Shown here: one piece after another, positions 1 through 64,000 of the stretch
How the letters are laid out: every line of letters starts with the position of its first letter
Position numbering within the stretch: the stretch's first letter is position 1
IMG/VR virus record: IMGVR_UViG_3300008259_005066
Location: 145,519 to 209,518 of that record
Reading direction: 5' to 3' (one strand)
DNA: 64,000 nucleotides
Notes under the pieces: generated by a model
The model's database searches: none
What the model was told of the DNA's origin: nothing
The model's input: the letters and a program-made list of their open reading frames with translations, nothing else
Position numbers and translations under genes: made by a program

Positions 1-705
1 CGCGGCTTCACCGGTATAGTCACGATGCCGTGCCGCACGCACGAAGTTGCTGAGCGTTTTCATCTCATCCACGATCTCTGTGATGTGGATGCCAAAGGCA
101 TCGTAGGGTGTGCCACCTTCGGCCACGTGTCGTGCCAGCATGCGACCATGTGTGAGGCTGCGGCTGGGCACACGGAAACGTTCACCTTCGGCATTCTCTA
201 CATAGAGGCTTTCGATATGGCGGAAACGTGCATCACCTTCACCCAAGGTTTTGTTGTGTTTGATCACAAGCCGTGCGCGATTGGGTTGATCTGAGTAGGA
301 AATCTTGCGGTTGCCATAGTAGCCTTCAAACAGGCTTTCTTTGACGGCAGCCATGGTCTTCATGTTGTATTTGAGTCTGCTGAGATTTTTTACGTTAAAC
401 GTGAGCAGATTGCGTTTGGCGAACATGCGAACCAGATACAGGAAATCATACCAGTCGCCACGATCATTGCCTTCCATGGCTCGTGCCATGTTGTCTCCAA
501 AATACATGTCCAGGTTGTTTTCACCGTCCAGGGCCACTACCACAGTGCCATAGTCCTTTTCAGGAGTGGCATAGTCAAAACTGATGATGTCTGCATCAGC
601 AGGATCAGCGGCGGGTTTGCCTTGGCTGTCCAGGGCTTCGGGTTCAAAATCCTGCGCTACGAGCAGGTCATATAGTTGGCGTGCGGGTGTGTTTTTATCG
701 CTCAT
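1..705 (-). CDS. Conserved hypothetical phage protein, 3'-truncated by the window edge
   Basis: Own translation: ATG at 705, open to position 1 (MSDKNTPARQLYDLLVAQDF...RLVIKHNKTLGEGDARFRHIESLYVENAEGERF...); TAAATA late promoter 7 nt upstream (713-718). Absent from the ORF track because it has no stop in the window. Confidence 0.8.
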   Translation of the reverse strand, partial: MSDKNTPARQLYDLLVAQDFEPEALDSQGKPAADPADADIISFDYATPEKDYGTVVVALDGENNLDMYFGDNMARAMEGNDRGDWYDFLYLVRMFAKRNLLTFNVKNLSRLKYNMKTMAAVKESLFEGYYGNRKISYSDQPNRARLVIKHNKTLGEGDARFRHIESLYVENAEGERFRVPSRSLTHGRMLARHVAEGGTPYDAFGIHITEIVDEMKTLSNFVRAARHRDYTGEAA

Positions 706-718
706 GGTATTATATTTA

Positions 719-2284
719 TTAGAACACGGCTATGAAGGGCATGGGTTCTATGATGGTATCCGAATGATCACGCAGTTGTGTGTCCAGTTCTTGATGATAA
801 CTCTGGAGCAGTTGCATCATGCGCACAGCCAACAGCGTGGCCATGACAAGATCATCGGTTTCGCCTACTTTGGCCGCGTAACTGGCACCGTGCGCTATGA
901 AGTTCTTGAGTTCAGTGATGAGGCTGGCAGAATTAATGCGCATCCTACCAGTTTCAATGAGATTTTTCAGTTTGGCGCAGGCCGCCAGTTTGGGCTTGTT
1001 GGTGGTGTTGAATCCTTTGCGATATCTGCGTCCGCCGCCACTGCTGGGATCGCTGAGGAAATAGCCCTGGATGTTTTCTTCGCCATATTCTGCTATGGAT
1101 ATCAAGGCAGCTTCGCCAATGGTATTGTTCTCCACTGTAAAATAGATGCTTTTGGAATCACGCAGTGTTTCATTAATGTGTTTGCACACATCGGCCAAGA
1201 TGCGAACCTGGCTGGGAATGTCGGTCCGGTTGTGCCGCCATTCGGCTACCTGTTCTGTGGTGTTGGCATCAAACACCTGGATGGCCGACGGGTCTCCCCC
1301 GGTGCCCAGGCTAGGGTCCAGGGCTACTACATAGATATGCTCTTTGTTTATGGGTTTGAACCAGCGCACCTGTCCAGTCTTGTAGATGGGTTCAGTGGCC
1401 ACAAGATCGATCAGTTTAGTAGGAGCGATCAAGGTCTCGTCGTCGATGATGAATTCGCAGTCCATCTCTCGGCGGAAACGTTCTTCGCCCAGTATGGCTT
1501 TTTGCTGTGAAGCCCAGGCATCGTCACGGTCAGGATGTTCGCGCCAATATGCACGGAAAGCCCGGAAACCATTCTGCCCTATTTCTGTGGGATTGCCGTA
1601 GTCATCTTCCAGTTTGTTGGCCAGTTTCCAGATCAGCGCAAACTGATCTTCGTCTGAATTGGGCGTGGACGTAACAATGGCTTTACCACCAGTTGACAGC
1701 GTGGGTGTGATGGAAGTCCAAAACTCTTTGGCTATGCCCGGGCGCACGAACGCAAACTCGTCGCAGTAGAGCAAGGTTATTGACATACCACGACCGGTGT
1801 TTTCTGTTGTGGTCTGGCTGACGATACGTGATCCATTGTCAAATTCTATAGATCCTTTGTTGTAACTCACAACCCCTGCCCTGATATGATCTGGACAGGC
1901 TTCATAGGCATAACGAACACGTTGCATGATCTCCTGTGCGCCCAGATACTTGTGGGCGGCCACCAAGATGGTCGAATCCGGAACGAACATGGCATACCAC
2001 AGCAGATAGCCTGCTGCCGAAGTAGATTTGCCCGTTTGCCTAGGCATCATGGATATAGAGAATCTATAATTGTGATAGGTCTCGATCAAGCGTTCTTGGA
2101 ATTCATAGGGCTGATACAGCATCTTACCATACAAGGGATGTTGTATGTAGAAAAAATGACTCATGAAGTAAGTAGGACCCGATTCAGGATCCGCACATTT
2201 CACGAACTCATCGACCTGCTGTTCAGTGTAAGGCATCCTGCGATGCGGTTGCTTGATAAGGACGCCTTCGAGACTCTTGGACAT
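719..2284 (-). CDS. gp17: Terminase large subunit (T4 gp17-like)
   Basis: Walker A MPRQTGKST, Walker B LLYCDEFAF, RNase H-like nuclease motifs ALDPSLG and DDLVMA. Start set at MSKSLEG (2284), 5 nt after TAAGTA. Confidence 0.95.
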   Translation of the reverse strand: MSKSLEGVLIKQPHRRMPYTEQQVDEFVKCADPESGPTYFMSHFFYIQHPLYGKMLYQPYEFQERLIETYHNYRFSISMMPRQTGKSTSAAGYLLWYAMFVPDSTILVAAHKYLGAQEIMQRVRYAYEACPDHIRAGVVSYNKGSIEFDNGSRIVSQTTTENTGRGMSITLLYCDEFAFVRPGIAKEFWTSITPTLSTGGKAIVTSTPNSDEDQFALIWKLANKLEDDYGNPTEIGQNGFRAFRAYWREHPDRDDAWASQQKAILGEERFRREMDCEFIIDDETLIAPTKLIDLVATEPIYKTGQVRWFKPINKEHIYVVALDPSLGTGGDPSAIQVFDANTTEQVAEWRHNRTDIPSQVRILADVCKHINETLRDSKSIYFTVENNTIGEAALISIAEYGEENIQGYFLSDPSSGGGRRYRKGFNTTNKPKLAACAKLKNLIETGRMRINSASLITELKNFIAHGASYAAKVGETDDLVMATLLAVRMMQLLQSYHQELDTQLRDHSDTIIEPMPFIAVF

Positions 2285-2322
2285 ACTGTTACTTACCAAA
2301 ATATACGCCGATAAATATCATT

Positions 2323-2859
2323 ATGAGCGACACGTTAGTATTAGCACCAGACTATCAACCAGTAAACTACTTGCCGCTGTCAACCATAGATTGGCAGACT
2401 GCTATCAAACTGTTCTTCTTGGACAAGATCCAAGTGCTAGAATGGTATGACGATTGGACTGTGCGCAGTGCCAAATTGGAAATGCGTGTGCCTGCTGTGG
2501 CTGTCACAAAGAAAGGATTTGGTAAGAATGGTGGTATGCGTTTCAGCCGCCAGAATCTCTATCTGCGTGATCTGTTTACTTGCCAATATTGCAATGACAC
2601 CTTGGGCGCAAGACATCTAACCATAGACCATGTGTTGCCCAGAGCACAAGGTGGCATCACTTCTTGGGAAAACTGCGTGACCTGTTGCAAGACCTGCAAC
2701 TCCAACAAAGGCAACAAGGTGTGGAGGCCAAACAAAACTCCTTACAAGCCTAACTACTGGAAGTTGGTAGATTCAGTGAAGAGCACTTATCGAGGGGTGC
2801 GGCATCCTTCGTGGCATCTGTATCTGGGCCTCAAAGAAGAACAGATACGAACCTACTGA
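2323..2859 (+). CDS. HNH endonuclease (McrA-like)
   Basis: RDLFTCQYC...LTIDHVLPRAQGG..SWENCVTCCKTCNSNKGN; own TAAATA promoter at 2312-2317, divergent from the terminase. Confidence 0.9.
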   Translation: MSDTLVLAPDYQPVNYLPLSTIDWQTAIKLFFLDKIQVLEWYDDWTVRSAKLEMRVPAVAVTKKGFGKNGGMRFSRQNLYLRDLFTCQYCNDTLGARHLTIDHVLPRAQGGITSWENCVTCCKTCNSNKGNKVWRPNKTPYKPNYWKLVDSVKSTYRGVRHPSWHLYLGLKEEQIRTY

Positions 2860-3293
2860 CACCACGACTGCTTGGCGTCACCGTAGTATTCTCTGGCGAA
2901 TCCATTTTTAATCAATTCAGCACGTAGGCTCACACCATTCAGTATGATATCTCCCAGAACACGACCACCGAACTTGTCCCAGGCATAGAGTGTGACTTGG
3001 TGCTTTTGTGTTGATGCAACTGCTTGTTTGGTAAAGGCACTGGCAGCTTCACCACGTTGTGCTTCGCTGGGGCACTGAGATCGGTGTCCTTTTTCTGGAG
3101 TGTCAACACCATAGATGCGGACAGCAAGTTCTGGCTTGAGCGGTCGAGGAAGAAACGGCGCACTGATAACAATAGTGTCGCCGTCGCTGACCCTTAGTAT
3201 TTGTGCGTCATAGGTAACGCCTTGTGGTGCTTTTTGTGCCAAGGCTGGAACTGCTATGGCTATGAGCAGTGCTAAAAAAACGTAGAGTTTCAT
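2853..3293 (-). CDS. Staphylococcal-nuclease (thermonuclease) family protein with N-terminal signal peptide
   Basis: VSDGDTI, VRIYGVDTPE, DKFGGRVLG, LIKNGFAR motifs; hydrophobic N-terminus MKLYVFLALLIAIAVPALAQK. Confidence 0.85.
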   Translation of the reverse strand: MKLYVFLALLIAIAVPALAQKAPQGVTYDAQILRVSDGDTIVISAPFLPRPLKPELAVRIYGVDTPEKGHRSQCPSEAQRGEAASAFTKQAVASTQKHQVTLYAWDKFGGRVLGDIILNGVSLRAELIKNGFAREYYGDAKQSWCQ

Positions 3294-3304
3294 CTTGATA
3301 TCCT

Positions 3305-4927
3305 TTATGTTATTTCTTGCCATTCCACACTGGCATAGACGTCTTGATTGGTGCCGGTGGTGGCCATGGTAATCACATACTCGTATGGTGTGCCAGTAAA
3401 AGGCTCTCGCTCCAGCTGATATTCAAAAGTAAATGTTTCTTGCGTGGGAGAACCTGTGCTCTGGTTGGTTGAGTTTATGAATGACTGTTCAGCGATGTCG
3501 CCTGACACCAAGGCTGTGGGAGCGAGGTTGTATTGCACTGAACTGTCTACAGCTGAATCCGTCCATGAGCCACCTGATGTGATGGCTTTTTTATAGATTC
3601 GGAACTGGAATATGCTGGCAGCCACAGGTACCAGGCTGTAGTTTATGGGTATAACCACGGCATTGAGATTGGTGCTCTTGAGTCGGATAGCGATAACGGG
3701 TTTAAAAGTCTGATCATTGGGCAAGCGAACCGGAGTGCCTATGGCATGACTGGCGGCTCTGGGATTGCCTGATCCACTCAGTTGGAATCCACCTTCAGAG
3801 ATCACTGTGCTACAGATCTGTGTCATCATGCTGGTGCCGGCGACAGCGCCAGTGTTGGTTATTTCATAGCGTATGGGCAAGGTGGCCGTGGTCATGTAGA
3901 CCTTGGTGTTGCCCGGTTGATTGGCATGAGGAAATGAATGACAGATAATATACGCACCGTTGATGACAAAGCCCACACGCACTGAGCCCACGCCCAGCCA
4001 CTCCACATCAGCAAAAAAGATCTGTGTTCGATCAGGATACAGCGTGATACCAGACGGATTGGTCACAGGTCCTGTGCCATTGAGTTGATCGACATTCCAG
4101 GCATCTTGTCTGATACGCTCTTCCACTCCAGTGGATCCTGAACGTATGACCATGTAGTTGTAGGATCCATCGTTTTCAAAATACACACCGTCGTTGGCAT
4201 CAAACAAGCCCACACGCTGGCGGAGATTTGTCTTTGGTGTGTTAAAACAAAATGTGTTCAGTGTGAGTTGGCTCTTGCCAGGCTGGTAAGGAAATGGCTT
4301 CAGCGTTTCTCTCAGCACTGAATCGCCCGACGCTGTGCCCACGTTGAGCTGATAGGAACTCTGAGCGGCTACATATACCACGTTGCCAGTGCCAGATATG
4401 GAGTTAGCAAACTGGCCATGATCGTAGTAGCGAGCCTGAGTTTCAAACAGGCTAACAGGTTCAGACACACGCAGACGCCCAAACGCATCGGCAGTGGCTC
4501 CGCCAAACCCAGATATCACTACATTGGCGTCATCAGCCAGCACCACATTGGCCGTGCCAGTGATGCCCACATTGCCATCTATGGTTATGCTTCCACCACC
4601 ATCAACCACAGTGACGTTGGCAGTGATACCCGCGATGTTTCCGGTTATGCCCACATTGCCCGACGTTATAGCGACATTGGTGTTGCCTGAGATCACCCAA
4701 GGTGTGGTGCCCTGGAAAACAGTGACATTGCCCGATATGGGCATGGTGTTGCCTGTGAGATCGATATTACCCAGTGCGCCAATGCTTATATTGCCCACTG
4801 ACACATTGCCAACTAGCACAGCGTTGGTGCGGACAAATACGTTGCCGGTGGCCTCGTCCAGCTCCAGGGCCTGCGTTATGTTACGTAGATACCACGGTGC
4901 TACGTTAGCTGGATTTGGATAGGCCAT
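3305..4927 (-). CDS. Putative virion structural protein (540 aa), Gly/Asn/Val-rich N-terminal repeats
   Basis: Long ORF; TAAATA late promoter at 4935-4940; GNV/GNI repeats like those of the fibre genes. Confidence 0.65.
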   Translation of the reverse strand: MAYPNPANVAPWYLRNITQALELDEATGNVFVRTNAVLVGNVSVGNISIGALGNIDLTGNTMPISGNVTVFQGTTPWVISGNTNVAITSGNVGITGNIAGITANVTVVDGGGSITIDGNVGITGTANVVLADDANVVISGFGGATADAFGRLRVSEPVSLFETQARYYDHGQFANSISGTGNVVYVAAQSSYQLNVGTASGDSVLRETLKPFPYQPGKSQLTLNTFCFNTPKTNLRQRVGLFDANDGVYFENDGSYNYMVIRSGSTGVEERIRQDAWNVDQLNGTGPVTNPSGITLYPDRTQIFFADVEWLGVGSVRVGFVINGAYIICHSFPHANQPGNTKVYMTTATLPIRYEITNTGAVAGTSMMTQICSTVISEGGFQLSGSGNPRAASHAIGTPVRLPNDQTFKPVIAIRLKSTNLNAVVIPINYSLVPVAASIFQFRIYKKAITSGGSWTDSAVDSSVQYNLAPTALVSGDIAEQSFINSTNQSTGSPTQETFTFEYQLEREPFTGTPYEYVITMATTGTNQDVYASVEWQEIT

Positions 4928-4967
4928 AATATACTATTTAGCTAGGGCTGGTAGCGCAACAAAGTGG

Positions 4968-5603
4968 CTAAACTTGTACCACAGTCACTATGACGCTGGG
5001 TACCACAGGGCCTGGACCTTCACTGGCCAGTGCCACAATATCAATGCCAGCAAAACTACTCCACCAGGCCAACTTTACATGGTCACCGGCTGCCAAGGAC
5101 TCCACATAGTTCCAACCAACGACCACTTTGTTATTGTTGCCTGTAAAGGTGGTGACGCCACCAGAGTCTGGCACAGTGTTGCCATTTTTTTCCAGCCATA
5201 TTTCCATGTTGTGTGTGCCGCCACCAGTTTGCAGGAATTGTGCGCTGAATTGGATGTCATAAACACCGGCAAAATCCACAGTGATTTCATCGCCACTGAC
5301 TATGCTCACATGATTGTTGCTGGAGGTGGTGTTGAACTGCATGTAGTTGACATTGCCAGTGTCGTTGTTCTGATTGGTGGTATCGTAGAACGATCCGTAG
5401 AACTTGGTGGCATTGGCATTGGCCAACAACACCAGATTGCCGTTGTTGTCACCAGCATACAAGTTCAGGGCGTTTTGTTCTACTACCAGTTCTGCTGGCC
5501 TTGCATTGCCATTGTATTGGCCCACAGTGACCTGGGCATTGTCCTTCATGGCCGCCCGGCTGATGCCGGTTATGTCGCTGTAGGGTGGTGGCGGGCTGGC
5601 CAT
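4968..5603 (-). CDS. Putative virion protein with C1q/BclA-C-like beta-sandwich
   Basis: YGSFYDTT...FAGVYDIQFSAQF...IWLEKNG pattern typical of C1q/BclA C-terminal domains. Confidence 0.55.
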   Translation of the reverse strand: MASPPPPYSDITGISRAAMKDNAQVTVGQYNGNARPAELVVEQNALNLYAGDNNGNLVLLANANATKFYGSFYDTTNQNNDTGNVNYMQFNTTSSNNHVSIVSGDEITVDFAGVYDIQFSAQFLQTGGGTHNMEIWLEKNGNTVPDSGGVTTFTGNNNKVVVGWNYVESLAAGDHVKLAWWSSFAGIDIVALASEGPGPVVPSVIVTVVQV

Positions 5604-6007
5604 TATCTAGGATATCCTCTGAAACTTTTTATAGGGCTGGTAGCATTGGTAGTGCTGGGCTCCTGGCTCTTCTCTGAAGTCACTAATTTTTTGCCACCTG
5701 GCGTGTTGGTCATTTTCAACGCACGGTCAATCACGGGCTTTATGCCTGCGTTCATGCCTGCGATCACTCCGTGTTCGCCAAATGCTGTTTCTGAACTCCA
5801 TTCAGGTTTGAACGGATCGATGCCATTGTTCTGTGGATTCAGTGCAGAAGCGTAGTCAGCACGAGCACGGGCGATGGCCACCATGAATCTGTAGTTGTTG
5901 TAAGGATCTGATGCTGACAATCCAGGGATCACGTAGGTGTGTTGCATGGGAGACTCTTGTTCTGGCGCCAATGTTTTTTGCTCAGCGACAAACTCTCGGG
6001 CTCTCAT
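5603..6007 (-). CDS. Hypothetical head-associated protein, paralog of 6004..6375
   Basis: Starts MRAREFVAE, ends SPIKSFRGYPR. Confidence 0.7.
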   Translation of the reverse strand: MRAREFVAEQKTLAPEQESPMQHTYVIPGLSASDPYNNYRFMVAIARARADYASALNPQNNGIDPFKPEWSSETAFGEHGVIAGMNAGIKPVIDRALKMTNTPGGKKLVTSEKSQEPSTTNATSPIKSFRGYPR

Positions 6008-6375
6008 CGAGGATATCCTCGGAAACCTTTGATGGGACTCTTTGGGTTACCACCGGGTGCTTCTTGGCTGCGCATGTCGCCGTTGTTTAGATCATGGTGT
6101 ATGCTGCCTACTGCATCGTAGGCCTGCCGAAGCATGGCCGCTTCTTCTTCAGTATAAGGAAAAGCGATGTCGTAATTGTGTGCCCACGATGCACTGGGGA
6201 TATCTATAGGATTTACACCATCTGCTGAGGCCACGGCCATCATCACTCGATTCAGTTCGTAGTAGCGATCGCGACCATCGGCATCTTTGAAACGATGAAC
6301 ACCACGAGTGCTCCATCTCTGTCGCTTGGTCATCTTACCTTCTGGACTTTCAACGATAAATTCGCGTGCTCGCAC
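6004..6375 (-). CDS. Hypothetical head-associated protein, paralog of 5603..6007
   Basis: Starts MRAREFIVE, ends SPIKGFRGYPR; AGGAG RBS upstream. Confidence 0.7.
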   Translation of the reverse strand: MRAREFIVESPEGKMTKRQRWSTRGVHRFKDADGRDRYYELNRVMMAVASADGVNPIDIPSASWAHNYDIAFPYTEEEAAMLRQAYDAVGSIHHDLNNGDMRSQEAPGGNPKSPIKGFRGYPR

Positions 6376-6384
6376 GATTGCTCC

Positions 6385-6663
6385 TTAGAACACGCTTTCT
6401 TGTGCTGAGCTCGCTGTGCCTAGTTCCAAAGCAGTAAAAGGTGTTCCGGTAACGGTCACCTTGTTACCAGCACCAGCATAGACTTCAAACACAGTATTAG
6501 CCGGTATGCTGATAGGTGCTGAATAGATATTGCCTACCGCAGCCGCACTGCCGAGTGCTGTAGCATAGGCTTGATATGTCACGGTGTTAGCCCCGGTGGC
6601 GATCTGCAGTTTATCTGAGTAGACTGTAGCGTTTGCTAGACTGGTGTAGACGTTTGCGGCCAT
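6385..6663 (-). CDS. Hypothetical protein (92 aa), probably structural
   Basis: In-operon ORF with AAGGA RBS; Ala/Thr-rich. Confidence 0.65.
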   Translation of the reverse strand: MAANVYTSLANATVYSDKLQIATGANTVTYQAYATALGSAAAVGNIYSAPISIPANTVFEVYAGAGNKVTVTGTPFTALELGTASSAQESVF

Positions 6664-6678
6664 TGTTGTTTTTCCTTA

Positions 6679-7317
6679 TTACCACGCACGGCAAGACCAA
6701 TATCTTGCCTTTGTTCTTGGTCCCGGATTGTCGCAGTTGTGTCGGGCACGGAATGATCGGCGACGTGCAGGATTGGACTTCTTGATCTTCATGGTCTTTT
6801 GACCCAACCGTTTGGCTGATGTTCCACCATGACCAAAGTTTACTTTCTTGATATTGCCCGAACTGGGATCACGGACATATACTTTGAATTTCTTGACGTC
6901 GCCACGCATGGGTTTGCCCAGGGGAACTTTGCGACCTTGATATTCAGCTTCACCAATGGGGTCATCGGCGGCTGTGCCGTCGGGTGCACCAGGTTGGCTG
7001 TCCGAAGCAGGTTCTTCTTGTGTGGGATCTTCGCTGACCAAAGTATCATCTACGCTCATGGACTCTTCCATGTCTTTGCAAGAGCATGCTTCCTGCATGC
7101 ATTCAGAGCAGGTATCTTCTACAGTGTATCCATAACTTTCCAGTATGCTGATCAGTTTGGCGTCGGCTTCGATGCACAGTCTATCTTCTTCCACGCCAAT
7201 GATATGGCTTTCGATCAAGCAATCTTCTTGGATGTTGATAGCAAAATCATCACCAACGGCCGGATTGTCCATCCATTGTTCAGATTCGGCGAGATAATCT
7301 TTGAAAGTTTTCATCAT
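6679..7317 (-). CDS. Hypothetical protein with CTS-like N-terminus and basic C-terminal domain recalled from T4-like cyano/marine phages
   Basis: MKTFKDYLAE start; acidic middle; AEYQGRKVPLGKPMRGDVKKFKVYV...RRRSFRARHNCDNPGPRTKARYWSCRAW C-terminus. Confidence 0.7.
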   Translation of the reverse strand: MMKTFKDYLAESEQWMDNPAVGDDFAINIQEDCLIESHIIGVEEDRLCIEADAKLISILESYGYTVEDTCSECMQEACSCKDMEESMSVDDTLVSEDPTQEEPASDSQPGAPDGTAADDPIGEAEYQGRKVPLGKPMRGDVKKFKVYVRDPSSGNIKKVNFGHGGTSAKRLGQKTMKIKKSNPARRRSFRARHNCDNPGPRTKARYWSCRAW

Positions 7318-8954
7318 GCTTTGTATTGTTGATACAGTTTGCTCAAATGTGATTCAAGTTCTTCGGCTTCTTGCACACGCACTGCTGTGACAGGCACAGT
7401 GGTCTGACCGTTGCCTGCTATGTCACGTTTTTGCTTGTTGAGACCGCCTGCGATGGTCTTGGTCATGTAGTCTGCAGTTTGTGTTTCTGCTTCGGGTGCG
7501 TTGGCCACATCTTCTTGGCCTTCGGCCATTTGCTCGCAACCACAAGGTGTGGAACCGCATGCAGGGCATGTTTCTTCGTAGCCACCAGCCGACCCCATGC
7601 CAGCCAGTTTCAGTATCTGTGCCAGTTTTACAGCATCGTCATCTGACGCTGTCACAGACAGATTCTTTTCGCCGTTTTCACCCACTGACATGTTGATGCT
7701 CATGCCTTCCGTGAGCACTTCGCTGAGTCTGCGATTGTAGCTTTCTGTGATCTGGCTTTCATACACGCCTTTACCAAATATCATACCTTTTTTCCCTTTT
7801 CCTGTGGCAGGAGCCGTGGCCACTGATCCGGCCACTGTGGACTCTTCAGTTTCCTCTTTGCCTTTTTTCTTGGCCATCTTGGTGGCAGTAGCATACATCA
7901 CTTCTTCACCACGCTCGCCATAACGCTTTTCAAAGTCGCCTTTGGATTTCTTCATTGACTTCACAAACTTTTCGCGCTTGTCCATTTCAGGCTTTGACAG
8001 TTTGCGCTCGGGCATGACTTCTTCTGCGTCTTCAGCATCACTGGCCTTGACATAGTCACGTGCTGTGTCAAGATAGTCCAGGGCCTTGGTGATCTTTGAC
8101 TGCACCCACTCTGGTAAATTCTCATCTGCATCAAGTATGCTGTGTAATTCTTTGGCTGCATCCATCACCGTGTGTAACTGTTCACGGGCCATGTCGCCTT
8201 CGCGATCGTATTCACCTTTATCTACGAGACTAATACTATCAATATCGCCTTCTTTGATAGCACCTTTTTTCAGCAATTTGCTCTTGCCTGTGGGGCCTTT
8301 AGCACCGATGGCATGCTTGGTGCCCTTGGGTCGGCCACGTCCACGCTTTTCAGCACTGGGATCTTTGCGGCCTGGTTTGAGGTTGCCGTGCTCATCGTAG
8401 TCATCGTCACTGCCTGTATTGTCGTCATCATGACGACGTGTGTGTTGCACACCGCGATCGGTTTTCTTCAGCGTGCCTTTGGTTGTTTTCACTGTGTCGC
8501 CTGATCGGGCTCTGCGATCAAAGTCATCGCGATCATCAAATTCATATTCGCGCACTGGTTCCATGTCTCCGTCACCGTCTAGGTCGGCCATCTTCTTGCC
8601 AGCGGCACGAGCTTTTGCAAGATTACCTGTGAACCGGTTGCCTTCTTCCATGTCATCTTCATTGGTTTTGCGCAGTTTGGCCAACACAGCGCCAGCCACT
8701 TTCTCGCCACGCTCTTTGCTACCATATCGCTCACCGGCTGACTTTGCGATCTGCGCAAAGGCCTTGCCAGGTTTACCGATGTCTTTGCCGGCACGTGCGG
8801 CCTTGGCCGAATAGGATGCTTCGTCTACTTCTTTGGCCGCCGACTTCATTGGTTCTGTTTTGTTGCCATCTTTGTCCAGATCCAGAAAGTCTGGTTTGGA
8901 ACCACGACCTTCCAGCAAGTTCATTTTACCTAGTATGTCATACATGTTGTTCAT
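7314..8954 (-). CDS. Large charged, mosaic protein, probable internal head/core protein
   Basis: Start reassigned to MNNMYD (8954) after AAGGA RBS; many xxE-A/G segments, two DxDxDG loops, LPEWVQSKIT segment. Confidence 0.65.
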   Translation of the reverse strand: MNNMYDILGKMNLLEGRGSKPDFLDLDKDGNKTEPMKSAAKEVDEASYSAKAARAGKDIGKPGKAFAQIAKSAGERYGSKERGEKVAGAVLAKLRKTNEDDMEEGNRFTGNLAKARAAGKKMADLDGDGDMEPVREYEFDDRDDFDRRARSGDTVKTTKGTLKKTDRGVQHTRRHDDDNTGSDDDYDEHGNLKPGRKDPSAEKRGRGRPKGTKHAIGAKGPTGKSKLLKKGAIKEGDIDSISLVDKGEYDREGDMAREQLHTVMDAAKELHSILDADENLPEWVQSKITKALDYLDTARDYVKASDAEDAEEVMPERKLSKPEMDKREKFVKSMKKSKGDFEKRYGERGEEVMYATATKMAKKKGKEETEESTVAGSVATAPATGKGKKGMIFGKGVYESQITESYNRRLSEVLTEGMSINMSVGENGEKNLSVTASDDDAVKLAQILKLAGMGSAGGYEETCPACGSTPCGCEQMAEGQEDVANAPEAETQTADYMTKTIAGGLNKQKRDIAGNGQTTVPVTAVRVQEAEELESHLSKLYQQYKA

Positions 8955-8964
8955 TTTGTTTTCC

Positions 8965-9570
8965 TTATCTGGCAGAGCTGTGGACAGCCGGTATCTTGTT
9001 TTGTTTCGTCCCCACGGGGCTGACGTCTCCCATGGGGAAATCATTGGAAGTCACAGCAGGCGGTGTCTTGCCACCAGCCACAGTGAAATCGCTCTTGTAT
9101 GCGTTCTTGACCACTACCTGATGTTCTTTGGGAGCGGCTGAGTAATCTTTCTTGAGATCTCGTTGCTGTTTGTCAGGCGCAGGAAAATCTGTATCGGTCA
9201 AGACGTTTTTGTTTTCTACATCTTGCTTGGCACGCTCTTCATCCATGCTGTCTGCATATTTCTTGTCTTGCATTAGAATGTTGTTGGGATTGAGTTTCAG
9301 CAATTCAGCTATCTGGGTGATTTGGGGAGGTGTTGCAGGATAGTTGAAAGTAACATCAAAGAAAGTCATTGATTCATTGTTGCACTGTGGGAAATCTTTG
9401 AGCTGTTTCTGCACAGGTGTTTTTTTCACGTCGCTCATTGACACTACATCAAACTGCTTGAGCTTGTCTTTGAATGCGGGCATAAAGCCCTCAGGCATGT
9501 CTCCTGCTATCTTGATGCGATAATCATACGTGTGTTTTGATTCTGTTAGGTATTCTGCAAAAGTTTTCAT
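8965..9570 (-). CDS. Hypothetical protein with CTS-like N-terminus
   Basis: MKTFAEYLTE start; TAAATA at 9588-9593 and GGGG RBS. Confidence 0.7.
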   Translation of the reverse strand: MKTFAEYLTESKHTYDYRIKIAGDMPEGFMPAFKDKLKQFDVVSMSDVKKTPVQKQLKDFPQCNNESMTFFDVTFNYPATPPQITQIAELLKLNPNNILMQDKKYADSMDEERAKQDVENKNVLTDTDFPAPDKQQRDLKKDYSAAPKEHQVVVKNAYKSDFTVAGGKTPPAVTSNDFPMGDVSPVGTKQNKIPAVHSSAR

Positions 9571-9595
9571 ATCAATCCCCTATATCATATTTAGC

Positions 9596-10078
9596 CTATT
9601 CTGGCTTCTTTGGTTGTTCGCGGCGCACAAGGCGTTCCAGCATTTCGTTGCGATCCAGCACATGCCCTGTGCCTGTGACGGGTATGTCTCCGTCGTTGGA
9701 CTCGCGATCCAGTTTGGCTTTCTGCATCTGTAACTGTATCATCTTGAGTTTTTTGTTCATCTTGGCTGTTTTGGCCGTGATAGCGTGACCCAGCATGGTG
9801 CTGGCCACGGAAAATATCTCTGATGCATAGCGGCTGTCTACCTGCATGCCCAGATCCATGAGATCGTCAAAACTTTCTCGTGCCTTGCCGGCCAATTCGT
9901 CCATTTCTTCGTCTGATGCTTCCAGGCCTCGCACAGCGGGCAATGCTTGCTCGATCTTGTCAAGAGTGGCCAGAGTTTCGGGCAATACAGGCAGGGCAGG
10001 TTCAGAGGGAGTTTGATCGTCTATGGATTCATCCTCTTTGCGAGGCAGATCAAACAGTTCTTCTAATTTTCTCGTCAT
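9596..10078 (-). CDS. Putative terminase small subunit (gp16-like)
   Basis: 160 aa; acidic N-terminus, helical core FDDLMDLGMQVDSRYASEIFSVASTMLGHAITAKTAKM resembling the T4 gp16 core, C-terminal VLDRNEML. Function is inferred. Confidence 0.45.
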   Translation of the reverse strand: MTRKLEELFDLPRKEDESIDDQTPSEPALPVLPETLATLDKIEQALPAVRGLEASDEEMDELAGKARESFDDLMDLGMQVDSRYASEIFSVASTMLGHAITAKTAKMNKKLKMIQLQMQKAKLDRESNDGDIPVTGTGHVLDRNEMLERLVRREQPKKPE

Positions 10079-10092
10079 GCGGTATTTACCGC

Positions 10093-10527
10093 TTATTTTT
10101 TACCGTTGCGGAAGATGTCGTCTTCGGTTATCACCCGGAACTGGATGCCTTGGCGGCGGCACCACTTCGAAGCGGCATCCCATTTGGCGTAGTTCACTGC
10201 CACTATGGCACGGTCACGGGCACTGGCCTTGCTTTCCAGGATGCTTTGCTTTTTGGGCTTGATTTCGATCAGTTCAGTGATCACTCTGCTGTCTCGGGTG
10301 CGATATTGCACCAAGAAATCAGGAATATAGTTGGTCATTTTGCCTGTGAGCGGATTGCGATATGGGATAGCAATGCTCTCGCTGGCCCATCCCACTATGG
10401 AATCGTTGTTGTCACAGAAACGCATGAAAGCATGTTCCCAACCCGAACGATATTTGGGTCGGCCTTTGCCTAGATATTTGTTGGGATTGCGGACTTCAAA
10501 AAATCCCTGTGCATAGTTGCGGCTCAT
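10093..10527 (-). CDS. gp4: Head completion nuclease (T4 gp4-like, TnsA-like PD-(D/E)xK)
   Basis: YRSGWE..FM.FCD.N..I..WASE...IPY...Y.PDF...IEIKP...VN.AKW.AA..WC...F.VITE pattern. Confidence 0.85.
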   Translation of the reverse strand: MSRNYAQGFFEVRNPNKYLGKGRPKYRSGWEHAFMRFCDNNDSIVGWASESIAIPYRNPLTGKMTNYIPDFLVQYRTRDSRVITELIEIKPKKQSILESKASARDRAIVAVNYAKWDAASKWCRRQGIQFRVITEDDIFRNGKK

Positions 10528-10883
10528 GGTAACACATTGCGGGCCGCATAGAAGTTAGGTTGCACCACGGCATTCACACCCAACAGCGTGGCGTTGCTTC
10601 TTTGGTTGTTGAGATAGTAACACAAGGTAGATGTCAATTGTAACTGGTCTTGTCCTTGTATTTCTTGGAGCAATTCCAGCACAGGACGTCTACTGTAATC
10701 TGCTACCTGGAACAGACTCACTGTAAAATTTTTGGCTGCGGTCTTGTCTTTGAAAATCCTAGCAAAATAACTGTAGACCGCATCGTATTGATCCACAGGA
10801 ACTTCTACGGCAAATTCGTAAAAATTATCAAACACCCTGACAGTCATGTCAAGTCTTGGATCGGTATAGTTTACTGTGCTCAT
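10524..10883 (-). CDS. Hypothetical protein (119 aa)
   Basis: ORF coupled to its neighbours; TAAATA at 10894-10899. Confidence 0.65.
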   Translation of the reverse strand: MSTVNYTDPRLDMTVRVFDNFYEFAVEVPVDQYDAVYSYFARIFKDKTAAKNFTVSLFQVADYSRRPVLELLQEIQGQDQLQLTSTLCYYLNNQRSNATLLGVNAVVQPNFYAARNVLP

Positions 10884-12148
10884 CGTATGTTGTTATTTAC
10901 TTGTTGATTTACAGGCTGTATGGTCCTACCAGTGCGTGTGAATTCTGTAGGCACTGCCTGGGTAGTAGGTCCTGACAGAGTAGGTTCGGCTGTTCTCGGC
11001 GAAGCCGGATCAGTGGTAGTGGAATTCTGTTGCACCGGAACTTTGGGGAAGAAAAATCCGTCGGCGGCGTTGGCTGTTTGTCTCACAGCGCCTGGTAACT
11101 GCCCTCGGATCACATCCTGCACCACGGCATTGGCTTCATTGCGCACTATGCTCTGGAGATTTTTGCCTTTGAAAGTCTGATAGGCAGTGCCGGCTTTTTG
11201 CACGGCACCAATGATGCCCAATACAGAACCCGACTGTAGATCGTTCACTATGCCTCCCACTGTGTCTACTAAACCACCCTGTCCCAATATGGTCGCGTTG
11301 TTGCCCAACCGATCCAGAGGACTGCGCACTGTGTCGTAGCGTGATGGATCGGCAAATCCTTTGATGTTGGCACTGGGCCGAGAAGTATCGATCTTGCCTT
11401 GATAGTATTTCACTGTCTCGTAACGCAAGGTCATCTGATGTTCCATGGTGCCGGTGTTTTGGCTGTAATCATAGGTGTCATGCCGGAAATCGGTGATCAT
11501 GGGGTTGATCAAAACATAGGCGCAGAAATCATGCTGGCTCATGCCATATATGGTGATGTCGCGGAAGAATGGTGGTTTGCCATTGGGTGCCGACACACCA
11601 TCACTGTAGGACTCACCAACATAACCCCAGTCGTTCACAGTGCGTTGATCGTTGTAGATGTCTCGACCGTTGTAACTGAGTTTGGGATCACCGCCGTTGC
11701 CGCTCTGGCCGGCGCTGCCTTGTGTGACGGGCACACCCCAATATTGTTGGGTAGGATCTTTGTAGTAGTATGCGAAATAGTTATACCACAGGCTCCGCAC
11801 CAGATCGCTGCCATCATCGTGGAACACGATTTGGCAAGGGTTGTAGTCTATGCGCTTCTGGACCAATCGCTTGCGATTGTATTGATTCATTGTGTCAACT
11901 TCGATGTTGTAGTTGGGAAGTTGTGCTGTTTTTACCAATAGTCCAATGTTGTCTCGTTCCTGGCGATTGAACACTTCGGCCAACTTGGGGATTTCAATGG
12001 TGTTGAGATTAAAGTAGACATGGAAGAGATATTTAAAACGAGGCGCCAGCTCATATCCGTTGGCACGGAAAGTCTTGCTGGCGTGTGTGTAGTCCTTTAG
12101 ATAGTCGCTTCCAAAGAACCCCTTGAGGAAGTCCGCTCCAAAGGCCAT
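10880..12148 (-). CDS. Tail-tube-like baseplate protein (gp54/gp48-type)
   Basis: Tube-fold motifs PRFKYLFHVYF, VKTAQLPNYNIE, QYNRKRLVQKRIDYNPCQIVFHDD; directly downstream of the tail tube gene. Confidence 0.65.
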   Translation of the reverse strand: MAFGADFLKGFFGSDYLKDYTHASKTFRANGYELAPRFKYLFHVYFNLNTIEIPKLAEVFNRQERDNIGLLVKTAQLPNYNIEVDTMNQYNRKRLVQKRIDYNPCQIVFHDDGSDLVRSLWYNYFAYYYKDPTQQYWGVPVTQGSAGQSGNGGDPKLSYNGRDIYNDQRTVNDWGYVGESYSDGVSAPNGKPPFFRDITIYGMSQHDFCAYVLINPMITDFRHDTYDYSQNTGTMEHQMTLRYETVKYYQGKIDTSRPSANIKGFADPSRYDTVRSPLDRLGNNATILGQGGLVDTVGGIVNDLQSGSVLGIIGAVQKAGTAYQTFKGKNLQSIVRNEANAVVQDVIRGQLPGAVRQTANAADGFFFPKVPVQQNSTTTDPASPRTAEPTLSGPTTQAVPTEFTRTGRTIQPVNQQVNNNIR

Positions 12149-12154
12149 GATTGA

Positions 12155-12772
12155 TTAGCCGGTTACTACGTCGCCCAGTGTTCTACCTACTGTGGCACCA
12201 ACACCAGAACCAATCGGTGTCTGGATGGCATTGTCATAACGCAAGGTCATGGAAACTGTGACTGCGGCACTCTCACCGTAGTTCAAATCGTTGTAGTTCA
12301 CTGTGCTCAAGTAGCAACCATACAGTTCCCAAGTTTCAAGCACGTTGGGCGCAAACGCACCATTACCACCGTCCAGTATTTCACAGCGTGTGGTGAATTT
12401 GTAGTCGATACCTGAAGCGGCTGAAGCCTGCTCTACGAAATCCAACTGCTTCTGCAGTTGTTCGCCAACCAGTTTAGAAACGTTGCCACCGGCATCGTCA
12501 CGCAATTCACATGTGACAGCTTCCCAATTGTATTTGCCTGCGAGATAGATGGTGCTGTTATATACCGGCACTTCAATCTCTGGAAAGTTGATTGTAGGGC
12601 GTGTGAAACTGATCACCTGTTTGGTGAGTTCAGTTCTTGGTGTGCTTACGCCAAGATTCTCAAACACCACTCTGAAGCGATACTTGAGTTTGGGCATCAG
12701 CAAACCCTGGGTTGGGCTTGACTGATCACTTGCCAACGGCACTGTCATTCTGTTCAATGATGCGATAGACAT
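12155..12772 (-). CDS. gp19: Tail tube protein (gp19-like)
   Basis: PKLKYRFRV, SFTRPTINF, YLAGKYNWEAVTCELRDD, ETWELYGCY, LTLRYDNA-like end; follows the sheath; AGGAGA RBS. Confidence 0.85.
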   Translation of the reverse strand: MSIASLNRMTVPLASDQSSPTQGLLMPKLKYRFRVVFENLGVSTPRTELTKQVISFTRPTINFPEIEVPVYNSTIYLAGKYNWEAVTCELRDDAGGNVSKLVGEQLQKQLDFVEQASAASGIDYKFTTRCEILDGGNGAFAPNVLETWELYGCYLSTVNYNDLNYGESAAVTVSMTLRYDNAIQTPIGSGVGATVGRTLGDVVTG

Positions 12773-12819
12773 ACTGGTCTCCTGAATCCTTATTGCAATT
12801 ATTTATCTGAGATGAGATC

Positions 12820-12848
12820 AAAAAAAATGGGGCCAAAGCCCCATTTTT
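12820..12848 (-). terminator. Intrinsic terminator after the tail sheath gene
   Basis: AAAAATGGGGC-CAAA-GCCCCATTTTT inverted repeat; T-tract follows on the minus strand. Confidence 0.8.
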
Positions 12849-12865
12849 CTGCACTAGCGATACCG

Positions 12866-15800
12866 TTAGACGGTGCTTGCGGTAGCAACATCGCCTGCGG
12901 CAATCTCACCTGTGTTCTTGATACGAACCGGTATGTAGATGAATTCAACTGCTTTCACAGGCTCGATTGCGATGTCAACATAGAGTTCGTTGCGATCGAT
13001 ACGAGCCGGTGTGTTGTTTGATTCATCACACACAACCAGGTAGTCGTAAACACCACGCTTGGCCACAAGATCGTTCAACAAGTTAGAGATAGCATTGGAT
13101 ATCTCATCACGAGTGATCTGATCATTGGGTTCAAACACAAAGCTCTTGCCAATGGTTTCAAGGCGTCCACGCAAGAATGCAATCAAACGTGCCACATTGA
13201 TACGATCCAGTGCCGACGGTGTTGCAGCTTCGGTCTTGTTACCGTAGTTGGTTATGCCCGTGCCAGGTATGAACGTGATCGGGTTGATCTTGTTTTCATA
13301 CAAGGTATCACGTATGCTTTGACGGATCGCTGTTGAGATAAACTGTCCGGTCTGGGCATTGACATATCCCAACGAAAACGCATTGTCAACCACACCGCGG
13401 CGTGTGCCGGCAGGTGCCAACCATGGGAACGAAACTTCGTCGCTACGCAGGATAGTGCGCAACATCATATGGCTGGGCGGTTGCACCACTGTGCCACCAG
13501 TCAAATCTGTGGTTTGGCATGATGGATAGAACGTGCCAAGATACGCATCAGCTGTGACCAGTCCATCTTCTCCGTCTAAACCAGCACCACCAGCATTGGT
13601 CGCCCATGCAGTGATAGCGTCGGCTGTGTCAGGCAAGCGCATTGGTGTGTCACCAACTACAAACGCTGTGTTGTTGCGCTCATTGTTGAGTGCTATCATA
13701 TTCACTATCAATTCTGGATAGTTGGGTGTGGCGATCAAATTGAACTGGCGTTGTTCTTCGCGCAGATCTTGATTGCCATCTATCGATGATTTCATGGCCT
13801 GCACCACCATGTTCCGCACTGCTTTGCGACCCATGTAAGGTGATCCATCGTTTTTCAATCCGCTGGCAGTGACCCATGCATCAGTGACTGTGCCTGTGAA
13901 ATCAGGATAGTCAGTGGCATTGAAGTAATCTACCTGGAAGCTCTTGACGTTGAATCCTGAACGACGCAGGTTGAATGCCAACATGCCTGCAGGATACAAT
14001 GTATACTCAGGTGCATCTGGATCCAGATACGAGCTGGCCAGCAAACTGGTTATGGTTGGAATTGGAGCAGTGATAGGATCTGTGTCACCGTTGGTAGCCC
14101 AACGGAAGTCAGCGAACAGCACACCATTTTCGGTGGTCTGGTCGGTGTTGTCGATCAATACCCATTGATCTGCACCGTCTACTGATTGCCAACGCTTGAT
14201 CACTGGATACAGTTCAAGATCGCTGGTGTCGATCCAGAGATCACCATAGACCAGTGGAGTATCGTCACTTTGCACAGTGGGTGCTGTGACAGAAATGATT
14301 GGTCCAGCGGGATCTGTCTGTGTCAAATTGTAACCGCGCACATCATTGCTGAGTGTGCGATATCCAACCCAGGCATTGCCACTATTGATCATGATGTCAA
14401 CTTGATCTGTGGCAGAATAATACCACAAGCGTCCATCAGCAGGATCTTGGCTAGGTGCCACGTCGCTGGCAGTGTATGTGAATGTGGGTGCACCTACCCA
14501 GTTAGATAGGATCAACTGATTGCTCACACCTGCTCGCACTCCAGTGACTGATGTATTGATACCTGCATCTGCCACGGGTGTGCCGGATGTGTCTTCAAGC
14601 ACGATGCTACCACCTTGGGTGTGCTGTATCTGGATGGCGCCATCTGATGTCACGCCTGCTGTGACTGGAGCACCGGATGGTATAGCGGCCAAAAATGCTG
14701 TGACAAAATCTGCCGCTGTGGTTCCGCCCAGCGTGGCTGTGACCGCGGTGGTCAGTGTATCACTGTTTTTCACGCTCCAGGAGATAGTGAACTGTTCGCC
14801 GTTGACAAATGTTGGTGATGTGTCGTCACCAATGATGATTGTGTTACCGCTGGCCAGACGCTCAAGGATCTTGATAGTGAATGTGAAGTCTTCGTCCACA
14901 TCATATTGAGCATAGGTCGAACCTGCTGTGATGTTGCGACCACCACCAGCCGGATCTAGAGCCTTGTTTGCGCTCTGATCGTTGGCATAAAGTGGACAAC
15001 TCTGTTGCACAAACAGTCCCAATGTGGAATCATATTTCTTCACTGCGAGATCCGCACCTTGGTTTACTGTATTGGTCTTGTTCCATACCGAACCAGTTGG
15101 ATGTGGCTCTGTGTCAGTGGTCCTCCAGCGTGGAACTGTGTAGTTTGGACTCTGTTGTAGCACAGGTGCATAGTAGATGCGTGGTGTGATTCCTAGATCG
15201 GTCAACAGAGTTCCTGTGCCGTTGGCTATGTCAAGGATACCGTTGCCATCATCAGTGGATCCATCATTGGATCCGTTGGAATCGATGTAGATTTCCAACT
15301 TGCCACTGACATTCTTGGCACTGATGCCAGGAACGTTGGCTGCATTGATTGCCGAGGCCATGGCAGTGACCGTGGTTCCAGCGATAGTAACCAACTGATC
15401 ATTGAGGTAAATGCTTTGTGCATTGGTCAATGTGGGATTGGTTTGGGTTCCTATCACTGAGGGCCATGAGTTTTTCCAATCATCTGACCCCACTAACACC
15501 CAGGTATTGGCAGCAACCACTGGATCACTGACAGTGTTACCTGGAGATTTGAAATAGGTATAGTTGTTGGCATTCACGGCTACCACAGCATAGTCACCGA
15601 TGTTACCGATGCTGTCCAAAGGAGCAGTGGTAGTGTCCAATGGATCTATCAAGTCATCTGCTGATGTGATCACTATGGGTGTCTTGTTGGTAAATGTGTT
15701 GCAGTGGCCGATGTATCTAACCAATAGTCACCGTTGTTGGGTGCACCTGTGGGGCGTGTCAAACTGGCTGTGAGTTCGCTCAAGTCAATGTTGGCACGCT

Positions 15801-16128
15801 GGACGTATGCACGATTGGAAATGCCTAGAACAGAATAGGCTGCGAGCAGACCGTATTCGTTAAGTTCATAACCATTGATTGGTGTGCCTGCTGTGGTTTT
15901 GTAGAAGAATGGGTTACCAAATGTGTTGACCAAATCTCTTTGGCTAGAGATTAAATAAACTCGATTTGCGTTGACCTCTGTGGTGCCGGCAGCCACGCCA
16001 ACACCGCTACCACTGATCTTGTTTTGCGCTGTGGCTATCAAGATAAATGGTACTGAATTTGTAGGAGCTGGTAGATAGTTGGATTCATCTATGATCGTAA
16101 CTTCTACGCCTGGGCTAAGTAGTGCCAT
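12866..16128 (-). CDS. gp18: Tail sheath protein (gp18-like), split into two frames near 15700
   Basis: N-terminal MALLSPGVEVTIIDES (15673..16128) and C-terminal sheath motifs WLAPAGTRRG, LYENKINPI, LDRINVARL, FEPND..TR, IDRNELYVDIAIEPVKAVEFIYIP (12866..15724) are in different frames. Confidence 0.9.
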
Positions 16129-16225
16129 GTGTCTGTTCCTTTAAAAGTGCTATTGATATTTAGCGGCACACACCAAAACCACCATCTAACCTTGCCCTTA
16201 CCTAAGGTTTTGCTTAAATATCTGC

Positions 16226-16573
16226 ATGTCAAGACCCCTGTGCAAAGCCTGCAACAAACGACCATCTGCCGTGAATTGCTATCGTGGCGATAAGATCTAC
16301 TATCGCAGTCGTTGCGACAACTGCATCAGGAAAGATCGTCGGCAAAAACCAACAGAACCCAGATGGAAACAGGCAGGATACAAGAAAAAAATGATCTGTG
16401 ACCGCTGTGGATTCCGCGCCAAAGTCCAGTCTCAGACTCTAGTATATCATGTAGATGGTAATCTCAACAACTCTGAACTGCGTAATCTCCGTAGCGTGTG
16501 CCTTAATTGCACAGCCGAGATCATGAGAGAGGACTTGCCTTGGCGACGCGGAGATCTCGAAGAAGATCGGTGA
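16226..16573 (+). CDS. Zn-finger / HNH-like protein
   Basis: CxxC pairs (CKAC, CDNC, CDRC, CLNC) and VYHVDGNLNNSELRNL HNH-like segment; TAAATA at 16215-16220. Confidence 0.7.
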   Translation: MSRPLCKACNKRPSAVNCYRGDKIYYRSRCDNCIRKDRRQKPTEPRWKQAGYKKKMICDRCGFRAKVQSQTLVYHVDGNLNNSELRNLRSVCLNCTAEIMREDLPWRRGDLEEDR

Positions 16574-17165
16574 TCTGCTGGAACAGTTGGTCCATGGTGC
16601 CGTTGTTGTCTATCACTGCATCGAATTCCGTGCCCACCCAGGCAGTTTCACTGGCATGTATTCCTATGCTACCTAGCATCTGAGATGCTCCATTTGTGCC
16701 GAGATTGGCCTGTTGGGCCACTGCATACCATTCGGGCTCTGGCCCGCGGACCACACGGATAACTATGCCGCCCTGGGCCCGGATAGCACTAATCTCATTA
16801 GGGAAACGACAGTCAGAAATCACCACATCATCCTGTGATGTGCGCAGTTTGTTTTCAAGGCTGGCAATCCAGATATCGTCATGGAAAGCCCGACGGCACA
16901 CTTCGGTGCCCCAATACTGTAGCACCCAACGTGGTGTGATCACTTGTCCAAGACGCTTTGACCACCACTCATCCACTTGTTCACGCCACTCTCGGGCCTG
17001 TTTGGTGCGCCCTTCCAGCATGGTGCGATCCCAGCCAAACACAGCCGCACAGGCATCTTTCAGCGTGTTGGCGAAACTTTCTCTACGGAATTGATGTATG
17101 TTCACAAGATAATCAGCGATGGTATCTTTGCCTGAACCTATGAATCCGCATACTCCTATGATCAT
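16521..17165 (-). CDS. Deoxynucleoside monophosphate kinase (T4 gp1-like)
   Basis: P-loop IIGVCGFIGSGKDT, FANTLKD, PRWVLQYWGTEVCR, VISDCRFPNE, HASE. Start set at MIIGV (17165). Confidence 0.85.
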   Translation of the reverse strand: MIIGVCGFIGSGKDTIADYLVNIHQFRRESFANTLKDACAAVFGWDRTMLEGRTKQAREWREQVDEWWSKRLGQVITPRWVLQYWGTEVCRRAFHDDIWIASLENKLRTSQDDVVISDCRFPNEISAIRAQGGIVIRVVRGPEPEWYAVAQQANLGTNGASQMLGSIGIHASETAWVGTEFDAVIDNNGTMDQLFQQITDLLRDLRVAKASPLS

Positions 17166-17683
17166 ACCAGTTCCTTTACTTTGAGATATTCCAAACAGTC
17201 CCACAATAACCGTATCTGCCTCCGGCAATCTTCCAGGGCATGATGGCTGGCAGGGTATTTTTGTAGATTGGGGACCAAACTAAACAGAGTGCGGCTGTCT
17301 CGCACAGAGAAAAACTTCCAGGGCAGGGCCATGTTTTCACTCTTGTAAGCATGCTCTAGGATGTTCATGTCATAGGTCGGTCCTTGGGCCCAAACATGCC
17401 TAGCGTGCCAGGCCAAGCGATGCAGGCCTTCCAGGGCTTCACGCAAAGGTATGCGATTGTCCTCGCCAAATGCTTCTTCGCGGATGTCTGCGGGTTGGGT
17501 GGCCCACCATTGCAGTGTGCTTTCATCTATGGCGCGGCCTTCTTGGCTTTCCAGCGTGACCCGGGCATAGAATTCTCTACCAAAAAAGCCACGCTCCAAG
17601 GGATTGAACTCCTGGGCCGCTATGGTCAGTATGGTGGTGTCGGGTGTGGTCGCAAGACCCTCTATGTCAATCATTAAATCCAT
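17162..17683 (-). CDS. DEDDh 3'-5' exonuclease (Rv2179c-like)
   Basis: LMIDIEG, WWATQ, VWAQGPTYD..ILE, RDSRTL, HHALEDC motifs. Confidence 0.8.
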   Translation of the reverse strand: MDLMIDIEGLATTPDTTILTIAAQEFNPLERGFFGREFYARVTLESQEGRAIDESTLQWWATQPADIREEAFGEDNRIPLREALEGLHRLAWHARHVWAQGPTYDMNILEHAYKSENMALPWKFFSVRDSRTLFSLVPNLQKYPASHHALEDCRRQIRLLWDCLEYLKVKELV

Positions 17684-17689
17684 TCAATG

Positions 17690-17698
17690 ATTATAACA
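17690..17698 (-). promoter_or_regulatory. Extended -10 sigma70-type promoter (TGtTATAAT) for the exonuclease/dNMP kinase pair
   Basis: Minus strand reads ctcTGtTATAATcattgaATG. Confidence 0.6.
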
Positions 17699-17726
17699 GA
17701 GATTTTGGTTAGATGCTAGAGAGTTG

Positions 17727-18497
17727 TTAGCCAATGACAAAAGTCAGCGGTTGGCTGGCATCCACATAGCGTTTGAGTTCATCTATGAGTATGTCCATGG
17801 CTTCTTTGGCTTCGGTTTTCATGGCCGCACCATTGAGGCTGGTCCCGCCCTGTGGTCCGGCGATCTGGGCAAACTTTTCACGTGCTTCGCCGATGATCAT
17901 TTTGCATGCGGCTACCATATAATCGCGGATCCACTGTTGGATCTGGATATTGGCCAGCAAAGCAATTTCGGGTTTGAGTTGATATACCCACAGCAAAAGC
18001 ACTTCACCTTCACCTTTGGGATCACGCATGAACTGTATCTGCTTGGTGACAGGGTTGTAGGTGTAGTTCATGAAACCACCAAACATCCTGGCTGCCAACT
18101 CTACATATTGGGTATAGAAATCATAAGTGGCCAACCCACCAGCAGAACTGTAGTTCAACAAATAGGTGTTCAGCGTGGCACTGGAGAACGGATCAAAACT
18201 GGAACTGTATGGGCCTTGTATGTTGCCAATGGTGCGGCGGAACACTTGGCGCACAACTTGAACTTCTTGCGGTAGCGTGTAGATGTTGACGTTTTCTATC
18301 AACGGCAGGAAGATATAGCATTCTTCGTAGGCATTTTCTGCTCGTTGGCGATAGGTGCCGATGGTTCGTTGATAGGCCGCTTCATAGTGTGCAGGATCTA
18401 ACTCAAGATCGATGATCTGATCGCCCAACTGGAGTTGCACATATTCGATGAGGTTTTGCTTTAATGTTTCTAGCGTTGATGCAGTCTGATCTACCAT
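17727..18497 (-). CDS. gp13: Neck protein (gp13-like)
   Basis: LIEYVQLQLG..IIDLELD, WIRDYMVAACKMIIGEAREKF, GGTSLNG motifs of T4 gp13-type head-tail adaptors. Confidence 0.75.
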   Translation of the reverse strand: MVDQTASTLETLKQNLIEYVQLQLGDQIIDLELDPAHYEAAYQRTIGTYRQRAENAYEECYIFLPLIENVNIYTLPQEVQVVRQVFRRTIGNIQGPYSSSFDPFSSATLNTYLLNYSSAGGLATYDFYTQYVELAARMFGGFMNYTYNPVTKQIQFMRDPKGEGEVLLLWVYQLKPEIALLANIQIQQWIRDYMVAACKMIIGEAREKFAQIAGPQGGTSLNGAAMKTEAKEAMDILIDELKRYVDASQPLTFVIG

Positions 18498-18518
18498 TAC
18501 AGGCTCCTATACAACTAT

Positions 18519-19691
18519 TTAGCGGAAGAAGTCCTGACAATGGCCCTCACGTGAAATGTCATTGGTCACACAATGAATACCACAGTCCCAAAAATATTTG
18601 TGTCGGAACGGGACAACATGCACTTCTATACCGTGTCGCGCACAGGCTTTTTCGACTCGATCGTTGTGGGTAGAAACCACGATATTTTTGGGATCTACGA
18701 TCAGGATATTGACATCAAACACAGTTTCTGACACCTGTCCAACCCATTCATCAAAGTAATGATCTACCATGTTTATGAGATTGTTATCTTGCTCAAATCC
18801 CGGCATAAACCACCGTCCTTTGTTGCGTTTCATACTGAACTCAAACTCTCTCATGTGGGCATAATTGCTGGGTGGTAGATACACCACTTCCCATCCTGGA
18901 AAAGTATCCGCATAGGTGGGCACATCATTGAGACTGACTATCAAACCTGGTGTAACAGGGCAATACACAGCATCTCCGTGACCGCCCGAATTGACCACAT
19001 GATTTCTCGTGGTCGGAAATAATGCATTAACTTGATCTAATATGGCTTTTTTATCATCATAGTAAGTCTGCGTGGCAAAGTATAGATCTTGGCCAATGCG
19101 ACTCACAAAGCACCCATTGATGAAATCGAGATCAGTGTAAACTATATCTGTGCCACTGCTCTTTATCTCGTTTAAAATATGCGGATAAAAATCCAATTTG
19201 GCGTCAAGATGTTGTTGATCTATTCCACAGAATATTTCAAACTTCTTACGAACATCGTCGGCATACTCAGGCCAAGCATCATAGAAATCTTTTGGACGCA
19301 CATAATCGGGCCACCAATTCATTTTGTTCTGGCGATAAAATACCGACCAGGCATGACTGGCATTTGGCTCTCGCGGTATCCAGAAACGATCCTGGATCAT
19401 GATAAAATAATCACGAGGAGCGGTGGGTGGTTGCACCCATTTGCCATCGATATAAAGACTATCGAGATTTTCTGGAAACTGGGGCCTCACCACCCGGACC
19501 CCAAATCGATCTTGCAAGAGTGTAATCAGTCCTTGATAATCTTCTTCAGTTTCTTGTGCAAGATTTTCAAATTTTTCGCGGGTCTTCGAATCTTTGATCC
19601 ACTTGTAAAATTCGGGCGGATATGTTCGTCCCACCATGCATACTTTGAGTGGATCCCAGTGTTGGTATACGGAATACATTAGATCTTTCAA
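18519..19691 (-). CDS. Amidinotransferase-family (pentein) enzyme
   Basis: HWDPLKVCMVG, PRDYF, GHGDAVY.PV.PGLI, VFDVNIL.VDP..V and C-terminal GIHCVTND with the catalytic Cys. Confidence 0.8.
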   Translation of the reverse strand: MKDLMYSVYQHWDPLKVCMVGRTYPPEFYKWIKDSKTREKFENLAQETEEDYQGLITLLQDRFGVRVVRPQFPENLDSLYIDGKWVQPPTAPRDYFIMIQDRFWIPREPNASHAWSVFYRQNKMNWWPDYVRPKDFYDAWPEYADDVRKKFEIFCGIDQQHLDAKLDFYPHILNEIKSSGTDIVYTDLDFINGCFVSRIGQDLYFATQTYYDDKKAILDQVNALFPTTRNHVVNSGGHGDAVYCPVTPGLIVSLNDVPTYADTFPGWEVVYLPPSNYAHMREFEFSMKRNKGRWFMPGFEQDNNLINMVDHYFDEWVGQVSETVFDVNILIVDPKNIVVSTHNDRVEKACARHGIEVHVVPFRHKYFWDCGIHCVTNDISREGHCQDFFR

Positions 19692-20839
19692 TAGGTTTTC
19701 AAGATAACAAGATTTTCATTTCCGCGACCATTGAACTTGATCTCCGTGGCTTTGATATCTTTGAAGTATTTACGAGCCGCGGGTTTACCACTTGACAAAA
19801 GTGCTTTGAGTTGTTCTGCAGGTTTTCTCAAGGTTTTCTGTTGCGTCAGTGTAGGGTCAAAACCCACGATACTGGACCCTTTGACGCTCACAGTGCCTGC
19901 ATGAGTATCTGCTACCACATGCACCAGTTTGCGTTTTTTGGTATCATACAACCATGCTTCTGAAGCACCAACCAATTTGGCCGGTGATTCGGATGTGAGT
20001 TTGAGTTCAGCAAAGTCTTTCAAAAACTTGAACTTGGCACTTTGTTTTTCTGGACTCACGGCTTTTTTGGCACGCGGCTTGCGCTCGACTTTCTTGATCT
20101 GCACATAACTGCCACAGTCGGCAATAACCTGCTCGGCAAACTTTACGAAGTTTTTGATCTGGATTTTGCTCCAGGGGCTGTAACCTTCTACCAATTGCGC
20201 ATCTCGGCCTGCGAGCACTTCCTCAAATTCGCTTAGGCGATTTTTCCAATGATCGGCGATGGTATTCACCATCTGCGGTGCCACATTCATACCACGCAGG
20301 ATGGTGATAGGCTTGAAGTCTGCTGACATTTTGGCGCCGGATACGATGAAGTCGTCAAACATGCCCTCAAGTTCGCCCGCACACTCTGAGACTTTTTCAC
20401 GCAGGCGATCCTGGATGGTAGGACCTCGGACCAACTCTTTTTCCGCTGTTTTGATTACTTCTTTTATAGCACGAATGCTTTTTAGATGCGCAACAATGGC
20501 ATTGTCTACTGTGAGTTCTTCGTGTTCATTAAACTGATACCCCATGAGGTTCATGCGGCACAACCAGCCTACTTGGTTGCCGATGGTGCTTTCTGGCACG
20601 CGACCAAAGTCTTTGGCATCCCGCTGGCGATCGTTGCGGATCAACCAATCGATCACAAACTCTTTCACGGTTTTTTTGTCATAGTGATAGCCATACCAAG
20701 TAAAGGCCGCGATCAACTTGCTGTTGCGATTTTCCGTGTCGGGTTGGGTGCGCCATTCGGGTTCGGAACCTGTGTATTTGAGATCCGGAGATTTCGGGTG
20801 CAGGGCCTTGAGTGGTTTGAGTGCTGTTTGAGTTTTCAT
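19688..20839 (-). CDS. Conserved hypothetical protein (383 aa)
   Basis: Long ORF with AAGGAG RBS; no family recognised. Confidence 0.75.
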   Translation of the reverse strand: MKTQTALKPLKALHPKSPDLKYTGSEPEWRTQPDTENRNSKLIAAFTWYGYHYDKKTVKEFVIDWLIRNDRQRDAKDFGRVPESTIGNQVGWLCRMNLMGYQFNEHEELTVDNAIVAHLKSIRAIKEVIKTAEKELVRGPTIQDRLREKVSECAGELEGMFDDFIVSGAKMSADFKPITILRGMNVAPQMVNTIADHWKNRLSEFEEVLAGRDAQLVEGYSPWSKIQIKNFVKFAEQVIADCGSYVQIKKVERKPRAKKAVSPEKQSAKFKFLKDFAELKLTSESPAKLVGASEAWLYDTKKRKLVHVVADTHAGTVSVKGSSIVGFDPTLTQQKTLRKPAEQLKALLSSGKPAARKYFKDIKATEIKFNGRGNENLVILKTY

Positions 20840-21108
20840 CTTTGCTCCTTGTGCATGAGTTTAGCCATCAATATATGTGCTTCAAAATTTTTCAATACTT
20901 CCTCTGCCCTGACCAGTAGATCATCAAACAAGGAAGATCCACGTCCACGACGACGACAGTTGACCCATTCCGAATCGGCTTGTGCCAGCAATTCATACAC
21001 AGCACGGTGCCAGGTATAAAATTCTCTGGTGCCCATACTGGCGCCTATGCTGTTGCGATGTGCTTGATCCAAACGATCATGCAATTTTTGCCAATCTTCC
21101 AGGTCCAT
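20836..21108 (-). CDS. Hypothetical protein (90 aa)
   Basis: Start set at MDLEDWQK (21108), directly after a sigma70 -10 box; overlaps the next gene's start (ATGA). Confidence 0.65.
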   Translation of the reverse strand: MDLEDWQKLHDRLDQAHRNSIGASMGTREFYTWHRAVYELLAQADSEWVNCRRRGRGSSLFDDLLVRAEEVLKNFEAHILMAKLMHKEQR

Positions 21109-21113
21109 TGTGT

Positions 21114-21142
21114 ATTTTAGCACTTTCGGAAAATCTGGTCAA
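21114..21142 (-). promoter_or_regulatory. Sigma70-type promoter TTGACC-N17-TAAAAT
   Basis: Minus strand TTGACCagattttccgaaagtgcTAAAATacacaATG. Confidence 0.7.
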
Positions 21143-21163
21143 CCTACCCATAAATACAGCACT

Positions 21164-22492
21164 ATGCCCAGATTAAGCCTTTATCGCCCCAACAGGCAAA
21201 ACGATTACAAGTTTTTGGACCAAACCATAGCCGAAATGTATCAGGTTGGCGGCTTGGACATCTTTGTCCACAAGTATCTGGGCCCGCAACCACATGGCGA
21301 CGATAGCAGTAGCCAAACTGGTGGCACACAAGATGCCACACAACCAGCCTACAGCTATACCAATCCCTTGTTCGTGGAAGATCTGTTGCTGATAGAAAAT
21401 CGCGACAGAAAATACGATCAAGACATCTATATCATGCGCGGTGTTTACAATCAGCAGGATATCGACTTTGATCTCAGCCAGTTTGGCCTGTTCTTGAACA
21501 ATGACACCCTGTTCATCACTTTCCATTATAACGTGATGATCGATACCATGGGTCGCAAACTGATGTCGGGTGACGTGCTAGAATTTCCCAATCTCCGCGA
21601 TTACAACCCACTGAACACAGCACTACCAAAAGCCCTGCCTCGCTACTATGTGATCCAGGATGCGGCATTTGCTTCAGAAGGTTTCAGCCAAACCTGGTTG
21701 CCGCACCTGTGGCGAGTGAAAGCCACGCCCTTGGTTGGTGCGCAAGAATACAACGACATACTGAACAAACCTTTTGCTCAAGACAATATCTGGGATCCGG
21801 GCAACTACTATCCGTCAGGAAGCATAGTGCTCTACGGCGACACCTATTACCGTGCCATACAGAACACTCCGACCAGCACTGAAATAACCAACACTACCTA
21901 CTGGCAAGTCTACACTCCCGAAACCATCCAGGAGTCGATCGGCACACGCAAGAAAGATTACGAACTCAACGACGCCATACTCACACAGGCCGAATACGAA
22001 GTTCCGTTGTCAGGCTACGACACAGTTAAGTTTTACATCGTGCCCACCAACCCAGATGGCACGCCTGCTGATCCTGCTTCCATCCCCACTGCCGATTACA
22101 CAGTGGTCACTGTGGATACCACGCTGACCAATGTCAGCGATGGCAATGTGAGTCCTACTGGTGACGGCTACACATCAGGTTATTTGACCGGTGATGGTAT
22201 CGCACCCAATGGCCTGCCTGTGACACCGGGTATAGCGTTCCCATTGAATCCCAGCCAAGGCGATTATGCCTTGCGCCTGGACTACTTTCCCAATCGCTTG
22301 TTCCGATTCAACGGTGCTCGTTGGGTCAAGATCGAAGACAATGTGCGCACCAATCTCACTCCGGGTCCAGACAACAAGACCATGCGGTCGGGCTTCGTCA
22401 ACAACACCAACACAACACAGACTGCCGATCGTGGACCCATACCACAGCGTCAAGGACTGTCCAATATTCTCAAACCCGAGGCGGATAACTGA
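21164..22492 (+). CDS. gp14: Neck protein (gp14-like) with inserted carbohydrate-binding-like module
   Basis: MPRLSLYR start 7 nt after TAAATA (21151-21156); DFDLSQFGLF, FITFH, GRKLMSGDVLEFP; insert WDPGNYYPSGSIVLYGDTYY...YW. Confidence 0.65.
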   Translation: MPRLSLYRPNRQNDYKFLDQTIAEMYQVGGLDIFVHKYLGPQPHGDDSSSQTGGTQDATQPAYSYTNPLFVEDLLLIENRDRKYDQDIYIMRGVYNQQDIDFDLSQFGLFLNNDTLFITFHYNVMIDTMGRKLMSGDVLEFPNLRDYNPLNTALPKALPRYYVIQDAAFASEGFSQTWLPHLWRVKATPLVGAQEYNDILNKPFAQDNIWDPGNYYPSGSIVLYGDTYYRAIQNTPTSTEITNTTYWQVYTPETIQESIGTRKKDYELNDAILTQAEYEVPLSGYDTVKFYIVPTNPDGTPADPASIPTADYTVVTVDTTLTNVSDGNVSPTGDGYTSGYLTGDGIAPNGLPVTPGIAFPLNPSQGDYALRLDYFPNRLFRFNGARWVKIEDNVRTNLTPGPDNKTMRSGFVNNTNTTQTADRGPIPQRQGLSNILKPEADN

Positions 22493-23880
22493 TGCAACAA
22501 TTCTTCTACGACGAACAGATACGCAGATTCCTGCTACAGTTTACCAGGATGTTTTCCAACTTCCAGTGCGAATATGGGCGTAACGACGAAGGTGTAAAAG
22601 GCCTTATCCGTGTGCCCATCCGTTACGGTGACGCCAGCCGCCAGGCACAGACTGTGCTACAAAACAATTCGGCGTCAACACTGCCATCTACACCGCTGAT
22701 GACATTTTATGTCACTGATCTCGAATATGCACGTGATCGTGTGCAAGAGCCTTACTATGTGGAAAAGACCAATGTGCGCCAACGTTATTGGGACACCGAT
22801 ACACAAAGTTATGAGACCACACAAGGCAATGCGTTTACCATAGAACGCTTGATGCCTGTGCCTTTTAATTTGAAACTGCGATTGGATCTTTGGACTTCCA
22901 ATACCAACCAGAAACTACAGATCTTGGAGCAGATATTGACACTGTTCAATCCTGCGTTGGAAATACAAAGCACAGACAACTTCTTGGATTGGACCAGCCT
23001 TTCGGTATGCGAACTAGAATCGGTGACATGGAGTTCAAGATCCATACCACAAGGCACCGAAGATCCCATAGATATCGCCACGCTACAATTCACACTGCCT
23101 ATCTGGATATCACCGCCGGCCAAGGTCAAGAAACTGGGCGTGGTGCAGAAAATCGTAGCGTCAATATTTGACTCCAATGGCGACGCCATAGAAGCCATAA
23201 CCAACAATGATCTGCTGTTGGGAACAAGGCAGAAATTCACGCCCTACAACTATCAGGTGCTATTGATAGGCAATCAACTGCAGGTATTACAACCATCAGC
23301 AGTGGTGCCGGGCAAAGGCACTATCAATCCTGACAGTTCGCCACCATCCAATGTGTTTTGGCATGCTGTGGTCAATGAGTTTGGTGACTTGCAGAATGGC
23401 ATCAGTCAAGTAAGGCTTGACAATCCGTTTGATGGCACTATAATAGTGGGAACAGTGGCCTATCACCCATCGGACGATAGATTCCTTTTGTTTACCATAG
23501 ATGAAGATACCATACCTACAAATACATTGGACCCTGTGAACGCCATCATCGATCCCCAACGCAAAGGCCCTGAGGCAGGATTGCCTGCTGCCGCTGCCGG
23601 ACAGCGATATCTCTTGGTCAATGATACCGGAGCCGCCGACTATGGCAGTGGTGCACCCGCATGGACTGGCGTCAATGGAGAGATATTGCATGCCGACGCC
23701 AACGACATCATAGAATATGACGGTGAAAAATGGAACATAGCATTCAAGAGCGATCAACTCACAGATGTGCAATATGTCACAAACATAACCACCAATATAC
23801 AGTATCGCTGGGCAGCCGGAGAGTGGTTAAAGAGTTATGAAGGACTGTATCCGTCAGGCGAATGGAGTCTAGTGCTTTGA
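22492..23880 (+). CDS. gp15: Tail sheath stabiliser / tail terminator (gp15-like)
   Basis: FFYDEQIRRFLLQF..MFS, VPIRYGD, MPVPFNL, QILEQIL..FNP motifs. Confidence 0.8.
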   Translation: MQQFFYDEQIRRFLLQFTRMFSNFQCEYGRNDEGVKGLIRVPIRYGDASRQAQTVLQNNSASTLPSTPLMTFYVTDLEYARDRVQEPYYVEKTNVRQRYWDTDTQSYETTQGNAFTIERLMPVPFNLKLRLDLWTSNTNQKLQILEQILTLFNPALEIQSTDNFLDWTSLSVCELESVTWSSRSIPQGTEDPIDIATLQFTLPIWISPPAKVKKLGVVQKIVASIFDSNGDAIEAITNNDLLLGTRQKFTPYNYQVLLIGNQLQVLQPSAVVPGKGTINPDSSPPSNVFWHAVVNEFGDLQNGISQVRLDNPFDGTIIVGTVAYHPSDDRFLLFTIDEDTIPTNTLDPVNAIIDPQRKGPEAGLPAAAAGQRYLLVNDTGAADYGSGAPAWTGVNGEILHADANDIIEYDGEKWNIAFKSDQLTDVQYVTNITTNIQYRWAAGEWLKSYEGLYPSGEWSLVL

Positions 23881-24302
23881 ATGCAGTGGGTGTTTGGTTC
23901 TATTCCGTATCAACCGATCGTTATCTCTATCTCTTAAGGAATGACGATCGTAACCCCGGAACTTGGGGATTGCCTGGTGGCAAAGCCCTGGCCAACGAAA
24001 CCTTGATAGAAACCATACGCAGAGAATGCATTGAAGAACTGGGTTCGTGGCCCCAGGAGATCCGATTGGTGCCTATAGAAAAATTCACTAGCCCTGATGG
24101 CAAGTTCCATTATCATACGTTTTTCTGTAGCGTTGCAAAAGAATTTGTGCCTGAACTAAACGAAGAACATCAAGGTTATGCCTGGATTGATTCGCATACT
24201 TGGCCTAGGCCGTTGCATCCGGGCCTATGGTCGACAGTGAACTTTGATGAAGTCAAACAAAAAATGACACAGGTGCAACGCCTGCATCACACATCACAGT
24301 AA
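23862..24302 (+). CDS. Nudix hydrolase
   Basis: Nudix box WGLPGGKALANETLIETIRRECIEELG; LNEEHQGYAW. Confidence 0.9.
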   Translation: MESSALNAVGVWFYSVSTDRYLYLLRNDDRNPGTWGLPGGKALANETLIETIRRECIEELGSWPQEIRLVPIEKFTSPDGKFHYHTFFCSVAKEFVPELNEEHQGYAWIDSHTWPRPLHPGLWSTVNFDEVKQKMTQVQRLHHTSQ

Positions 24303-24958
24303 GTGATGAATCTGCGATAGTCCCACACGTCAACGTTGGCAAAATTGCGCCATGAATTGGGCGGCGGAGCGCCGTCGGTAACAAGATAAAATTTCACACC
24401 CGGATATGCACGGAACACATGAGGCATGTCAGCTGTGCTTTGTGTGTCAATCACACAGTGAGGATTGATGCCATCCACACCAATTATGAATACTTCTTGG
24501 TGACCATCAAAGGCAGCGATGTAGGCAGCTCGGGCACCTGGACTCAGTCTCACGGCATAAGGCACAGGATACAGTTGTTCAGGAAAACGCAAACAGTTGC
24601 GAGTGCTGGAATACACCACTGTGTTGGTAGTGTAATTTTTGGCTACCATGTCAGATAATTCTTTGACATTGGTCTCTATATAAAAGTCGCAACGTATCTT
24701 GCGCCACACTCCATCACAACCATAGGTCTGCAATTTCTTCTGCCCTAACAGACCACCTTTGTGATTTTCTAACACACGGACCACGTCTTCTCTGGCCGTT
24801 TCATCTTGTCCAATCACAGCGGCCCTGCCAGATATGTGTTGATTGGAAATAGAGTTAGGAACGAATTCTCTATTTTGTATTTTCATTCCACCTTTGTAAG
24901 TGGTATCTGTGATGATGAATTCACCATCATAATGTTCGCGAAAACGTGCTGTTATCAT
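24287..24958 (-). CDS. Maf/DUF115- or GT29-like nucleotide-sugar-binding protein, paralog of 39866..40453
   Basis: AAVIGQD...TYGCD...DFYIETN and AAFDGHQEVFIIGVDG parallel the motifs of the 39866 protein. Confidence 0.45.
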   Translation of the reverse strand: MITARFREHYDGEFIITDTTYKGGMKIQNREFVPNSISNQHISGRAAVIGQDETAREDVVRVLENHKGGLLGQKKLQTYGCDGVWRKIRCDFYIETNVKELSDMVAKNYTTNTVVYSSTRNCLRFPEQLYPVPYAVRLSPGARAAYIAAFDGHQEVFIIGVDGINPHCVIDTQSTADMPHVFRAYPGVKFYLVTDGAPPPNSWRNFANVDVWDYRRFITYCDV

Positions 24959-25623
24959 AATCTTCCCACCATTATTTCAATGGTGCCCTCTTCAGTTGAC
25001 TGATGATTGTCCAGTGCTTTGCCTAATACTACGCCCGGAGTATATTGGGTCACTGGCAAGGCCATGGCCACACCCGGAGTGTCGCTGGAACACAACAAAT
25101 CACCTTTGGAAATCTGTCCTTTGACCCGACAAGGGACCCGCCCAATCAGGGCCACTGGTGCTACAAATTCACCTTCCAATCCGCGATTCATCAGCACGCC
25201 AGGATTTTCAGACACAGTGCCGGCGATAGACGACTGGCATGCTTGTGTGCTTTGTGTGACTTCTTGATCTCCGCCTATGACCAAAACTGTGCCCACAGGA
25301 TATTCTGCGTCAGCTAGATATCTTTCAGCCACGTCAGCGTATTGTGCTGATGTGGCTTTAACAAATGCAGTATTAAAATATGCTGTAGCGTTTCCTATGT
25401 TACCCACACCGTTACTGCTGGCATTTTCAAAGCCATTGATAAAACTCTTGTTTGACATTGACTGCACAGCGTTAGCACCTATCAATTGATAACCACCTGG
25501 GTGTGAACCATCATGCACACGGATCACTTCTAAATCAGTGTCAATGCTTAACTCGCCGGCAGAACCAGTGAATGAGTTATTTTGTGCTGTGGTTCCCCTG
25601 CGGAACTGTAAAACGGTTGGCAT
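24955..25623 (-). CDS. Short fibre-associated protein: Mtd/hyaluronidase-like N-terminus plus peptidase-G2-like intramolecular chaperone
   Basis: LQFRRGTTAQNNSFTG..GEL.IDTD...IRVHDG; C-terminal ATSAQYADVAERY...VALIGRVPCRV.G...KGDLL...GVVLGKAL. Confidence 0.7.
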   Translation of the reverse strand: MPTVLQFRRGTTAQNNSFTGSAGELSIDTDLEVIRVHDGSHPGGYQLIGANAVQSMSNKSFINGFENASSNGVGNIGNATAYFNTAFVKATSAQYADVAERYLADAEYPVGTVLVIGGDQEVTQSTQACQSSIAGTVSENPGVLMNRGLEGEFVAPVALIGRVPCRVKGQISKGDLLCSSDTPGVAMALPVTQYTPGVVLGKALDNHQSTEEGTIEIMVGRL

Positions 25624-25648
25624 TGAATTCTCCTGTTTCTTTATTTAT

Positions 25649-28600
25649 TTAGGTTAACACACCAAGATCCACACCCTCTAGCACTTCGCCCACTGGGTCC
25701 ATCATGCTGTAAACTTCGCCCAAGTTCACACCAAACGGATCCGTGGCTGATGATTCAAACGGTGCTTCCTGCACAGTCTGGACGAAATTGTAGCTGAGGT
25801 CAAAATTACCCGTGGAGCCAGGCACCGGTTGCACCGTGGAGTTAGGATACTGGGTAGCACCACCACCTCCACCACCGCCACTCTGATCTTCCCATGTAAG
25901 TCCACCAGCACCATTGGTAGTGAGAACTTGGGCGGCATTGCCATACCCACTAGGAAATATATAGGTAAAATTTCCGGTCAGTGTAGCCGGTGATCGGAGT
26001 CCTATATAGTTGCTGTTGTCACTGTCGTTGAGGAACAGTATACCGCGATTTTGTATTTCAACGTTGGACGACGCTTTGATCAGAGCGCCAGTGACGTTGC
26101 CTGTGGCCACTAATTGTCCTGTGGTAACAAGATTACCACCAGTGATGTTACCCGTGGCGTCAACGCGACCTGCTGTAGTGATATTTCCACCTGACACATT
26201 GCCAGTGGCAATTACTTGACTTCCTGTTGTTAAATTACCGCCTGTGACATTGCCTGTCACATCTAAACTTGTAAGTGTGCCTAGAGATGTGATATTGGGC
26301 TGTGCGGCCGTGTTCAACGTTCCTGTGAGCGTGGTTGCAACTATGGTAGAAGCACCTAGATTACCAACGTTGGCGTTACCGGTGACAGACAACACTCCGG
26401 ATGTTATGAGGTTGCCGCCTGTGATGTTGCCCGTGGCCACTACCTGTGCACCGGTAGTAAGATTGCCACCAGTGACATTTCCAGACGCTGTCAAACTGGT
26501 CAATGTTCCTAGAGAACTTATATTAGGTTGTGCTGCCGTGGTCAGTGTGCCGGTTATCAGCGTTCCACTTAGGTTGCCGCTGGTAATGTTTCCAGTGACC
26601 CCTAATGATGTTAACGTGCCAACCGAAGTAATGTTGGGTTGTGCCGCTGTTGTTACTGTGCCTGCTGTGGTGGCTGCGCCTGTCAAGTCACCCACGAATG
26701 TGGTCGAGGTCACACTGGTCAGGCCAGCCACGGTGGTCACTGTGGCGCCCAGTGTGAGTGCTGTTGATCCCAGTGTGACAGCGGCATTGGCCAATCTTGC
26801 CTGTGCCAAGGTGCCACTTGAAATATTGTCAGCACTGATACTGGAGACGTTGGCGCCTGATCCATTGAGTGTGCCCACGAAGTTGCCACTGGTGACATTG
26901 CCTGTGACGGCCAAATTTGTGAGTGTGCCAACTGAGGTAATGTTGGTTTGTGCGGCTGTGCTTATGGTTCCTGTCAGTGTAGTTGCTGTGACTGTGGTAG
27001 CTCCAAGATTGCCCACGTTGGCATTGCCAGTGGCAGATATTGTTGCGGATTCAAGCCCACCAACTATGAGATTACCATAGTTGTTTACTGTGACAACATC
27101 ATTTGATACTGATACATTGGTGGCTGCTATGAGTTTACCTGCTGAGTTATCATAGCCCATGAAAGCGGCCTGTTCTGTGGTAGTGTAATACCAAAGTTCC
27201 TGGCCTCGATCTTTGCCGTCGTTGCTGGTCAGCGGTGTGTTGTTAGCGCCACGACCTAACCCAATGATTGGATCAACTACGTTAAGATTGGTGACGTTGA
27301 CGGAAATAATATTGCCACTCACAGTAAGATTTCCTGCTATTGTGACGTTGTCGCTGGCAGTAAGTGTTCCTGTTGACACTGTGCCTGTAGTGACCAAATT
27401 GCCACCCGAGACATTACCGGTGGCAGTTAAACTTGTCAGTGTACCAACGGATGTAACATTGGGTTGTGCGGCTGTTTCTAGAGTACCAGTAACAGTAGTG
27501 AATGCACCCCGTGTTCCGGAAATATTACCAGAACCCACGTTTCCAGTCACGCTCAACGAATCAAGTGTTCCCACTGATGTGATATTTGTTTGTGCGGCAG
27601 TGGTCAGCGTGCCAATGATATTGGTACCAATGAGATTACCACCAGTGACGTTGCCTGTTGCTGTGACTTGCCCTGCGGTAACGATATTGCCGCCGGTGAC
27701 GTTGCCAGTGGCTGTGATTGTTGTTCCTGCTGATACCAGCCCTGCAGTAACAAGATTGCCACCTGTGATGTTGCCGGTGGCGTCAACACGACCTGCTGTG
27801 ACGAGATTGCCACCTGTGACATTGCCAGTAGCTACTACCAATCCTGCTGTGCCAAGATTGCCCACGTTGGCATTGCCGGTAGCATTGAGTGTACCGGTGA
27901 TGTTAGCACCTGTTGTGGTGGCTACAAGCACTATGGAAGAATTTGGAGCCAACGCGATATTGGCAGCAGATGTGGTATTGATTTGTAGTGAAGTTCCAGA
28001 ATCAAAGATGTTACCACTGAGTAAAAGATTGGCACCCGACACATTGCCGGTGATATTGGCATTGCCAGACACGCTTAAAGAATTAGCTATAGAAACAATG
28101 GCATTGGCCAAAAATGACACAGTGCCGTTACCTGCTACTGGACCAACACTAATGTTAGTTGTAGATCCTGCCGCCCCGAGTGTTCCAATACTAATGGTCT
28201 TGGTTGACCCAGATGCAGTGACTCCGTTGCCAATGGCAATAGTTTGAGTTGCAGTGCTACGGCCAATGGCAATTGCACCAGTGGCTGAGGTGCCACCAAT
28301 GGTCAAAGGACCACTGGTCTGGCCGGTCATTATATTGAGTGTGCCACTGGTTATGGTAGTGAATAAACTGGTGGTGCCGGTGGTAGTTGTAGTTGCCACA
28401 TTAGGCGTAGACATTGATGTAGCATGGCTGGCTAACGCAACAGTCAAAATATTAGTGCTGGGATTGAAAGTTAGGCCTGTATCATCAGCGAATAGTGATC
28501 TATAACCACCAGCTGAGCCACTTGGACTTACATAAGGTAAATTGTAGGTTACGTTGTCATCTGGAGATTCTGTAACAAATATAAAGTTTGCGACATTGGC

Positions 28601-29734
28601 CGTGCCTGCAAGATTTCCAATAAAGTTAGGAGCTGTGATATTGCCAGTGGCATTGATGGTGCCAGTGACATTGGCGCCTGTGGTTGTTGCGACTACTACG
28701 TTTGTTCCATTTGGAGCAAGTGTAACATTACCACTTGATCCAGTGATCAAGAACAATGCACCTGTATCAACAATATTACCAGATAGATTTATATTGCCAC
28801 CGGTTATGTTGCCAGTGGCTGTGATCTGCCCTGCTGTGCCAAGATTGCCCACGTTGGCATTGCCAGAAACGGTAATAGCAGTTAAGTTAGCATTGGTAGC
28901 ACCCAGGTTACCAACGTTGGCATTGCCCGTCGCTGACAGCACGCCACTGGTTATAAGGTTACCGCCGGTGATATTGCCCGTGGCCACAACAGTATTGGCA
29001 TTGACTTCTGGAGAAGCTCCTGATAATACAGTCGTGCCGCCAGCAGGATTGGTAATGATAACTGCTGTGGCATTGGCAGAGATTTGTGCGTTGCCAAGAT
29101 AGATAGTGGAGTTGGCTAGATAGATATCTTTCCATCGGCTAGTAGTTGTACCTAGATCGTAAGTGACATTGGCCCCAGGTAATACGCTACCATAAAAAGT
29201 TGGACTGTCATTGACTGCAAATGTTATAGTATCTGTTGTAGCATTGCCTGTGATTACAATGTTATTGCCAGTTGAGAATGTAACTGTGTCGCCCACAATG
29301 TCTGCCAGTACCGCAGTGCCATTGGCATAGATGTTGCCAAACGCGAATGCAGAGTTCTGTTCAAAGGTCAGTGCAGTGACGCCAATGGTGATGGGATCGT
29401 TTGTGGTCAGTTTCCACTGGGTGTCTTTATAGGTCACACCTTCGGTGACCATGACGATGGTTCCAGCATTGAGTTCGCCGGACTCGTTGGTATCTACTGA
29501 TCTAATCCAAGTGCCATTTGATCCTGTGCCCAACACTGATACCTGATAAACACCGTTTTGGCTACCAGTGGATTGGCCGGCTACTAGGATTCTGCTACCT
29601 ATGCTCAAACTCACACCATCCACTGTGCTGGGCGCACCGCCTGCCAGTGTGACGTCGGTCAGCGTGATCACGCGGACCGCTTGTTTGTAGTCTATGTCAA
29701 ATATCTGATAGGCGCGAGGTTTAGTTAATCCCAT
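25649..29734 (-). CDS. Tail/whisker fibre protein (1361 aa) with GNITGGN repeats
   Basis: N-terminal RILVAGQSTGSQNGVY module, many ATGN(I/V)TGGN(L/I) and TAAQPNITS(V/L)GTL repeats. Confidence 0.8.
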   Translation of the reverse strand: MGLTKPRAYQIFDIDYKQAVRVITLTDVTLAGGAPSTVDGVSLSIGSRILVAGQSTGSQNGVYQVSVLGTGSNGTWIRSVDTNESGELNAGTIVMVTEGVTYKDTQWKLTTNDPITIGVTALTFEQNSAFAFGNIYANGTAVLADIVGDTVTFSTGNNIVITGNATTDTITFAVNDSPTFYGSVLPGANVTYDLGTTTSRWKDIYLANSTIYLGNAQISANATAVIITNPAGGTTVLSGASPEVNANTVVATGNITGGNLITSGVLSATGNANVGNLGATNANLTAITVSGNANVGNLGTAGQITATGNITGGNINLSGNIVDTGALFLITGSSGNVTLAPNGTNVVVATTTGANVTGTINATGNITAPNFIGNLAGTANVANFIFVTESPDDNVTYNLPYVSPSGSAGGYRSLFADDTGLTFNPSTNILTVALASHATSMSTPNVATTTTTGTTSLFTTITSGTLNIMTGQTSGPLTIGGTSATGAIAIGRSTATQTIAIGNGVTASGSTKTISIGTLGAAGSTTNISVGPVAGNGTVSFLANAIVSIANSLSVSGNANITGNVSGANLLLSGNIFDSGTSLQINTTSAANIALAPNSSIVLVATTTGANITGTLNATGNANVGNLGTAGLVVATGNVTGGNLVTAGRVDATGNITGGNLVTAGLVSAGTTITATGNVTGGNIVTAGQVTATGNVTGGNLIGTNIIGTLTTAAQTNITSVGTLDSLSVTGNVGSGNISGTRGAFTTVTGTLETAAQPNVTSVGTLTSLTATGNVSGGNLVTTGTVSTGTLTASDNVTIAGNLTVSGNIISVNVTNLNVVDPIIGLGRGANNTPLTSNDGKDRGQELWYYTTTEQAAFMGYDNSAGKLIAATNVSVSNDVVTVNNYGNLIVGGLESATISATGNANVGNLGATTVTATTLTGTISTAAQTNITSVGTLTNLAVTGNVTSGNFVGTLNGSGANVSSISADNISSGTLAQARLANAAVTLGSTALTLGATVTTVAGLTSVTSTTFVGDLTGAATTAGTVTTAAQPNITSVGTLTSLGVTGNITSGNLSGTLITGTLTTAAQPNISSLGTLTSLTASGNVTGGNLTTGAQVVATGNITGGNLITSGVLSVTGNANVGNLGASTIVATTLTGTLNTAAQPNITSLGTLTSLDVTGNVTGGNLTTGSQVIATGNVSGGNITTAGRVDATGNITGGNLVTTGQLVATGNVTGALIKASSNVEIQNRGILFLNDSDNSNYIGLRSPATLTGNFTYIFPSGYGNAAQVLTTNGAGGLTWEDQSGGGGGGGATQYPNSTVQPVPGSTGNFDLSYNFVQTVQEAPFESSATDPFGVNLGEVYSMMDPVGEVLEGVDLGVLT

Positions 29735-29762
29735 GTTTTACCCAGGTTTGATATATTTATGG

Positions 29763-29795
29763 AAAAAAATAGGGCCAACCAGTGGCCCTATTTTT
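29763..29795 (-). terminator. Intrinsic terminator between fibre genes
   Basis: AAAAATAGGGCCA-ACCAG-TGGCCCTATTTTT inverted repeat with T-tract. Confidence 0.8.
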
Positions 29796-29811
29796 GGTAA
29801 GTTTGCGCAGA

Positions 29812-32800
29812 TTACAGGCGCCCTACTACGACTTCTATCACACCTTCCGTGCCATCAAAGTCTTCCAGTGCTTTGCCTATCACAGTGCCCACACGTGGAT
29901 CTGGTTCGGCTCTAGCACGACCATCTGCTGTGGATACCATCATGTCGCCTTTGCGCACAGGACCTGTGACCCGGGTTGGTACACGACCTGTGAGTGCTAC
30001 AGCAACAATGTGATCACCTTCCAGTGCAGAATTCATGATGTAACTTGGATTGGTAGAAATCACACCAGCCACACGCTTGCATGCTTCTTCGGTGCAACCT
30101 GTGACTTCGGCTGATCCGCCAAAACATACCACTGTGCCGGGTTCTAGATTGGTATCTGCCGCATACATCTCGGCCAAGTCAGCGTATTGTGCTGAGGTGG
30201 CTTTGGCAAATATGGTATTGAAATAACTGCTGGATGTTCCAATGTTGCCTACACCGTTGGCCTGCAGATTGTTGATACCAGCCGAAGTAAATGACACAAT
30301 ACCAGAACCGCCTACATTGATATTGACATTACCGTTGCTGGTAGCGCAACTCACATTGGACGTTCCATTGGCGATGGTAGTGGTATCAACGTTATTGGAA
30401 CTCAGTGTGCCAGGTGTTGTTCCATCCGGTCCAAAGAATGCCAAGGTGTTGCCCGAGGTGTTCTTGAGGACGATGTTGCCCAGCGTGATCGAGTTACCAC
30501 TGAAGTAGCCATCTCTCCATCTCAGCGCAGAACTGCCCAAATCATAAGTGACGTTGGCTGTGGGTATCAAATCACCGGTGATACGCACATCGTTGTCGGT
30601 GTCAACCACTTCCACGGCAGCATTGCCGTTGACGTTAGAAATACCTTTGACCGTGACCGTGGTAGTGATCTCTCGCACCTCGATAGTATCAGACACCAGA
30701 GGTGCTTCTGTAAATGTCAGCACATTGCCTGTCACGGAATAGGCCAACACAGGAATCTGTAGCACACCGTTGATCGAAACGATACAGGAGTCTGTGGTCT
30801 GGCTAGTGCCCAATGTGTATGCTACAGTAGATCCATCTCCGTTGAACACTTCTGAATCGATTACTGTGAACACAGTGCCCGCAGATACCCACGAGTCTGC
30901 ATCATAGAATTCCAAACTGTCCAGCGTGGTGTTGAAACGGATCATACCAGTGACGCCAGTGGCCGGACGCTGTGCGGAGTTACCGCGTGGTATCAGGATT
31001 GAGTTACTGGATTGGAATGAAACTACGGCATTGGCTACCTGTGTGGAGTTACCAAATGACGCTGTAGACGTGCCTGCATCAACATAGAATATGTTGGCAG
31101 TGGTGTCACTGTTGACCGCAAAGTCTGTGTCAGAGCTGTCACTGTTTACTGTGACGCGACCTGTGCGGCTGGTTATACTGGCAACATATAAATTGCCGTT
31201 GGTGATATCAATGCCTTGTGTAGATGCTACTGCACGCACATTGGCTTCTGCTGTGTTGCCAACAAATATTTTTACGTTGCCGTTGGTAGAACCCAGCATT
31301 AAATTACCACGTGACGTGCTTCCACCTGTTTGTGCGTTGGCCACTACGTATAAGTAACCGTCATTGAGTGAAGAAGTGTCGCCAAAGAAAGCAGGATCAT
31401 CATGAGTGCTGGAACCAATACCCATGTCAATGAAAAATGTGGAGTCGGTTCCGTTGTCAGCAGTGGCCACATAGTCTGTAGATGCAATGGGGCCAGCGTT
31501 GATGTTTTCAAAGTTAATCTGGCTGTATGAATTGGTGTTGCCCGAAAACTGTGCTACTATGTTGGAACCCAGAGGGGTAAATCCTGCAACACCTGCTTGT
31601 ATGGCCAAGTTACCTGTGGGCGCTTGACCAAAGAAAATACCAGAAACATTGGCTACGATATTGCTTGTGGAAGTAAAGGTACCAATTACTGTGCCATTGC
31701 CGGTTATGTAGAGTTGTTGTGCATTGATATTGCCACTCAACGCATTGAGATTGGCCGAAGTGTTGATATTGCCTGTGGCATCGATGCGGCCGCCTGTGGA
31801 TATATTACCGCCTGTGATGTTACCAAGAACGGTCAATGCATCAGTAGTGGCATCATATGTGATTCCTGCATCACCGGCAATTAAACCGTTGTTGTTGAAC
31901 AAAATCTGTGTGTTAGAACCTGGCGCTACAAATGGACCAGAAATGTTGCCTACTGATACTACGCTTTCAGCATAGATATTGCCTGCTTGGAACGTGCCAT
32001 ACTGCACCACATTGACGATGTTGTTTCCGCTGAAGTTTACATTGGCAGCAGCTACAACGTTGCCGGTAGAGTTATCCCAGAATACCGAAGCATTACCTTT
32101 GCCTGTGGCTGCTTTGTAGTATTCCATGTAGATACCACGATCCATACCATCATCTGAGGTCAACGGTGCTCCATTGGCACCTGTGCCCATGATGATTATG
32201 GGATCTTCTACCCGCAAGTCATCGATGTTGATGTAGGTCAGATTGCCTTGGACCACTAAGTTGCCACCAATAGTAGCGTTGCCTGTGGTCTCCAGATGAA
32301 CAGCATACAGAGTGCTGTTAGCAGTGATATTGCCACCAAAAATATTGCCAGTGGCAGAAATGTTTGCTCCGCTGGAAATCAAACCGGTTGCCACAACAGC
32401 GGCGTTTGATATAAGATTACCACCGGTAATATTGCCAGTTGCGGATACAGTGGTGGCAGCAGATACGGAAGCATTACTTACCACATTGCCACCTGTGACA
32501 TTGCCAGTGGCACTCACAGTGGTTGCCGCTGACACTGCGGCGTTGCTTACTAGGTTACCACCAGTGATGTTACCGGTAGTGTTTATTTGTCCAGATACAC
32601 TGAGGTTGCCAAGAGCCAGATTACCAGTAATGGTAACGTTACCAATCACAGCGCCACTGGAAATCAAATTACCAGCAGTGACATTACCTGTGGCATCGAT
32701 GTTGCCAGTGGTAGAAATGTTACCACCGGATATGTTACCAGTGGTTGTTGAAATATTGCCTGCGGCTATGACAGCCGCATTGGAAACCAAGTTACCACCG

Positions 32801-33357
32801 GTGATGTTACCGGTAGCGGAAATTTGACCCACTGTGGAAAGATTGCCGGCACGCACATTGCCAGTGATGGCTGCATCCGTGATAATATTGCCGACCAAAC
32901 TTGTGGTGCCGTTGATGACGATGTTGCCACCAATGTTGGCGTCATTGGTGTGGAAACTGGCGTAACTAGCGATAGTGACCGTGGTATTGGTAGTGGTGTC
33001 ATTGGTGAATACCGTGACAAACTCACCTTGAGATTCATCCCAAACAAAAGCGATGTTTTGGCTGCTGCCACGTTCGCCAATGAAACCAATGTCCAAACTA
33101 GGAGCACCTGATTGATTGGCGGCCAGCAACAGTATGGGATCTTCAATAACAACACTGACTGTGTCAATGGTTGTGGTAGTTCCGTTGACTGTCAAGTTGC
33201 CAGATACTGTAAGATCTGATCCGTAGACCAGACTGTTGGCTATTTTGCCTGCTGTGATTGAGTAATCTTGCAGTTTGACGCCTGCGTTGATACCAAGGTA
33301 TACGTTACCGGTTGATGAATCGGTAATCTGATTGTTTTTTATCCGTGTAATGGCCAT
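29812..33357 (-). CDS. Fibre/baseplate-associated protein (1181 aa) with GN repeats, VrlC-like module and C-terminal peptidase-G2-like chaperone
   Basis: IPRGNSAQRP..GMIRFNT, FNGDGSTVAYTL...SINGVLQIP, ANVTYDLG, ATSAQYADLAEMY...VALTGRVP...GKAL. Confidence 0.8.
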   Translation of the reverse strand: MAITRIKNNQITDSSTGNVYLGINAGVKLQDYSITAGKIANSLVYGSDLTVSGNLTVNGTTTTIDTVSVVIEDPILLLAANQSGAPSLDIGFIGERGSSQNIAFVWDESQGEFVTVFTNDTTTNTTVTIASYASFHTNDANIGGNIVINGTTSLVGNIITDAAITGNVRAGNLSTVGQISATGNITGGNLVSNAAVIAAGNISTTTGNISGGNISTTGNIDATGNVTAGNLISSGAVIGNVTITGNLALGNLSVSGQINTTGNITGGNLVSNAAVSAATTVSATGNVTGGNVVSNASVSAATTVSATGNITGGNLISNAAVVATGLISSGANISATGNIFGGNITANSTLYAVHLETTGNATIGGNLVVQGNLTYINIDDLRVEDPIIIMGTGANGAPLTSDDGMDRGIYMEYYKAATGKGNASVFWDNSTGNVVAAANVNFSGNNIVNVVQYGTFQAGNIYAESVVSVGNISGPFVAPGSNTQILFNNNGLIAGDAGITYDATTDALTVLGNITGGNISTGGRIDATGNINTSANLNALSGNINAQQLYITGNGTVIGTFTSTSNIVANVSGIFFGQAPTGNLAIQAGVAGFTPLGSNIVAQFSGNTNSYSQINFENINAGPIASTDYVATADNGTDSTFFIDMGIGSSTHDDPAFFGDTSSLNDGYLYVVANAQTGGSTSRGNLMLGSTNGNVKIFVGNTAEANVRAVASTQGIDITNGNLYVASITSRTGRVTVNSDSSDTDFAVNSDTTANIFYVDAGTSTASFGNSTQVANAVVSFQSSNSILIPRGNSAQRPATGVTGMIRFNTTLDSLEFYDADSWVSAGTVFTVIDSEVFNGDGSTVAYTLGTSQTTDSCIVSINGVLQIPVLAYSVTGNVLTFTEAPLVSDTIEVREITTTVTVKGISNVNGNAAVEVVDTDNDVRITGDLIPTANVTYDLGSSALRWRDGYFSGNSITLGNIVLKNTSGNTLAFFGPDGTTPGTLSSNNVDTTTIANGTSNVSCATSNGNVNINVGGSGIVSFTSAGINNLQANGVGNIGTSSSYFNTIFAKATSAQYADLAEMYAADTNLEPGTVVCFGGSAEVTGCTEEACKRVAGVISTNPSYIMNSALEGDHIVAVALTGRVPTRVTGPVRKGDMMVSTADGRARAEPDPRVGTVIGKALEDFDGTEGVIEVVVGRL

Positions 33358-33415
33358 AATATGTCACTTCGCTCCGCTCTATGGTATTATTTAGCGGTCC
33401 GGCCAAAAAGATCTG

Positions 33416-36400
33416 TTACCAGGCGCCAATCACTATCATAATTTTGTGCGGGCCTGCACCGCACGTTTCCAGTGCTTTGCCCACGATCACACCCGGGCGC
33501 CAGTCATTATCTGCTAGTTTTTCTGCATGTCCAGCACGGCCTGACGTGGTCAGCACATCGCCTTTGGCCACAGGACCTACCACCCAGCAAGGTACACGTC
33601 CTGCCATGGCTATGGGCACACCTGCTTGACCTGCGTTCATGATATAGGCAGGATCAGTGGAAATCACACCGGCCAATCGTTGATCAGCATACTGGTAACT
33701 TTCTGTGACTTCGCTGTCGCCCGCAAAAATCATTACCCACCCGGGCTGATAAGCGCCATCGGCAGCAAAATATTCCGCCAAGTCCGCATACTGAGCAGAT
33801 GTTGCTTTGGCAAATATAGTATTGAAATATGTGCCGCTGGAACCAATGTTGCCAACGCCGTTGGCATTGTTGTTGAATATGTTGCCTACACTTAAATTGC
33901 CAGTGCCAACATCTAGCCCGCCGCCGCTGGATATCGTGGCAGGAGTGGTCCCATCTGCGGCAAAGAAACCAATGGCATTGCCAGTTTGGTTGGTCAGTAT
34001 CACGTTGCCAAGATAGATCGAATTGCCTGCTAGATATAGATCATTCCATCTCAGAGTGGTGTTGCCCAAATCATAAGTGACGTTGGCTGTCGGTAACAGA
34101 TTGCCTGTGATATTGACTTGTGCGGTAGCGTCACTGACATTTACAATAGCATTGCCAGCGGAGTTGCTGATTTCTGTGACCACTTGTAACTGGCTTATGA
34201 AACGTATTTCAATTTGATCCGCCACCGATGGAGCTTCTGTGAATGTTATGACGTTGCCTGTGACAGAGTAAGCAAAAACAGGAACTTGGCTCACACCGTT
34301 GATGCTGACCAAAATAGAATCAGATGTAGCAGTTTCATTCAAGGCAAATACCGAAGTTGCGCCATCGCCATTGATAATTTGGCTGGTGATATCTACTAAA
34401 TCTTGACCTACCACATCCCACTCAGTGCCGTCATAGACTTCGACCAACAATGTATTGGTATTGAATCGCAACGCACCTTGATCAGGTGATCCGGGACGCT
34501 GTGCAGTATTACCCGTGGGTATGGTCAGCGCAGTGGTACTAGTAATCTGTGTCACACCAGCAGAGGCAGGTATCAGCACTAGATTACCTGTTGTGGCTGT
34601 TAAAGTAACGTTGGTGTTGGATGTGATTGCTGTGCCGTCAATGGTAAAGTTATCAACTATCAACTGGCCTTGGATATTGGCTGTGGTTCCATTGAAGGTA
34701 AAGTTAGCACTGTCCACTAGATAACTAGTTTCCGCCGGTGACATTGCCTGTGGCCGATATGGTAGTTGCTGCCGATACGGCAGAATTGGAAATTAAATTA
34801 CCAACACTGACGTTGCCATTGACGTTTGCCTGTCCTGTGGCTGAGATATTGGCCACATACAAATCGGTTATGCTAACATTGCCAACCACTGCTGAATTGG
34901 CAATGAGATAGTTGCCCTGCACGTTGGCTGGCGTGGTTATGTTGCCTGTGCTGGTCAGTGTTCCTAGATTGATGATGTTACCACTGGTCACATTGGCCAA
35001 GATAGTGATATTACCACCATTGATGTTGCCGGATCCTACAGATAAATTACCTGCTGTGACGTTGGCGACAATGACTGCGCTGTTGGCTATGTTTAGATCT
35101 TGTCCCGATATCAATGCGTTGGATATGACATTGCCACCAGTGATGTTACCAGTGGCAGTGATTGTTGTAGACGCACTGATCGCGGCATTGGAAACTAAAT
35201 TACCACCGGTAATGTTACCGGTAGCTGATACAGTAGTAGCAGCCGATACAGCGGCGTTTGATGTCAAGTTACCACCGGTAACATTACCGGTAACATTGAC
35301 GTATCCGGTGGCTGAGATATTTCCTACATCTAGATCTGTGATCGTGACATTGCCAATCACGGCTGAATTAGCAATGAGATAGTTGCCTTGCACATTGGCA
35401 GGAGTGGTGATGTTACCGGTACTGTCTATTGTTCCAAGATTAACGATGTTACCACTGTTTACATTGACTGTTACAGTGATATTTCCAGTTGAAATATTTC
35501 CAGAACCAGTAGAAACATTACCTGCTGTGACGTTGGCAGTAATGACAGCACTGTTAGCGATAGAAAGATCTTGACCAGTGATCAATGCGTTGGCTATGAC
35601 ATTGCCACCAGTGATGTTTCCTGTGGCAGAAATTTGGCCTGCTGTGGCTAGATTACCGCTGACTGTGTTGCCAACAATCAGCGCAGATTCTCCGTAGAGA
35701 TTACCAATTTGCCAAGTTCCAAATTGATTGACAGTCACTATCTCGTTGGCGATGGTCACATCTTTGGCTGCCAGGAGATTTCCTGCGGAATTATCGTAAC
35801 CTATGAAAGCAGATTTCTCAGAAGTTGAATAATACCACAGTTGCTCGCCGCGATCCTTGCCATCATTGGTAGTCAATGGAGTGTTGTTGGCTCCACGACC
35901 CATGGAAATGATTGGGTCCTCAATGTTGAGGCTGGTCACATTGTTGTAGACTAAATCGCCATTGACAGTGAGATTGCCATCTATGATAGCATCGCCGTTG
36001 ACTTGTAGATTGCCTTGGGCAGTGATGTCATCGCCAGTGATTGACCCAGTCACAGTGAGCGTGTCTGTTTGGATGTTACCACCGGTGCCATATCCTACCT
36101 GGAAGATATTGGTTGCTTGGTCATAGGTTAAATTAGCGGATGCGCCAAAATCACTGTTGAGGTTGTATTGTATCTGGGTATTGGACCCAGCGGGCTGTTG
36201 GAAATCAACAGGAGCACCATTGGCATAATAGTATCCATCAGTGAGTATGTTGCCCACTGCGGCATTGCCGGTGATCGTGAGTGTGATTCCACTGATAGAA
36301 CCGTTGGATATGATATTGCCACCCGTGATGTTACCAGTGGCAGTGACAGTGGTAGCGGCCGATATGGCAGCATTGGATATGACATTGCCACCCGTGATAT

Positions 36401-38462
36401 TACCAGTGGCCGATATAGTGGTTGTGGCTGATATGGCAGCATTTGAAGTCACATTGCCACCGGTGATATTGCCAGTGGCAGAAATTGTAGTCACAGCAGA
36501 TATGGCAGCGTTTGACACTAAATTACCACCTGTGATATTGCCAGTGGCACTCACAGTGGTAGCGGCACTGATAGCGGCATTTGATGTCAAGTTACCACCG
36601 GTGATGTTACCAGTGGCCGATATAGTGGTTGTGGCTGATATGGCAGCATTGGATATCACATTGCCACCCCATACATTACCCGTGGCTGCCACAAATCCTT
36701 GAGTGCTGAGATTACCGACTATCGCTGTTTCGGTGGCTGTGAGAGTCGCGGTATAGACACCAAGATTGGCATTTAGATTGGCGGCCGTGATATTGCCATT
36801 GACTGTGAGGCTGTTGCCTACAGCATTACCAATGTTGGGTGTGACCAAATTGGCCCCGGGCTTGACTGATATATTGCCCGATCCGTCAAAGGCCGTGGTG
36901 TCGTTGTCCACCTTGGCAGCGAACACAGTGCCATTGAGCACCAAACCTGCGGCTGTGTTGGCCGAGTAGACTTGGCTGGCACTAAACTGTGTGAATTCAA
37001 TGTTAGCATAGCCAATGATAAATGGACCTGGAGGTGCTGTTTTTACATAACTTTCTCCGGCTCCGGTGTTACCTGCCTGAACATAGAAATAGGAACCTTG
37101 GTCCAGACCAGTGGAAGTATCTGGTTCGTATGTATCCGTATCGCTAGAACGTGTGAGTATCCATGGCGCAGACACATTACCAGTCTGGCTGACCACATAC
37201 ACACCATTTTCATAGGCCAAGGCTTGCTGATAAACCAACACACGCTGACCCACTGTGGGATTGACACCATCCACGGTGAGTTGAGCATTGACATTGGCAG
37301 TGAGCGTGGCTCCTATACCAGAATTCACTGTCACACCTTGTGTGAGACCAGCCGCCGATGTGATGTTGGCCACTGGTACACCATTGTAAATGGTAGTGAG
37401 CACGGCCGCTGATGCATTGGGAGTAGATACTACAAAATAAGCAGTGTTGCCTGCGATGCCAGAAAAAGAATTTGCAAACCACAGTTGATCATTGATCTGC
37501 AGATTGGCCGCTGAAGAAAACACTACCACGTTACCTGCTATGGTATCTGTCACTGTGAAAGTGTTGCCGCCTTGGGTATAAGTTGCGGCGGGCAATGCTA
37601 CCGGAGTCTCAACATAGACTGGAGTGTGGATATGGATTCCCGATGACACCGCATCGTCAACATATTGTTTGGTAGCGGCATCATAGGACTGTTGTGGATT
37701 GGACAGCCCATTGATCCACTGTGAGTTCATCACTATGTTGCCAGTGCCGTCCCATTGTAGCACACCGCTGGCAGAATTCAGCGTGAGATCACCAGAACTG
37801 GTTGTGACAGTGTTGGTTACAATGTTGGGTGCTGTCACATTGCCAATGGCCACTATGTTGCCAGAAGAATACAAGTTGCCACCATTGATATTGCCAGTGG
37901 CCGTGATTGTTGTGGCCGCTGAAATAGCGGCGTTGGATATGACATTGCCACCCGTGATATTACCAGTGGCAGTGACAGTGGTAGCGGCCGATATGGCAGC
38001 ATTGGACACGATGTTGCCACCTGTGACATTGCCACCCACTGTGACTGTGTTTGAAATGTTTACGATATTGCCAGTGAAATACTCCTGCACCACCAGATTG
38101 GCCACTACCAGGTTGCCAGATATGCTGACATTACCTATCACAGCGCCGGTGGATATCAAGTTACCAGCAGTTAAATTCGCAGTGACGGCTACATTGGTGC
38201 CATCATAGGTAAATCCAGAATTAGTTAGAGCTAACTGTGTAGACCCAGCATAAAATACGCCATTGGCCGTGGCCGAAGTGATGCGAACATTTGACGCATT
38301 GGCCACACCCAAAACTGTGAAATCATCCGCAGGTGTGCTGGTTAGCACGCCAACACGATTGTTGTCTACATCAAAGTAGATCAGGTTGCCCTGGATGCTG
38401 AGATTGGCACCACGTTGCAGGTTGTCCTGCAATATATTGCCGGAAATGCGAGATATTGCCAT
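33416..38462 (-). CDS. Giant fibre protein split into two frames near 34730 (1245 aa + 442 aa)
   Basis: The upstream ORF stops mid-repeat (ATGNVTGGN*); the downstream ORF carries the same C-terminal module series as the intact paralog 29812..33357. Confidence 0.7.
34780..35625 (-). repeat. Two-copy ~110-aa internal duplication in the giant fibre gene
   Basis: GQDLSIANSAVITANVTAGN...TGNITTPANVQGNYLIANSAVIGNV and GQDLNIANSAVIVANVTAGN...TGNITTPANVQGNYLIANSAVVGNV. Confidence 0.85.
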
Positions 38463-38489
38463 CGATAGCCCTTTTTACTATTTATGGGC

Positions 38490-38912
38490 TTATGGTTGTG
38501 TGGGCGCGACCACGCTCCTGATGACGTTTATGGGCTCGCCATCGGGCGGAGCCGAAGTAAAAGTTATGTCGTAACCACCGCCCGTGATTGAGTATGTGGT
38601 ACCAGGTTGCTGATACACAGAACCTATGAACACAATGACTTGATCATCTGCAGAAATTGCTGTGGTATTGGTGAGGCTAAAAGTCAAGGTAGAGCCATCG
38701 CCGGTGTCGCTGTAGACATCTACATTGAGTTCTCCGCCTATGCCCACAGGGCGAAATACAGAACCGTTGAAAAATTCCAGCGTGCCTATGTCTGTGTTAT
38801 AACGGAAACTGCCAAAAACCGGTGCTGTGGGACGTGTGCTGGAATCGCCAGCAGGAACCACTATGCTGGAACTACCGCTTTGCAGTTGACGATTTTTGAC
38901 AAAGTAACCCAT
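38490..38912 (-). CDS. Small virion protein sharing fibre modules
   Basis: VPAGDSSTRP...FRYNTD...EFFNG and GDGSTLTFSL...VFIGSVYQ.P...ITFTSAP match modules in the fibre C-termini. Confidence 0.7.
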   Translation of the reverse strand: MGYFVKNRQLQSGSSSIVVPAGDSSTRPTAPVFGSFRYNTDIGTLEFFNGSVFRPVGIGGELNVDVYSDTGDGSTLTFSLTNTTAISADDQVIVFIGSVYQQPGTTYSITGGGYDITFTSAPPDGEPINVIRSVVAPTQP

Positions 38913-39226
38913 TAGATAGTGGTGAAACTTGCGACTGTGGTGATAGCATTGTTGGCATTGGCATCGGCCCGCACTGTATCGCCTGGTCCCAACAGCAGTT
39001 TTTCACTGCCCGCATACAATTGATAGGTATCGTTGGCAGTGATCAACAGTTGGCTCAATATGGTGTTGCTGTTGCCGGCTGAGCTACCGCTGGGCACCAC
39101 ATACACATTGGCAACCACGTTGCCAGCTGAGTAGTTTGTGAAACTCAAAAATGTGATAGCCGTGTTGCCCGAACTGGTGTAGATATTACCGGCTGCTGTT
39201 GTTACGTTTCCTACTGCTATAGTCAT
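38912..39226 (-). CDS. Hypothetical virion protein (104 aa)
   Basis: Coupled ORF; beta-rich, ends KLLLGPGDTVRA. Confidence 0.65.
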   Translation of the reverse strand: MTIAVGNVTTAAGNIYTSSGNTAITFLSFTNYSAGNVVANVYVVPSGSSAGNSNTILSQLLITANDTYQLYAGSEKLLLGPGDTVRADANANNAITTVASFTTI

Positions 39227-39236
39227 GATCTGTTCC

Positions 39237-39869
39237 TTAGAATATTATGCTGAAAACAATGGCTTTGGATTTGCTTATCAACTCATCCTGATTGGCATCG
39301 TTGTTGAAGTATATGCCAGTGCCTCCGCTACCAGGCACATCGGATGTTATTGTGGCCGCATTGCCAATGGCAGTGGGAGTGGCGCCGTTGTATTCCAGCA
39401 CCAAAGTTCCATCTAGTGTGAGTTCGCTGGTGGCATAATCAAATGTCAGACCGGCATTGCCACCAAATGTGCCATCTCCGTTGTTGAACTGCACCGCTGT
39501 GTTTGAACCACCCGGAACTACTGTGTTACCTGTGGCGATAGGAGTCCATGATCCTGTCAAGCCCGTGGTGTCTGTGGACGAGGTCAGTTCCCATTGTGCT
39601 GTGTTGTTGTTGTATCGCAGGCCTGCAAAGTTTGAAGCAGTGCGATGCGTGAGCAAACCAGAATTTGATGCGTAGCTTCCTGTGTTGGACGAGTTGACCA
39701 GGATGAACGGATCTTTGACATTGAGTTCGTCCACATTGATATAGGTCAAATTACCTTGCACCGTCAAGTTTCCACTCACAGTGGTATCCGTGTCGATATA
39801 GACCTTCTGCGTGGGAGGATCAATGGTCTGGATGTAGTAATCGCCGTCGATGCGTTTGTAACTGGTCAT
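39237..39869 (-). CDS. Virion protein sharing the VQGNLTYINVDELNVKDP fibre module
   Basis: Same module as in the three large fibres; PGGSNTAVQFNNG repeat. Confidence 0.7.
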   Translation of the reverse strand: MTSYKRIDGDYYIQTIDPPTQKVYIDTDTTVSGNLTVQGNLTYINVDELNVKDPFILVNSSNTGSYASNSGLLTHRTASNFAGLRYNNNTAQWELTSSTDTTGLTGSWTPIATGNTVVPGGSNTAVQFNNGDGTFGGNAGLTFDYATSELTLDGTLVLEYNGATPTAIGNAATITSDVPGSGGTGIYFNNDANQDELISKSKAIVFSIIF

Positions 39870-40453
39870 ATCTGCCCTTTTGCTGTATTTAGCAGGGTTT
39901 GGAATTCCAAAATTGGCATGCTACGCAGATTTTTCACTGTGTCAAAACCGGCCACTCGAGCGGATTGCAGGCCTTCTACCCGTATGAATTCTCTGGCAGG
40001 AAAATCCCCACAGATCTGTATGATCTGTTTGACCCAATTGCCGCTGAATGTGGGCGGATCCTGGCTTTTTTTGTAGAACTGCGTGTCAGCATAGAGATTG
40101 TTGAACTGCCCATTGGTGGTTCCAAGATCAAATCCCAGCAGGTAAATGCAGTGATATCCATCAAGACAAGCCAAGGCCACTGCATTGGGACCGGAACTGA
40201 ATCCTTGATATTTGCTGTCCAATCTGTGCGCACCGCTTTCAGGCAAGGGTTTGCGGGTGTAGAAACGATGCTTCTTGGCATAGCCCGAATCTTGTATGGC
40301 CGTGGCGATGGGACGGTCAGTGGCTATCAGCACATCAGGTGTGAACGTGCGATACAAGGCATTGCATCCATACACTGGCCCTTGTGTTTTCAATTGTGCA
40401 AGATCGATGGGTTCGCGGCTGCGGCCGTTGCCCAAAACAAATGCTGTGGTCAT
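39866..40453 (-). CDS. Maf/DUF115- or GT29-like nucleotide-sugar-binding protein
   Basis: AFVLGNGRSR, VYGCNALYR, DVLIATD, SSGPNAV, IYLLGFDL, NNLYADT motifs. Confidence 0.55.
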   Translation of the reverse strand: MTTAFVLGNGRSREPIDLAQLKTQGPVYGCNALYRTFTPDVLIATDRPIATAIQDSGYAKKHRFYTRKPLPESGAHRLDSKYQGFSSGPNAVALACLDGYHCIYLLGFDLGTTNGQFNNLYADTQFYKKSQDPPTFSGNWVKQIIQICGDFPAREFIRVEGLQSARVAGFDTVKNLRSMPILEFQTLLNTAKGQI

Positions 40454-40488
40454 AAAAAATCCTCCCTGTATGTATCTGGGGAGGATTT
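40454..40488 (-). terminator. Intrinsic terminator after the 253-aa structural gene
   Basis: AAATCCTCCC...GGGAGGATTT 10-bp stem followed by T-tract on the minus strand. Confidence 0.7.
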
Positions 40489-40504
40489 CCGAGCCTTAGG
40501 TATT

Positions 40505-41266
40505 TTAGCTGTTGTAGTTTTCTACGATGCCAAGATCCAAAAGATTCTGCTGTGTGCCTGTGTTACCAGATCCGGTTGTGCCCGATTTGATAACTGTGCC
40601 TTCGTCTGTAAAGAAGTTGGCAGCATAACGCACATCATTGACCACGCTGGTGGCAGCATAGGTAGATCCACCTGTGAAGTCCAAGATGAACTTGTTGGTC
40701 AACTTGCTGATACGGCGTGCTGTAGAGTCATTCAATGTGAACGTGATGTTCATATTGCCCGAAGTCAATGTTGTATCGGCTTCGTCGGCTAAGATGCAAA
40801 CACCAACTGCGTTTACTCGACCTGTGCCGGTGCTACCAAGTGCGGCTGTAGCAGTAAAGATTTGACCCACTGTGGGTGTGCCAGTTACTCCGTAAGCAGT
40901 CCAATTGGTGTCGCCAACAACAGTGATGCGATACGCTGTGCCTGATACCAATGCTGTGCGAGCGGTCGTGCCACCAACCAAGAACTTGTGTGCGCCTTTT
41001 TGTGTGATGATGTAACCATCTTCTTCAGCAAAACCTGTGATACGCACACGGCATTTCACAGTGGGATAGTTTGCTGAATCCACTGTGTTGGATCCACCAA
41101 CCACACCTTCATATTCAGTGGCCGAACCAGGTGTGAAACCTGTGGGTACCACGGGTGCTGTCAGTGCTGAAAAAGGATTGAAGCCGATGTCAACTCCGGG
41201 ATTAGCGCCGGTTGAAGAGTTATAACTCGTTTCCGAGATGTTTTTGATTTTGAGAGGACGTCCCAT
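40505..41266 (-). CDS. Probable abundant virion protein (253 aa)
   Basis: Own late promoter, strong TAAGGAG RBS and own terminator; Gly/Thr-rich. Confidence 0.7.
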   Translation of the reverse strand: MGRPLKIKNISETSYNSSTGANPGVDIGFNPFSALTAPVVPTGFTPGSATEYEGVVGGSNTVDSANYPTVKCRVRITGFAEEDGYIITQKGAHKFLVGGTTARTALVSGTAYRITVVGDTNWTAYGVTGTPTVGQIFTATAALGSTGTGRVNAVGVCILADEADTTLTSGNMNITFTLNDSTARRISKLTNKFILDFTGGSTYAATSVVNDVRYAANFFTDEGTVIKSGTTGSGNTGTQQNLLDLGIVENYNS

Positions 41267-41359
41267 TTTGTTTTCTCCTTAAAGAAGCCCAATGCGGGTT
41301 CTAGCCGCTACGCAGGGGGTTGATGCCTGCATAAAACGCTGAATTGCGTTGTGTAAGAG
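41267..41359 (-). promoter_or_regulatory. Structured 5' leader (three tandem hairpins), candidate cis-regulatory RNA
   Basis: AACGC/GCGTT, TATGCAGG/CCTGCGTA and GCGG/CCGC stems lie back-to-back between TAAATA (41360-41365) and the RBS. Confidence 0.55.
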
Positions 41360-41362
41360 TAT

Positions 41363-42433
41363 TTATGATCTTTCGCCATTAAGCAGGGCTACCACCGGTG
41401 CCAGGATCTGTTGTTCCACATTGCCTGAATGGAACCAATGGAAATTGTGTTCAATATGGAAACGATTGGCATGCCACCAATCTCGTGTGTCTGCGTGATG
41501 CTGATTGACCACTTCGGCCACGAGATGCAACCTACTGCTGAAATTCTGTTTGAGATCATAGTCATCACAGAAAGTATGGAATCCCAGTCGTTTCAACCAT
41601 GCAGTGGTTCCAGGCGCACCCACCACAAGGAATAGTTGTCCGGCAGCGATGGGTTTCCAGATCTTTTCGCTAGTAAAACTGATCAAGGCCGATGTCTCTG
41701 TGACCACATTGCACCATGCATCTTGATAGGCTGGATGCGCCAAAGAATGGTCGTTTTGTCCTAAGGTTTCGCCTTGCCATGCCATGGGAAAATCTCGTAT
41801 GTTTGTGATGCATCGTTGTGCCAGTTCATCGCCTATGAGATTGGCCAATCCACGATATTGGTATGCAGTGATTGGATGCCCCTGATAGGGACAGCGATCA
41901 TAGAAACTGTAGATAAACTTGTCCAGCAGTCCAAGATCTTTGACCATGGTATAGAACACCAAACGATGGAACGTGGGATTGCGATTGAGACAGGAGAACG
42001 CATGTGTTCTATCATGACTGGGGAACTCGCGACACAGCGATTGTTTTTTAAAAACAAACAACCAACTGGGATATGTAATCTCTCGGAGATGTTGATGCTG
42101 TGTGAGATCAAACTGGCTCAAACCAAAAAAACAAGGTATACGGAATTCACCAGCGATGTTATCCAGTATGATAGACTTGTCTCGATAGTCTGTGACAGGA
42201 TCTTGCGTGCCGTCAAATATGATCTGTTCAAATCTGATGTTATCGGCGCTGGCCCGATCAACCACGGTCTTTACGTAATGTTCTATGTCTTGACCTTTGA
42301 CTAAATTGCAGTCAATGACCAGGGTTGGACGATGGACCTGTTTCAACAACGGTTCATAGTGCTGGTGAGGATTGTTTTCAACAAAATCAAACTGATCAGT
42401 GTTGAAGTTGTAGCGCCAATGCAGATCTTGCAT
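41363..42433 (-). CDS. Glycosyltransferase-like protein (356 aa)
   Basis: FSCLNR...HR, CNVVTET, FTSEKIWKPI, FLVVG, LKRLGF.TF..YD; the SEK..KP segment recalls GT10-type C-terminal motifs. Family is inferred. Confidence 0.45.
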   Translation of the reverse strand: MQDLHWRYNFNTDQFDFVENNPHQHYEPLLKQVHRPTLVIDCNLVKGQDIEHYVKTVVDRASADNIRFEQIIFDGTQDPVTDYRDKSIILDNIAGEFRIPCFFGLSQFDLTQHQHLREITYPSWLFVFKKQSLCREFPSHDRTHAFSCLNRNPTFHRLVFYTMVKDLGLLDKFIYSFYDRCPYQGHPITAYQYRGLANLIGDELAQRCITNIRDFPMAWQGETLGQNDHSLAHPAYQDAWCNVVTETSALISFTSEKIWKPIAAGQLFLVVGAPGTTAWLKRLGFHTFCDDYDLKQNFSSRLHLVAEVVNQHHADTRDWWHANRFHIEHNFHWFHSGNVEQQILAPVVALLNGERS

Positions 42434-42441
42434 CGCAATAC

Positions 42442-42579
42442 TTATGGTGTTTTTACTATCAGACTATGATTGGCTGGTGGGGGCAAAGGTTTGATCACAA
42501 CATAACCAATAGCAACACCTATGGGTGCTTGTGGTCGGATGGCCGGTGTGCCCAACCCAATGTTTACTTTGCCAATCAT
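42442..42579 (-). CDS. Small Pro-rich ORF (45 aa)
   Basis: MIGKVNIGLG...IVKTP; ATG 5 nt after a perfect TATAAATA (42585-42592); fills the gap between the gp23 terminator and the next gene. Confidence 0.5.
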   Translation of the reverse strand: MIGKVNIGLGTPAIRPQAPIGVAIGYVVIKPLPPPANHSLIVKTP

Positions 42580-42598
42580 GACAATATTTATAGCCAAC

Positions 42599-42623
42599 AA
42601 AAAACCCGCCGAAGCGGGTTTTT
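42599..42623 (-). terminator. Intrinsic terminator after the major capsid gene
   Basis: Minus strand AAAAACCCGC-TTCG-GCGGGTTTTT (UUCG tetraloop). Confidence 0.9.
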
Positions 42624-42646
42624 GTTTTTTCCTTTTCCGTAACGGA

Positions 42647-43843
42647 TTAGGAGAATGACAAGTTGGAAACAGCAATCTCACCAACATAGTCGCCGGCGTT
42701 ACCGAACGAAGATGCTGTGTTTGTGAGTTCGATATAGCCGTAACGTGTCATGAATGATACGACTGGTTCGAATGTGCTTGGATCCAGCACGACACCGCTT
42801 GACATCAATGGGATGTATGGGCAGTAGAACGCGGCTGCATCTGTTTCGCTTGCGCCTTTGTAACCAACCAACACAGGTGTTGTATCTGCGGCATAAGAGT
42901 CGCAGAACACACGCATAGCGCCGTTCAATGTACCAACAAACTTGGTGTTTGTGGGTGCTTCGAATGTGCCTTCTGTGGTGCGGGCAAAAGCTGATGTTGT
43001 TGCAGACTGAAGAACAGTCAATGAAGCAGGCGATACAACAGCCCAGTTACCAGCGCCACGGCGTGTGCGCTGAGCGATCAAGTTAGCAACACGGTTGATC
43101 AAAACTGCCAATGCGGCATGTTCGTCACCAACGAATGTGGCTGTGCCTGATACAGTAGCCTGGTTGTATGTAAACTCTGTTGATGCAAGAGTGCGGAGTG
43201 ACAGGAGGATCTCCTGATCAATTTCAGCGGTAATTTCTTGCGCTAGAGCTGCCATGATTTCTGCTTCGATGTCAATGCCATGCATGGCTTGTGCATCTTG
43301 TGCAGCTTCAAATGTCCAACGTGCTTGCAATTTGCGTGTTTTAGCTTCAACAGCCTGCTTCAGGATTTGCACAGAAATTTGCTTACCACCGTTGCCTTCG
43401 AGGGTAGCAGTAGCGGCACCAGTATAAGTGGTGGCTGTACCTTCGTTTTGTGGCACTGTGGAGTAAGCCTGAGCGATCTTGAATGGGCTGAGTGCTTCTT
43501 CACCTGCTGTAACGGATGTCTGAGCAGCTGAATTGTCAGTCAATGACTGAGCATAACGCACACGCAGAGTGTGGATCTGGCCTACAGGACCTGTCATTGG
43601 CTGAACACCAACCAACTCGTTAGCGATAACAGTTGGCATGACACGTCGGATAACTGGCAGAATCACACGGTTTAATGTAGCGATGTTACCAGATACTGTG
43701 GAACCAGCACTTGCGTTCTCTTTCAAATACTTGCGGGTGTTTTCGAGGATCACACCCATTGTGTTGCGGCGAGCACCATTCAAACCTTCCATGAGGGCTT
43801 CTTTGGTCTCGTCCCAACGGCTTTCTAATAGTTCTTGTGACAT
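42647..43843 (-). CDS. gp23: Major capsid protein (gp23-like)
   Basis: LIRRVMP-like VIRRVMPTVIANELVGVQPMTGPVGQI, AKTRKLQARWTFEAAQD..AMHGID.EAE, EIDQEI, FYCPYIPL, FMTRYG. Confidence 0.97.
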   Translation of the reverse strand: MSQELLESRWDETKEALMEGLNGARRNTMGVILENTRKYLKENASAGSTVSGNIATLNRVILPVIRRVMPTVIANELVGVQPMTGPVGQIHTLRVRYAQSLTDNSAAQTSVTAGEEALSPFKIAQAYSTVPQNEGTATTYTGAATATLEGNGGKQISVQILKQAVEAKTRKLQARWTFEAAQDAQAMHGIDIEAEIMAALAQEITAEIDQEILLSLRTLASTEFTYNQATVSGTATFVGDEHAALAVLINRVANLIAQRTRRGAGNWAVVSPASLTVLQSATTSAFARTTEGTFEAPTNTKFVGTLNGAMRVFCDSYAADTTPVLVGYKGASETDAAAFYCPYIPLMSSGVVLDPSTFEPVVSFMTRYGYIELTNTASSFGNAGDYVGEIAVSNLSFS

Positions 43844-43869
43844 AATGTCTCCTTCTTCCTTCCTAAGAA

Positions 43870-44970
43870 TTAAAGCCCTGCTAGGCGTTTGAGGTCGATC
43901 ACATTGCTCTTAGAAGCAGTGTCTTCTTCCGCTACAACCTTTGCAGATTTATCACCAGTTACTTCACTAACACTCTCTGCGATCACTTTACGGGCTTTCG
44001 CAGGACGATTGTCAGCTAACACAGCTGGTAGATATTTTTCGAAAGCGCCCTTGAGACGGGTCGTTTGGACGTTTTCGAGCAGATTCTTCATGACTTCTCG
44101 CTTCTCTTCATTGAGAGGAGCAAGCAATTCTTCCATGGCGTTTGCACGTTCATTGGATTCCTTGATCACGCGAATCTCGCGTTCCTTGTTTTCAACGAGA
44201 ACTTTTGCTTTCTCGGTGAGTTGGATGGCTTCGGCCAATTTCTGATCTTTTGAAGCGATTGTATCACGCAGTTTGCGGATTTCAGCGTTCTCATTGAGAT
44301 GAGTGGCACCAAATTCTGCGGCGTATGCTTCAAAAATACGACGACCAAAATTGTTCTCGCGAGCAACTTTGATGTCTTCATGTAACTGGCTAAGTTCAGC
44401 CTTCAAATGCTTGGCAACACTCTGGCTCATCTTGGTAGCACTTTCTTTCACGAAACGTGATTTCAATGCTTCCAATTGCTTACGTGCTTCGCGGACTAGA
44501 CGAACTTTGGTTTCCACCGCGTCCTTCTTGTCTTGTGCGAATTCTGTAATCTCTTGGGCAAGAGCTTTCACAACAAAACTTTCCAATTTCTGGATTGATT
44601 CATTGTGTGTTTTGCGATCTTTGCGCAGTTCGCCAATTTCTTCGGCAAGTTTAGAAACCATGAAGTCGTTAAACTTCGTTGCTGATTCCTTCATCTTGAC
44701 TTGGAACTTGACACGATCTTCGGCCAATGACTGCTTTTCAGCTGCCACTGCTTGGATCTCTGCGGCAAGACCATCTGTTACCATGCGATCTAGGGCTTCC
44801 ACCATCACTTGTTTGTCATGCTCATAGCGTTGTGCAAACTCTTCTCTGAGTTCTGCACGCACCTCTTCACGAGCCTCGTTCAGCTTTGATTCCCATTGTT
44901 CCGAGATGGCTGTGCGAGTTTCCTCGTTGATTAGGTCGCTATCTAGTAACGGTTTGATGGCATCTAGCAT
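43870..44970 (-). CDS. gp22: Prohead core scaffold protein (gp22-like)
   Basis: Coiled-coil, Glu/Lys-rich 366-aa ORF between the protease and the major capsid protein. Confidence 0.85.
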   Translation of the reverse strand: MLDAIKPLLDSDLINEETRTAISEQWESKLNEAREEVRAELREEFAQRYEHDKQVMVEALDRMVTDGLAAEIQAVAAEKQSLAEDRVKFQVKMKESATKFNDFMVSKLAEEIGELRKDRKTHNESIQKLESFVVKALAQEITEFAQDKKDAVETKVRLVREARKQLEALKSRFVKESATKMSQSVAKHLKAELSQLHEDIKVARENNFGRRIFEAYAAEFGATHLNENAEIRKLRDTIASKDQKLAEAIQLTEKAKVLVENKEREIRVIKESNERANAMEELLAPLNEEKREVMKNLLENVQTTRLKGAFEKYLPAVLADNRPAKARKVIAESVSEVTGDKSAKVVAEEDTASKSNVIDLKRLAGL

Positions 44971-44979
44971 GCGTTTCTC

Positions 44980-45603
44980 CTAAATCTTGAGATCTTTGAT
45001 CAAACGAGAAATCTCGCTCTTCAAGTATCTCTGTACCTTGTCGTCTCCGCCAGCATCTTTGGCCATCTCTAGCACTCGATGACCATATTTCATGTTCATG
45101 AGTCCTTCGTAGACAGCTGTGGGATATGCGTTGGGCGCACTGGGTTGGGCGACAACATCGACAGTGACAATTTCAAAATCACTGACATGTCCATTGGCCT
45201 CGTTAACGTTTCCGCTACCGCGGCTTGAAACTCCTAATTTCACACCTGACTCAAGCATGGTGCGCACCAAATTGCCCATTGGCGTTGGGAGAATTTTTAA
45301 CTTACCAAATCCGTTGGGGCCATCCATCCACATTTCTGTCATGATATGACTGCAACGATCTAGGTTAATTTTAAGGTCATCGGGGTGATCAACTTCGCCC
45401 AACACAGAATATCCACCCTGTATTTGCTCATTGATTTGCTTTACTGCTTTTTCAATTTCGTTTACAGGATACACACGCTCGTTGGCATTTTTCACACCAC
45501 CCTGGATGCAGATACCTTTCATGTAAAGGTCCTTACCTTCGACGCCTTCAAGCACTATGCGTGCGGCATCAAAAGTAAGGTGTTCTCTGAGGTATCGAGC
45601 CAT
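44980..45603 (-). CDS. gp21: Prohead protease (gp21-like)
   Basis: GICIQGGVKNANERVYP, LGEVDHP, GKLKILPTPMG, KLGVSSRGSG, DVVAQPSAP. Confidence 0.95.
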   Translation of the reverse strand: MARYLREHLTFDAARIVLEGVEGKDLYMKGICIQGGVKNANERVYPVNEIEKAVKQINEQIQGGYSVLGEVDHPDDLKINLDRCSHIMTEMWMDGPNGFGKLKILPTPMGNLVRTMLESGVKLGVSSRGSGNVNEANGHVSDFEIVTVDVVAQPSAPNAYPTAVYEGLMNMKYGHRVLEMAKDAGGDDKVQRYLKSEISRLIKDLKI

Positions 45604-45621
45604 AACTCTGAACTTAACCTA

Positions 45622-46485
45622 TTAGTAAGGGCTCTTGGTGTTTACACCAGTGGCCTGTGCTAGATGTGGCTTGGTAGCAGGACTTTGTTTGACTGTGCTC
45701 TTCGCAGGTGCGTTTTGCACTTCGCCACTCATGATGTCCTTGGCTGTGGGTGCTGGGCGACCTTTTTCGTCTGCACCAGTGCTCATCACAGGCTTACCAT
45801 CCATACCTTTGGCTCCGCTGTTAGCTGCAACAGTGGATTTTTTGTTGATACCAGCATCTTCTGATTTCACAGGAGCAGGAGCAGCCTTCAAGTTGATGGC
45901 TTCTTCAAGACCTTCCATGGTCTCATCTTCTACGTCCATGTCAGCTTCTGCTTCGCTGTCCATTTCAATCTCATCACCGCCGCCAACTTCTGCATCCATG
46001 TCAACTTCCATGTCGCCGTTGGCACCTTCGTCGCCCATGAGGGCTTCAAATTCGGCCATGAGTTCATCTAGTTTGTCTTCGAGATCTACAACGCGATCTT
46101 CTAGATCATCAGCAGCCTCTTCTTCGCCTTCACCTTCCATGGAAAGACCTTCTTCTTCCACTTCGATTTCGTCGATCAGTTGATCTGCTTGATCACCGCC
46201 CATGGTTTCATCGTATTGATCCATACGGCCCATGGCGTCATCGCTGTCTTCTTCCAAAGAATCAGACTCTTCCATTTCGTCCTTGGCTTCGTCGAGTTCT
46301 TCTTCGTCTTTGTCCTTGGCTTCGTCGAGTTCTTCTTCGTCTTTGGCTTCTTCAATTTCTTCTTCGGCCATCAAGTCTTCATAGATGGCACGGCTTTTTT
46401 CTACTACGATCTCATGGAAAAGATCGCGGGCTTTCTGCTCTTCGTCATTGATAACGAATTCAATGAGCTGTTCAAATTTGTTCAT
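45622..46485 (-). CDS. Acidic prohead core protein (gp67-like, extended)
   Basis: N-terminus FEQLIEFVINDEEQKARDLFHEIV resembles T4 gp67; very acidic; lies between portal and protease. Confidence 0.6.
   Translation of the reverse strand: MNKFEQLIEFVINDEEQKARDLFHEIVVEKSRAIYEDLMAEEEIEEAKDEEELDEAKDKDEEELDEAKDEMEESDSLEEDSDDAMGRMDQYDETMGGDQADQLIDEIEVEEEGLSMEGEGEEEAADDLEDRVVDLEDKLDELMAEFEALMGDEGANGDMEVDMDAEVGGGDEIEMDSEAEADMDVEDETMEGLEEAINLKAAPAPVKSEDAGINKKSTVAANSGAKGMDGKPVMSTGADEKGRPAPTAKDIMSGEVQNAPAKSTVKQSPATKPHLAQATGVNTKSPY
46279..46363 (-). repeat. Tandem ~33-bp repeat encoding EEELDEAKD units
   Basis: gtccttggcttcgtcgagttcttcttcgtctt occurs twice, followed by a degenerate third copy. Confidence 0.85.
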
Positions 46486-46599
46486 GAGGTTCCTCCAATG
46501 TTATGGCTCTGTGTGATATTTACGACACACACCTAAATCTATGCGGTTTATGGGGTAAAAGTGGTAGAAAATGACTGTGAAACCGAGATAAGACCGGTT

Positions 46600-46818
46600 C
46601 TACAGGGCCGGAGCGGCCGGAGGCTGATATTGCTTGCGGATATCTCGGAGTTTTTCTTTGTATTCGTATGACCGCACATCGTTCATGCGACGCAGTTTGT
46701 TGATCTGCTTGAGCGTGAGTTTGGTCTTGCGCAGTTTGCCCAACTGAGGTTGGCTGTTGTCATCAGCAAGATCTTGGTAACCAGCAGGATCTTTGTGGAA
46801 AAATTCAAAGAGGTTCAT
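46600..46818 (-). CDS. Small basic prohead core protein (gp68-position)
   Basis: 72 aa, KTKLTLKQINKLRRM; ATG 5 nt after TAAATA (46824-46829). Confidence 0.6.
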   Translation of the reverse strand: MNLFEFFHKDPAGYQDLADDNSQPQLGKLRKTKLTLKQINKLRRMNDVRSYEYKEKLRDIRKQYQPPAAPAL

Positions 46819-46829
46819 GGCAGTATTTA

Positions 46830-48611
46830 TTAGATAGTGGGCACAGGAGCGGCACCACCGGCAGGTCCTGCGCCAGCTGCGGCAGCGCCAGGAGCACCGG
46901 CCATGCCTGGAGCCATGGGTGCCACAGCACCTTCGGGTGCACCTGCGGCACCTGCGATCTCTTCACCAGCTGTGATGTCTGCTTCGATATCAGCAGGGCT
47001 GATGCCTACTGAACGCAGATCTTGACCACCTTGCGTGCTCAGTTCGGGTTGATCTCGCTCTTCTTTCCATAGTTTTTCGTTGTCTGCAATCTCTTCTTCA
47101 GACAGTCCAAGATAGCGTTTCATCAGGAATCTCTTGCTCAAATAGGGCAACTGTTCTAGCCCGCTGAACGCTGTCATCCGTGTGGTGTCCAGTTCAGCCT
47201 GGCGATAACTGGCAAAATTCTGTGGCGGTGCAAACTTGATATTGAACAGGCCAGAGTCAATGTTGAAACCTCTCCAGCGCAGGAACATCTTGAACTCGTC
47301 ATCCAGTTTCTGCACGATCTGACGTTGCATACGCTCGCAGTATTGATTGAAACGATATTCCTGTATCAGCGCAGTGCCCACACGCCCGTCATTCATAGGG
47401 CGATCAGAATCATCTGGCCCAGTGGGTAGATATGATGACGGCACACGCAGACCGCGGCACATCTTGTTGTTGAAATATTTTAAGTCGTCGATCTCGCCTA
47501 GATTCTGTCCGCCTTGCAGGGTAGTAACATCCGAGCCACGACCTTCGGCTGTGACCGGAAAGAAGTAGTCTTCGTTGATTGACAGCGGATTGTATGTGGT
47601 ATCCATGATATTTTCACGACCACCTGTATTAGACGGAATACGTCGCTGATGGATTTCATTTTTCACACGTTCCACGAACTGCATGGCCAAATGGCTGGGC
47701 ATGTTGCCCACATCAATTTTGAATATCCTGCGTTCTGGCGCACGAGATATGCGATAGATCAGGATAGCATCTTCCAGCAATTCTTTTTGCTTGAATACCT
47801 TGAATATCATCTCCAGCACTGACTGTCCAAATGGCCAATAGTAGTCCAAACCTTCGCTCAGGCTGAGATGCACCACGTGCTTGGCATCGATGCAGGTTTC
47901 GTTCACAGAACGCTGGAATCGACTCTGTCCTGACGAGTTAGGAGCATTGGGTGCTGTGTAGTTGTAGGGTGCTGAATACCCACCCGATGGTGGCTGTGTG
48001 TTGTAGTCATTGATGGTCTTGGCCGCCACTGACATGGATTGGAAATTGGGATTGATGTCTCGGATCACATACTGTTCAGGACGCTTGCCTTCGCTTTCGT
48101 TCACGATCACACGGGCCACTTTGGTCATATCCACCCAGTAGAGTTCAAAGGTTTCAGGATCACGCACAAACACTTGATCGCCATACTTCAGAGTATTGCG
48201 GAACATCTTGAACATGCGATTGTCAAACTTGTTGAGTTTGGTCCATTGCTGGAGCTGTTTCTTGATGATGTCTACTTCGTGCTCAGTGGGTGTTTCTGTG
48301 AAACCTATTTCAAAAGGTGTGTCGTTGGCCTCACAGGTCTGTGTGGAAAATTCGGCTAGGATGTCAAGGCAGGCATTGATTTCCGAATCGCCATCCATGT
48401 TCTCGTATTGATTGTAGCGTTCCATCCTGTTGGGATGGCCAGTGTAGACCTCTGGCAGTCTGCTGGCATAGTTGCGGAAGGCAAATTCCGCATGGGCTTT
48501 GTCGTCTACACCGTAGCCTGTGCCATAACTGGGACCGCGTGGAACCTGCCCCGAAATTGGGCTGAACTGTCCTGAAACATCAGCGACTTTAAAATATTTT
48601 TTCCATGACAT
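46830..48611 (-). CDS. gp20: Portal protein (gp20-like)
   Basis: LEDAILIYRISRAPERRIFKIDVGNMP..A.Q, EDYFFP..EGRGSDVTTL.GGQNLGEIDD..YF..K..R.L.VP.S. Start set at MSWKKYF (48611), 7 nt after TAAATA. Confidence 0.95.
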   Translation of the reverse strand: MSWKKYFKVADVSGQFSPISGQVPRGPSYGTGYGVDDKAHAEFAFRNYASRLPEVYTGHPNRMERYNQYENMDGDSEINACLDILAEFSTQTCEANDTPFEIGFTETPTEHEVDIIKKQLQQWTKLNKFDNRMFKMFRNTLKYGDQVFVRDPETFELYWVDMTKVARVIVNESEGKRPEQYVIRDINPNFQSMSVAAKTINDYNTQPPSGGYSAPYNYTAPNAPNSSGQSRFQRSVNETCIDAKHVVHLSLSEGLDYYWPFGQSVLEMIFKVFKQKELLEDAILIYRISRAPERRIFKIDVGNMPSHLAMQFVERVKNEIHQRRIPSNTGGRENIMDTTYNPLSINEDYFFPVTAEGRGSDVTTLQGGQNLGEIDDLKYFNNKMCRGLRVPSSYLPTGPDDSDRPMNDGRVGTALIQEYRFNQYCERMQRQIVQKLDDEFKMFLRWRGFNIDSGLFNIKFAPPQNFASYRQAELDTTRMTAFSGLEQLPYLSKRFLMKRYLGLSEEEIADNEKLWKEERDQPELSTQGGQDLRSVGISPADIEADITAGEEIAGAAGAPEGAVAPMAPGMAGAPGAAAAGAGPAGGAAPVPTI

Positions 48612-48630
48612 AGTGTTATATTTACCGCTA

Positions 48631-51009
48631 TCAGCGGGTTGCTGACAGTAACTTGCGAGATATGTCCACGTTGTTCTGTAGCAGACCAATCATGGTATCA
48701 AATCGGCTCAACTGCTCGCCCATCATGGTCACTTGTTGGCCCATGGTGTCAGTCATGCCAGTCATCTCTACCGGTATGGATCTGCCGCCAGCCAGGGGAA
48801 CCACTGCTTCTGTGCCGTGTAGCATGGCCGCATATCCCGACTTTGGACCAGATGCTATGCCACCATATTGGAAATTCCCTACCTTGCTGGGTTCTATGCC
48901 CAGCGCCTGGGCCACAGCAAACTGTATGCCCCCGCGCATGTTGTAACCTTTTTCCAGACCGCCCATGCTTTCCTTGCCAATGATACCTACCATGAGTTTG
49001 GCCATGGTGGCTGGATCTCTGGGCAGGACTTCATCAGCACCTTTGCCCATGAAGCGGGCCATTTGCTCGATATACAATCTGGTGTCGTTTTCATTGGGCG
49101 GTGCGTAAGCCGAAATGATGCTGGAGATGGTATCTCTTTTGCCACTACGGCTTTTACCTGTCAGGTAAAGATCTAACTGACGGGCCAATGCTACCAGACC
49201 ATCGTCCACAGTTTCAAATTTGGCAAATCCGCCGGTGCCCACTGTGGCTTTGTCCTGGCCTGCAAAACGTAGATTGCCAGGATTGAGATTCTTTGCGGCA
49301 GCACCCATGAGTCCAGCTGATCCTGTCATGGGTGGTTTACCAGGAGGACCACCTGCTGTTCCAGGCGGCCCCGCTCCCTGGGTGCGACTGTAGGAGCCGG
49401 GAGGTGCACCTCTGGTGATACCTGTGCCTAATATTTTGTCCAGTGCGCTGGCACCAGAGGCCAGTGAATCGGTAAACATTCCCACAGCACCTGCCATCTT
49501 GGGAAACTGTTGCACTACCACGCTGTCTATGCCCACTGCAAAATTTCTCAGCGATTTTTGTGCGCCAACCACTGTGTTTGTGAGGTCACTTTGATTGTTC
49601 TTGGCATCTTTTTGCTCTTTACCCACGGCATTTATAGCTTCTGCCGTTCCAAGGATGCCATTGGTCACAAGGCGCATTTCGGCGTATACAGGATCAAAGT
49701 ATGTGCCCAGGCCTCCCACCATGCGTTCCTGCTTGGTACCGCCCATGGTTTCATACGTTGCGGCTGTGGCTTGCCCTAGTCGTTCCATGAACGTGGCTAG
49801 ATCGCCGGTGCGTTCCAAGAAATTGACCAGTTCTGGTCCAGCACCACCAGTGGCCTGGAAGAACAACTGTGCTTCTTTAGTGCCTAGATTGTCAAAGCTG
49901 TCTTTGAAACCTTGGGCCATAGTTTTCAACCCTTTAGCTTCCAACATTGTTGCGGCACCACTGATCGCATCTGCAAATGATTTACCACGTTTACCAGCAT
50001 CAGCCAACACAGCGCCAAATTTCAACTCTCGATTTTGTTGTTCCAACCGAGACGCAACTTCTTGTCGGCTCATGCCTGTGAGTCTGGCCAGTTGATCCAA
50101 TTGCAAGATGTATTCTTTAGACGCATCAGCCAGTGAGCGAGTGTCGCGGAGATTGACTCCTGTCTGGGTGCGCTGATAACTCAGGAACTGTGCTGTGAGA
50201 TCTCGCTGTTCTTCAAAGCCAATTCCCAACTTAAGAAACTGGTCTTCAAATCCTTTGCTGGCCTTGGTGATGTCCACCACTGCTCGCATGCCCTGTGTGA
50301 CCGATCCACCTGCAAGGGCCAGACCTCGGCTGTTCTTGGCAATGACGCGGGCAAAGGAATCCATGCTGAGCCCAGTTTCCAGAGCAGCCTGTTGCAGTCC
50401 TTGGAAACTGTTGCCAGTGACACCACCAATCTTGCTGAGTTCTTGGAAGGCTCCGACCACACGTTGGGTTTCGTCCAACGAGAAGTTCATGAAAGCAGTG
50501 CCTGCGTCTACTACATCTTTACCGTGTGCCTTGATAGCCTTGCCAATCACTGACGTCACTGAACCAAGGCCCATGCCTATCATGCTGGCAATCGCACCCT
50601 TGGGACCCAGCATTATTCCAAATGACGATATGCCCGAAACGGCCTGGCCCAGGGCATCTATGGCAGTGCCCAGTCCACCGGTCATGTTTTTGAGCGCAGT
50701 GCCTGCGGCACCCACTGCTGGTTTTAATGAACGGAAATCTTCGCGATTGTCTCTAGCACCTTGCGCAGCTGATCCCAACCCAGACAACACTGCTCGAGTG
50801 GTGTCTTTGAACTTTTCCATGGCCTCGGCAGCTTTCATGGTCTGCTGGGTATGCTCGTCTTGTGCTTTGGTATTCTCGTCTTGTGCTTTGGTATTGGTAT
50901 TGATGGCCTTGTTGAGTTTGGCCATGGTTTCGGCGCTGTTGCTGCCGCTTTTGCGGAATTCCGCCATGGCCTCTTGCATCATCTTGATTAGTTTTTCTGA
51001 TTCGTCCAT
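48631..51009 (-). CDS. Tape-measure-like protein with C-terminal lysozyme-like domain
   Basis: Long Ala/Gly-rich helical region; NLNPGNLR...GFAKFET...G..AL...Y...TISSII..YAPPNENDT..Y; GGIASGP..Y..MLHGTEAVVPL. Confidence 0.7.
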   Translation of the reverse strand: MDESEKLIKMMQEAMAEFRKSGSNSAETMAKLNKAINTNTKAQDENTKAQDEHTQQTMKAAEAMEKFKDTTRAVLSGLGSAAQGARDNREDFRSLKPAVGAAGTALKNMTGGLGTAIDALGQAVSGISSFGIMLGPKGAIASMIGMGLGSVTSVIGKAIKAHGKDVVDAGTAFMNFSLDETQRVVGAFQELSKIGGVTGNSFQGLQQAALETGLSMDSFARVIAKNSRGLALAGGSVTQGMRAVVDITKASKGFEDQFLKLGIGFEEQRDLTAQFLSYQRTQTGVNLRDTRSLADASKEYILQLDQLARLTGMSRQEVASRLEQQNRELKFGAVLADAGKRGKSFADAISGAATMLEAKGLKTMAQGFKDSFDNLGTKEAQLFFQATGGAGPELVNFLERTGDLATFMERLGQATAATYETMGGTKQERMVGGLGTYFDPVYAEMRLVTNGILGTAEAINAVGKEQKDAKNNQSDLTNTVVGAQKSLRNFAVGIDSVVVQQFPKMAGAVGMFTDSLASGASALDKILGTGITRGAPPGSYSRTQGAGPPGTAGGPPGKPPMTGSAGLMGAAAKNLNPGNLRFAGQDKATVGTGGFAKFETVDDGLVALARQLDLYLTGKSRSGKRDTISSIISAYAPPNENDTRLYIEQMARFMGKGADEVLPRDPATMAKLMVGIIGKESMGGLEKGYNMRGGIQFAVAQALGIEPSKVGNFQYGGIASGPKSGYAAMLHGTEAVVPLAGGRSIPVEMTGMTDTMGQQVTMMGEQLSRFDTMIGLLQNNVDISRKLLSATR

Positions 51010-51055
51010 TATCTACGCCGATAAGTATTGTATCAATTATTTATGGTGCCCAAAT

Positions 51056-51904
51056 ATGCCAGAAACCTCTAATCCGTTACGCAAATTTTTCCGTCAGCCG
51101 GCCATTTACATCCGCCTGCCGTCGGATGGAAACTACTACCCTCAAGGTTCGCTCGAACTGCCCCCAAATCGAGAGCTGCCAGTGTATCCCATGACTGCCA
51201 TCGATGAAATAACTTATCGCACAGCAGATGCATTGTTCAATGGATCAGCATTGGTCAATGTGATCCAGAGTTGCATTCCTGCCATCAAGAACGCATGGCA
51301 TGTTCCGCAGATGGATCTTGACACACTGTTGATCGCTATCCGTATCGCCAGTTATGGACACGAAATGGATTTTGAAAGCAACTGCCCGCACTGCAACAAC
51401 GAGAACTCATTTGGCCTAGATCTCCGACAAGTCTTGGACAACATCAAAGCCGGTGACTACAGCGAATCTATCAAACACGGCGACGTAGAGATATTTTTCC
51501 GGCCGCTGAGTTATGAACAGGCCAACGCCAATTCCATGAAGCAGTTCCAGGATCAGAAAATCCTGGACAGCCTACCAAATTCCGATCTGCCCGAAGAAGA
51601 AAAGATACGCTTGCTCACACAGGCCTTCCAGAAACTCACGGTCATGACTATGTCTGCCCTGAGCGGTGTGATCTCCATGATCCGTGCCGATGGTGAAATA
51701 GTGGTGGAACCCGAACACATAGAAGAGTTTGTTCAAAACTGCGACAGAGAGATCTTCAACTCCATACGTGATCATGCCACACAACTGCGTGAGCACAGCG
51801 AACTCAAACCCTTGAGACTCAAATGCAACGGGCCAGAATGCCAGAAAGAATACGAAACACCATTCACCCTGGATGTCTCAAATTTTTTCGTATCCGCCTC
51901 CTGA
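51056..51904 (+). CDS. gp26: Baseplate hub assembly protein (gp26-like)
   Basis: Start MPETSNPL (51056); LPVYPMTAIDE, DLDTLLIAIRIASYG, CPHC and C-terminal C..C zinc motifs. Confidence 0.75.
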   Translation: MPETSNPLRKFFRQPAIYIRLPSDGNYYPQGSLELPPNRELPVYPMTAIDEITYRTADALFNGSALVNVIQSCIPAIKNAWHVPQMDLDTLLIAIRIASYGHEMDFESNCPHCNNENSFGLDLRQVLDNIKAGDYSESIKHGDVEIFFRPLSYEQANANSMKQFQDQKILDSLPNSDLPEEEKIRLLTQAFQKLTVMTMSALSGVISMIRADGEIVVEPEHIEEFVQNCDREIFNSIRDHATQLREHSELKPLRLKCNGPECQKEYETPFTLDVSNFFVSAS

Positions 51905-52119
51905 CCTCGAGTCCTGAGCGCATCACCAAAATAGTAGAAGGATATGATCGTGAAGTCAAAGCAATCAAAGACGACATATTCAAGATGTGTTGGTATATGC
52001 GAGGAGGCCTGACCTATGAAGAAGCACTCAATCTCAGTTTTGGTGAGCGAGAATCTGTGGGTGCATTGATCAAAGAAAATCTCGAGACCACTAAAAAAAC
52101 CGGAATGGCATTCTTCTAA
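51880..52119 (+). CDS. gp51-like C-terminal extension, probably reached by -1 frameshift from the gp26-like ORF
   Basis: The -1 frame is open across A_AAT_TTT_TTC (51880-51889); it encodes WYMRGGLTYEEALNLSFGERESVGALIKENLE, similar to the T4 gp51 C-terminus. No RBS-preceded start is evident. Confidence 0.65.
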   Translation, partial: KFFRIRLLTSSPERITKIVEGYDREVKAIKDDIFKMCWYMRGGLTYEEALNLSFGERESVGALIKENLETTKKTGMAFF

Positions 52120-52622
52120 TGCAACTAGAGCAAGTAAAACAAGATATCGAACGATGGATAGAAACCTTTGTTGAAGTCCCTAATCCTGCGCTGGGCGGAT
52201 GGCCACCTTGCCCTTATGCACGCCGAGCACGCTTGGATCGCAGTTACGAAATACGCATAGGTGTTGATGTTTACACCGATCTCATGGATCTAGCAACCAC
52301 AGGATTGGGCAACAAAGAAGTCATCATCTATGCATATGATTCCGCGCAATGGCCCAGAGAACAATTTGCCCGCGATCTTCATTCTGTGAATGTTGGATTT
52401 CTCTTGCCTCAAGATATCATTGCGCTAGAAGATCATCCTGCAGATCTTGAATGGGTAAATGGTGTGTGCATGAACCAAGGAACCTATGCCCTGGCACTGT
52501 GCCAGAGTGTGAGTGATCTTGACAGCAAGGCCCGGTCCATGGCCACGAAAGGCTTCTACCACACTTGGCCAGAAGAATACCTAAAAGATCTGTTCCAACA
52601 TAGAAAGGACCCAAGACAATGA
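52119..52622 (+). CDS. Hypothetical protein, DUF1415-like
   Basis: WIETFVE...GWPPCPYAR resembles the L.LCPFA motif; coupled to the upstream stop (TAATG). Confidence 0.5.
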   Translation: MQLEQVKQDIERWIETFVEVPNPALGGWPPCPYARRARLDRSYEIRIGVDVYTDLMDLATTGLGNKEVIIYAYDSAQWPREQFARDLHSVNVGFLLPQDIIALEDHPADLEWVNGVCMNQGTYALALCQSVSDLDSKARSMATKGFYHTWPEEYLKDLFQHRKDPRQ

Positions 52623-53059
52623 CCTATCAATTTGCCCGTATCAATCTAGCAAAAACCAATTATCAAGCATCAGCCCAGTGGGGATATCTCATACCTACCG
52701 AACAGCAAATGGTGGAACTTGACAATATCTATAGAACTTACTGTATCTATAAGCATTTCAGTAGTGTGATACCCATGTTTCGAAGCCGATATACCGATCC
52801 AATGACTGACGTCATTGGATATTTTGATCAAGAACGCATGGTAGCATTCAGTCTCATACGAAGGTATGACGACAAAAATGCTCTCTGTGATCAATTTGCA
52901 TGGACATATCATGATCCGCAATCAAGATTGGGCATTGAAACCATGAAAACAGAATGTGCCATATACAAAGCAAGGGGCTTTGATTATCTCTATCTCGAGC
53001 AGGCACATCTTTACAAAAAAGAGATAGAAGGATTTGAAATACTAGGACCAATGACATGA
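52619..53059 (+). CDS. Arginyl/leucyl-tRNA-protein transferase C-terminal-domain-like (ATE/Bpt, GNAT fold)
   Basis: IYRTYCIYKH, MVAFSL, DPQSRLGIETM...A...GFDYLYL...YK pattern matches the ATE_C layout. Confidence 0.5.
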   Translation: MTYQFARINLAKTNYQASAQWGYLIPTEQQMVELDNIYRTYCIYKHFSSVIPMFRSRYTDPMTDVIGYFDQERMVAFSLIRRYDDKNALCDQFAWTYHDPQSRLGIETMKTECAIYKARGFDYLYLEQAHLYKKEIEGFEILGPMT

Positions 53060-53391
53060 GCGACTTATACACGATATGGGCAGACAAAGAAGGTGATATC
53101 TCAGACCTTGATTGGGTCACAGGAATGCGAAGTTTTTTTGAGCACCTGATGTCTGAGGGCAAGATGATGAGTTATAGGATAACCCGTTGCAAGATGGGAT
53201 TCCGTTCAATCGCAGACATGCCCGAATGGATGATCATCATGGAGTTTAAAGACATGGCACAGATGGACTCAGCATTTCGTCGTGTGGCGCCATTGGAAGG
53301 CGAACTCGAAGAAAAACACAAAAGTTTCAATCAGTTTGTTTCGGGCAACATCCAGCACGCACTGTTCCGTGATTGGCCTGATCAGTTCTAA
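53056..53391 (+). CDS. Hypothetical protein, dimeric alpha-beta barrel (DUF6614-like)
   Basis: YTIWAD...SYRITRCKMGF...WMIIMEFKDMAQMDSAF; ATGA-coupled to the upstream gene. Confidence 0.5.
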   Translation: MSDLYTIWADKEGDISDLDWVTGMRSFFEHLMSEGKMMSYRITRCKMGFRSIADMPEWMIIMEFKDMAQMDSAFRRVAPLEGELEEKHKSFNQFVSGNIQHALFRDWPDQF

Positions 53392-53830
53392 CATCCAATT
53401 GAGACTTGCTACGCAAGTCTATTCATTCGCTGTCGCTCATGAATTGATTACATAATCGAGCGAAGCGAGATAACAGTTATCATCCAGATTGTTTGGTCAC
53501 ACTTTGCCCGCCCAGGGCAAAGAGGTGTCATCATCCGAGTCGACTCAGTCACACAGCGTTAGAGCATTACAGAGGCGGTTGTCCGATACCTCGAGCTCCG
53601 TCTTTATTACAACGGCGGCCAACACGACATACGCTATCATATCATGCTGACGTGTGCTATCACTAGCACGTCTTTTTCCCTTTATATTCTATTCAAACAA
53701 TCAAACCGCAGGTGTTTGCGATCGTGGTCCTGTCAAGGATACTGATTGAGTGCTCACTAGCGCGGTGAGTCTTCCATCCCTGTGATCCTGGATCCAGGTC
53801 TAGGGCACACGACATTGGCCTGTGCTAGCC
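53392..53830 (-). ncRNA. Large hairpin-dense non-coding element (candidate structured ncRNA; strand inferred)
   Basis: ~430 nt with no ORF of 60 aa or more in an otherwise gene-dense genome; at least 10 stems or palindromes (see findings). Confidence 0.55.
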
Positions 53831-54265
53831 TTGACTGCTTAGTTTGCCTTTGATGTGACTGCCATGCACACGGACCTGTATGTGTCCGTTGTAATAGTCA
53901 TCACTTTCTAATACACGTCGGGAGAATTGTTCGCGAGCCTCTATGTAACTGCATTCCGATTTGGATTGGCAGTAATACAGTATTTCACGTGAGAAGTTTT
54001 CGGTGCCTAGCAGTTCAACATCTCGAGATAACTCCGGAGAACTGCCATAATATGTCTGCCAATCTGAATCTATCGCGCCTCTGATTTTTTTGCGTTTCTT
54101 TTTGCCATTTTTGAGTTTGACTACTCGATATGTTGTTTTCTTGAACTTTGCTAATTTTTTGCCAATATACTGCCGGCCGGTAAGTTTATTGGTGATCAAA
54201 TAAACAAACCCGACACACGTTTCGGGTAACTCTGTGATTTCTCGGGATTCGAAAAGCCATGACAT
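53825..54265 (-). CDS. Stand-alone GIY-YIG nuclease-family protein
   Basis: GFVYLITNKLTGRQYIGKK, YYGSS, FSREIL, E..EQF...VL..DDYYNG. Confidence 0.85.
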   Translation of the reverse strand: MSWLFESREITELPETCVGFVYLITNKLTGRQYIGKKLAKFKKTTYRVVKLKNGKKKRKKIRGAIDSDWQTYYGSSPELSRDVELLGTENFSREILYYCQSKSECSYIEAREQFSRRVLESDDYYNGHIQVRVHGSHIKGKLSSQG

Positions 54266-54282
54266 GAGCACATAATTATCAA

Positions 54283-54603
54283 TTATTTCTCAGATATAGA
54301 AATATCACGTTTTCCAATCAAAAGATCGTCGGTACAACCTGTGCATCGATTCCGTCGACAGATTCCGGGAGCATCAAACGGGCTCCATTCTTTGAAAAGA
54401 TTGCCCAAGCGATCGTTTTGACAAACTGCGCTGTAGACGTTGAAATCCTTGTCTATATCCAATCGACGATAACCTGCATCGCAACTCCATCCTGACCAAT
54501 GATCTAAATCGTTATTGTGCATCCAGTTGGCACTGACCTTGAACGATCTCCCATCTGACAGTTCTATTTCACAGTTATAGTATTGATGATTTTCAAATTC
54601 CAA
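54283..54603 (-). CDS. Stand-alone SPASM/twitch-like Cys-rich domain
   Basis: WSGWSCDAG...IDKDFNVYSAVC..D.LGN...C....C.GC.DD; overlaps the stop of the upstream radical SAM gene. Confidence 0.6.
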   Translation of the reverse strand: MEFENHQYYNCEIELSDGRSFKVSANWMHNNDLDHWSGWSCDAGYRRLDIDKDFNVYSAVCQNDRLGNLFKEWSPFDAPGICRRNRCTGCTDDLLIGKRDISISEK

Positions 54604-55216
54604 GATTCAATTTTCCTTTGAATATGGGCACGGTGCGAGTCTGATAGGAATAATCTATCTTGTTCACAGTGTAGCTGATGTCGTGATGTTCTAGCAGATT
54701 GATATACAACGGAATACGATCTTGATTCCAGTATTCATCCATGATAGCGACCTGCAAGAATTTATCAGGTGAGATACTTTTCTTAAGTTGTATGATCATG
54801 TCAAAAAATTTCTCTTCATTGATGTGTTCCGAATGCACACTGAATGCGATGTTGTCTAACGCTTGGAACATTTTCTGATAATACTTGAGATTGGCGCTGC
54901 CATTGGTGGTAGCCAGCAATTTGAATATGTGCTGATCATATTCCTTCCGCAACCAAGTGACAAACGGTAGAAAGTGTTTGTTTGAAGTGAGTTCTCCACC
55001 GGTAAATGCGATCTTATAGGGTAGATTTTGTTTGCTGGTCTTTTCAAATATGTTTAACCAAGCCTGTTTCATAGTGTCAAGATCATGATGCTGGCTATGA
55101 TCATCATGCCACATGGGAGAACAATACATGCAATCATAGTTGCAACGCACAGCCAATTGCCAATTGATGCTGAAGTATTGTTCGGTAGGTGTGACTCGTA
55201 TGATCCGGGATGTCAT
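54593..55216 (-). CDS. Radical SAM protein (core only)
   Basis: CNYDCMYC (CxxxCxxC), FTGGE, TTNGS, FSVHSE. Confidence 0.85.
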   Translation of the reverse strand: MTSRIIRVTPTEQYFSINWQLAVRCNYDCMYCSPMWHDDHSQHHDLDTMKQAWLNIFEKTSKQNLPYKIAFTGGELTSNKHFLPFVTWLRKEYDQHIFKLLATTNGSANLKYYQKMFQALDNIAFSVHSEHINEEKFFDMIIQLKKSISPDKFLQVAIMDEYWNQDRIPLYINLLEHHDISYTVNKIDYSYQTRTVPIFKGKLNLGI

Positions 55217-56976
55217 GCTATGTCAATGTCGGTGTTGTATGACGTAAAGCCGTTTTCTTTGACCACACGCAGGATGTTTTCAACACGTCCAGCCAGTTCG
55301 TCTCTGTGCGATACTAACCATATTGACTTGTGCCGTTCACGACTCATCTTCTTCAGCAAGGCCAACGAATTTTCCACACCCTGTGTGTCCATGCCTGAAT
55401 CTACCAGTTCGTCGATGAACAGCACGTTGATGGGATGATACAATGATTCCCATACATCACGGAAGGCCCATGACATTGACAAGATCAGTCTATTGCGCTC
55501 TCCGCGACTTAAATTGTCAAAGTCTAGATCTCGTCCCAATTCTTGTATTTCCACAGTGAGATCGTTTTGGAATATTACCGAATGTGGCAAGCCGATGCGA
55601 TCAAGATAGTATGTCAACCGAGCATTCAAATAACTCAAATTCTGCTCAATAATCTTTTTGCGGATGAATGAGTCTTTGTTGGTCAAGAGTTTTAACAGGA
55701 AGTCTTGATGCTCTTGCAAGCGGGTGAGTTCGTTGAGAGTGTCATAGGTCACTGTTTGCAGGGCCTGTCCTGTCATCTCTTCGATCTGTTCACCGTAGGG
55801 ATCTGTTTCTTGTGCCTTGATGTCCAGTTGTTGTTGTAGGTTGTCTACGTTGGCACGATGTTGTATGGCATCTTCTTCCGCATCATAGAACATCTTGGGA
55901 GGTTTTCCTAACTGGCCCAAGGAGGTGTGGGCAGCCTCCATTTCTGATAGCGTTTGTGTATGCTCCTGGCAAGACGTTCTTGCTGTTGCCAAATCCTCCT
56001 GCTTGCTTGCCAGTACCTGTTGGTGCTTTGAGTCGTGGAAGGCTTGACCGCATGTATGACAGGTATGCTGTTCAAGAGTCGCAATCTCTTTGCTAAGTTT
56101 GCCAATGTTTTTCGTCTCGCGATCAACATCAAGTTTCGTGCGGGATATTTGTCCAGCAAGATCGTTGATGTCTTTGCGCTTCTGATCCCAAATTTTGTAG
56201 TCCTTGTGCGCTTGGATCTCTGCGTCAATGTCGATCTTTCGCAGTTCTTCCAAGGCCTTTTGGATTTTATCTGTCTCTTCCTCATGTTTGGTCTTCCACA
56301 TTGTTTGCCTACGCCGCAGATTTTCGATCTGTTCTTCTATACGCTTGTTGGCTTCTTGCACAGCTCGGATACGCATTTCTTCCTGAGCAATGGCATCTTT
56401 GGTTTCTCTATTGAGTTCTTTGATGCGCTCAGCACGCTCACTCAAAAGGGTGATACCCAACAGTTGTTCTATGATCACACGTTGATCATTGGCCTTCAAG
56501 CTCAAAAACGGTTCTGTGTATGTGTTCAGCGCCAGCACATGTCGGAACATGTCGTGAGTCATGCCCAGGGCAGACTCTATGGCATCTTGTGTTTCTCGAC
56601 TGTCGCCTTGCGAGTTGTCATCTGCTGCCTGTTCTTCGTTGTTGACGTAGAATTTCAGTATGTTGGGTTTGCGACCACGCTCGATGCGGTAGTCGCGGCC
56701 ATTGATGTTGAAATCTAAACTGACCAACATGTTCTTGCTGTTGGCTTTGTTGATGAGATTGTCGCGTCGGATATTGGTGAGAGCTTGACCATACAGCGCA
56801 TAACTCAGTGCATTGATTATAGTGGTCTTACCTGTGCCGTTACGGCTGCCATCGCCGCCTAAATCTAAGTTTTCACCTAGAACTAATGTAAGGTCTTGAC
56901 GATCAAAGTTGATGGCTTGTGTGGCATTGCCCACACTCATAAAGTTTTTAACGGTTAGGTCTTTGATTTGTATCAT
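55213..56976 (-). CDS. gp46: Recombination endonuclease ATPase subunit (gp46, Rad50/SbcC-like)
   Basis: KNFMSVGN, Walker A NGTGKTT, central CHTC hook, signature LSRGE, Walker B LFIDE. Confidence 0.95.
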   Translation of the reverse strand: MIQIKDLTVKNFMSVGNATQAINFDRQDLTLVLGENLDLGGDGSRNGTGKTTIINALSYALYGQALTNIRRDNLINKANSKNMLVSLDFNINGRDYRIERGRKPNILKFYVNNEEQAADDNSQGDSRETQDAIESALGMTHDMFRHVLALNTYTEPFLSLKANDQRVIIEQLLGITLLSERAERIKELNRETKDAIAQEEMRIRAVQEANKRIEEQIENLRRRQTMWKTKHEEETDKIQKALEELRKIDIDAEIQAHKDYKIWDQKRKDINDLAGQISRTKLDVDRETKNIGKLSKEIATLEQHTCHTCGQAFHDSKHQQVLASKQEDLATARTSCQEHTQTLSEMEAAHTSLGQLGKPPKMFYDAEEDAIQHRANVDNLQQQLDIKAQETDPYGEQIEEMTGQALQTVTYDTLNELTRLQEHQDFLLKLLTNKDSFIRKKIIEQNLSYLNARLTYYLDRIGLPHSVIFQNDLTVEIQELGRDLDFDNLSRGERNRLILSMSWAFRDVWESLYHPINVLFIDELVDSGMDTQGVENSLALLKKMSRERHKSIWLVSHRDELAGRVENILRVVKENGFTSYNTDIDIA

Positions 56977-56985
56977 TTTTATATT

Positions 56986-58476
56986 TTACATATATCTCAT
57001 GGCTTTTGCAATCTCAGAGTGACTTGCTGAAAAACTTTCACTTCGAACCTGATCAAAATATTGCATTTTAGATTGAAACTTCTTGCCATCACTGTCAGGC
57101 AAATTTTGTATTATCTTAATAACATTTTGGATTTCATTCCAGGGGTGATCTTGAAACTTGTCAATAATAATTTTTTTGGCTTCTTTTGTAAGATCCTGTA
57201 GCTCCATTCCTTCACCTTGCACATGGTTAACAAATATAGGAAAACCATGTTTGCAAGCCCAGTCGTAGACTTGGTCTATGTAGTAAACGCTCATGACACT
57301 GATAGTGGGCATGATACTAATAGACAGGTTGGGTAACTGTAAATCTTTGAGCCTTAGTATGTTGTCCTCAACTTCAGACCACTGACCGCCTCTTTGTAGT
57401 TCAAAATGTGAACCAACAGCATCAATACTAAAATGTATGTCTACCAGTTTAAAACTAGGCCAAACAGGTAGCAAATGATTGGGCCAAATGGATCCGTTGC
57501 TGTTGTAGTGTAATCTAATGTCCTTGGCGTAGTCTTTTTCAACTGCCATCTCCAACACCGATTTAAAACGTTTAATCAAAAACGGCTCGCCGCCAAACAT
57601 GTCAATATTTTTTATGTCAGGCAAGTACGTTAGAACTTGATCAATAAAATCTTGACTCTCCCCCCAAGCATCTTGTACAACTAACTTAGATCCGCGGAAC
57701 TTTTGATCTTCAAGGGCAAACAACGAGCTGTTTCCACCGTTACATATCCTGCATTTGAAATTACAGGTGTTATTAAACTTCAAATCTAATGTAGCTACTC
57801 TTGGTTGATCAAGATATTTGGTTAAAAATTCTCTCTTTAAATGCTTGACATTGTGCAGTCTAATAGAAGTTAGATTTTTTTCTTCCACTTTCCAGCAGTT
57901 GTCGCACTCTTTTGGTTTTTCTCCAGCCAATAAACTAGCCCTTAACTTTTGTAGTTTTTCGTCATGGAACGCTTGATCTAGTTTGATACGGTTGACGTTA
58001 CCAAGATCAAGATTGTTCATGCAACAAGGAGTAATAGTTCCGTTTTGTGTTATCTGTAAGTTGTGCCAGGGTATAGAACAAATAGTATCGGGTAAATTAA
58101 AGTTGTTTTCAATCTTGTGTGTTTGTTTGTCTAACTCAACTGGGTGGAACCAAATTGGAACAGAGTCAAGTGAAAACTTTTTACAACACGACAACACGTC
58201 GTGCTCAATTTCTTTTGGCCCACATATCATTATGAACCAGTTGCTGATATCTATAAAATTGATAGTTTCGTAAAAGAACTGTAGAAAACTCTCAGGAATA
58301 AAATGTGAAGTGTAAAAAACCAACCGATCGTTTGTCTCGTAACTAGTTTGGTAAACACTGTCTAGTAGCTTAAACAACTCCGTGGGGCCGGTTGACAGCT
58401 TGCCAAGATCGTGAATTACTTTGACGTTGTGGGTTGACTTTAGTTGGTGTTCTAACTCTAGGGTGGAAATAATCAT
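56986..58476 (-). CDS. Radical SAM protein with N-terminal extension and SPASM/twitch-like Cys motifs
   Basis: CSIPW...NG..TPCC...CDNCW, then NTCNFKCRIC, FGGEPF, YNSNGS, FSIDAVG. Confidence 0.85.
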   Translation of the reverse strand: MIISTLELEHQLKSTHNVKVIHDLGKLSTGPTELFKLLDSVYQTSYETNDRLVFYTSHFIPESFLQFFYETINFIDISNWFIMICGPKEIEHDVLSCCKKFSLDSVPIWFHPVELDKQTHKIENNFNLPDTICSIPWHNLQITQNGTITPCCMNNLDLGNVNRIKLDQAFHDEKLQKLRASLLAGEKPKECDNCWKVEEKNLTSIRLHNVKHLKREFLTKYLDQPRVATLDLKFNNTCNFKCRICNGGNSSLFALEDQKFRGSKLVVQDAWGESQDFIDQVLTYLPDIKNIDMFGGEPFLIKRFKSVLEMAVEKDYAKDIRLHYNSNGSIWPNHLLPVWPSFKLVDIHFSIDAVGSHFELQRGGQWSEVEDNILRLKDLQLPNLSISIMPTISVMSVYYIDQVYDWACKHGFPIFVNHVQGEGMELQDLTKEAKKIIIDKFQDHPWNEIQNVIKIIQNLPDSDGKKFQSKMQYFDQVRSESFSASHSEIAKAMRYM

Positions 58477-59489
58477 AGCGCCTGATATATTTGGAGTAAT
58501 AGTTTAGGATCGTAGAACTCTGATTCTATCTTGGTGATCTGATCTGTGACGATCTGATCCACTGATTCAAATTTCACATCTCCGGGAGCCATGTCTTCTT
58601 CCAAGGCAGATCGCTTGTTGGGTATCAGGGCCATTTCTCGCAGGCCATGCTTGACGATAAATGTGTCTTTGATGAAAGTGGCTTCTTCATAGGATATTTC
58701 GATGTCTAGTTGCACACGCACATGCATGTTGGGCTTCAAGATTTGTTCAGCGTTGTCAATGACATGGCTGAGATCCCAGACATTGTATAAGGGCTGTTCG
58801 GGCCATGCATGATATTCGGGTTGCTTGCCCCACTCCAATATCATGCAGCCACGATTGGCATCACCAGCATCGGCAAAGTTGTGCGGAAACGCATTGCCAA
58901 TGTAGTTGATGTTGTTTTTGTGTTGTCGAAGATGAAAGTGACCAGAAAACACTTGATCGATATGTCCAAAATGATCTACCTGTATGGTTCCATGATCGGG
59001 CATTTCTACCATGGCATTCATTTTGAAGTGTGGCAGTTCAAAATGACCAAACATGTATTTGGCATTCAATTTTTCGATGCGTCGGTGTTCGTCTCCGACC
59101 AACCAAGGAGCAATGACAACATCACCTTCTTGGAACCAATCGTTGCAGATATGTATGTTGGGCAAGTGCCGGGCCCAGGCCGCACCGTGGATATCCCGTT
59201 TGTCGCGATAATACAGATCGTGATTGCCCGGAATAAAAAAGAACTGAGAGAATGCTTTGCTTAGTTTTTCCAATGCTTGTAGACTGAAGTTCAGTGTTTG
59301 TAAGTTGATAGCCGCACGATGGTGATGCCAGTCACCCAAGAACATGCCGGTTTCGCAACCGTGTTCCTTGCCCTGGGCGATGATCCAATCTACAAACTGC
59401 TCGCAATCTTGATTGTGCAACAGGCTATTCGATTTCAGTCCAAAATGGATGTCAGTGAAGACTATGGCTTTTTTAAATAGATTGGTCAT
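58473..59489 (-). CDS. gp47: Recombination endonuclease nuclease subunit (gp47, Mre11/SbcD-like)
   Basis: Metallophosphoesterase motifs TDIHFG, LGDWHH, PGNHD, GHFE, FSGHFH. Confidence 0.93.
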   Translation of the reverse strand: MTNLFKKAIVFTDIHFGLKSNSLLHNQDCEQFVDWIIAQGKEHGCETGMFLGDWHHHRAAINLQTLNFSLQALEKLSKAFSQFFFIPGNHDLYYRDKRDIHGAAWARHLPNIHICNDWFQEGDVVIAPWLVGDEHRRIEKLNAKYMFGHFELPHFKMNAMVEMPDHGTIQVDHFGHIDQVFSGHFHLRQHKNNINYIGNAFPHNFADAGDANRGCMILEWGKQPEYHAWPEQPLYNVWDLSHVIDNAEQILKPNMHVRVQLDIEISYEEATFIKDTFIVKHGLREMALIPNKRSALEEDMAPGDVKFESVDQIVTDQITKIESEFYDPKLLLQIYQAL

Positions 59490-59490
59490 G

Positions 59491-60639
59491 TTATTGTAGA
59501 TATCTTTCGATCATATCAATGGTATCCGGCCATAAAACGTTGAACTTTAGATCTGACCAGGAGTCATACCACTGAACTTTTTCATAGAAATTCTTTTTGT
59601 TGACAGTGTTTTTGCTGTGAGATTCGATCAGCCCTTGGCGAATCGACTGTAACCCAGAGATAGGATATAGATCAGCATCTATGCCATGGGTCTGTGCGTG
59701 CCAGGTTGATATGCGATCCAGAACGTTCACCAGTTGTTGTTTGATAGGAGTTGGCATGTTGAACGCACTGATTTCAGGATGTCCGGCGATCGGCATCAAC
59801 GTTATTTTTTTCACACCGTGTTCATGATAGTATCGCACGATATCGTAAAGATCCAACGCATTGAACATGCTGTAAACCATGTTGAAACTCACGCTGTCGG
59901 GCCAATACTGTAACACCAACTTTAAGTTGGCAAGAAATCTATCCCATTGTATGCCGTTGCGCACATACTCCAATTGCTGTCCAATATTCTCGATGCTGAT
60001 GTTCCATATGACATTGTTTCGAGGTCGCCGTAGCAGATCTTCAAAACATGGCAGCGTGGCTAGGTCGTAGGCAAAATTGGTTATGATGCTGATCCTACAA
60101 TCTTGTGGTAATTGTTTTAGCAACTCATAATTTTGTTTCATCAACATGGGCTCACCGCCCACTAACATTAATTCCTTGAGTTCGTGTGATTTTTCAAGCA
60201 CCCATTGTAACAAATCATCCTGATAGCTTTTACGAGGAGAGGTTGTGGATACTCCCATTCGATCTTCCCAAACACTGCTGAATGTAGGCGAACAATACTG
60301 ACACGCAAGGTTACATTTGTTGTTCCATCTCACATCAACGAATCTCAGTTTGTGGGTAAAATCATCCAACGGATAGTGAGTTTGGTAATGCTGTCGCAAT
60401 GAAGCCGTGTTGTGTTGTTTGTCGTGCATGATGCATTCGGCACAGTTGCTATGCTCACGACCGTCCAACAGATAGGATTTTATTTCTTCCAAAGCGTCAG
60501 AGTGGTGCAATATCTCTCTAATAGATTTGGAATTGAGATTGCCCAGAGATGTTTTGCCTGAACAACAGGTTTTGACGTCTCCATTTTCTCTCACGGTCAC
60601 TCCTCTCCAGGGAGCCGAACAATAAATTCCACTATCCAT
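59491..60639 (-). CDS. Radical SAM protein with SPASM/twitch-like Cys motifs
   Basis: CSAPW...NGDVKTCC...CAEC, NKCNLACQYC, VGGEPM, ITNF. Confidence 0.85.
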   Translation of the reverse strand: MDSGIYCSAPWRGVTVRENGDVKTCCSGKTSLGNLNSKSIREILHHSDALEEIKSYLLDGREHSNCAECIMHDKQHNTASLRQHYQTHYPLDDFTHKLRFVDVRWNNKCNLACQYCSPTFSSVWEDRMGVSTTSPRKSYQDDLLQWVLEKSHELKELMLVGGEPMLMKQNYELLKQLPQDCRISIITNFAYDLATLPCFEDLLRRPRNNVIWNISIENIGQQLEYVRNGIQWDRFLANLKLVLQYWPDSVSFNMVYSMFNALDLYDIVRYYHEHGVKKITLMPIAGHPEISAFNMPTPIKQQLVNVLDRISTWHAQTHGIDADLYPISGLQSIRQGLIESHSKNTVNKKNFYEKVQWYDSWSDLKFNVLWPDTIDMIERYLQ

Positions 60640-60653
60640 AGAGTAGCAGTATA

Positions 60654-61541
60654 CTATTCTTCTGAAGGAGATGCGACCGCTTCGGCTGCTTTGTTATGGC
60701 TTTCCGAATACTGTCTAGTCCACGAAGGATTGAGTCCGTTCATTTCCAAGATATCATCGCGTATGTTCTGCATCTTCTTTTCTATGTTCAACACACGAGT
60801 GAAGCTATTAGTGATAGCGGCAGTATAATACGCAAAAGGGTTCTGCGATTTTGATTCATCGAACTGCAATCCGATCTGGCTGAGCTGTAGCAGGGCCTGA
60901 CCCCGCATTTCTTCGTTGTAGGTGTATCCACGCCAATTGCTCCTTGTAGCGTATCTTTCGCACAGTTTGATAAACATGTGCGCCAATTTTGGGGTCATTT
61001 TGCCATGTTCCCTGCAGAACTCGCCCCCGTCTAGACTACCCCGCCAGTGTGATTTACCCACCACAAACGGCTGTTTTTCTTCGTCCAAACGATAGTGCCA
61101 AAACGGCGGAAAATTCAATCTGACATGTGCAGTATCCAGCACAGGCACATCTACGATGTCCTCGAGCCCGTCGCTTTCCTGGGTGTCATCCAGTTCCAGC
61201 AGTTCCTCCATCTTGGCTTTTTTGGCCTGGGCTTTGGTTTGCTTTTTGGGTGCCATGGGTATGTGTTCCCAGGTAGTGATACGGAACACAAGATCGGTGT
61301 GCGGAATCTTCTTTTCGTTGACTGCTTCGCCGGTTTCTTTTTTGATCCTATCGGCCCTGTTGCGCCGGGCTTCGGCTATGGTTCGCTGATTGATCTTGGA
61401 CAGCGAAGGCAAGATGATGTCATACTGATGATCCATTTGTGGGTTCACATAGGTGCAGTATGAATTCTTGCTGTGGTGTATTTCTTTCAATATATCTTTG
61501 TTGTTGAGATAATTGGTCTTGGCTGGAGTCTTGATAGACAT
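60654..61541 (-). CDS. gp55: Late-transcription sigma factor (gp55-like)
   Basis: NYLNNKDIL, KLCERYATRSNWRGYTYNEEM, FDESKSQNPFAYYT....NSF.R.L..EKK; start MSIKTP (61541) after an AGGAGA RBS. Confidence 0.9.
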   Translation of the reverse strand: MSIKTPAKTNYLNNKDILKEIHHSKNSYCTYVNPQMDHQYDIILPSLSKINQRTIAEARRNRADRIKKETGEAVNEKKIPHTDLVFRITTWEHIPMAPKKQTKAQAKKAKMEELLELDDTQESDGLEDIVDVPVLDTAHVRLNFPPFWHYRLDEEKQPFVVGKSHWRGSLDGGEFCREHGKMTPKLAHMFIKLCERYATRSNWRGYTYNEEMRGQALLQLSQIGLQFDESKSQNPFAYYTAAITNSFTRVLNIEKKMQNIRDDILEMNGLNPSWTRQYSESHNKAAEAVASPSEE

Positions 61542-61568
61542 CGTTGATGATTCTCCTATATTGTAGTT

Positions 61569-61596
61569 ATTATACAACATTTGGCATCTTTGTCAA
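61569..61596 (-). promoter_or_regulatory. Consensus sigma70 promoter TTGACA-N16-TATAAT driving gp55
   Basis: Minus strand TTGACAaagatgccaaatgttgTATAAT. Confidence 0.8.
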
Positions 61597-61656
61597 ATCA
61601 TTTCAATCATTATGTTAGCCGTTTTGACATCCGGTAAATACATCAAGGAATCCACG

Positions 61657-63363
61657 ATGTCTACACAGGCCCAAACAAATCAAGCGGATCTCGCACTACA
61701 GCGAGCAAACCAAGAAAGGCTAGATGCGCTAGGTGCGCTGAATCGAGCACAGCGTATCCTGGCACGAGCACAAGAAGCAGGATCAGACGTTGATCCCGGT
61801 CTGCTGGCACAAGCACAAGACGGAGTCACCCAGGCCGCGGCGCGACTGGAACAGGCCGTCAATGCCTCGCAAGCGGCCCTACAGAACTATACCACGGTGT
61901 TCAACCAGCCCGACACCGATGCCGCACAGAACCCACAGGTCAACAACAACCCACCTGCGCTACCACCACCTCCGCCGCTGACCTCCGCGGCACCACCACA
62001 AGGCAATCCCCCCGATCCCACCGTTGAACCAGCAGTTACCAGTCCAGTGACAATATCCAACATCACTGCTTCTCCTCTGCCCGTGGATCAAGGTCCGCAG
62101 AGAGATCCCAACGCTGAGCCATTGGCCACAATCTCCAGACCTGGACAATTTGTTTTTGATGCCAATGGCGAACTGTTACCAGCCGACAGCGTGGTAGCAC
62201 AACAGATCGAGTTTGAACGACGCGAAGCCGATGCGGAATTCAACAGAGTGATCAATGTCCAGCCAGGTCCGTTGGGCGGCAGATTTACCGCGGTATATGA
62301 TCCCGAAACTGGCAAGTTCAACGTAGAAAATCTTGACACTGGTGAAACAGTGCAATCAGGACTCACTGACGCCCAAGCCACTAGATTGGCCGGCGAATTG
62401 TCCGAAGGCGATCCTGCATATTTTTCCCAGCGAGATGAAGATGATCCAAACGATAGCGATCTTGTTCGAGTAGCTACCGATGATGATGTGGCCCTGGCCT
62501 CGCAAGCGCAAGCACTGTTGTCACAGGCCCGCCAGCAAGCCGAAGTGTCGGAAATACGCAAGGCCAATGGCAAAGCAGTGGGCGATGGCGACTGGCGTGT
62601 GCGCTTGCGCCTGGCACCTTACGCTACCTATCTCTACAAGAATCCCGAAGGCGCAGGTATCATGGAACCCCTGCGCAACACCGATGGCGTGGTATTTCCT
62701 TATACACCGCGCATCGACATGAGTTATAACGCAGATTACAATCCCACAGATTTGGTGCATTCCAACTATCGTGGCTATTTCTACAAAGGCAGCCGGGTAG
62801 GCGAAGTGACGATCACGGCAGATTTCACAGCACAGGATTCGGCCGAGGCCGATTACCTATTGGCCACCATACACTTTTTCAGATCATGCACCAAGATGTT
62901 CTACGGTCAAGACGACGATCGCGGAGCCCCACCGCCCTTGGTATTCCTCACAGGGTTGGGCGAATTCCAATTCAATGAACATCCCTGCGTGATCAGCCAG
63001 TTCAACTACAACTTGCCCAATGATGTGGACTACATCCGGTCTCGAGGACGCCAGTCAACATCGGCCGGTGTCACACAAGGCGGCAATGGTCTGCTGTGGC
63101 GCAGACAACAGACTGGCGGACCAACCAACAGTTACAGCCTATCAAACATCTGGTCCAGATTGACTGGAGCCAACTTGCCCAAGGGAGCTATAAATTATCC
63201 CCCGGCGCCGCCCAATCTTGGATTGAATTCTCCCACCTATGTGCCCACCAAGATGCAGGCCATACTGACACTGTTGCCCATGCCCACACGCAGTCAAGTC
63301 ACGCAACAGTTCAGCCTTGATCGTTATGCCAATGGTAACTTGCTCAAAGGAGGATTCTGGTAA
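61657..63363 (+). CDS. Baseplate tube-cap-like protein (gp48-type) with long low-complexity N-terminus
   Basis: C-terminal DWRVRL, GVVFPYTP, ITADFTAQ, FFRSCTKMFYG, GAPPPLVFL.G.G...F..HPCVI.QF.Y.LP.DVDY; TAAATA at 61635-61640. Confidence 0.65.
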   Translation: MSTQAQTNQADLALQRANQERLDALGALNRAQRILARAQEAGSDVDPGLLAQAQDGVTQAAARLEQAVNASQAALQNYTTVFNQPDTDAAQNPQVNNNPPALPPPPPLTSAAPPQGNPPDPTVEPAVTSPVTISNITASPLPVDQGPQRDPNAEPLATISRPGQFVFDANGELLPADSVVAQQIEFERREADAEFNRVINVQPGPLGGRFTAVYDPETGKFNVENLDTGETVQSGLTDAQATRLAGELSEGDPAYFSQRDEDDPNDSDLVRVATDDDVALASQAQALLSQARQQAEVSEIRKANGKAVGDGDWRVRLRLAPYATYLYKNPEGAGIMEPLRNTDGVVFPYTPRIDMSYNADYNPTDLVHSNYRGYFYKGSRVGEVTITADFTAQDSAEADYLLATIHFFRSCTKMFYGQDDDRGAPPPLVFLTGLGEFQFNEHPCVISQFNYNLPNDVDYIRSRGRQSTSAGVTQGGNGLLWRRQQTGGPTNSYSLSNIWSRLTGANLPKGAINYPPAPPNLGLNSPTYVPTKMQAILTLLPMPTRSQVTQQFSLDRYANGNLLKGGFW

Positions 63364-63662
63364 TGGCCATATATGCAAGCACTAGTGCTTATTTTACCAC
63401 GCCCAAAAATGGTGTGTATCTTGACTTCATGACCAATCGGCCCATCCCCAAACAGGCCGACGACATCCTGTTCCGCATCAATGCCACTTACAATCTGCGC
63501 CCGGATCTCTTGGCCTATGACCTTTATCAAGATGCTGGTCTGTGGTGGGTGTTTGCCCAGCGCAATCCCAACACTCTGCCTGATCCGCTGTATGATTTCC
63601 GTGATGGTGTGCAGATCTACTTGCCCAAGATAACCACCCTCAAAGCCGCCCTGGGATTCTAA
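63363..63662 (+). CDS. Baseplate wedge LysM-like protein (gp53/gpX-like)
   Basis: YNLRPDLLAYDLYQDAGLWWVFAQRNP...G..IYLP. Confidence 0.75.
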   Translation: MAIYASTSAYFTTPKNGVYLDFMTNRPIPKQADDILFRINATYNLRPDLLAYDLYQDAGLWWVFAQRNPNTLPDPLYDFRDGVQIYLPKITTLKAALGF

Positions 63663-63665
63663 TCG

Positions 63666-64000
63666 ATGGCAGCCACTTTTATCCTGAGCCAGTCCGCGGC
63701 CATTGTCGATCTAGATCAAGCCGATCGGCAATTGGGCACAGCAGTGAGGCTCACTGGCGATCTTGGAGCTGCTGTGGCCACGCGATCCGTCACCCGTGCA
63801 GAGAATCTGTTTGGGCAGGTCAATACCTATCTGGGGCTGGCCGAATCCAGCAACAGTCGAGCATTCGCCCAAATACAAGACATGGGCCGCCAGAGCACCA
63901 ATGAACTAGAGCGTCAAAATACCCGGAGCCTCAGTGCCCGTTATGACGCTGTGGAGGCAGGCATCGACGGCACCCGTAGAGAAGGCAGCGAAAGGATCAA
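63666..64000 (+). CDS. Partial ORF (MAATFILSQSAAIVDLD...), probably the next baseplate gene
   Basis: ATG at 63666, open to the window end. Confidence 0.55.
   Translation, partial: MAATFILSQSAAIVDLDQADRQLGTAVRLTGDLGAAVATRSVTRAENLFGQVNTYLGLAESSNSRAFAQIQDMGRQSTNELERQNTRSLSARYDAVEAGIDGTRREGSERI

What the first reader, a model, noticed from the sequence alone, without database searches (positions are those of the whole stretch)
41267..41365. Compact three-hairpin leader RNA on a monocistronic structural gene: riboswitch-like candidate
Seen (minus strand): TAAATA, then AACGC-AAUUCA-GCGUU, UAUGCAGG-CAUCAACCC-CCUGCGUA and GCGG-CUAGAAC-CCGC with almost no spacers, then AUUGGGCUUCUUUAAGGAG and the ATG. 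Most late genes here have leaders under 25 nt, so a ~90-nt folded leader stands out. The gene has its own terminator. Inference: loop AACCC could pair with GGG(C)UU, or loop AGAA with UUCU, next to the RBS, giving a translational switch or autoregulatory protein-binding site.
Basis: partly seen in the sequence, partly recalled or inferred. Interest (0 to 1): 0.6.

Follow-up and report, generated by a model that had tools for sequence, protein, structure and literature searches.

The report
Known freshwater-2 leader RNA in a jumbo phage
The three-hairpin leader is real and conserved, but it is an instance of the already catalogued 'freshwater-2' RNA motif (Rfam RF02980); here it sits between a T4-type late promoter and a gene of unknown function next to the capsid gene of a freshwater jumbo phage, and the proposed switch pairings are not supported.

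Summary
On the minus strand, 41365-41267 holds TAAATA, three abutting hairpins, an open AAGGAG ribosome site and the ATG of a 253-aa gene that has its own terminator.

Rfam matches it over its full length to RF02980 'freshwater-2' (Cis-reg): 69.4 bits against a cut-off of 49.9. So the motif is already known.

Across 52 distinct homologous leaders the three stems are 97.6% paired, and 11 pairs change on both sides. Hairpin 3 covaries at all four pairs while its loop CUAGAAC stays nearly invariant.

TAAATA is this phage's T4-like late-promoter box: 50 of 90 copies end 5-40 nt before a gene start. The transcript should therefore begin about 4 nt before hairpin 1.

The motif occurs once per genome, in phages whose gp23-type capsid protein is nearest PA5oct-like phages. 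It always precedes a protein starting MGR(P/A/S) or MAR(S/L), usually just after the capsid gene.

Loop-2 CCC with GGG pairs in only 73% of cells, with an uncompensated G-to-A in 33 of 52 leaders. AGAA with UUCU is invariant and broken in two variants. The ribosome-site region folds no better than shuffled sequence.

Best reading: a constitutive structured 5' module that stabilises a heavily translated late mRNA. A protein-binding operator is the main rival, because the loops are frozen.

The parts
41360..41367 (-). CATAAATA: T4-type late-promoter -10 box (7 of 8 matches to TATAAATA). Its TAA (41365-41363) doubles as the stop codon of the upstream 356-aa ORF.
   Evidence: Read. TAAATA is nearly invariant at fixed spacing in 51 of 52 homologous leaders. 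50 of 90 genomic TAAATA copies end 5-40 nt before a gene start, where 2.3% of positions qualify; the reverse complement does so in 2 of 90. The box persists where the upstream gene is divergent. ATAAATA was predicted as the late promoter in the jumbo phages CBB and GAP32 (PMC5259590).
41354..41354 (-). Predicted transcription start (+/- 2 nt), the 6th nt after TAAATA. This gives a leader of about 88 nt.
   Evidence: Inference from T4 late-promoter geometry (from memory of the T4 literature); not measured. Five metatranscriptome contigs cover the leader and none continues into the upstream gene, but these are contigs only, so the support is weak.
41335..41350 (-). Hairpin 1 (AACGC / AAUUCA / GCGUU). 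This is the variable stem of the motif.
   Evidence: Three of its 5 pairs change on both sides and 99.2% of cells pair. In the wider family it is enlarged in some leaders and absent in a few, with a TAAATA-to-hairpin-2 distance of 15-52 nt and a mode of 23.
41309..41333 (-). Hairpin 2 (UAUGCAGG / CAUCAACCC / CCUGCGUA). The base UAUGC/GCGUA is invariant, including a U.G pair. The upper stem covaries and the loop keeps ACC(C).
   Evidence: Pair 6 is seen as GC, AU and UA. The U.G pair is present in 52 of 52 leaders, which fits an RNA of this strand. ACC occurs in 72 of 87 loops.
41294..41308 (-). Hairpin 3 (GCGG / CUAGAAC / CCGC). It abuts hairpin 2 with no linker.
   Evidence: All 4 pairs covary and 100% of cells pair. 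Among 87 distinct modules there are 22 arm combinations, 84 of them fully paired, and the loop is CUAGAAC in 79.
41267..41293 (-). Open translation-initiation region: AUUGGGCUUCUUU, SD AAGGAG (41280-41275), then the A-rich spacer AAAACAAA.
   Evidence: It is no more structured than shuffled sequence (z +0.32, centroid unpaired). It forms the 3' part of the Rfam model.
40505..41266 (-). 253-aa ORF (p253), starting MGRPLKIK. All-beta, no known family. Probably a capsid-associated late protein.
   Evidence: More than 2340 homologues by word search and 300 clusters at 50% identity. No Pfam, PHROG or PDB match. AF2 gives pLDDT 87.9 with no fold match above noise. It lies 1-2 genes after the gp23-type capsid gene in all relatives.
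40454..40489 (-). Intrinsic terminator of the p253 transcript: an 11-bp stem with a GC-rich core AUCCUCCC/GGGAGGAU, then U6. Its 3' arm holds the SD of the next gene, whose ATG is at 40453.
   Evidence: MFE -18.1, z -3.2, 0 of 200 shuffles. Conserved with compensatory changes in 20 of 20 relatives examined.
39866..40453 (-). 195-aa ORF (p195). It follows the leader-bearing gene in every L002-L081 relative and in 4 of the remote-protein loci. Weak sub-threshold CST-I / MptE-like similarity.
42647..43843 (-). gp23-type major capsid protein, which anchors the conserved gene neighbourhood.
   Evidence: PF07068 5.6e-99 and phrog_138 3e-101. 63-67% identical to PA5oct, Phosso, Vibrio 2.275.O and fHe-Yen9-04.

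Best explanation
The element is a member of the known freshwater-2 RNA family (RF02980). It is the roughly 88-nt 5' leader of a mostly monocistronic late mRNA in a freshwater jumbo phage whose capsid protein is nearest PA5oct-like phages.

Proposed course of events:
1. Transcription starts at a T4-type late promoter (CATAAATA) about 4 nt before hairpin 1.
2. It ends at a conserved intrinsic terminator right after the 253-aa gene.
3. The three abutting hairpins form a stable structured module at the extreme 5' end.
4. The following 27 nt stay unpaired: a U-rich tract, AAGGAG and an A-rich spacer.

Most likely the module acts constitutively in cis. It would protect the 5' end of a very abundant late message from 5'-end-dependent decay and keep the ribosome site open. 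The protein, probably a capsid accessory protein made in capsid-like amounts, would then be produced at a high level.

It is not a metabolite switch and not an SD-occluding switch.

Shown: family membership, structure and covariation, promoter-box enrichment, terminator, one copy per genome, linkage to the gene next to the capsid gene.
Inferred: the exact start site, the stabilising effect and the role of the protein.
For: - Full-length RF02980 match at 69.4 bits against a cut-off of 49.9.
- Relatives whose protein is only 42-44% identical score 71-76 bits.
- Stems are 97.6% paired, 11 pairs change on both sides, and the covariation score is 0.267 against 0.085 shuffled and 0.02-0.045 slid.
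- 87 distinct hairpin-2/3 modules show 22 hairpin-3 arm combinations.
- The invariant U.G pair fits an RNA of this strand.
- The TAAATA box is position- and strand-specific before genes. It abuts the motif in 89 of 93 instances, including where the upstream gene is divergent.
- The hairpin module is stable (z -2.65) while the ribosome-site region is open (z +0.32).
- The terminator is conserved.
- There is one copy per genome, including complete genomes of 337 and 364 kb.
- The gene keeps a fixed position after the capsid gene.
- The late promoter ATAAATA was predicted in jumbo phages CBB and GAP32.
Against: - No 5' end has been mapped. The metatranscriptome data are contigs only.
- A plain stabiliser would not need frozen loops. 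Yet CUAGAAC, ACC(C) and the UAUGC/GCGUA junction are invariant across proteins that have diverged beyond BLAST recognition. That points to sequence-specific recognition by some factor.
- Hairpin 1, the supposed 5'-terminal protector, is missing in a few members.
- In the full ensemble fold the SD is paired with a median probability of 0.5.
- Codons 3-4 are frozen at synonymous sites: CGT in 56 of 56 and CCT in 54 of 56. This is unexplained.
Confidence: 0.55

Rival explanations
1. Protein-binding operator. Hairpins 2 and 3, stacked, with the CUAGAAC and ACC(C) loops, are the recognition site of a protein that sets translation or decay of this mRNA. The most economical candidate is the encoded MGRP-family protein itself, giving feedback from the unassembled pool as with T4 gp32 or the P22 scaffolding protein. 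Another phage or host factor is also possible.
For: - Loops and the helix junction are invariant while the stems covary.
- The only gene always linked to the motif is the downstream one. Its basic N-terminus MGR(P/A/S)/MAR(S/L) is kept even when the rest of the protein is unrecognisable, and Arg3 is kept through both CGU and AGA codons.
- The model contains small SH3/Tudor/KOW-like barrels, but only weakly (Z up to 3.8).
- JGI names some homologues as a predicted RNA-binding protein, YcfA/HicA-like.
Against: - Pfam finds no HicA match, or any other, even at E = 10.
- The fold matches are at noise level.
- No RegA-type regulator was found in four genomes, though that search also found nothing in its control genomes and so does not show absence.
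- No RNA-protein test is possible with these tools.
- A conserved N-terminus is equally expected for a virion-attachment domain.
Confidence: 0.27
2. One reading: a riboswitch-like translational switch in which loop 2 (AACCC) or loop 3 (AGAA) pairs with GGG(C)UU or UUCU next to the SD, with or without a ligand.
For: - The complementary segments exist in the window.
- CUUC can pair with GGAG, and that pairing is present in nearly all leaders, though it never varies.
- The ensemble SD-paired probability is 0.7 in the window.
Against: - CCC with GGG pairs in only 73% of cells and has an uncompensated change in 33 of 52 leaders.
- AGAA with UUCU shows no covariation and is broken in two variants.
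- The GGRCUUCU segment is absent from true members L105 and L160.
- The ribosome-site region is no more structured than shuffled sequence.
- There is no multi-helix junction, and there are no metabolic or transport genes downstream.
Confidence: 0.04
3. Put-like processive antitermination RNA. The nascent hairpins would modify RNA polymerase so that part of the transcripts read through the conserved terminator into the next gene p195, which has no TAAATA box of its own.
For: - The hairpins lie immediately after the promoter.
- In the window and the 20 relatives examined, p195 starts right after the terminator U-tract with its SD inside the terminator stem, so it depends on read-through.
Against: - The wider family often lacks p195 downstream.
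- Rfam reports no match to any antitermination family.
- Ordinary partial read-through explains p195 expression.
Confidence: 0.05
4. No function of its own: the conservation would be hitch-hiking with the promoter and the gene start, and the hairpins incidental.
For: The whole-leader MFE is unremarkable (z -0.98).
Against: - Compensatory changes occur in all three stems.
- The motif persists where the proteins are only 42-44% identical or unrecognisable.
- The flanking upstream genes are not conserved.
Confidence: 0.02

Closest known systems
freshwater-2 RNA motif (Rfam RF02980, type Cis-reg; from memory, one of the candidate RNAs of Weinberg et al. 2017, NAR 45:10811)
   Same: Full-length match above the curated cut-off. 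The three hairpins, the UAUGC/GCGUA base, the CUAGAAC loop and the SD/AUG at the 3' end are the same. The samples holding it are labelled freshwater metagenome.
   Different: Nothing in the element itself differs. What this work adds is context, which I could not find in the papers held here:
- it lies in jumbo phages with a gp23-type capsid protein;
- it is abutted by a T4-type late-promoter box;
- there is one copy per genome;
- it always precedes an MGRP-family gene by the capsid gene;
- hairpin 1 is variable.
5'-terminal stabiliser leaders of abundant-protein mRNAs (E. coli ompA 5' UTR; phage T7 gene 10 leader with 5' stem-loop, U-rich enhancer and strong SD). Named from memory.
   Same: Works alike, by inference: stem-loops at or within a few nt of the 5' end, followed by an open U/A-rich strong ribosome site on a capsid-associated or otherwise abundant protein gene.
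   Different: There is no sequence or family relationship. Those leaders do not need invariant loops. The stabilising effect has not been measured here.
Autogenous translational operators of phage proteins (T4 gp32 and gp43, MS2 coat-protein hairpin, P22 scaffolding protein feedback). Named from memory.
   Same: A small hairpin element with sequence-specific loops in the leader of a phage gene, and a protein made in large amounts.
   Different: No RNA binding has been shown for the 253-aa protein. The operator does not overlap the SD or AUG. There is no homology to those proteins.
T4 late promoter TATAAATA, and the ATAAATA late motif of jumbo phages CBB and GAP32 (PMC5259590)
   Same: CATAAATA directly upstream, and the same box sits before many genes of this genome at short distance.
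   Different: The gp55/gp33 homologues of this phage were not searched for. The start site is not mapped.

Membership tests
Rfam RF02980 freshwater-2 | Covariance-model score at or above the curated gathering score, over the full model | tested here: met
   69.4 bits against 49.9, model positions 1-84 of 84, window 41351-41264 (-)
Rfam RF02980 freshwater-2 | Three consecutive hairpins supported by compensatory changes | tested here: met
   97.6% of cells paired, 11 pairs with changes on both sides, 0 of 500 shuffles reach the observed score, slid controls 0.02-0.045 against 0.267; 87 distinct modules
Rfam RF02980 freshwater-2 | Conserved UAUGC/GCGUA helix base and CUAGAAC loop | tested here: met
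   Present in the window; invariant or nearly invariant columns; CUAGAAC in 79 of 87 modules
Rfam RF02980 freshwater-2 | Lies directly upstream of an ORF, with the SD and AUG inside the 3' end of the model | tested here: met
   AAGGAG at 41280-41275 and ATG at 41266; the same in all relatives
Metabolite riboswitch | Expression platform with a conserved, mutually exclusive alternative pairing that covers the SD or a terminator | tested here: not met
   Proposed pairings unsupported; CUUC/GGAG never varies, so it is uninformative; ribosome-site region z +0.32
Metabolite riboswitch | Association with genes of one metabolic or transport pathway | tested here: not met
   The downstream genes are late phage proteins with no family, next to the capsid gene
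Metabolite riboswitch | Direct ligand binding by the RNA | not testable with these tools
   Needs in-line probing or ITC
T4-type late promoter | TATAAATA-like box, orientation-specific and enriched just upstream of late genes | tested here: met
   CATAAATA at 41367-41360; 50 of 90 TAAATA copies end 5-40 nt before a start, against 2 of 90 for the reverse complement
T4-type late promoter | Phage encodes a gp55-like late sigma factor and co-activators | not tested
   Reported for the jumbo phage CBB; not searched in this roughly 60% complete record
T4-type late promoter | Mapped transcript 5' end about 6-7 nt downstream of the box | tested here: inconclusive
   Only metatranscriptome contigs were available. 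Five cover the leader and none extends upstream
Autogenous translational operator | The encoded protein binds its own leader RNA | not testable with these tools
   No RNA-binding family detected; fold matches at noise level

The most novel reading that the evidence does not exclude
The freshwater-2 core (stacked hairpins 2 and 3, with the CUAGAAC and ACC(C) loops) is an operator read by the protein it precedes. In this reading, the conserved basic N-terminus MGRPLK of a capsid-accessory protein family binds its own leader. Unassembled protein would then throttle its own synthesis, tying production to capsid assembly across a large clade of uncultured freshwater jumbo phages.
Probability: 0.2. 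Interest if true: 0.6.

Novelty: already known. Interest (0 to 1): 0.3.

Why it matters
The motif is a catalogued orphan. From memory, it has a structure but no organism and no function attached.

This window and its relatives supply the missing biological frame:
- It is the leader of the gene that follows the gp23-type capsid gene in jumbo phages.
- It appears to be driven by a T4-type late promoter.
- It occurs once per genome.
- It is tied to a protein family with a conserved MGRP N-terminus.

That turns 'unknown cis-regulator from lake metagenomes' into a few bench-testable alternatives: stabiliser, autogenous operator or antiterminator. For the scan itself, the result is that the finding is a rediscovery, not a new class.

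Tried and rejected
- **Loop-2/GGG pseudoknot and loop-3/UUCU pairing:** counted on 52 leaders and rejected or uninformative.
- **CUUC/GGAG anti-SD hairpin:** never varies, so it says nothing either way.
- **Fourth helix GGRC:GUCC around the SD and AUG:** suggested by frozen synonymous sites. It is not more stable than shuffled sequence, and it is not kept in members that use AGA for Arg3.
- **Terminator of the upstream gene:** rejected. The upstream gene is variable or divergent, and hairpin 1 lies after the promoter box.
- **DNA-level element:** unlikely, because the invariant U.G pair fits an RNA of this strand.
- **Identity of the 253-aa protein:** nothing from PHROG, Pfam or a PDB profile, or from the Atlas feature search. 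The first AF2 model was poor. The second was good (pLDDT 87.9) but had no match in Foldseek PDB, only uncharacterised proteins in BFVD, VIA-align Z up to 3.8, and atlas TM up to 0.41.
- **GenBank phages:** no DNA or protein match for the leader or gene. PA5oct has no such gene after its capsid gene.
- **RegA family PF01818:** no hit in four genomes, but the search also found nothing in its control genomes, so absence is not shown.
- **Literature:** no held paper names the motif. The main text of the presumed source paper does not mention it, and its supplements are not held.
- **Metatranscriptomes:** only assembled contigs, with small shares of the stretch. They cannot give a start site or an expression level.

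Full report
**1. The observation**

- CATAAATA, whose TAA is the stop codon of the upstream 356-aa ORF 41363-42433.
- Hairpin 1: AACGC/AAUUCA/GCGUU, 41350-41335.
- One U as linker.
- Hairpin 2: UAUGCAGG/CAUCAACCC/CCUGCGUA, 41333-41309.
- No linker.
- Hairpin 3: GCGG/CUAGAAC/CCGC, 41308-41294.
- Then AUUGGGCUUCUUUAAGGAGAAAACAAA and the ATG of a 253-aa ORF, 40505-41266.

RNAfold gives these three hairpins as the MFE and centroid structure. The 61-nt hairpin module is more stable than shuffled sequence (-18.9 kcal/mol, z -2.65, 2 of 200). The following SD/AUG stretch is not (z +0.32, centroid unpaired). The whole 111 nt is therefore unremarkable (z -0.98).

The gene does have its own terminator: an 11-bp stem plus U6 at 40489-40454, z -3.2.

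**2. What it is**

Rfam's covariance models match window 41351-41264 (-) over the full length of RF02980 'freshwater-2 RNA', type Cis-reg. The score is 69.4 bits against a gathering score of 49.9. The element is therefore already catalogued.

From memory, the family comes from the Weinberg et al. 2017 set of candidate RNAs, known only from aquatic metagenomes with downstream genes of unknown function. I could not check that text. The paper's main text does not name the motif, its supplements are not held, and no held paper mentions the family.

**3. Genomic frame**

The window is the last 64 kb of a 209.5-kb IMG/VR virus record, estimated about 60% complete. The capsid protein at 42647-43843 is of the gp23 type (PF07068, 5.6e-99). 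It is 63-67% identical to those of jumbo phages PA5oct, Phosso, Vibrio 2.275.O and fHe-Yen9-04.

The 253-aa protein has more than 2340 homologues by word search and 300 clusters at 50% identity. All come from uncultured phages or metagenomes. None is in GenBank phages, and PA5oct lacks the gene.

In 80 IMG/VR loci the order is: capsid gene, then 1.3-2.2 kb of variable genes, then leader, p253, p195. The 356-aa upstream gene of the window is present only in close kin.

RF02980 occurs exactly once in this record and in five relatives. These include two complete genomes of 337 and 364 kb with terminal repeats.

**4. Comparative structure**

Every one of the 78 loci examined for upstream sequence carries the same leader, though six are cut off by a contig end. 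An alignment of 52 distinct leaders (A2) was scored against the three-hairpin structure, plus a candidate fourth CUUC/GGAG helix.

| Measure | Observed | Control |
|---|---|---|
| Cells paired | 97.6% | 86.8% shuffled |
| Pairs changed on both sides | 11 | 7.2 shuffled |
| Covariation score | 0.267 | 0.085 shuffled; 0.02-0.045 slid |

- Hairpin 3 covaries at 4 of 4 pairs with 100% pairing.
- Hairpin 1 covaries at 3 of 5 pairs.
- Hairpin 2 keeps an invariant base UAUGC/GCGUA, including a U.G pair in 52 of 52 leaders. This fits an RNA of this strand. Its upper stem covaries.

A pattern scan of IMG/VR, followed by parsing, gave 87 distinct hairpin-2/3 modules. They show 22 different hairpin-3 arm combinations, 84 of 87 fully paired. 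Loop CUAGAAC occurs in 79 and ACC in loop 2 in 72.

Homologues only 42-44% identical in protein still score 71-76 bits.

**5. The promoter**

TAAATA is nearly invariant at a fixed distance from hairpin 1. In this genome, 50 of the 90 TAAATA copies end 5-40 nt upstream of a gene start on the same strand. Only 2.3% of positions qualify, and the reverse complement does so in 2 of 90. Most TAAATA-to-ATG distances are 5-31 nt, and this gene's is 93 nt.

The motif equals the T4 late promoter core. ATAAATA was predicted as the late promoter before structural genes in the jumbo phages CBB and GAP32, which also have a gp55-like sigma factor (PMC5259590).

In L083 and L085 the upstream gene is divergent, yet TAAATA plus the leader are retained. 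So the leader is a 5' UTR with its own promoter, not a 3' element of the upstream gene.

With T4 geometry (from memory, the start lies about 6 nt after the box), the transcript begins near 41354. That is 4 nt before hairpin 1 here, and 0-1 nt before it in most relatives. This is an inference.

Freshwater metatranscriptome contigs cover the leader in two runs, and none continues upstream. Contigs cannot define ends, so the support is weak.

**6. The wider family**

Of the 93 full-motif instances parsed, 36 precede proteins of 117-453 aa that are only remotely similar to p253 by BLASTP, or not at all. Even so, 89 of 93 begin MGR(P/A/S) and 4 begin MAR(S/L). Arg3 is kept through both CGU and AGA codons.

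Most of these genes sit directly after a capsid gene 72-92% identical to the window's. 89 of 93 have TAAATA 15-52 nt before hairpin 2, with a mode of 23.

Hairpin 1 is therefore a variable stem, absent in a few and enlarged in others. Hairpins 2 and 3 are the core. None of these proteins has a Pfam family, and only one has a weak PHROG hit.

A conserved N-terminus with a variable remainder, the position next to the capsid gene, and a dedicated late promoter, strong SD and terminator together suggest an abundant capsid-accessory protein. This is an inference.

The AF2 model built on a 61-sequence alignment is confident (pLDDT 87.9, pTM 0.85) and all-beta. It has no significant structural neighbour. 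A module of about 50 aa (residues 100-150) recurs in proteins of 1000-4300 aa.

**7.

- Loop-2 CCC with GGG pairs in only 73% of cells, and G changes to A in 33 of 52 leaders without compensation.
- Loop-3 AGAA with UUCU is invariant on both sides and is broken by the two CUAAAAC variants.
- CUUC/GGAG never varies.
- The GGRCUUCU segment is missing in true members L105 and L160.
- The SD region is thermodynamically open, although ensemble folds of whole leaders give a median SD-paired probability of 0.5.

There is thus no comparative or energetic support for a switch, and nothing suggests a ligand.

**8. Most likely mechanism and rivals**

I put 0.55 on a constitutive 5' structured module that stabilises a heavily translated late mRNA and leaves the ribosome site open. 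This works like the ompA and T7 gene 10 leaders, which I name from memory.

The main rival (0.27) is a protein-binding operator, most simply autogenous. The reason is that the loops and the helix junction are frozen across very divergent proteins, which a generic stabiliser does not require. The JGI label 'HicA-like RNA-binding' on some homologues is not reproduced by Pfam.

A put-like antiterminator (0.05) is prompted by the dependence of the next gene on terminator read-through. The riboswitch or switch model gets 0.04. 'No function' gets 0.02 and is contradicted by the covariation.

**9. Verdict**

The element is already known as RF02980. The added value is its biological context.

Noticed in passing
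window 53695-53830 (-): A second catalogued orphan RNA: Polynucleobacter-1 RNA (RF01718), 113 bits against a cut-off of 37, full length. It lies at the start of a roughly 430-nt ORF-free stretch after ORF 53825-54271. There are no tRNA genes in the window.
   Followed up: partly
window 40454-40489 (-) and ATG at 40453: The terminator of the 253-aa gene carries the SD (GGAGGA) of the next gene in its 3' arm. U6 is followed at once by that gene's ATG. The arrangement is conserved with compensatory changes in 20 of 20 relatives examined. The next gene seems to depend on read-through and would be translated from a sequestered SD.
   Followed up: partly
window 39866-40453 (-); L083 1221-2366; L085 944-2101: The 195-aa neighbour follows the leader-bearing gene in every L002-L081 relative. 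It has weak, sub-threshold CST-I sialyltransferase and MptE-like matches. TPR / glycosyltransferase-9-like genes lie upstream in two distant relatives. This may be a glycosylation island around a Ser/Thr/Gly-rich protein.
   Followed up: no
L002 3501-3503 (IMGVR_UViG_3300008339_000010), also L183: A 99% identical relative has ATC where the window has the ATG start codon of the 253-aa gene. The leader is otherwise identical. This could be a sequencing error, a rare start codon or a knocked-out gene.
   Followed up: no
L199 and L202 (NZ_JBBAKG010000001.1 and ...003.1): The only true instances of the motif among 185,579 GTDB species genomes lie on two contigs (183 and 148 kb) of one MAG titled Haliscomenobacter sp. 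EUL_031. One contig carries a capsid gene 92% identical to the window's. This is either a host hint (Bacteroidota) or phage contigs mis-binned into the MAG.
   Followed up: partly
window 41255-41263 (-), codons 2-4 of the 253-aa gene: Synonymous sites are frozen: Arg3 is CGT in 56 of 56 and Pro4 is CCT in 54 of 56, while Leu5 and Ile7 vary freely. A GGRC:GUCC helix enclosing the SD and AUG would explain it. That helix is not more stable than chance and is not kept in the wider family.
   Followed up: partly
whole record G000 (e.g. window 46600-46818, 46830-48611, 3305-4927): About 16 genes have TAAATA only 5-8 nt before their ATG. With a start about 6 nt after the box, these would be leaderless late mRNAs. 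Alternatively the box is just the previous gene's stop codon, or the starts are miscalled.
   Followed up: no
window 42600-42623: A perfect 10-bp palindromic hairpin flanked by A5 and T5, AAAAACCCGC-CGAA-GCGGGTTTTT, lies about 20 nt after the capsid gene's stop. It looks like a bidirectional terminator. The 81-aa ORF 42442-42687 that overlaps it is probably spurious.
   Followed up: no
P0177, P0181, P0211, P0239 and others: A roughly 50-aa module of the 253-aa protein (residues about 100-150, YRITVVGDTxWxxxG...G.IFTAT) recurs 5-11 times in proteins of 1000-4300 aa. There is no Pfam family for it beyond a weak E1_FCCH hint.
   Followed up: no

Follow-up and report, generated by a model that had tools for sequence, protein, structure and literature searches.

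A probable programmed −1 frameshift yields a short and an extended baseplate-hub assembly protein from one gene of a freshwater jumbo phage

In phage T4, the hub subunit/chaperone gp26 (208 aa) and the hub assembly catalyst gp51 (249 aa) are encoded by two divergently transcribed genes without any frameshift, although both proteins belong to the same Pfam family (PF12322) and the same PHROG (phrog_150). Both are listed as chaperones of hub assembly, and gp51 is absent from virions (PMC3004832). A different genetic arrangement is known from the tail assembly chaperones G/GT of lambda and E/E+E' of phage P2, where a −1 shift close to the end of a short ORF yields a minor product with the same N-terminal part plus an added domain; in lambda the ratio of the two products matters for tail assembly and neither product is in virions (PMC5009743). 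Here, we analysed a window of 64,000 nucleotides from IMG/VR record IMGVR_UViG_3300008259_005066, derived from a T4-related freshwater jumbo phage, and our comparative analysis indicates that a single PF12322 gene almost certainly makes both a short and a C-terminally extended product by a programmed backward slip of the ribosome, although the fusion protein itself remains to be demonstrated. We found no annotation or paper describing such an event for gp26, gp51 or baseplate-hub genes, and the papers on RaK2, PA5oct and Atu_ph07 do not mention a frameshift, but as the literature available to us was incomplete we cannot exclude a prior description.

The zero-frame ORF at 51056–51904 (+) encodes 282 aa, ending in DVSNFFVSAS, and was assigned to PF12322 (T4_baseplate) with 56.2 bits against a cut-off of 24.5 (E 5e-15), residues 64–278 aligning with profile positions 43–218 of 219. 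It also matched phrog_150 ('baseplate hub') over profile positions 6–234 of 282; the same profile covers gp26 to position 235 and gp51 to position 280. Just upstream of the zero-frame stop (TGA, 51902–51904) the sequence reads TCA AAT TTT TTC GTA TCC GCC TCC TGA, with AAA at 51880–51882, the run of six T's at 51883–51888 and C at 51889, such that the heptamer T_TTT_TTC (51883–51889) lies four codons before the stop and places Phe277 and Phe278 in the P and A sites. The −1 frame is open from 51793 to the TAA at 52117–52119, and from the heptamer onwards it provides an extension of 76 codons (51889–52119 (+); RIRLLTSSPE…KKTGMAFF) plus TAA. The long product is thus 278 + 76 = 354 aa (51056–51889 joined to 51889–52116, with base 51889 read twice), rather than the approximately 353 aa given in a first-pass annotation of the sequence. 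The latter also proposed A_AAT_TTT as a second, overlapping slippery heptamer; however, this is lost wherever the preceding codon is AGT, CGT, CAT, CTT or GAT, and only T_TTT_TTC is conserved. The TAA of the extension overlaps the ATG of the next gene (52119–52622 (+), 167 aa, unknown function) as TAATG.

Comparison with relatives supports the central inference of the first-pass annotation, namely that one gene gives a gp26-type and an extended gp51-type product through a −1 shift at the T-run. Blastn of the locus against cultured phages gave no match and tblastn was needed. The arrangement was seen in 76 distinct environmental relatives (51–100% identity) and in the six cultured jumbo phages whose DNA we read (RaK2, a 121Q-like phage, PA5oct, Atu_ph07, Phosso and SCTP-2), with reading-frame offsets suggesting the same in GAP32 and Xoo-sp13. 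The pattern NNT TTT TTC was found in 81 of 81 distinct loci, spanning 23% to 100% protein identity, while flanking synonymous sites vary and other Phe-Phe pairs in the same ORFs use all four codon combinations (25/19/18/12); the per-lineage chance is about 0.07. It should be noted that the loci are phylogenetically related and that these counts do not represent independent events. The base following the heptamer is G in 81 of 81 loci (A in PA5oct); the zero-frame residue at this point is A, E, G, V or D, whereas the −1 codon is always CGN (Arg), and selection therefore acts on the −1 frame from its first codon. The extension is 76 aa in 72 of 72 complete loci, with a mean column identity of 65%, and the position of highest variability among the three codon positions moves by −1 at the heptamer. 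A zero-frame stop lies four codons (72 loci) or one codon (4 loci) after Phe-Phe in all 76 environmental loci, and in locus L052 a −1-frame TAG abuts the T-run, narrowing the shift window to the heptamer itself.

Sister lineages of uncultured phages, for example L102–L109, carry two adjacent PF12322 genes instead, in the same order of portal, an ORF of approximately 800 aa and the PF12322 genes as in the window. All six in-frame long forms that we looked up sit next to a second, short gene that ends 1–4 residues after NF[F/L/M]. The in-frame long forms (319–351 aa) read F-R-x-K/R-I/L-L straight through the junction without slippery DNA (TTC TTT and similar), and carry the same extension (profile scores of 1e-12 to 1e-22). 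In BLASTP the short product aligned to most of them up to residue 278 (280 for three; shorter for P0310 and P0356), and for the long form P0241 the extension profile starts at the very next residue (1–270 and 271–345). The paralogues of these lineages have diverged from each other far more (1e-5 to 1e-25) than either has from the single frameshifted gene (1e-28 to 1e-49). We found one PF12322 gene in Atu_ph07, Ecwhy_1, Phosso and a 91%-complete close relative of the present genome, but two in T4.

The relationship to the T4 proteins appears to be one of architecture and is not one of orthology. T4 gp26 ends (EFFELL) right after the same Phe-Phe motif where the short product ends here, although encoded as TTC TTT, while gp51 carries a C-terminal helical extension of about 45 aa as compared to 76 aa in the present case. 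The whole fusion aligned end to end with the gp51 family in profile comparison (Prob 95.6, E 4e-9 in global mode; E 1.9e-5 in local mode, reaching the gp51 C-terminus). The resemblance of the end of the extension to that of T4 gp51, noted in the first-pass annotation, was reproduced but is weak on its own (E about 1e-3): an HMMER search of the T4 genome with the extension profile gave no candidate, and gp51 members outranked 403 decoy ORFs only at non-significant E-values. PHROG and Pfam scans of the extension alone likewise gave nothing significant. In the tree, T4 gp26 and the gp51 family form one clade (100/100), apart from all sequences of the jumbo-phage group. The tree is unrooted, the long forms are paraphyletic and many forks are unresolved, and it could not give a direction of evolution.

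A putative stimulatory stem may contribute to the slip. Its 5′ arm (GCCUCCU, 51896–51902) begins 6 nt after the heptamer and pairs in the minimum-energy fold with AGGAGGC at 52002–52008, within the codons for the invariant Arg-Gly-Gly. The same segment has a perfect downstream complement of at least 7 nt in 69% of 71 loci, against 2.5% of background windows and 17–20% after redrawing synonymous codons, and the arm is paired in 61 of 71 minimum-energy folds. The partner lies at +119 here but at about +65 or +85 in other lineages, and different arm sequences are compensated in Atu_ph07 (9 bp), Phosso (8 bp) and RaK2 (7 bp), with nothing comparable in the two-gene lineages. Fold z-scores were −7.0, −4.0, −5.1 and −3.0 in four relatives, yet the fold in the present window is only marginally better than shuffles (z −1.8; 13 of 200 shuffles fold as well) and RaK2 gives z about 0. 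Moreover, RNAalifold on 32 aligned sequences found no consensus structure, a fixed register (columns 12–18 with 119–125) was 82% paired but showed no covariation beyond shuffles, and a generic 60-nt downstream window gave only a mild z of −0.9; the signal appeared only when the partner was allowed to sit at different positions.

Taken together, we are highly confident in the following model, which rests on sequence comparison and in which the ribosomal nature of the shift is inferred. Most ribosomes release the 282-aa short form, while a fraction slips back one base with the Phe-tRNAs on UUU and UUC of U_UUU_UUC, both re-pairing with UUU, and reads CGU onwards in the −1 frame to add a 76-residue helical extension. 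The stem, whose role is likewise inferred, probably raises the slip rate. By homology to the T4 proteins, we infer that the two products act together as assembly chaperones of the baseplate hub or tape-measure complex, in a ratio set by frameshift efficiency.

Of the alternatives, transcriptional slippage is very unlikely. Addition of one U by RNA polymerase in the homopolymer run would yield the same 354-aa fusion, and contig data cannot exclude a minority of T7 transcripts, as assemblies drop rare variants. On the other hand, six T's would appear short for efficient slippage by bacterial RNA polymerase, and the run length is fixed, with exactly six T's in 75 of the 76 environmental loci and in all six cultured phages read, and seven in one locus (L066, with CTT before the Phe codons). 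The conserved feature is the in-frame pattern NNT TTT TTC and not run length as such; a putative stem kept 6 nt downstream would be the classic ribosomal stimulator; and the one RNA-derived contig across the site has T6. It is similarly unlikely that the −1 ORF is translated on its own as a 70–98-aa protein, by its own start or by termination-reinitiation, as GenBank records of Atu_ph07, 121Q-like phages and Phosso annotate it; phrog_18291 treats the 121Q-type ORF as a family of its own. Atu_ph07 and Phosso have ATGA, and Ecwhy_1 has TAATG, at the zero-frame stop, and a separate small product is possible in such phages in addition. Contrary to the first-pass annotation, which saw no obvious start, the window does have two upstream −1-frame ATGs (51823 and 51838), but these are not conserved and many relatives have a −1-frame stop between them and the site. 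Furthermore, 40 of 76 loci have no ATG, and 23 of 76 have no ATG, GTG or TTG at all; conservation starts at the Arg codon overlapping the heptamer, upstream of any such ATG; the synonymous sites of the heptamer would have no reason to be frozen; and homologues fuse the two parts in frame. Finally, although homopolymer runs are error-prone and in-frame long forms exist in other lineages, a sequencing indel or pseudogene is effectively refuted, given that more than 4000 homologues of the short product are all about 276–290 aa, that six other IMG/VR contigs and two independent metagenome assemblies carry the identical T6 and one metatranscriptome contig spans the site without indel, that the same frame structure is seen in more than 80 distinct sequences from many samples and in independently sequenced cultured phages, and that both frames are under purifying selection.

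The first-pass annotation further linked the locus to the G/GT strategy and described it as divergent from the tape measure. We consider the former an analogy of strategy: no tail-assembly-chaperone (TAC) family was found among the Pfam or PHROG hits, a PDB sequence search with the gp26-like profile found no relative with a solved structure, and Foldseek of a high-confidence model of a long form against PDB and AFDB Swiss-Prot gave no significant match. Nor does the gene lie between the tube gene and the tape-measure gene on the same strand. Its divergent neighbour (48631–51009 (−), 792 aa, 13% Gly and 12% Ala, with a lysozyme-like domain at residues about 571–682) is a plausible tape-measure or ejection protein only; it hit phrog_873 and phrog_7182, PDB 9vvp_L 'Gp29' (E 1.8e-7) and an endolysin, but BLASTP showed no similarity to T4 gp29. 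It is syntenic in relatives, next to the T4-type portal (gp20) gene (46830–48689 (−); PF07230, E 5e-104). The RaK2 counterpart is annotated as tape-measure-like and the PA5oct counterpart was detected in virions, whereas in Atu_ph07 the annotated tape measure lies 15 genes away. As for dnaX of E. coli, where the shift shortens the product, the proteins are unrelated, and here the shift lengthens the product. It is possible, though tentative, that the PF12322 short/long pair is the T4-superfamily counterpart of the G/GT chaperones, the short form coating the hub or tape-measure precursor and the rarer long form using its helical extension to recruit the next component. On this view the frameshifted single gene would be ancestral, and T4 gp26/gp51 and the tandem pairs would be independently resolved duplicates, which would explain why gp51 acts catalytically and is absent from virions.

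The locus adds a conserved, apparently unannotated recoding event to a whole clade of jumbo phages that includes therapy-candidate phages; GenBank records of PA5oct and RaK2 leave the extension unannotated, while those of Atu_ph07, 121Q-like phages and Phosso call it a separate hypothetical protein and PHROGs lists it as an unknown family. With the partner arm at three positions, it also offers a natural series of slippery-site and stem variants for studying how −1 frameshift stimulators evolve inside coding sequence. It extends the frameshifted assembly chaperone strategy, known from G/GT-type genes, to an unrelated protein family acting at the baseplate hub, and makes the function of the gp51 extension directly testable. 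It may also give an evolutionary reason for the long-puzzling T4 pair gp26/gp51, in that the family seems to need both a short and a C-terminally extended form, which are supplied by three different genetic solutions: a frameshift, tandem genes and divergent genes.

The locus lies within the last 64 kb of a 209.5-kb IMG/VR viral contig, estimated to be about 60% complete, from a freshwater phage that is seen in many independent metagenomes. The plus-strand ORF 51056-51904 encodes 282 aa and matches both Pfam PF12322 'T4_baseplate' (56 bits, cut-off 24.5) and phrog_150 'baseplate hub'. Its last codons read TCA AAT TTT TTC GTA TCC GCC TCC TGA, in which the T6 run plus C occupies 51883-51889 and has the form X_XXY_YYZ in the zero frame, while the -1 frame is open from 51793 to the TAA at 52117-52119. 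A -1 slip on this heptamer would join residues 1-278 to 76 further residues, giving a product of 354 aa. Of note, the next gene (52119-52622, 167 aa, of unknown function and with weak phrog_28122 and DUF6875 hits) starts with an ATG that overlaps the TAA of the -1 extension (TAATG, 52117-52121), and its start is therefore coupled to the end of the long product's frame and not to the short ORF. Three genes downstream of the frameshifted gene, a 111-aa ORF (53056-53391) matches DUF6614 (PF20319, E 1e-21), a family of unknown function.

The arrangement is neither an error nor a product of chance. More than 4000 database homologues are all about 276-290 aa, and six other viral contigs, as well as two metagenome assemblies from other samples, carry the identical T6. 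We retrieved 89 related loci, 51-100% identical, and in 76 distinct sequences TTTTTTCG is invariant, the zero-frame stop follows four codons (72 loci) or one codon (4 loci) later, and the -1 ORF is always exactly 76 codons. The codon before the two Phe codons encodes N, S, R or L but always ends in T, and the two Phe codons are always TTT TTC, whereas other Phe-Phe pairs in the same ORFs use all four combinations (25/19/18/12). In one set of mapped assemblies (run X4), the summed contig depth jumps from about 17 to about 98 exactly over the slippery site and the 5' arm of the putative stem described below (51848-51919); many short contigs from related strains map there, reflecting the unusual nucleotide-level conservation of this short stretch. 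The same arrangement occurs in cultured jumbo phages of several genera at only 23-33% protein identity; it was read directly in the DNA of six, namely Atu_ph07, Phosso, Ecwhy_1 (121Q-like), RaK2, PA5oct and SCTP-2, and tblastn reading-frame offsets suggest the same in GAP32 and Xoo-sp13.

Sequence conservation indicates that the extension is translated, and that it is translated from the junction. The 76-residue peptide is well conserved, with a mean column identity of 65% and with R1, L4, L5, W35, R38, G39, G40, R54, E66 and T67 invariant, and nucleotide variability peaks at zero-frame codon position 3 upstream of the site and at -1-frame position 3 downstream of it. The base after the heptamer is always G; the zero-frame residue there is A, E, G, V or D, yet the -1 codon is always CGN (Arg), and the constraint therefore belongs to the -1 frame. 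In 23 of 76 loci no ATG, GTG or TTG exists in the -1 frame between its upstream stop and 45 nt past the site. Moreover, in the related locus L052 a -1-frame TAG abuts the T-run, and in four loci the zero-frame stop lies one codon after the heptamer, so that the frame change must happen on the heptamer.

Independent support came from natural fusions. A profile of the extension, searched against 1.8 billion representative proteins, found 459 hits, including short ORFs as gene callers see them and twenty proteins of 319-351 aa with the extension at their C-terminus. These in-frame long forms read ...LD..s.F-R-x-K/R-I/L-L... straight through the junction, and their junction DNA is not slippery. 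BLASTP of the window's short product against them ends at residue 278 for most of them, and for one, P0241, the extension profile begins at the very next residue. All six that we looked up lie directly downstream of a second, short PF12322 gene (276-300 aa) that ends one to four residues after NF[F/L/M], in the same synteny as the window: portal, then an ~800-aa Gly/Ala-rich ORF on the other strand, then the PF12322 gene or genes. In contrast, complete genomes with the heptamer hold a single PF12322 gene, these being Atu_ph07, Ecwhy_1, Phosso and a 91%-complete near-identical relative of this phage, whereas T4 holds two, gp26 and gp51. The single frameshifted gene is about equally close to both paralogues of the two-gene lineages (E 1e-28 to 1e-49), while the paralogues themselves have drifted apart (1e-5 to 1e-25).

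Five of the six short paralogues in the two-gene lineages (those of loci L102, L104, L105, L107 and L109) have lost the second Cys-x-x-Cys pair near the C-terminus, which the frameshifted gene and the long forms keep (for example, in a protein ending ...SGAPTTWQSDLIFAGTSFFND), and this suggests that the short copy relaxed after duplication. SegE-like GIY-YIG homing-endonuclease genes lie next to or near the PF12322 gene pair in several of these lineages (L105:4619-5143; L109:9419-9886; and an NCBI contig), in L105 directly upstream of the short gene, and mobile endonucleases could have played a part in rearranging the locus. In L109 (1-2709) and in the same NCBI contig, the T4-type portal gene carries an intein (PF14890, with a faint HNH hit), while the portal of the window (46830-48689) shows no intein hit. 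It should be mentioned that the portal ORF as listed, with a TTG start at 48689, overlaps the 3' end of the 792-aa ORF by 59 nt (48631-48689), and that the true portal start is probably a downstream codon.

Both T4 proteins match PF12322 over their first ~200 residues, and in phrog_150 gp26 covers profile positions 14-235, gp51 covers 13-280 and the window's short product covers 6-234. T4 gp26 ends EFFELL, just after the same Phe-Phe, encoded TTC TTT, and gp51 continues for about 45 more residues. An alignment of fusions plus natural long forms aligns with the gp51 family end to end, for which hhalign gave Prob 95.6 and E 4e-9 in global mode and E 1.9e-5 in local mode, matching FFRxRLL..PE.I to F-K-LL-NPDE-I and ..LS..ER..I..IKEN to ..MIP.ER......EKD. 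However, when tested alone the extension gave only E about 1e-3, HMMER found nothing in T4, and gp51 members outranked 403 decoy ORFs but at non-significant E-values. In a maximum-likelihood tree, T4 gp26 and gp51 are sisters, separate from the jumbo-phage group, and the correspondence is therefore one of architecture and not of orthology, with no direction of evolution implied. An AlphaFold model of the natural long form P0241 is very confident (pLDDT 95.8) and puts the junction inside a predicted helix (266-275), followed by three more helices; the model has no relative in the PDB or AFDB, but does match many phage 'baseplate hub (assembly)' proteins in the BFVD library of predicted viral protein structures.

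A putative stem downstream of the heptamer probably acts as a stimulator of the shift. Although RNAalifold detected nothing, the segment that starts 6 nt after the heptamer (GCCUCCU, 51896-51902) has a perfect complement of at least 7 nt within the next 150 nt in 69% of 71 loci, compared to 2.5% for 2460 background windows of the same loci and 17-20% when the amino-acid sequence is kept and synonymous codons are redrawn; for complements of at least 8 nt the figures are 34% against 0.6% and 5-6%. The partner sits at about +65, +85 or +115 in different lineages, and in the window it is AGGAGGC at 52002-52008. Cultured phages have different arm sequences with matching partners, i.e. GGCUCUUUG/CAAAGAGCC in Atu_ph07, GGCUCUUG/CAAGAGCC in Phosso and CAGCUUC/GAAGCUG in RaK2, and the two-gene lineages have nothing comparable. 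Fold z-scores are -7.0 (Atu_ph07), -4.0 (Phosso), -5.1 and -3.0 (two environmental loci), -1.8 (window) and 0 (RaK2); over all 71 loci, +7..+131 gives a mean z of -1.9, against -0.5 for a control segment, and the arm is paired to a distant downstream partner in 61 minimum-energy folds. We consider this good statistical evidence for a stem with a canonical spacer, while its stimulatory role remains putative.

To our knowledge the frameshift has not been described. None of the seven GenBank records inspected annotates one, and the RefSeq and GenBank records leave the stretch that encodes the extension entirely unannotated in PA5oct (L110:2352-2576) and RaK2 (L111:2349-2714), while phrog_18291 ('unknown function', 59 positions) is the same -1 ORF as called in 121Q-like phages. 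The RaK2, PA5oct and Atu_ph07 papers, a comprehensive recoding review and the PRFect paper do not mention it, and full-text searches found nothing, although the literature covered was incomplete and a prior description may have escaped us.

The 792-aa divergent neighbor is Gly/Ala-rich, has a lysozyme-like domain and is annotated as tape-measure-like in RaK2, but shows no similarity to T4 gp29, and it is a plausible tape measure and not an established one. The 46-nt divergent intergenic region (51010-51055) contains CATAAATAA on the minus strand, about 25 nt upstream of the ATG of the 792-aa ORF, which resembles TATAAATA, probably the T4 late-promoter box. With regard to the virion, the PA5oct homologue of the frameshifted gene carries no virion-MS note, while its neighbor does, whereas the RaK2 paper lists ORF087 among the predicted structural genes and does not include it among those missed by mass spectrometry. 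The first-pass annotation linked the locus to the strategy of lambda G/GT, and the parallel (PMC5009743) is one of strategy only; that the pair works like G/GT is a tentative suggestion. We conclude that this is a real, conserved and apparently undescribed programmed -1 frameshift, and are highly confident that a trans-frame 354-aa product is made, as inferred from sequence comparison. By homology, the products are inferred to be hub assembly chaperones; T4 gp26 and gp51 are listed as such, and gp51 is required for assembly but absent from particles (PMC3004832).

Follow-up and report, generated by a model that had tools for sequence, protein, structure and literature searches.

A conserved phage gene module that joins a single-domain ATE_C-superfamily protein to a predicted haem-oxygenase-fold partner and may serve small-molecule chemistry

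The ATE/Bpt enzymes are, to our knowledge, known solely as transferases that act on protein N-termini in the N-degron pathway. The acidic N-terminal residue is read by a pocket of the ATE_N domain, which in klAte1 involves Arg80, Tyr25, and Tyr87, and in the same enzyme E277 belongs to the arginine pocket, W260 contacts the tRNA, and Y303-K304 lie in the active site (PMC9351520). In the biosynthesis of argolaphos by Streptomyces monomycini, a GNAT-type Arg-tRNA-dependent ligase (AglC) yields AMPn-Arg, which is then N-hydroxylated by the thiolate-haem enzyme AglA. AglA is a YqcI/YcgG thiolate-haem N-hydroxylase of the arginine guanidine, and both AglA and the proteins of the DUF6875 family have been found experimentally to be thiolate-haem enzymes whose ligand cysteine lies near the N-terminus.

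We have analysed a stretch of 64,000 nucleotides (the window; positions 145,519 to 209,518 of the IMG/VR record IMGVR_UViG_3300008259_005066) from a freshwater jumbo phage, whose ORF listing contains three translationally overlapping ORFs on the same (+) strand, here called A, B, and C. The features of the window considered in this work are:

51056..51904 (+): T4 gp26-type baseplate hub gene (Pfam T4_baseplate PF12322, E 5.2e-15; phrog_150 baseplate hub, 3e-17)
51823..52119 (+): small ORF with a basic product (pI 9.5; 98 aa in the ORF listing), whose stop overlaps the start of A (TAATG)
52119..52622 (+): gene A, 167 aa, DUF1415/DUF6875-type alpha/beta sandwich fold
52619..53059 (+): gene B, 146 aa, single-domain GNAT of the ATE_C superfamily
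53056..53391 (+): gene C, 111 aa, DUF6614
53402..53420 (+): hairpin with a perfect 8-bp stem and a 3-nt loop, 11 nt past the stop of C, read from the sequence
18519..19691 (-): gene D1, 390 aa, amidinotransferase-like, about 33 kb from the module

The original prediction had described A, B, and C as a module of three genes overlapping by TAATG and ATGA, and this was confirmed by the ORF coordinates and the junctions, i.e., TAATG at 52117-52121 (stop of the upstream ORF and start of A) and ATGA at 52619-52622 (A/B) and at 53056-53059 (B/C). The gp26-type gene, whose start was placed at the Met of its conserved N-terminus, is the first of the same-strand run that leads to A. The small ORF at 51823..52119 is kept in relatives according to tblastn and shows a weak match to a PHROG of unknown function and no Pfam or NCBIfam match; gene callers assign it 40-70 aa in two relatives (L002 and L003), and its real start may be further downstream. 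The original prediction had named it gp51-like, but none of these searches identified it as gp51. The hairpin beyond C may mark where the transcript ends or help to stabilise it, and it was not called by the terminator scan because its T-run is weak.

A word search retrieved 2405 relatives for B and 2045 for A. Of 80 related viral contigs, nearly all showed by tblastn the order gp26-like gene, small ORF, A, B, and C. Co-occurrence of the three genes elsewhere had been set beforehand as one of the tests of the original prediction, and A-B-C proved to be syntenic in about 80 related phage contigs. The 4-nt overlap between A and B is retained in 68 of the 77 loci in which both genes are adjacent, and the B/C junction ranges from -4 to +4 nt among the loci of the relatives. 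The dN/dS values of the module genes, where synonymous sites are unsaturated, are 0.04-0.19. A, B, and C are thus subject to strong purifying selection, and these results together mark them as genuine genes rather than ORFs that arose by chance. Neither blastn of the region nor tblastn of B gave any match among cultured phages.

The neighbours of the module are late structural genes, including those for baseplate and portal, and several radical SAM enzymes, a dNMP kinase, and a NUDIX protein are also encoded near it. A neighbouring radical SAM gene was considered as a conserved partner and rejected, since the gene found at the same place in L002 is non-homologous. The 209 kb of phage genome sequence, which represent about 60% of the genome, gave no match to the Fer2, YqcI/YcgG (PF08892), ATE_C, or DUF1415 models and no ferredoxin, reductase, or tRNA gene (aragorn was used for tRNA).

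The model of B has a GNAT fold (AF2 pLDDT 94.9). The description of B as an ATE_C-like protein with a single GNAT domain holds at the level of profile and structure, and B itself has no direct match in Pfam (including ATE_C, PF04377), NCBIfam, or PHROG. The profile of the B family matched the ATE1 chains of K. lactis and S. cerevisiae in the PDB over the core strands and helix (E 1.3e-5 to 1.7e-5), and homologues of B recovered by exhaustive phmmer scored above the Pfam ATE_C cut-off of 25 (P0330, 33.8 bits; P0336, 32.6; P0303, 29.4; P0275, 29.1). Since it is these homologues, and not B, that pass the cut-off, the membership of B in ATE_C is transitive and applies at the superfamily level. B superposes on the catalytic second or C-terminal GNAT domain of MprF/L-PGS, FemX, Sbb17, and ATE1, with Z 12.7-14.5 and rmsd 2.4-2.8 A over about 140 residues for the domains of FemX/MprF/Sbb17 type. 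The matches that cover B in full (residues 1-146) are second domains of tandem-GNAT enzymes, mostly tRNA-dependent, and a fold search in BFVD added just one uncharacterised homologue.

The residues conserved in the B family (n = 42) are W95 (40/42), E112 (37/42), K133 (36/42), and Y132 (35/42). In the alignment, W95, G105, E112, and Y132-K133 of B correspond to W260, G270, E277, and Y303-K304 of klAte1, and K133, like its klAte1 counterpart, is equivalent to the catalytic Lys305 of FemX (PMC12945691). From these results, we predict that B is an aminoacyl-tRNA-dependent aminoacyl transferase. Its donor is probably a basic amino acid, Arg, because the Glu residue that in ATE1 holds the arginine side chain is retained in the B family.

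It is quite improbable that B is an ordinary acyl-CoA GNAT and A a non-haem Cys/His metal-binding or redox protein, with a likeness to ATE and haem enzymes that would be confined to the fold. The top VIA-align match of B is the acetyl-CoA GNAT VipF, many acetyltransferases appear at Z 11-13, neither A nor B is directly above a Pfam cut-off, and B is acidic (pI 5.9, in a mildly acidic family of pI about 5-6), so that a basic tRNA-binding surface is not evident. Nevertheless, it is sequence profiles, beyond fold, that tie B to ATE1/ATE_C, and the aminoacyl-tRNA-specific Tyr-Lys, Trp, and Glu are conserved. In addition, the acetyl-CoA pyrophosphate-binding motif Q/R-x-x-G-x-G/A is missing from the beta4-alpha3 loop of the B sequence, and the predominance of tRNA-dependent second domains among the full-length matches also argues against a plain acetyltransferase.

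B, which begins at the boundary of ATE_C, is devoid of an ATE_N domain, and the longer relatives of B (225-268 aa), which carry an N-terminal extension, showed no ATE_N match at E <= 0.01. As far as we know, the acceptor site of all characterised aminoacyl-tRNA transferases of the GNAT type is formed by two domains. B is a single domain and would therefore have to complete this site as a homodimer or with the help of a partner protein. The idea that A substitutes for the missing ATE_N was rejected, because the extended long form of B also pairs with A; moreover, ATE1 is absent from the fold matches of A.

The original prediction had called A DUF1415-like, which is sustained at the fold level (Atlas TM 0.82) and is accompanied by weak sequence matches to DUF6875. 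It had not noticed that the fold of A is that of thiolate-haem oxygenases. The model of A (AF2 pLDDT 95.3) matched an Atlas cluster carrying PF21780 and PF07209 (TM 0.82/0.75, 162 residues, rmsd 2.3 A), and a feature search retrieved the same cluster with a value of 0.93. Within the PDB, apo-AglA (9ub3) was the sole chain above Z 5 (Z 7.6, 148 residues aligned, rmsd 3.8), the next one being at 4.3, and neither Foldseek of A against the PDB nor its profile against the PDB sequences gave a match. DUF6875 scored 13.6 bits (cut-off 24.5) over the N-terminal Cys region of A, a weak match, and DUF6875 matches were found in 21 of the 26 members of the A family, the best at E 3.3e-4 and all of them under the cut-off; the DUF1415 Pfam model did not match A. 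In the comparison of the A family with the YqcI/YcgG protein SxtQ by hhalign, the cysteines align, with a result that is not significant (probability 0.2%, E 0.29).

The invariant residues of A are a Pro-Cys-Pro-x-Ala motif (Cys31), Asp-His-Pro at 105-107, Asn119, and Gly121, Met118 being nearly so. Cys31-Pro32 lies in the stretch that aligns to the N-terminus of DUF6875, in the context Gly-Gly-Trp-Pro-Pro-Cys-Pro, where the Arg, Gly, and Val of the P422 motif RxGxVCP are replaced. The tryptophan-binding regions SBR1 and SBR2 are absent from A, and only a Met-x-x-Gly-x-Tyr is found at the spacing of SBR3. Because RxGxVCP and SBR1-3 are not kept in full, tryptophan is unlikely to be the substrate of A. 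The invariant Asp-His-Pro and Cys could bind a metal, as the non-haem reading would have it, but the two relatives of the A fold that have been studied by experiment are both of the thiolate-haem type. From its modelled fold and its invariant Cys-Pro, A is predicted to be a cysteine-ligated haem oxygenase.

Gene C encodes a DUF6614 protein (PF20319; 77.2 bits, cut-off 25, E 1.3e-21), and the same family was matched by 10/10 aligned members of the C family, for which the other results were a single weak match to DUF4286 (E 0.012) and non-significant matches of the C profile in the PDB. These two results are the only hints of the dimeric alpha-beta barrel that the original prediction had proposed for C. 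C is the most conserved of the three proteins, with 77-100% identity in close relatives (most of them 85-91%) and a dN/dS of about 0.04-0.1, and it also adjoins A in a different context in L098/L099. In this work, C is taken to play an accessory part in the module, either as a subunit or as an enzyme.

Anti-Druantia type I activity has been reported, as a single screen hit, for a DUF6614 protein of phage DruSM1 (bioRxiv 10.1101/2024.04.14.589459), and it could be proposed that the module, or at least C, inactivates a host immune system and has no role in phage metabolism. In L021, recombination has put another B allele between flanks that are otherwise nearly identical, as is often seen in arms-race genes. 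However, the high conservation of C and its low dN/dS do not show the diversifying pattern typical of anti-defence genes, and with the preprint annotation resting on one screen hit, we regard this proposal as very unlikely. It is nonetheless compatible with the small-molecule role that we favour, since counter-defence could be exerted by the small-molecule product.

A fourth partner, the amidinotransferase D, had been missed by the original prediction. D1 was identified by the PDB sequence search alone, where phmmer matched it to HsvA (7e-8), L-arginine:glycine amidinotransferase (2e-6), StrB1, and SxtG; Pfam gave nothing above cut-off, the ADI model remaining below it. The D encoded within the module of L048 behaved similarly (HsvA, 9.2e-12; AGAT, 8.8e-9; SxtG, 7.4e-7), and its alignments cover the catalytic His-x-Asp and Gly-Gly-x-His-Cys motifs, which are retained. 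D1 shares 49% identity with this protein and is thus as close to it as the in-module D genes are to one another. The near-complete relatives with a plain A-B-C arrangement have D paralogues elsewhere in the genome. We consider D1 a probable trans-encoded counterpart of the in-module or adjacent D of many relatives, and we infer its link to the module from these comparisons. The gaps of about 1.1 kb in the modules of some relatives were examined as possible insertions of homing endonucleases, an explanation that was rejected because the gaps correspond to gene D.

The order of the genes was A-B-C in 63 loci, A-D-B-C in nine (including the truncated D-B-C and A-D-B), A-B-D-C in three, and A-B-C-D in one. 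Other arrangements include A-B-D between RNR and MazG in L012 and L096, A-B-D in L104, A-D in L103, D divergent from B with A convergent in L004-6, and a long B divergent from A-C in L098/99. Some A-B pairs are located away from structural genes, beside RNR, MazG, and glutaredoxin. The linkage of A and B thus persists across several unrelated gene contexts and orientations.

These partners bear on the acceptor of B. The original prediction had put forward N-degron tagging as a possibility, in which B, as a Bpt/ATE1-like enzyme, would attach Arg or Leu to proteins of the host or the phage that have an acidic N-terminus, such as head fragments released by the prohead protease. B is a member of the ATE_C superfamily in which the active-site residues of ATE1 are retained, and the module stands in the late structural region beside baseplate and portal genes, as this proposal would expect. 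Still, B does not have ATE_N, the domain with which ATE1/Bpt read the acidic N-terminus (PMC9351520), the partners conserved beside it are small-molecule enzymes (a protein of haem-oxygenase fold and an amidinotransferase), and A-B pairs also occur far from structural genes. We therefore did not retain N-degron tagging, which is now highly improbable. The other option that had been offered, an amino-acylated small product made together with the partner proteins, fits the data best and is the one that we favour.

The acceptor of B could also be a macromolecule or a component of the envelope, such as a hypermodified DNA base, a polyamine on packaged DNA, a lipid, or a peptidoglycan precursor, with A and D preparing or tailoring the attached group. 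Among the structures closest to B are MprF/L-PGS and FemX, which aminoacylate lipid and act on peptidoglycan, respectively, D resembles the HsvA-type amidinotransferases, which have been reported to act on polyamines, there are radical SAM, dNMP kinase, and NUDIX genes nearby, and the late-gene position would suit a function linked to the virion or the DNA. We judge this option unlikely, given that there is no membrane domain, that no hallmark gene of DNA modification (hydroxymethylase or base-specific kinase) consistently adjoins the module, and that the nearby radical SAM genes are not conserved between relatives.

For the small-molecule role, the pairing of B with a predicted haem oxygenase and an amidinotransferase is the reason why it appears most likely, ahead of protein tagging. 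We propose, at about even chances, that the A-B-C cassette together with D makes or modifies a small compound of the arginine/guanidine type during infection. B would transfer an amino acid, probably Arg, from aminoacyl-tRNA to an amine acceptor, A would oxidise the substrate or the product, e.g., by N- or C-hydroxylation, D would supply or consume a guanidino group using arginine, and C would be an accessory protein. The comparisons above establish the genes as real, their families and folds, their conserved residues of catalytic type, and their linkage, while in this scheme we infer that A binds haem, that B uses tRNA and prefers arginine, in which order the steps occur, and what the product is. 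Points against the cassette are that A and B are below the Pfam cut-offs, that A departs from the P422 and tryptophan-binding motifs and has no significant match to YqcI/YcgG, that B is mildly acidic and has one domain where the characterised transferases have two, that no ferredoxin, reductase, or tRNA gene was found in the 209 kb, that D is non-adjacent in this genome, and that a location among late structural genes is unusual for a metabolic cassette.

A more specific version, which is tentative and rather doubtful, is that a minimal, single-domain ATE enzyme was recruited from protein arginylation to small-molecule chemistry, so that B arginylates an amine, the amidinotransferase builds or remodels a guanidine, and a non-P450 thiolate-haem enzyme N-oxygenates it, giving an N-hydroxyguanidine or another arginine-derived metabolite. 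If this were true, the metabolite could be an antimetabolite, a signal, or a modifier of DNA or polyamines, produced by abundant freshwater jumbo phages and marine phages; B would also be the first member of the ATE family to act on a small molecule, and the module the first aminoacyl-tRNA-dependent biosynthetic cassette of a phage. That thousands of environmental phage sequences have a one-domain ATE fixed beside an amidinotransferase and a gene of haem-oxygenase fold suggests that the ATE scaffold may have another use, and B, with 146 aa, offers a very small model of how aminoacyl-tRNA transferases form their acceptor site. The recently described class of DUF1415/DUF6875/AglA-like haem enzymes would gain a viral branch and concrete gene partners, and the product, if it exists, would extend the auxiliary metabolism of phages abundant in lakes and oceans by a new type.

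Compared with ATE1/Bpt, B has the same ATE_C GNAT core, with the Phe-x-Trp-Asp-type strand, the Leu-Gly turn, the helix Glu (E277 in klAte1), the Tyr-x-Tyr-Leu-Gly strand, and the Tyr-Lys pair of the active site. The consensus of its pocket (Ser, Ser, Glu, Leu/Tyr) is nearer to ATE1 (Ser, Ser, Glu, Tyr) than to Bpt (Ala, Ala, Gln, Leu) (PMC9351520). In contrast, B does not contain the ATE_N domain, the Cys cluster, or the pocket for acidic N-termini, it is much shorter (146 aa versus about 240 in Bpt and about 500 in ATE1), and it is phage-encoded and always linked to a haem-fold protein. FemX, MprF, and Sbb17 build their acceptor site with two GNAT domains, or with a GNAT and a membrane domain, whereas B is single-domain.

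With respect to cytochrome P422 (the DUF6875 tryptophan hydroxylases) and DUF1415, A has the same predicted fold and an invariant Cys-Pro at the presumed position of the ligand, but it does not have the full RxGxVCP or the tryptophan SBR1-3 motifs and scores below the Pfam cut-off. The saxitoxin (sxt) cluster of cyanobacteria is a further setting of guanidine chemistry, with an amidinotransferase (SxtG), a YqcI/YcgG protein (SxtQ), and a protein annotated as N-acyltransferase (SxtR). The HMM of the A family matched the gene at the position of Orf24 in the sxt loci of Dolichospermum, Limnofasciculus, and Heteroscytonema (E 6e-30 to 9e-27), with just 28-30% identity to A, and no homologue of B or C was detected in these loci. 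Orf24 of the sxt clusters has no known function (PMC2679770), and the A-like gene that they share with the phage module may help to explain it.

The scheme proposed here for the phage would, on its best reading, resemble the biosynthesis of argolaphos, where the Arg-tRNA-dependent AglC acts before the haem enzyme AglA. There are differences, since the argolaphos transferases are double-GNAT, Fem-like proteins (AlpF, 342 aa, pfam13480) while B belongs to ATE_C, A is not detectably a member of the YqcI/YcgG family by sequence, and the phage module has no phosphonate genes and adds DUF6614 and an amidinotransferase. Nevertheless, the logic appears to be the same, i.e., a GNAT-fold aminoacyl-tRNA transferase coupled to a non-P450, cysteine-ligated haem oxygenase of the sandwich type, both of them predicted on the phage side, and in argolaphos AglC and AglA work on an arginine-containing small molecule.

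The module occupies a same-strand run downstream of a hub gene, and its three genes are here called A, B and C:

51056-51904, plus strand, gp26-like hub gene, upstream in the same run
51823-52119, plus strand, small basic ORF between the hub gene and A
52119-52622, plus strand, A, 167 aa
52619-53059, plus strand, B, 146 aa
53056-53391, plus strand, C, 111 aa

The original prediction of three overlapping genes was borne out in the sequence, with the junctions TAATG (small ORF/A), ATGA (A/B) and ATGA (B/C). A perfect 8-bp hairpin lies 11 nt 3' of the C stop. A word search yielded 2405 relatives of B and 2045 of A. Of 80 viral contigs from related phages, almost every one shares the gene order, the A/B overlap is 4 nt in 68 of 77 adjacent pairs, and dN/dS of the module genes is 0.04-0.19, with synonymous change partly saturated. 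Identity to the relatives is highest for C (most 85-91%), followed by B (68-87%) and A (45-68%), ranges that exclude near-identical copies of the same phage; the flanking hub gene diverges to 45-67%. A, B and C are real, constrained genes. The searches run on the small ORF (Pfam, NCBIfam, PHROG) lend no support to its original gp51-like label. One relative (L021:4065-5334) matches the window at 95-97% identity in A and C (dS 0.2-0.4), but its intervening B reaches just 86% and is saturated at synonymous sites; recombination appears to have exchanged this B allele. Two contigs of 148 and 183 kb (L100, L101) binned as a Haliscomenobacter MAG carry a complete A-B-C, with A 55-63% identical to the window; they probably represent phage DNA that ended up in a bacterial MAG, or else hint at the host.

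The source virus record has 209.5 kb (completeness about 60%), of which the window is the final 64 kb, and contigs of close relatives reach 316-344 kb. The phage has T4-like genes (portal, gp26-type hub, gp15-type and gp46-type), and among cultured phages its portal is closest to those of the jumbo phages PA5oct and Atu_ph07 (about 49% identity). Near-identical DNA was found in freshwater and lake metagenomes of 16 studies, with no RNA runs among the runs containing it. Other genes around the module are:

48631-51009, minus strand, 792-aa protein between the portal and hub genes
53825-54271, minus strand, SegE-type GIY-YIG homing-endonuclease gene, just downstream of the module and convergent with it
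54283-55216 and 56986-58476, minus strand, radical SAM genes flanking a gp46-like gene

The 792-aa protein has no Pfam family and contains a transglycosylase/endolysin-like segment (residues ~571-682); it may be a tail or injection lysin. The SegE-type gene keeps its position in two relatives (L002, L003). The 207-aa radical SAM ORF shares an 11-nt overlap with a Cys-rich ORF of 106 aa, so that one gene may have been split here. The position is a variable slot, since the radical SAM gene that L002 has there is not homologous.

B gave no direct match in the family libraries (Pfam, NCBIfam, PHROG). An exhaustive phmmer search retrieved 107 cluster representatives, whose tail consists of 183-268-aa proteins with Pfam ATE_C matches, nine of which pass the cut-off, and a profile from 42 B-family members matches solved ATE1 structures (E 1.3e-5). 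The AlphaFold model is a single GNAT domain (pLDDT 94.9). The ATE_C-like, single-domain assignment holds for profile and structure. Long-form (268 aa) ATE_C-positive relatives are also encoded in a neighbourhood of SET-domain, epimerase and glycosyltransferase genes that lacks A, C and D (L010:3870-7404), where the family looks to have another use, possibly a giant-virus-like one.

Among the best Foldseek matches of B were MprF/aa-PG synthases, the aa-tRNA-dependent peptide synthases Sbb17/Sba18, and ATE1. In an exhaustive structural search all 146 residues align to the second domain of the tandem-GNAT enzymes VipF, L-PGS, FemX, MprF and Sbb17 (Z 12.7-15.1), and single-domain acetyltransferases align to residues 19-146 only. 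Since both kinds match, the fold alone does not separate CoA- from tRNA-dependent enzymes; the sequence evidence does separate them, linking B to ATE, and the Q/R-x-x-G-x-G/A CoA motif is absent from its beta4-alpha3 loop. We hold it distinctly unlikely that B is a plain acyl-CoA GNAT.

Residues were mapped through the profile-ATE1 and B-family alignments to the numbering of K. lactis ATE1, klAte1 (PMC9351520). The equivalences are W95=W260, G105=G270, T108=S273, E112=E277, L124=Y289 and Y132-K133=Y303-K304, kept in 35-42 of 42 family members except at T108, where 28 have Ser, and at the variable L124. The conserved lysine of the active site is K304, which corresponds to Lys305 of FemX (PMC9351520, PMC12945691). 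The negative charge of E277 is required for binding the arginine of Arg-tRNA, and the Leu-transferring Bpt has Gln there (PMC9351520). Since this Glu is kept, the donor pocket of the B family looks ATE1-like, a lead towards a basic donor. B is mildly acidic (pI 5.9), a point against its having an obvious surface for tRNA binding. It also has no ATE_N, the part of ATE1 and Bpt that recognises acidic N-termini on protein acceptors (PMC9351520), and N-degron tagging, one of the roles originally proposed, is thus disfavoured and very unlikely. The characterised aa-tRNA GNAT transferases all hold the acceptor with two domains, so by analogy B would have to dimerise or borrow a partner surface; that this acceptor is a macromolecule we regard as unlikely.

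A was predicted to be DUF1415-like, which stands at the level of the fold: its model (pLDDT 95.3) superposes with an ESM Atlas 'DUF1415 domain-containing protein' cluster, whose members carry DUF6875 and DUF1415 (TM 0.82, 162 residues). By sequence there is no direct match beyond a weak N-terminal DUF6875 hit in Pfam (E 0.074), found also in 21 of 26 A-family members (best E 3.3e-4). Foldseek against the PDB gave no match for A; with an exhaustive aligner a single PDB chain, apo-AglA from Streptomyces monomycini, scored well above all others (Z 7.6 over 148 residues; runner-up 4.3). AglA, a YqcI/YcgG-family enzyme of 'sandwich' fold, holds its haem through Cys44 and carries out N-hydroxylation on the guanidine group of AMPn-Arg (PMC12866846). 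The DUF6875 family now goes by the name cytochrome P422; its members are thiolate-haem proteins in which helices enclose a four-stranded sheet and an RxGxVCP motif supplies the ligand Cys (bioRxiv 10.64898/2025.12.11.692455). Invariant in the A family are Pro-Cys-Pro-x-Ala (Cys31), within the stretch that aligns to the N-terminus of DUF6875, as well as Asp-His-Pro, Asn119 and Gly121, and Met118 is nearly so. Cys31-Pro32 is a candidate counterpart of the ligand Cys-Pro; the other P422 motif residues and the Trp-binding motifs are absent from A. The profile comparison with a YqcI/YcgG protein was not significant, although the two cysteines do align. Judged from its model, A belongs to the DUF1415/DUF6875/AglA fold class, and its probable role is that of a thiolate-haem oxygenase whose substrate is not tryptophan; we infer that it binds haem.

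In the saxitoxin cluster of cyanobacteria the A-like gene is Orf24, which lies alongside SxtG and the YqcI/YcgG protein SxtQ, Orf24 and SxtQ both being given as 'unknown' in PMC2679770. Three cyanobacterial genome contigs (L107:2815-8477, L108, L109) keep the published order sxtP-sxtQ-sxtR-orf24-sxtS-sxtT. The gene at the Orf24 position is an A-family member (E 6e-30), and that at the SxtQ position matches Pfam YqcI_YcgG (8.6e-34), the haem guanidine N-hydroxylase family.

C is a clear DUF6614 member (Pfam). A DUF6614 protein is reported in one preprint to act against Druantia (bioRxiv 10.1101/2024.04.14.589459), which speaks for a purely anti-defence role, a reading we consider highly improbable for the module.

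A fourth family, D, matches HsvA (9e-12), L-arginine:glycine amidinotransferase (9e-9), StrB1 and SxtG, in alignments covering the N-terminal, His-x-Asp and His-Cys motifs; D is, by these matches, amidinotransferase-like. Linkage was surveyed with HMMs of the four families.

Arrangements of A, B, C and D across 110 loci
A-B-C: 63 loci
A-D-B-C, including truncated forms: 9 loci
A-B-D-C: 3 loci
A-B-C-D: 1 locus
A-B-D: a 122-kb contig, in very different surroundings, between ribonucleotide reductase and MazG/glutaredoxin/PhoH
A-B-D: L104
D divergent from long-form B, A convergent: L004-6
Long-form B divergent from an A-C pair, beside T4 RNA ligase: L098/99
A-D: L103, a Bdellovibrio-binned contig

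The genes therefore do co-occur elsewhere, and no other evidence for a common function is as strong as this linkage. A, C and D are all absent from the neighbourhood of the most distant B relatives (P0330, P0336), and bacterial A-like genes mostly occur without B or C. Cultured marine phages also carry A-like genes without B, C or D (Synechococcus phage Sf-CH11, L114:3520-4417; Roseobacter phage CRP-810; SAR116 phage HMO-2011, L113:3986-4513), and in two of these three the match adjoins or overlaps an annotated 2OG-Fe(II) oxygenase gene. The phage studied here has no in-module D and three paralogues elsewhere in its genome:

18519-19691 of the window, minus strand, closest paralogue (D1), 49% identical to in-module D genes
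G000:C1:112295-113284 and G000:C1:77037-77969, other amidinotransferase-like paralogues

D1 is as similar to in-module D genes as these are among themselves; it retrieves HsvA, AGAT, StrB1 and SxtG in a PDB sequence search, and no Pfam model reached the cut-off. Near-complete relatives with a plain A-B-C also encode D paralogues elsewhere.

Arginine/guanidine chemistry is indicated by three independent lines: the presence of the amidinotransferase-like D, a donor pocket in B that keeps the Glu of ATE1, and, for A, both structural kinship with a guanidine N-hydroxylase and occurrence within a gene cluster for a guanidine alkaloid. A characterised precedent for pairing such enzymes as B and A is argolaphos biosynthesis, where AMPn-Arg is made by a GNAT ligase that depends on Arg-tRNA and is then hydroxylated by the thiolate-haem AglA. 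On these three lines and this precedent we favour a small-molecule cassette, to which we give about an even chance. Of the roles originally proposed, an aminoacylated small product made with the partner proteins fits best, donor and product being what we infer. To our knowledge, neither a one-domain ATE_C protein, nor its wide occurrence in phages, nor the way it is constantly coupled with a P422/AglA-fold protein, with DUF6614 and with an amidinotransferase has been described. All parts of the module nevertheless belong to known superfamilies, and its enzyme logic has a Streptomyces precedent.
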